Below, in pieces: positions 1 to 20,000 of a stretch of 20,000 bases of DNA. A model generated the notes under the pieces. It had not been told where the DNA came from and ran no database searches. It saw only the letters and a list, made by a program, of their open reading frames with translations. Within the stretch, counting starts at the first letter, position 1. Every line of letters starts with the position of its first letter. The position numbers and the translations under genes were made by a program. The stretch comes from Vermamoeba vermiformis (taxonomy: Eukaryota). Location of the stretch: assembly GCA_045837725.1 (NCBI GenBank), contig JBEWZL010000212.1:113943-133942 (forward strand), read 5' to 3'.

Positions 1-1514
1 ACACGGAACACATCCGATTTGCGCGGAGCCATCTGGGTGTTTTTGGGGTATGATGCAGGGGGATGTCGCAGCACCGACTGGAGTAGTTATGGGGCAGTGG
101 TAAGCTGATTATTATAAAATTGAAAATAAGATTTATGTCTTTATTGTTCTAATTCGGAATTAGGGAGTAATATTCCCTAGCCCAGATAGGCCAGTAGGAT
201 ACAATTACATTTATATACAGAATTATTTCGTTTATTTTCCGAGGGCCCAGATCAGCTTCAGAGTAAGGCTACCTTAATCATTGAATATGTAATCTTATGA
301 TGCCTTAGGATATCGCCAAATTACAGGAGTTACTTAGTGCTGACCCTAATTTGAAAGGATTATTTGCTAGCGGAGGTACTTACGCAGTTATTCTAGCTCC
401 ATATTTCCTAATATTATTTGTGGCAGATCCAAACGAATGGAAAGAGATGAATCAGTCGATTTTAGCTCTTACTTTATACGCAATTACAATAGCGTGCTCA
501 TTAGCAGCATCTATTTTATCGTTATTGAAATTGGGAAGAATAATTTCTGTCAACGGTAGGTGTTATTAATATCAAACATTGCAGTAATCTAGATTTAATT
601 AATTCGTATGCTGCAGGGCTGCAGAGATCTATTGCACAAGTCAGTCTGATATTAATATCGATTGGTTCGTTGGATTTGGCAGCAGTTTTCATTTACCTGA
701 TAGTGCGCAATCTTCTGAATCTGGTTGGCTACCTCGAAGTTCTTGTTTTGTTTTTAGTATTTGCTGATGCCTGTCAAACACTCGCATGTCTCGCTATATG
801 CGTGTTCTGGTAGGTTCTGGATTACGTTAGTATAGTTATCAAATGCTCATTGTTCAGGTACGACATTATGACGGATGTGCGAGGAGTGCCAAAGAAAAAG
901 ATTTCAAAACGAATTGCCGTGCCATTAATCGTAGCTGCCGTTATCATCGTAATCTTATTGCTGCTACTGCCGTTCAATATTCTCGTCCCGAGCGCTCGGA
1001 TTATTAAAGTGTTGGTGCCTGTTGTCTACTTCGTCGTTGCACTTGTACGAACAACGTCTAAAATAATTAACAAACTAACTTGCCTTGTATTTAGGCGATA
1101 ACTATCAGTTGGCTGATTTTGGGGTCGAAATTGTTGAAGACATTGAAGAACAACGCAGCGGTGTCTGACAATAAGCGAAAAATGATTAAGAAAGTAAGAT
1201 TCCAAGAAAAATTTAGGTCATTTGAGACTTTGGGTTGTTAAACACTAACGATTGCGTACTCGTAGTTATCGGACAAGATTTTCATCACCACTGCGTTATT
1301 CTTCTCAACACGTATCATCGAGGTGGCCTGGACTGTTTGTGAATTAATCTACATACCTCTATCAGCCGTCATTACACTTAGCTTGGCGGGTATATTCAAC
1401 GTTGCAACTAATGCGATGCTGTCGCAAGTGTTCGGTGTGCCCAAAAATAGCGACAAAGAGGCTACTGACGGTGTCAATTTAACGGAGCAAAAGAAGCCTC
1501 TGAGCGAAAGCTAA
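1..1514 (+). CDS. 7-transmembrane (GPCR-like topology) membrane protein with a hydrophilic N-terminal region; 5' end lies outside the window
   Basis: Exons <1-99, 164-262, 309-375, 427-555, 617-809, 858-1044, 1095-1193, 1266-1514 join in frame through GT-AG introns. After ...GDPNEWKEMNQS come seven hydrophobic segments: ILALTLYAITIACSLAASILSLL, IAQVSLILISIGSLDLAAVFIYLIV, LEVLVLFLVFADACQTLACLAICVFW, IAVPLIVAAVIIVILLLLLPFNIL, VLVPVVYFVVALAITISWLILG, IFITTALFFSTRIIEVAWTVC, LSAVITLSLAGIFNVATNAML. Basic loops follow TM3 and TM5. Confidence 0.8.
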
Positions 1515-1656
1515 CTGTATAATAACATAATTTTATAGTACCTTATTGGTATATGGTCATCTGGTACTAAGTAAAATAAATTAGAATTTAAATTAGCATT
1601 TGGATCGGGATCGGTTTTCAACTTACCAATAATAATGACTATATTACAGTATGACA

Positions 1657-4600
1657 TTAAGAAAAGAATTCGTTGTATATATCATCGTCTTCGATAACAA
1701 TTTGTTTCTCTGAACTTGCAGTCAAGTTGATCCTCAGTTCGGTACTTGGGATCTCAGCTGGGGTCTTCGACTCAGTGTTGGTGGTATTGGTTGGTTTAAT
1801 ATTTTGCAACCAACTACTCTTTTTCTTCTTCTGTTGTGCATTGACAAGCTCTCTCAGGCTCGATCTAGAATCCTTTTCTTTGTCGGTTTCTTTCGACTTT
1901 GCGTAATTCGTGTTCTTGTTGCTCGAGCCATTAATTTCATCAATATAGTCCTTATGAATAGAAATGACCGGTTTAGGCTTCTCCACTCGAATTTCTGTTC
2001 TATTTTTAGCTGATTTTTCCGCGCGTTCTAAGATCGGGGACTCTCGTTCTTTTTCTCGGACTTCTTTTTGCTTCTTATGCTTATCTTTAGGCTTCTCCTT
2101 AGGCTTATCTTTAGGCTTATCGGATTTTTCTTTAATTATCGGTGATTCTTTTGATTTTTGAACTGGCTTTTGGTCGATCGGCTTTTGTTTTTTCTTTAGT
2201 TTCTTTTCTTCAACTCTCTTTTCTTTCGGTTCATCAACAACATGTTCCGAATCCTTATTTCTTCGCGTCAAGTATGGATTACTATGATCAGCAACGCCAT
2301 TATCATTATTTTCAGGTACGGTTTTCAGCTTTTTCTTAGGACGCTCGTTTGAAGGTTCAGAAGTCGGGGCTTTCCTCTTCTATTAGCATATTAGTATCTT
2401 ATATTGATAGAATGGCTATTTAACTTTCAGTACCTTCGGTTTGTCTTCGATCGGCAGATCAAGCCGATTTTTATAATCACTCGGGTAAATGTACCGAGCA
2501 GGCTCCTCTTCAGGTGGCCATTTAATACTATTTAAGTTCGAGAACAACGTCTTATTGCCTGATCTCTTCCTCGCTACGTCGATAAATCTATTTACATTGC
2601 GTTTGAGGAACGGATGCGATTTCAATCTAAAGAAAAGTCGTTAAATAAGGTATCTTAGGGTTGCAAGCAAATATACTACGCTTACATATGAATCGAAGGA
2701 TTGGACTTCGCCATGGCTTGTTTGAATGAGCCCTTATTGTTAACCTCGATCTTGCTTAATAACGTTGCTAGATCTAGTTTCGGAGACGAGGTTTCTTTTA
2801 AACATGCACTACTCCATTCTTCTATCGATCTATATAGTCTTCCTTTATATTGGATTCCTTTCTTATTTACAAATGCTGAGAATAATAGTAATTAATTTCC
2901 GGAGCGTCGAATATTAAATAGGGTACGTACCAGATTGCTTATTCAGCGATAATTTATCGCCCAAGTTAATAACATATGTTATAGCACTCATGTCTAGCGA
3001 TAATACATGAATATGGTTCGGTGTACTGGATCTGATTTTATCCACTTTAATTCGCGGTCGATTTTCATTTAATAACGTCTTGTAATACGTAATCAAACTA
3101 AGCAAGATTCATTATTAAGTGTATTAAATATAAGTTATAATATTGTAGCTTACTTTCGATGTTTTAAGAGCGGTACGCTGAATTCAATATGATGCATAAA
3201 TCCTCTTCGTCCCCAACAATACAAAGTCCATCGCTAGCATATAAAATCGTTACTATATATTACTATATGACATACTTTTGTATTCTATACCTGAAGGATC
3301 TTTGTATTGTCTTGCGATCTTTTCTTCGGTGATCTTTTAGTGGATGTGGCTGCAGTCGTGGTACTTTGTTTGTTCGCGAAATATCCATCGACAATCCTAG
3401 TCTCATCGGTATACTTCTTATTCATATTCTCGAGGACTACTCGTCTTTTGCTACGACTGATCTGATTGTTATTGTTGTTCTCGGCAGATGCGCCGTTCGT
3501 GTTCGACGATTCTTCTGCGGTATTTGATTCGACTACTGTCTTCTTATTCTTGGATATATTACTATTTTCTGCTGGTTTTTTCTCGTTTTGCGGCAGTAGT
3601 TTCAGTTTGGTCTCCGGCTTACTGGGATTATTCTTCGCTTTCTTGTCCTTATCTTCCGTAATTTTGCCATCATTATTATTAATTTTGCTTTTTAGTTGGG
3701 CTGCGGCATTTTTTGACGACTTTTTGGTATCTTTTTTGGCGTTAGTACTAGGTTTTTTGACAGGCGATTGAAAATCATCGTCATCGTTGAATATGTCCTT
3801 GATAATAGGCTGTTTAATATTCATACCCGTAATATATACTTCTTGTGACTCGTTTGCAGGCTTGTCATTATTATCATCGCCATTTAAATCAATTAATGGT
3901 TCGTCAATTATCGGATCCGGCTGCTGACTTGGTCTTTCTTCAATATGCATAGAATTATTATTACTATTATTTGGTGTTGATCTGAGTCTAATTTTAGGTG
4001 TTTCTGCTGTTGTCTGAAGCGAATCTAATTCTTTCAAAAAATCGTTGTTTGACTGACTGTTGACCGAAGCTAATTCCTTAGTGATATTGTTTTCTTGAGA
4101 CTCTACTGGTACTTTGATATAAGGGGCGCCATCTATATCAGGTTCATCATATTGCTCATTGCCGTTGACATCTTGAGGCTGTTCAACGTGTTCGTCAAAG
4201 TGGTGGTTCGTAGGGGGATCCGGCTCCTCTTCAGTTTTAATATGAGCGTAGTATAATTGATCAAATACGCCTTCAATAATAATTTTTTCTTCTTTTTCTT
4301 CATGTCTATAATTTTCTTGCTTGATTTCTCGGTCTAGTACCGGATGTGGGATCGGATTTGCAATGTAAATTTCTTCATCGTCAGATTCGGCCGCTAAAGG
4401 TACTGCTCCTTCTTCTACATATATTTGAGCAACGGTTTCTTGTTTTATTCGAATATTATTGGCCTGTGGAATGGGGACAGACTGCGGTTCCGCCAAATTT
4501 TGATAGAGATCTTCGAATGAAGAAAATCTCGTTTTCTTTGCAGGGGCTTTATGCAAGCTAAATATAAATAAAATTAAAATGGTTGACGTGAGCAAAGAAA

Positions 4601-4816
4601 GCGCGGATGTGTTAAAAGAAATTAAATAATATATGAATCGAAAGCGTATTTCATTATTCACTATTATTCTAAATTCCGATAATTTCTAAAAATAATAAAA
4701 ATTATAATGGCAATAATTTAGCTCGTGCCATTATTTATTGCAAATGTTTGCACTTACAGCTTATCAATCTCTTGATCTATGAATTGAACAGTAGCACTAT
4801 CATACATATCGCCCAT
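1657..4816 (-). CDS. ~892-aa probable nuclear protein: acidic/Asn-rich disordered N-half, central globular region with a RAMA-like domain, Lys/Glu-rich C-terminal tail
   Basis: Exons 4816-4758, 4557-3291, 3233-3154, 3097-2931, 2875-2686, 2626-2434, 2379-1657 (2679 nt) splice in frame with canonical GT-AG sites. Starts MGDMYDSATVQFIDQEIDKLLHKAP. Contains a bipartite NLS-like KRKAPTSEPSNERPKKKLK and three psi-K-x-E motifs. The gene model is well supported; the domain identity is inference. Confidence 0.8.
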
Positions 4817-4961
4817 AGTTATAAATTAAATAATTAAATATACATTTACAAAGTGCAGTTCGTTAGGTGTGCGATCCACAACGGTAACATAAAAAATGAA
4901 TCAAAGCGGGCAAATTAAGTTTTAATTTTGCGACTAAAAGCACAATATTATTATAAATATT
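4817..4961. promoter_or_regulatory. Very short bidirectional promoter region
   Basis: Divergent ATGs at 4816 (-) and 4962 (+) are 145 nt apart, so both promoters and 5' UTRs must fit here. Contains TTTTGCGAC (4926-4934) and GCGGGCAAA. Confidence 0.6.
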
Positions 4962-6920
4962 ATGCAGCATTCACATAGTCACGATCACGCGCACGGCCAC
5001 AGCCACAGTCATGATCACAGTCACGGACACGCTCATCCGCATCCGAATGATACTGACATGAGTCAGAGTAAGCTATAATATTATACTATACTATTGTAGC
5101 GAAATTGTTAATTTAGCTTTTTTTTTGGACCGGATCTTGTCAAGTTATCGGTTACAGTTCCACGGGCTTATTTAATTATTTTAATATTTTTTATTAGTGA
5201 CACAAGAAGAAATAGAAGCACTGGAGGAGCAAGAACATTTTTCTAATGTCCTGCAATCATTTTCTTATTATTATATTTACGCTTCAAAAACTTACACGCG
5301 CATGCACACTGATTGGACTACAATCCCTGATTCTCATAAGAAGTACGTATATATAGCATATTTATGCAATTTTTTGCCATTTTTTTCGTTTTAAACAAAA
5401 AGAAAATGCTTCGCGCAAGATCGAGTCAATTAATTTTGTTATTTTCTTAGATTAACGGCCGATCAACCTGAACGATTAAAAAAACTAGGCGCACTTGCTA
5501 AACAGAACGCAAAGTTCTTGGATAAAGTCATTGAGAACGATAGAATATTCGAGAATGAAAATTATGTACGTACTGACGCCTCTTAGGATAGTAATATTAT
5601 AATAGAGGCTTATAATATGTTCTATATAGGATTATTCAGGCAAGGCACAACAATTCAACGCAGTGGCTACGAGCGAATTTAATATGGACAAAGTTGTTAG
5701 TACTGTCAAACAATTCGTGCGTGAATGGAGCAAAGAGGTGTGCCTATAATACTCGTATATATGCCATATAATGCAGTATATTAATTTATATGAGTTTATT
5801 AGGGAGAAGAGGAAAGAAACAAGTGCTTTTTGCCGATCATGCAAGAGCTCGAAAAATATTTGCCAATCACCGATGAAACTCGATATAAGTATCGTGTAGT
5901 GTGTCCTGGTTCTGGACTGGGTCGATTGCCTTATGAGATTTGCAAACGAGGTACAGTACGGCAATTTTTCAATTCGTCCACTTTCCTTTTTAGGAAATTT
6001 CGTTACAAATGAATTTAACATAGCGGGAAACCGTTGGTGACATTATTGTACTATATATTATCGTAATTACTAATAATGTGTATGTAGGCTATGCTTGCCA
6101 AGGAAATGAGTTCTCGTACTTCATGTTGATCCCGTCCAACTTTATGCTCAACAGAACGACTAAGATTGATGAATATACGATCTATCCTTTCATTCATCAA
6201 GTAAGTGCATATATTTAATATTTTAAGCATCGTCTATTTGATGCTAACAAAAATGAATTTCGAAATTACGAGATCCAGCGCGGCTGCTACTTCGTATTTT
6301 TGGCTAATAATAAGATAAATTCTAATATTTGTAATATAGCTATCTAATATCAAGACATTTGCTGATCAAACTCGCCCAGTAACAATTCCAGACGTGTTGC
6401 CGTCAGATCTGCCTAAAGGCGCCGACTTCTCGTACAGCGCCGGTGAATTCGTACAAATATATAAGAGCCAAAAGGGTGAGTATAATAATATAAATTTATA
6501 TTGTATAGCATTGCTCATTTAATCGATAACTTTTAACAGAGAGTTGGGATGCGGTTTGTACTTGCTTTTTTATGGACACTGCAAACAATATTGTCGAGTA
6601 CGTGGAGACTATTCGCGATATATTAAAGCCCGGAGGTGTTTGGATCAATTTAGGTACGTTTAATATTTTGCTATGATATGATTAAGGTACATCCGCTAAC
6701 TTTTTTTTAAATTTTCTTAGGTCCTTTGCTGTATCATTATTCAGATATCCAAGGCGAGGTATCAATTGAGCTCACCAACGAGCAATTTATGCGCGTAGTG
6801 CGTGATCTTGGCTTTGAAATCAAGCAAGAAAGCACTGTGGATACGCGTTACACCTCCAACACTCGTTCAATGCTAGAGAGCTTGTATCATTGTAATTTCT
6901 TCACTGCTATTAAGAAATAA
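4962..6920 (+). CDS. CARNMT1: Carnosine N-methyltransferase (N2227-like, class I SAM-dependent histidine methyltransferase)
   Basis: Exons 4962-5067, 5198-5342, 5451-5565, 5630-5737, 5803-5950, 6088-6200, 6340-6475, 6540-6653, 6721-6920. Family motifs: [102 protein letters not shown]. Confidence 0.95.
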
Positions 6921-7053
6921 ACAATGAAGGACCTCTAAGAGTCAAAAAATGAAAGTGATACGACTTTTTCCGATCCCGCTCTTTTTTGAAATGCAGATCT
7001 GAACACCACAGCAGAGCTATGTTTTGTCAATTCAAGTAGTACATCAGTTATAG

Positions 7054-7296
7054 GTATGTAGTATTATTTCATAGTATGGGCCCAGTTATGCTCGTTACTC
7101 TCCAAAACAAATTTAGTCATCAGATCTCTGCTTCAGTTGTGCCCAAAAAATTAAAATAATTATAATCATGCAGTATTATTTGTAATTAATATTAATGGGC
7201 CAGTGGAACTAAAACCAATGCAGATAAAATCGAATTTACAAATTGATTTCTAATCTTAAATGTTAGTAGCATGAATCTAACTCTTATAACCATTAG
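7054..7296 (+). other. Probable 5' UTR intron of the exonuclease gene
   Basis: Strong donor AG|GTATGT at 7054, TCTAAC branch and CATTAG acceptor ending 7296, followed 22 nt later by the ATG at 7319. The upstream ATGs I checked hit stops quickly. Confidence 0.5.
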
Positions 7297-7318
7297 ATAT
7301 CATACAAAAATATTAAAT

Positions 7319-9544
7319 ATGGAGCCTGAAGAAGATTTACTCGATTTTATGGAAAAAGAGACTGGTGGATCAAGTTTCAAAAAATCAACGTCCTCTTTGA
7401 CTTTCCAAGAAAAACTAAAAGCAGATCAAGCCAAGGACTATGACAAAGAAAATGATTTATTGAATAAGACTAATTATGGCGAAGATTTTAACGACTTGGT
7501 GACGCAGATGGATCACGAGGGAGATCTTTTAGGCACGCAAGAAGGCATTCAACTGAATGATAGCGATGAAGAGAATATAGATGTCGATAATATAGAAAAT
7601 AAGGTGCATATTGACGAAGAAGAAAATGACGAGAACAAAATGGAGATCGAATCTACTTCCCCAAACAGATCTGCTCAAGAAACTTCGCAAAAAGGTCCTA
7701 ATAACGACGATAATACTCAAAATAGCAATAATATGACTAGCGGTGAAGAACGAATGGCGCATCTACTCGACGCACTTGACGATCTGAGTCAAGATATCAT
7801 TAGCACTCCAGCACCAGTCACTAAGCCTATTAATAGCCTTAATATTGAACCTGCAAATAACACAAGCAATATAACTAGTCAATATGTGCATAATAAGATC
7901 GAAGAAGATTTAGACATTGGTACTCCGTCAGCGAAGATAGATCCGACCCAAGTTAATCCGGACAACAACGATGCGAACAATAAGAAAGATAATAATATAG
8001 TGCCTAGTCAGTCTCAAAAATCGGGGTCAATTCAACAGCGCAAGATATTTAAAGCAAAATCAAAACGACCGCCAAATGCGATCGGTCCTGGATCTCAAGA
8101 CAGTCAAAATGAAGCTTTTTTGACAGACAATACGAGCGATAATATGAATACTAATGATAATAATGCAAATACTAATCGAAAGAAGTTCACTAAGCAAAGT
8201 AGTTCTGGCGCGATCCAAAACGCGACCAGCACACAAAATCAACCTGTAAATAATACTGTGAATACTTCTGATGTGAATAATAACAACAATACGAATAACA
8301 ACGACGGGGACAATATGGACGATGTTCCGCCGTCCACGCAATCACGTGCCTTGCCGATCTGGTTCTCATCGAAGACGTCGATTGACAAGCAAACAGTGAC
8401 CTCGACAAAAGACAGACAAAAACTCAAGTCAGAACTGCGCAATAGACTCATCGAGGGCTGGAAGAACGAAGGTTTTTCATTCACTTCAACGAGCTCCAGC
8501 ACGAGTTCTAGTGCCAACAAAGGTCCCTCTCAAGCAGTCCTCAATCGAGCTCCGTACTGCGAGATCACTGACGACATTACCACAATAGTCAAAGGCAGAG
8601 CTGTGATCTTTGATCTCGAGACTTCAGGCACGTGTCGACATTCTCGTGTCAAAGTGTCACAATAGCACTAACGACAATTACCAAATTTAGGTTTCTCCAA
8701 TGACGACAGCATCATCGAGATCGGTGCCGTGGAAGTTATTGACGGCTATAGAACGGGAGTGCTATTTCAATCGTACGCTCAGCCACGGAAAAGTACGTTA
8801 TTCTTTGAAAACTTCGTTCAGTGAATTAACCGTTCATGAAAACTTTGCAGTGGTCGACTACAGGGCCGAAGCCGTGCACTTAATTACACCTCAGCTGTTA
8901 CAGGCGAGTCCTCCTATTCAGGTACGGATTCTATTCGAAGTTTCAGTTTGACACGTGTCACTAACAGTTTGACACTTTTGTAGTTTGTAATGGCCAGCTT
9001 TTTACAATTCATCGGAAAATCACCCCTCATAGCCCACAATGCCCCGTTTGAGTATGTCATTACCAAATAAGAAAAGTCACGTGGTACTAACAAATCCGTC
9101 CAGTATGAGGTTTCTTATCAACGAGATTCAACGGTTAGATCTGAGCGATAAATTTGCCAAAAGATCTGTTTTTTGCACGCAGAGCTGGTTTAGGAAAAAA
9201 TATCCGAATCGGAGTTATTCACTGAACGATCTTGCCGTGCAGTTCAACATCAACTTGGACACGCGATTGACGCAGCATTCGGCACTAGTAGACGTAAGTA
9301 TAAATTTAGTTATCGAGTCTATATTAATCTATTTTAGGCTGAAATTTTGTCGCAAGTCATCACGTGCATGTTAATCAGTGAAAAAGTTCCAAAACAACGA
9401 ACTTTACCGGATGTGCCCTCAACTCAATCGAGCACGAACAAACCGAGCACGAAGCCTGCTGAAGATACTGATGGTCATAATAATAATAACATAACAAACA
9501 ATAATAATGGTACTGATAATGTCACGAGCAATCTTCATCAGTAA
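7319..9544 (+). CDS. ~648-aa protein: long acidic/Asn-rich disordered N-terminus plus a DnaQ (DNA Pol III epsilon)-like DEDDh 3'-5' exonuclease domain
   Basis: Exons 7319-8627, 8691-8792, 8851-8921, 8984-9051, 9104-9293, 9338-9544 (1947 nt). Motifs: ExoI VIFDLETSGFSNDDSIIEIGAVE, AEAVHLIT, ExoII LIAHNAPFDMRFL, ExoIII QHSALVDAEIL. All D-E-D-H-D catalytic positions are present. The first coding intron appears to be GC-AG. Confidence 0.9.
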
Positions 9545-9629
9545 CTTGCGGATCTGATCTGGCTGATCAAACCTGTTGTGATAAATGCTGTAAATACTAC
9601 GATTATATTATAATTGTGTTCAACTATAC

Positions 9630-9730
9630 GGTCTGGCTGTTTAGTTTGAGCGAGGCACACGGGGCTGTGCTGGACGGTTTCGAACCGACACTTACCAAAT
9701 GCTCAAAACTGCTAATGCCTAAACTTTTTT
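9630..9730 (+). ncRNA. Candidate structured small RNA or RNA-derived element (unassigned)
   Basis: ~52% GC island between two convergent 3' ends. Complementary pairs GTTTAG/CTAAAC and TTTGAGC/GCTCAAA enclose two hairpins, and a T6 run follows. B-box-like GGTTTCGAACC. No family recognised and the strand is uncertain. Confidence 0.3.
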
Positions 9731-9787
9731 CCACTAAAATAATACCAAAGTAACCTTTTTTATGCTGAAGACCATTTATTACAGTTT

Positions 9788-11302
9788 TTAAAAAAGCTCC
9801 TCATCGTATTTGCGCGAGTGTTTCCAATCACTTCGCGAATAAGTTCGTTGCATGCCTCCACGACCAGTTTTAATCCACTTTAATCTCCTGACGCGCGGTA
9901 ACTTGTCAAACACCAGATCCACCACACTGCCGTTAATAATATCGGTGGGCAGTGCTGGGTTTTCTAGATCCAGCTCAGTCAATGACGTTAACTTTGCAAG
10001 ACTTTCAATAGGCTCTCCTAGCACGTCACCGCTGTACTTCAAATATTCCAAATTAGGTAAGCGCATCAAGTACGGCAATTCGCTGGCCCAATTGACGCGT
10101 GAAAATCGTTTCAAGTTCTTCAGATGCGAGACGTAGCCTGTCGGAGATACATCCGAATCTACCGACAAACTTGTGAGGTTCACTAACCGCGAAATTTCGT
10201 TCAGTTTTTCCGCGTGTTCGTCGGTGAAGAGGTCGACGTCCAACTCGAGACTATGGAGCCATACCAAATTAGGCAATACTGTCACAAAGTCTAGTGCGAT
10301 GTCGTCGTATGAAGTGAATGCGATACTTTCAAGATGTCGCAATCTCGTTAAATCTCCGCTCTCAATCGGGACTGGTCGGCCCTCACAATTGACCGACAAC
10401 ATTTTGAGATTGGTCATGTGAGCTATTCTGTTCTTAGGGCCACTGAATCCAATGTGCAAGTACGTCAAATTAGATGCATATTTAAGCGGCAGTAGTGTCG
10501 CGTGATTGGTCCACGTAAAACTCAATTCGTTCAATTGCGACGAGATCTTCCACATCTCTGAGCAATCTGTGAACATTATTTGTTAGCTCATAGCACTATA
10601 ATAGTATCTTAGTATTATTACTATAATTTTAGACTAATTGTAATGATGTTTAACGTCTCTTTTGTACCGCGTACTGGATGTACCGACAAATTTAATTTGA
10701 TTATTACCTGTTTCAAATGGTGCATTAATTGATAACGAAGTCAAGTGTGAGAAGCCAGGAAAGAATACGTCCAAGTTTGGCGTTTTGGTGGTTAAGAGTG
10801 AGATCTTCTCCAAGTACGTCATCTGCTTCAAGATGTTGAAGTAAGGTGCAACAGTTGGATTGGTAATGTCAGATGGATCCTCGGTATGAACAATAATTTC
10901 AACACGAAGGCGCTTTAAGTTTGTTAATAGGAGCATTTCTTCGGTCAAGCCATAAAACCACCAGATCGCATCGTACTCAAAAAAATTCAAACTTAATTCC
11001 TCAAGGTTTGTCAGCTTAGATATTAATTGTCTTGACGTAAGATGTCGCAATTCAGCATATTTGATCAGACCGTAAGCTATAGCATTCCATTTTCTATTTA
11101 CAGTTGTAAGACTGCGAAAAAAAAATTATTAAAATTAATGCAGCGATTATTTTTTATAATAGGTGCAATATAATATTATATAGAGGTCTCAGATTTCAAA
11201 TAGAATTTTTGTAAATATTTTTACTTACGTGATCAAGTCTTCAGTCCTCAACCGGCGAAAAACCTCTTGCTGACAATCGGCAGGAAGACTGTTGAACTCC
11301 AT
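9788..11302 (-). CDS. F-box / leucine-rich-repeat protein (~418 aa)
   Basis: Exons 11302-11229, 11111-10708, 10566-9788 (1257 nt). N-terminal F-box MEFNSLPADCQQEVFRRLRTEDLITLTTVNRKWNAIA, then repeated LxxLxxLxL units (LTNLEELSL, LTNLKRLRV, MTNLKMLSV, LVNLTSLSV, LTSLTELDL). Confidence 0.9.
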
Positions 11303-11759
11303 TACTATAATTAGTCACTACAATTGACTGTTGGACGCTGGGATTGTGTCGTGCTATCGCGGTTTAAAATTAACAGTCTTTAACTGATTACATCGATCGT
11401 TGAGTTGCCTGATCAGGCCCATTGAGCAACATAACCTTCTGTTTGATTATCCTAATAGATGTTGACGAGTTCATAGCACAGCAAACTGGAGACGAAGCTA
11501 ACAACTTTGAAGTGGCTCTAAATTTTAGCTTGCTTTGGTTTGGTTTGGGTAAGGCACGTGTTATCATGCTTATAACGTATTCGATGAAACAATGCCCTGC
11601 GCCAATAAATAAAGGCTGCCGGGCGAGCTTTCAGTTTCGCGAAAACGAAATACGAAGTTTCCGCGGAATTTCAATGAGTAGTTTGAGCAGGGACCAGGCT
11701 AGTATAAAAGTCAACGTTAATCTATCTCAACAACTCCTTATTATACTTTAAGCTTGGGA

Positions 11760-13373
11760 ATGAGTGAGTTGCCGTATGAGATCGTGTCGCACATCTTCGG
11801 CATCTTGGATGTACGATCTCTAGCCCAAGCAAGCGCGACTTGTCACGCGTGGAGAGAAGCATCCAATGACCAAAGACTATGGAAGGCTATATTTCAGGAA
11901 TCTGTAAGTACTACAAATAATTGAAGATCTGCTGGCGAATTAACGGTTCTCGTTTACTACCCATTTCAATAGTTTATCGCTCTGGTCATTTTATTAATTT
12001 TACCTGTTAAATGTAGTACTCTGAAGACGTCTTTGGTAACGAATTAGTCGAGAAGGTAAATAAAATAAAATATTTTTTCGATCTGCAATTGTTTTAAAAC
12101 AAGAAAGCGTTATTATTTATCAACTCAATCAATTGTAGCTAACACTATGTTATATATGACAGGAGGAGTGGAAGAAAGCGTGCAAATTGTCCTACAAGAT
12201 CCGCTCCGCTTACTACGGATCGTATATTCCAGACTATCGCATCAAATTCTCGCCTGAAGATGTTGCTTGGAACGAACAAAACGTCCACGTGCGAGTATTC
12301 AAACGAGCGCACTTCAAACAGGCACCTGTCATTTTATACCCCGTAAGTATAAAATATCTCGGCAGATCCACCTGGCATAATTTAACTTGAACACAGACTA
12401 ATGATTGGTTATTATTATAGATGGAAAAAACAGTTGCCAATACTCTTCCCGATAATGACGCTGTGCGAACGTGGATCGAAGGAAAAATGAAGCTGCATAA
12501 CCCTGAATTCTGCAAAATATTAGGCTGGACAGGCGACGTATGTACTAATAGTAGGATAATATTACCGTTTCCATTATCAGAAATGGAAGCTGGATCCGGA
12601 CCTCACATTTGACACGTGTCAATTTATTTAACTTTACTTTGTTTTAGGACGAAGAAAAATACTTGGTGATTGAAAATTGTCAACGAGGAATCGTTAAACA
12701 TGCCTCGAATAAGTCATTAACGAGTTGGCAGTTTTATTTCTCGTACGCTCTGCAGATGGTCGATATTTTCATGAAGGCACATGAAGTCATGCCAGAACAG
12801 AAATATTTTTGTTTTAGATTGGAAGATTTTTATCTCACTTCCGAGATTAAATTGAAATTGAATCTCTCAGGTACGCTTCGAACAGAAAAAAAATTGCCAT
12901 CGTACTGACATAAAATTCTTAGATTGGTTATTTGCTTGGCTGTCGCTCTTTGTTATCAACTATTCTGATGACTACAGACCAAACATTTCACGAAGTAATT
13001 TCCCGCCTGAATTGGTTACCGTTGAAGGATTGAAAATTGAGAAGCAGACAGTCGATGTTTGGGCCATTGCCAAGAACTTACAACACCTCGTATGCTCACA
13101 TAAAATATATCATACTATAGTGCCCGACACTAACGATAGTTTCTATAGATGAAACAGCTGTTTGTAGCACCACGTTACTGGTTCTCGTACCCCGAAGTGT
13201 TCCCTCAAGATTGTCCCGCAGAATTCACCGAATTCATGAAAAAATGCACCGCTCGCGAGCCACAAGATAGACCTAAGCTTAGCGAACTCAAGCATATGTT
13301 AGAAACTATAGCATATAAGAACTCGACTCTTACCTCACCCAATGTCAGCGGATCAACCCTATCAAAATCTTAA
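11760..13373 (+). CDS. F-box protein fused to a degenerate protein-kinase-fold (pseudokinase) domain (~364 aa)
   Basis: Exons 11760-11903, 12017-12055, 12163-12342, 12421-12537, 12648-12870, 12923-13089, 13149-13373 (1095 nt). F-box MSELPYEIVSHIFGILDVRSLAQASATCHAWREASNDQRLWK. Kinase-like segments: MKLHNPEFCKILGW..KYLVIENC, NFPPEL, VDVWAIA, DCPAEFTEFMKKCTAREPQDRPKLSELKHMLE. Confidence 0.85.
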
Positions 13374-13444
13374 ACCCTCAAAAACTCCTTGTAAATAGTT
13401 TAAATTAATACTCCGAATTTTATTTACAATTTTTCCAGCAATTT

Positions 13445-15680
13445 CTATTTTTCAGGCCAAGGTTTACTTGGACTACTAAGTTCCCATCGACCATCGATTA
13501 ATCGTTCGTAAAATAAAAACGCATGGCCGTCGATGAACTGACCCTTAGTACGGTTATTTCTATAAGCATAATAACTATACTCGAGACTTCGCGTGAATGA
13601 GAATGACTGGTAGCCTTGCATATTCGTTGTTTTTTTCAGCAGTCTTGACGCGTAGTTATTCCGCAGTTGTTTTTGCTTGACAGGCGAGCCCATTACTTTC
13701 ATTAAGAATATGATGCCATATCTAAGGAATAATTAGAGTTTGAATCGAAAGGTGGATCCAGATCTGCTTACCTTTCCGTTGCACTAATATTAAAAAGAAA
13801 TGAACTGATATTATCCAATGTTCCGACCTTATTGCCGATGAACTCAATCAGTTTTGACGAGCTAACGGTCTCTTCCTAAAAAGGAAATATCGCTAGTTAG
13901 CTCGGCATTGCTAAGTATAGCGGTATTATAAGTACCTGAATATGACATTTGTGCTCTAATTGATATATCGCTTGAATTCTAACGCGCTTATCGATCAATC
14001 TTTGTTGGAACGAGATCACCCGCACTCCTTTCCCAGTTCTCACCGCCAAATCTCCATTACTGAGCTAAAAAAACAATCATTAACCTTAAAATAGTACTTT
14101 AATATATTACTATTACCTCATTGAACTCCGATACAGATTCATACAGATTAATGCCGTTGATCAGCTTGCCCGAATTCAGATCGATGAAGAACACTTTGCC
14201 GTCGCTAGAACACACCAACATATCGTGATATATGGTTGCGTTGTTAGGCTAAAAATAATAAAATTAATTATAAATGCTTTGAAGAACTTGCTACGTACGT
14301 AAGCAACAGGAATTTTGAGGGTCGCGAGTGATTTGGTGTTAATATCGTACACGAGCATTTTTTTCTCGTAAATAAACATTACGACCTAATTGTACGCATT
14401 AGTGAGTATAGTTATTGCATTTCGTGTAAAATTGACTTACTTTGTCGGATCCAGCCGTAATGCTGTGCACAACCTCGTTGCTGATGATGACATGTTCTTC
14501 TTTCGTTAACAAATTCATGCACATCACTTTGCAGGGATGAAAAGGCTGCAGTATATTAGTCATATAATTTAAAATATTTTAGCTACGCACTTGGTAATAA
14601 ATGAAATAATGTTGGTAAAGATCCACGATGCGGATCTTCTTAGCTTCGAGAATTTGGTGCATTAACTCCATAGAATGAATATTCCATATGCCATATACCG
14701 ATCCAGCACTAAATAACAACATTTAGTGGCTGCGTAAAAGCTTTGGATCTGTTGACTTCTTACTTGTTGTACCAATCATCGTAGCCACGTTGAAAGCAAA
14801 TGGCAACAAACGGTGATTTGTTGTCGCTGTTTTTTATCACGTGATCGACGTTGCCTTTCATTACACCACCAAGTTCTTTCATTTCGGGCGTGGCACAGAC
14901 CGATTGAAAGCTCAAATCACGAAGCCTTGCTGGTGGCGCCGTCGACTTTTCATCGAGTTAGTTAAGTTTGGTAATGTAGTATCGCTACTTACTGATCCGA
15001 ACATCATATTGCCCGACGTTAGAAATAAGAATGACTCCTTGTACTAACAAAAATGTAATTAGTAAGGCTTAGGCGGTGACTCAAAGTGGTACGTACAGGA
15101 ATGGATTCTTCGGTAATAACATTGACTACATGCGTATCTTTATCATCTAATATGGTACACCAATCTCCATTAAGCGAGGTGCACGTACTAGTACTTGTTT
15201 TTGCGTCCTTGGAGGAAACGGAACGGACAACGCATCTGAATTCCATTTGAGTCGTTGAACAATTAAAAATTAAAATCAATAATACGTACTTAGATTGTTT
15301 AAGATTATGCCTGACAATAAATTTGCGAAGGACAAGGTGCTTCCAGTCGAGTTTCGCATCTGGTCTGTAGGCAGGGTGCGGAGTGGTTGCAAAGTAAAGC
15401 GCCTACCATGACAGAATTTTAACAAATTTTAATGTCACAAATCGATTAATATAAAAATAAGCGAATAAAAGAAGAGGATAAATAATAAAAATTAATATAT
15501 AATAATTAATTCAATTCAATAATTCCGGTGTCGAAAGAAGTCAATTACCTTCCATAATCCAGGATCACACGTGCTACCTCTCCAATTTGAACAAACTAAT
15601 GAGTTCCGCAGAACAGAACGCACGGATCCAAATCTGAATATCAAAGAAAGTATTTCAGGTGGCAGGTTGCTCCAATCCAT
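13445..15680 (-). CDS. F-box protein with a beta-strand-rich (propeller-like) C-terminal region (~522 aa, 12 exons)
   Basis: Exons 15680-15549, 15402-15290, 15235-15097, 15043-14993, 14945-14764, 14708-14591, 14545-14441, 14385-14299, 14248-14117, 14064-13936, 13875-13772, 13721-13445 (1569 nt), all in frame. F-box MDWSNLPPEILSLIFRFGSVRSVLRNSLVCSNWRGSTCDPGLWK. Blade-like segments YGIWNIHS, VMCMNLLTKE, MLVYDINTKS, GKVFFIDLNSGK. Confidence 0.85.
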
Positions 15681-15786
15681 GGACGGTTTTGTGAGTTCAT
15701 CAAAACTAACTAATATATATTGGTAAATTTAGGGCGCTTGTGGTTTTATTGTTGGTCTTTGGGGCGAGATTTCAATCGAGCGGGAA

Positions 15787-15829
15787 ATATCCCAGGCAGC
15801 TTAAATGTGATTCATATCCCAGGCAGCTT
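15787..15829. repeat. 16-bp perfect direct repeat ATATCCCAGGCAGCTT, two copies
   Basis: Copies at 15787-15802 and 15814-15829, separated by 11 nt. Confidence 0.95.
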
Positions 15830-15872
15830 GTCCGAGCTCCGAACTCGAAATTTCTCGCGACTGCGCAAAAAA
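15818..15872. repeat. Left arm of an imperfect long-range inverted repeat (partner 17068-17123)
   Basis: cccaggcagcttgtccgagctccgaactcgaaatttctcgcgac-tgcgcaaaaaa aligns to the reverse complement of 17068-17123 at 46/56 positions (manual alignment). Confidence 0.85.
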
Positions 15873-17067
15873 TTGCCACAAAAAAAATTGCACAAAACTG
15901 TAATTTTGCGACTCGGATTACAAATTTACGCAATCGCCTGTTAAGCTCTTCAGACGCATATAACTGCTTTTTTTAAACTATGATAGCTATTAGTTGCCAA
16001 GTCAATCATACCTGATTGCTTGAAAATGCTAATACGCACGTAGATCAAATTCTGAAATCGCATCTCGAAAACGAGATAGCTGCCACCATGTAAAGCTCAA
16101 ACAAGACTCAGTGCATGAAAATGCCCTGCTGTGGTTCGGGTCACTCAATGTTCGAGATTTGAATTCATCCAACACTCTTTGGACCGCTTTTTCGGATGAT
16201 CTGATCAGGGTCAACCAGATCCGTTGACAGGGAAGCGTTTTCTCTTGATATGCTTTAATTTTGGGACACTATGCTTTGTGACATAAGTTCCACGGATTTC
16301 TACCGTCACAGTGCGAAGATTTATGCACTTGAACGGGCTGTCGCAAGTTTGTTTTGCAAAAAAAATTGTGATTCTAGGCCCATCGCAAGATTTTGTGACA
16401 GGCATTTTCGCACATTCCGCCTGTGCACAAAAATGTTGTGCACCGGGGCCTCAAAGAGTTTTTAAGGTTAAACTCCTTGGAAAAGTGCTTCAAGCGTTAA
16501 TTTTGGTTGTTTAGGCGATACTTTTGTTTAAAGATTAGTTCCACGACGAATGGAATTCCCTTGTTGTTGGAAAGTTCAAGATGTAAGCATCCACTTTGCG
16601 ACTCCTCTCTCGCTCTGGTTTCAAGTTGTGGAAATGTTTTCTTCAATCGTAATTCGGCACGCACAGTGTTTTGGGAGGGGTGTATGATATGTACAATGCA
16701 ATTGTGAGGTTCTACACCTCTTCTCAACAGCAGAAACTCGCGATCCAAACTTGCGACCCAATTTTGCGACAATGTTTCGAGAAGAGGTTTTGCAAATGAT
16801 TTAAACGTGAAAAAAAGTAAAGCACACAATTTAGTGAAATTTAGGGACGCAGATGAAATTTAACGGCCAAATCCGAAGTGATTAAAGCAGATCTGGCTTA
16901 ATTTGGTTGCATAGCCACAGCAGTTGAGCAAGGCCATTTCTGGAGCTTCTTAAACGATGTTGTGAAGGTAAAATTATAATTCAGTGCTTGGGATATAGTG
17001 AAAAACTCTTGCGAAGATCCGCTCAATTTCGCGACAATTTTTTGCGACTTTGTGTATGTGTAAATTT

Positions 17068-17123
17068 TTTTTTGCGCATGCCGTGAGAAATTTCTGGTGC
17101 GGAGCGCGGAGCCGCTGCCTGGG
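17068..17123. repeat. Right arm of the imperfect inverted repeat, ending 68 nt upstream of the histone H4 ATG
   Basis: Its reverse complement is cccaggcagcggctccgcgctccgcaccagaaatttctcacggcatgcgcaaaaaa, 82% identical to 15818-15872. Confidence 0.85.
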
Positions 17124-17191
17124 GTTTTTGTTGATTTTTTCTTGGAAGTGATTTTCAAAACAGATCGATATAAAGGAACACAACGAACAAC

Positions 17192-17797
17192 ATGTCTGGT
17201 CGTGGTAAGGGAGGTAAAGGACTTGGTATGGGTGGTGCCAAAAGACACAGAAGAGTCCTACGTGACAACATCCAAGGTATCACTAAGCCTGCTCTTAAGC
17301 GTATTGCAAGAAGGTAATTAATTATTTCTATAATCTACTACTCTTAATAGTTACGTGCTTATTATTTTATGGACTCAATTATAAACGATTCAGTTAAATT
17401 GAATTATTATTCTAATAATTAAGCAACAATTTATTTGGACTTTTTACCGTGCAATCTGCGATAATTATTTACATACATAATATCATATGCTTAGCTAATA
17501 TTCAATGTGATGTTCGTTTGTTGCTTTTGTCGCACTAATGTGGATTTATGTCTTAGAGCTGGCGTTAAACGCTTCAGCGGTCTTATCTACGAGGAGTTAC
17601 GCGGCGTTATGAAGATCTTTATGGAGAATTTAATTCGTGATGCTGTTACTTACACAGGTAAGCCGGTATTGCGATCGCACAACCAAATCTTACCACCTTT
17701 CTTTCTAGAACACGGCAGAAGAAAGACAGTCACTACTACCGATGTTGTGTACGCTCTTAGAAAGCAAGGCATTACCTTGTTTGGCTTTGGTGCTTAG
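17192..17797 (+). CDS. H4: Histone H4, divergent/variant, two introns
   Basis: Exons 17192-17313, 17557-17657, 17709-17797 give [103 protein letters not shown]. Canonical length; 81/102 identical to canonical animal H4 by manual comparison. Confidence 0.97.
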
Positions 17798-18021
17798 ATT
17801 CAGTTGTAAAAAAAGATCTGTCTCAAGTAGCTGTAATCGGTTATTTGGACGAATTTATCCTTATAGTTTGCAGTATATAAACAATATCTTAGTGTGATAG
17901 TTCTTTTATGAATTTTCGGTTTATTTACTACAAAGGAGGTTCGGGTTGCAAAAACCAAAGAGCTACATCTCGTAGGAAGTACTCAAAATCTTGCAACATT
18001 ACACTCCTTAGCTGAACATAT

Positions 18022-19649
<1,628 letters not shown>

Positions 19650-20000
19650 TCAAAGGCACTTACTATTGTTATGTGGTGTGTTCAGAAGCTTGCTTCGATA
19701 AAAAGAAGCCAAAACTTTGTGGCTTTCTTGATGCCCGCCACGTGGGTTTTTTGTTAACGAAGCGAAATTTTAGTGAAATGCACCAGCGTTAATGAAACAA
19801 TGCAAAACGATTCAAAGTCTGCACCAATCTTACAATAGAACAGGAATTCCATCGGTTGACTAATGAAGCAAGTTAGTGATCATCGGGCCAACGGATGTGT
19901 ATCCGCCTTCGACTCTTCTAGATCAATGAGATTTCATTATTACCCGTTGATAGCGCTAAGTCCAATGCACTGAGTCGTACTAAGGCAACTTTGGGAGCAG

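Follow-up and report, generated by a model that had tools for sequence, protein, structure and literature searches.

The window, a stretch of 20,000 nucleotides from Vermamoeba vermiformis (Amoebozoa, Tubulinea), contains a gene encoding a variant of histone H4, which stands alone between an F-box gene and a GAPDH gene (Table 1). Its coding sequence begins with the ATG at 17192, ends with the TAG at 17795-97 and, once spliced, comprises 312 nt, that is, 103 codons and a stop, with no internal stop codon. The GAPDH gene, whose five exons were delimited by RNA joints, has 340 codons and is arranged tail to tail with the H4 variant, their 3' ends being a few tens of bases apart. Its 176-residue exon is 99% identical to a metatranscriptome protein, whose 90% cluster includes a EukProt protein of V. 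vermiformis that matches the window at 171 of 175 residues, as expected for this species or a very close relative. Reading of the sequence revealed a TATAAAG motif at 17171-17177, approximately 15 to 21 bases upstream of the H4 variant ATG. Downstream of the gene, no histone 3' stem-loop was detected by Rfam, even at E values up to 10, and no Rfam family was matched.

Table 1. Features of the H4 variant gene and of the genes surrounding it (positions in the window)
Feature	Position	Strand	Description
Exon 1	17192-17313	+	Met, residues 1-39 and first two bases of codon R40; N-terminal tail with M12 and R20
Intron 1	17314-17556	+	243 nt, GT..AG (GTAATT..TCTTAG), phase 2, in codon R40
Exon 2	17557-17657	+	Last base of codon 40 to residue 73 and first base of E74; loop L1 and helix alpha-2 of the histone fold
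Intron 2	17658-17708	+	51 nt, GT..AG (GTAAGC..TTCTAG), phase 1, in codon E74
Exon 3	17709-17797	+	Residues 74-102 and TAG; A76G, A83T, M84T, K91R/R92K swap, R95I, Y98F, G102A
3' untranslated region	17798-17897	+	At least to the end of the X5 transcript contig; tail to tail with GAPDH
GAPDH gene	17990-19509	-	Five exons
Carnosine N-methyltransferase gene (CARME, PF07942)	5803-6917	+	Multi-exon; Pfam matches over five ORF pieces
Leucine-rich-repeat gene and two F-box domains	9791-11125 (-), 11721-11921 (+), 15519-15728 (-)		Pfam matches
Long Asn/Lys/Ser-rich low-complexity ORFs	1657-2379, 3285-4685, 7247-8665		No Pfam match

To follow the gene in sequencing data, the raw RNA runs X21 and X23, the DNA contig set X1 and the contig set X5 were placed on positions 16900 to 19700 of the window at 80% likeness. 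The RNA status of X5 is a guess, and we took it as RNA because its contig is spliced. Removal of intron 1 (joint 17311>17555, skipping 243 nt) was seen in 15 reads of X21 and 28 reads of X23, and that of intron 2 (joint 17655>17707, skipping 51 nt) in 1 and 6 reads, respectively. Furthermore, a single 457-nt contig of X5 spans all three exons with both introns removed. The first-pass annotation, made from the letters alone, had described the frame and splice sites as intact, and the observation of both introns as RNA joints bears this out. Intron 2 is itself in frame and free of stop codons; were it retained, the protein would gain 17 residues between helices alpha-2 and alpha-3. This open frame looks accidental, since the stretch is not conserved as protein in two relatives, P0124 and P0126.

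No further H4 copy was found within the 20-kb window. Similarly, a Pfam search of 136 of the 162 ORF pieces of at least 48 aa (the 26 pieces over the GAPDH region were left out) returned no histone domain; since this search missed even the known H4 exon pieces, its negative result says nothing about additional histone genes in the window. The assignment to H4 rests instead on matches to PDB chains and on tblastn, the separate exon pieces being unscored by Pfam. When compared by phmmer with all PDB chains, the pieces matched histone H4 only, with E values of 1.4e-18 for exon 1 and 1.7e-22 for exons 2 and 3. The protein is 102 residues long after the initiator Met, and its tail and histone fold align without gaps to PDB H4 chains. 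Residues 1 to 11 and 13 to 19 are those of chain 1eqz_D, including the K16-R-H-R basic patch, and K5, K8, K16, R17-H18-R19, R45 and K79 are all present. The C terminus, F-G-F-G-A, is full length.

H4 is the most conserved of the core histones, and 21 substitutions relative to canonical H4 had been counted at first sight. We could confirm 20 of them in alignments with H4 sequences; the remaining one, K77R, presupposes that animal H4 carries a lysine at this position. Within residues 1 to 39, the phmmer alignments to PDB H4 gave K12M, K20R, I34L, R35K and L37I, so that K12M and K20R are indeed the only changes in the first 33 residues, as initially claimed. A glycine is also replaced at position 41 (G41A; the PDB H4 chains have GG at chain positions 42 and 43). 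I46F, T54L, L58M, L62M and V65L follow in residues 42 to 73, and A76G, A83T, M84T, K91R, R92K, R95I and Y98F in residues 74 to 101. The core and C-terminal changes listed at the outset (I46F, T54L, M84T, the K91R/R92K swap, R95I and Y98F) are thus all found in the PDB alignments. G102A is based on a tblastn match to P0125, a 108-aa atypical H4-like isoform from Lolium, and V60I was confirmed against chain 1eqz_D, which has a valine at this position. When chain 8kcb_H, from what we take to be a plant nucleosome, was used instead, the number of differences dropped to 19, because this ordinary H4 already harbors I60 and R77. K77R, initially presented as a feature of the variant, and likewise V60I, are therefore ordinary H4 states outside animals.

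In the window, codon 12 reads ATG (17228-30) and codon 20 reads AGA (17252-54), and the PDB H4 chains carry a lysine at position 20. The T at 17229, which makes codon 12 a methionine codon, is present in a 130-nt DNA unitig of X1 that covers 17189 to 17318 without a single difference from the window, codons 12 and 20 included, although the window may have been assembled from this very sample, in which case the agreement is not independent. The RNA data gave a different picture for the first base of this codon. At 17228, A was replaced by T, giving TTG (Leu), in 31 of 57 reads of X21, in 16 of 49 reads of X23 and over the entire depth of the X5 contig (110.7 of 110.7), compared to none of the 75.6 depth in the X1 DNA. 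On variant-type reads of the independent RNA data, codon 12 was only ever ATG or TTG, and a lysine codon was never seen. As 17228 is the sole exon 1 difference between the window and the near-identical X5 transcript, codon 20 must be AGA in X5 as well, and no change at codon 20 was found among the differences listed for X21 and X23. Conservation may therefore bear on the loss of the lysine at position 12 rather than on the methionine. The prediction that this H4 can carry neither K12 acetylation nor K20 methylation holds, since methionine or leucine at position 12 and arginine at position 20 are chemically unable to bear either mark.

We then considered the abundance of the transcript, using summed depth as a crude measure of expression. 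The bins of H4 variant exons 2 and 3 had a depth of 13 to 21 in X21, against about 236 to 273 for GAPDH, and of 21 to 48 in X23, against about 402 to 480; in X5, the values were 110.7 and 562.6. This corresponds to approximately 5 to 11% of GAPDH depth in X21 and X23 and 20% in X5, and transcription of the gene thus comes to within an order of magnitude of GAPDH. With RNA joints at both introns and read depth in three RNA data sets, it is clearly not silent. The same presence in all three data sets, at roughly 5 to 20% of GAPDH depth, does not establish the stage-specific expression that had been proposed. Small word shares with runs from soil, root, biofilm and water carry no weight as evidence of either habitat or expression.

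The RNA of X21 and X23 comes from a strain that has diverged from that of the window. Indeed, most placed reads are 90 to 99% alike to it, and two of the three non-synonymous GAPDH differences listed, both A to S (codons 215 and 237), bring the protein closer to the EukProt V. vermiformis sequence. Reads of this diverged strain also display an alternative GAPDH joint, 18962>19175, that carries 5 additional letters, as well as an insertion of 3 letters at 19226.

A notable share of the reads placed on exon 1 did not belong to the variant. At 17293, in codon A33, 114 reads of X21 and 111 reads of X23 leave the window and extend further, by a median of 61 and 50 letters, with a consensus agreement of 0.97 and 0.98, respectively. 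Translated by eye, the consensus beyond this point reads I-R-R-L-A-R-R-G-G-V, which corresponds to residues 34 to 43 of PDB H4, with no intron there. Conversely, 49 reads of X21 and 48 reads of X23 enter at 17230 from a G-L-G-K context, that is, with the canonical Lys12. The depth of the exon 1 bin in X21 (approximately 92, against 13 to 21 for exons 2 and 3) fits with canonical H4 reads cross-matching exon 1. The ten codons of the consensus (including CGT, TTG, GCT, GGT, GTC and ATT) are first- or second-choice codons of the GAPDH gene in the window, whereas the codon bias of the H4 variant is weak, with AGA for 8 of 14 arginines and a GC3 of 0.39 compared to 0.63 in GAPDH. The evidence for expression of a canonical H4 alongside the variant is thus good, if not conclusive, since another eukaryote present in the cultures could in principle be the source of these reads.

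Since the window and the RNA strain differ, the H4 coding sequence could be examined for selection. There are at least 17 differences between the two, and among those listed, 14 are synonymous and 3 non-synonymous, namely G56C, I60M and a partial M12L. The coding sequence offers 73.3 synonymous and 235.7 non-synonymous sites, so that pN/pS is about 0.07 among the differences listed; those listed for GAPDH were likewise split into 14 synonymous and 3 non-synonymous. The H4 variant therefore is under constraint, and neutral evolution, one of the outcomes that would have spoken against a genuine variant, does not describe it. Three non-synonymous changes in 102 codons are nevertheless fast for an H4, and constraint may be relaxed in part of the protein.

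We also searched for relatives of the gene in other genomes. P0124 and P0126 are prokaryote-style ORF fragments from other assemblies that span exon 2 and continue into intron 2. Both keep the variant-specific residues F46, L54, M58, M62 and L65 but diverge from the window in the intron; position 60 is V or Q in these fragments, and position 56 is C in P0126. They were two of the three matches obtained, out of four candidates, with the read-through of exons 2 and 3, a search that returned no annotated full-length orthologue. A search with exon 1 among longer proteins was dominated by fused multi-copy H4 gene models and was uninformative as to orthologues. Scanning metagenomes with an alignment of the H4 variant matched 596 stretches, and the matches listed fell into two loci on soil or environmental metagenome contigs, L001:135-640 and L002:223-603. 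Both were rejected as orthologues, being other strongly divergent H4-like genes: the one in L001 seems interrupted and has a G-V-M-K-V-F-M-E-N-L stretch in common with the H4 variant, and L002 has two H4-like segments in tandem. In prokaryote genome contigs, 407 stretches matched, none of which was confirmed.

Signs of additional copies were seen in the sequencing data as well. X1 contains a second variant-type copy or allele, with signs at 17603, 17661, 17753 and 17798. It has a T at 17603 (Cys56) in 40.3 of 130.5 depth, and it differs in intron 2 and in the 3' flank, where contigs leave the window within the intron and just after the stop. One X1 unitig encodes Cys in place of Tyr88. In X5, a second, rarer variant-type spliced transcript was detected at 17555, at a depth of 8.37 compared to 110.7. 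The end of its exon 1, translated by eye, reads T-K-P-A-F-K-R-L-A-R, with F34 in place of L34 and L37 in place of I37. The H4 variant thus forms a small family in this species complex, conserved but not frozen.

Taken together, these data make it likely that the locus encodes a functional, selectively constrained H4 sequence variant, expressed from a solitary intron-bearing gene alongside canonical H4. The same sequence could also be explained by divergence of the lineage, the gene encoding either the sole H4 type of the organism or one of several equivalent bulk copies. Protist H4s can depart from the animal sequence, R77 and I60 turned out to be ordinary states, and protein searches retrieved neither an annotated full-length orthologue nor a canonical H4 of the organism. 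The reads that leave exon 1 at codon A33 are nonetheless difficult to reconcile with this explanation, since they carry on as canonical residues 34 to 43 in one consistent sequence written in preferred codons, while the gene itself is weakly codon biased and solitary between the F-box gene and GAPDH (the Pfam histone scan being a weak test of the latter). The presence of canonical-type H4 reads in X21 and X23 fits better with a variant than with lineage divergence, which we consider unlikely; the gene is probably a variant that exists beside canonical H4 and not the only H4 of the lineage. A further explanation would be a young H4 duplicate that is transcribed and redundant and is heading for decay. 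The protein does evolve much faster than canonical H4, as illustrated by M12L, G56C and I60M between strains and by V or Q at position 60 in the relatives, and deletion of the H4 paralogue H4E in an ascomycete had no detectable phenotype in the part of the study available (PMC10878826). A drifting copy would not, however, be expected to display the low pN/pS and the same split of differences as GAPDH, an intact frame with two intact splice sites, abundant mRNA in three data sets and variant-specific residues shared with relatives whose introns have diverged, and we regard such drift as rather improbable.

The methionine at position 12 had itself been proposed to be the point of the gene, either as a dominant K-to-M inhibitor or as a second start giving a tail-truncated H4. 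Both the window and the DNA run X1 do carry the ATG at 17228-30, and K-to-M histones are known to inhibit SET-domain enzymes. K12 of H4, on the other hand, is known to be acetylated rather than methylated. In addition, leucine encoded by TTG in the X5 transcript and in a substantial part of the X21 and X23 reads shows that Met12 is not conserved and that the internal ATG is not maintained, which argues against both proposals. The oncohistone-like inhibitor, for which methionine would have to be fixed at the substrate lysine, was rejected on these grounds, and the second start is weakened by the very same reads; we judge a function of Met12 as such to be very improbable. H3.3 K27M is mentioned in the available part of a review of histone variants (PMC11742582).

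If the locus indeed encodes a functional variant expressed beside canonical H4, as we favor, its sequence suggests how the protein might act. It preserves an ungapped histone fold, R45, K79 and the basic patch (RHRR, with R in place of K20), and hence all that H4 requires for folding with H3 and for DNA binding, so that it would be expected to pair with H3 and to enter nucleosomes. There, it would supply a tail harboring K5, K8 and K16 that could be neither acetylated at position 12 nor methylated at position 20; at position 12, the absence of the lysine would matter and not the methionine. The C-terminal strand, by which H4 docks H2A-H2B, is altered (K91R/R92K, R95I, Y98F and G102A), and the tetramer-dimer interface would thereby be changed, residues 91, 92, 95, 98 and 102 lying where H4 meets H2A-H2B. 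K5/K12 diacetylation marks newly made H4, and factors of replication and repair read the methylation state of K20. The likely outcome would thus be nucleosomes that escape K20-methylation and K12-acetylation read-outs. The gene may be of the replacement type, which would be expressed outside S phase: it has introns, no 3' stem-loop was found, and no second H4 lies in the 20-kb window. A replacement-type H4 whose nucleosomes are blind to K12 and K20 signalling and whose dimer interface is altered is the mode of action that we tentatively favor, as a possibility well short of an even chance. A bolder version would see in it a modification-blind H4, whose nucleosomes could be marked neither as newly deposited (K12ac, unmethylated K20) nor as old (K20me). 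Its reshaped C-terminal strand would pair with one particular H2A-H2B, and the amoeba would employ this dedicated H4 to shield a defined portion of its genome, or a dormant stage like the cyst, from replication-coupled and damage-coupled H4K20 read-outs. We advance this version as speculation with little probability of being correct in full.

A conserved, well-expressed H4 paralogue whose tail is canonical except for two modification sites represents a natural experiment on the roles of K12 and K20. It would make the fate of chromatin that cannot undergo H4K20 methylation testable without engineering multi-copy histone genes. V. vermiformis can be cultured and serves in the laboratory as host for several giant viruses; some of these viruses supply histones of their own, according to the accessible portion of one report (PMC8383183). 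In the paper on clandestinovirus, viral and host histones are compared, and the text examined does not describe a host H4 variant. Similarly, literature on H4 variants in amoebae or in Vermamoeba, as far as the available texts extend, contained no description of a Vermamoeba H4 variant.

Compared to canonical H4 (chains 1eqz_D and 8kcb_H), the protein has the same length, the same tail except for positions 12 and 20, and an ungapped fold, but it lacks the lysines at these two positions, its C-terminal docking strand is changed, and its gene has introns and a weak codon bias. The gene layout resembles that of the Drosophila His4r-type replication-independent H4 genes, which are solitary, contain introns and lack the histone 3' stem-loop. 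The His4r protein, however, is identical to canonical H4, whereas the protein described here differs from it.

Human H4G (H4.7) is, in the part of the review at our disposal, a sequence variant with approximately 80 to 85% identity to canonical H4 and with changes at H2A-H2B and H3-H4 contacts; it lacks five C-terminal residues, is located in a histone cluster and forms no stable nucleosomes in vitro, the changes in its C-terminal area going along with unstable nucleosomes (PMC11742582). Both proteins are true H4 sequence variants, which does not imply a common origin. Identity with H4G was rejected, since the H4 variant is full length (F-G-F-G-A) and solitary, with GAPDH and F-box genes as neighbors, while H4G, going by the same portion of text, is truncated, clustered and hominid. 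The fungal H4E (hheA; Flipphi et al. 2024) is, in the sections available, a conserved, intron-bearing and expressed H4 paralogue found beside canonical H4, with an altered Lys/Arg content of its tails, longer and highly divergent N- and C-terminal tails and a multi-intron structure of its own (PMC10878826). The H4 variant, with 102 residues, a near-canonical tail and two introns at other positions (R40 and E74), was not considered identical to H4E as it is described there. The trypanosomatid H4.V of T. cruzi, a single-copy H4 variant gene that lies apart from the canonical arrays in the excerpt available (PMC13052989), belongs to another lineage. In its available part, one review calls H4G the only known H4 variant (PMC11742582). 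H4.V (PMC13052989) and H4E (PMC10878826), as the available parts of both papers describe them, add to the known H4 variants. Overall, the Vermamoeba gene adds to this rare class of H4 sequence variants.
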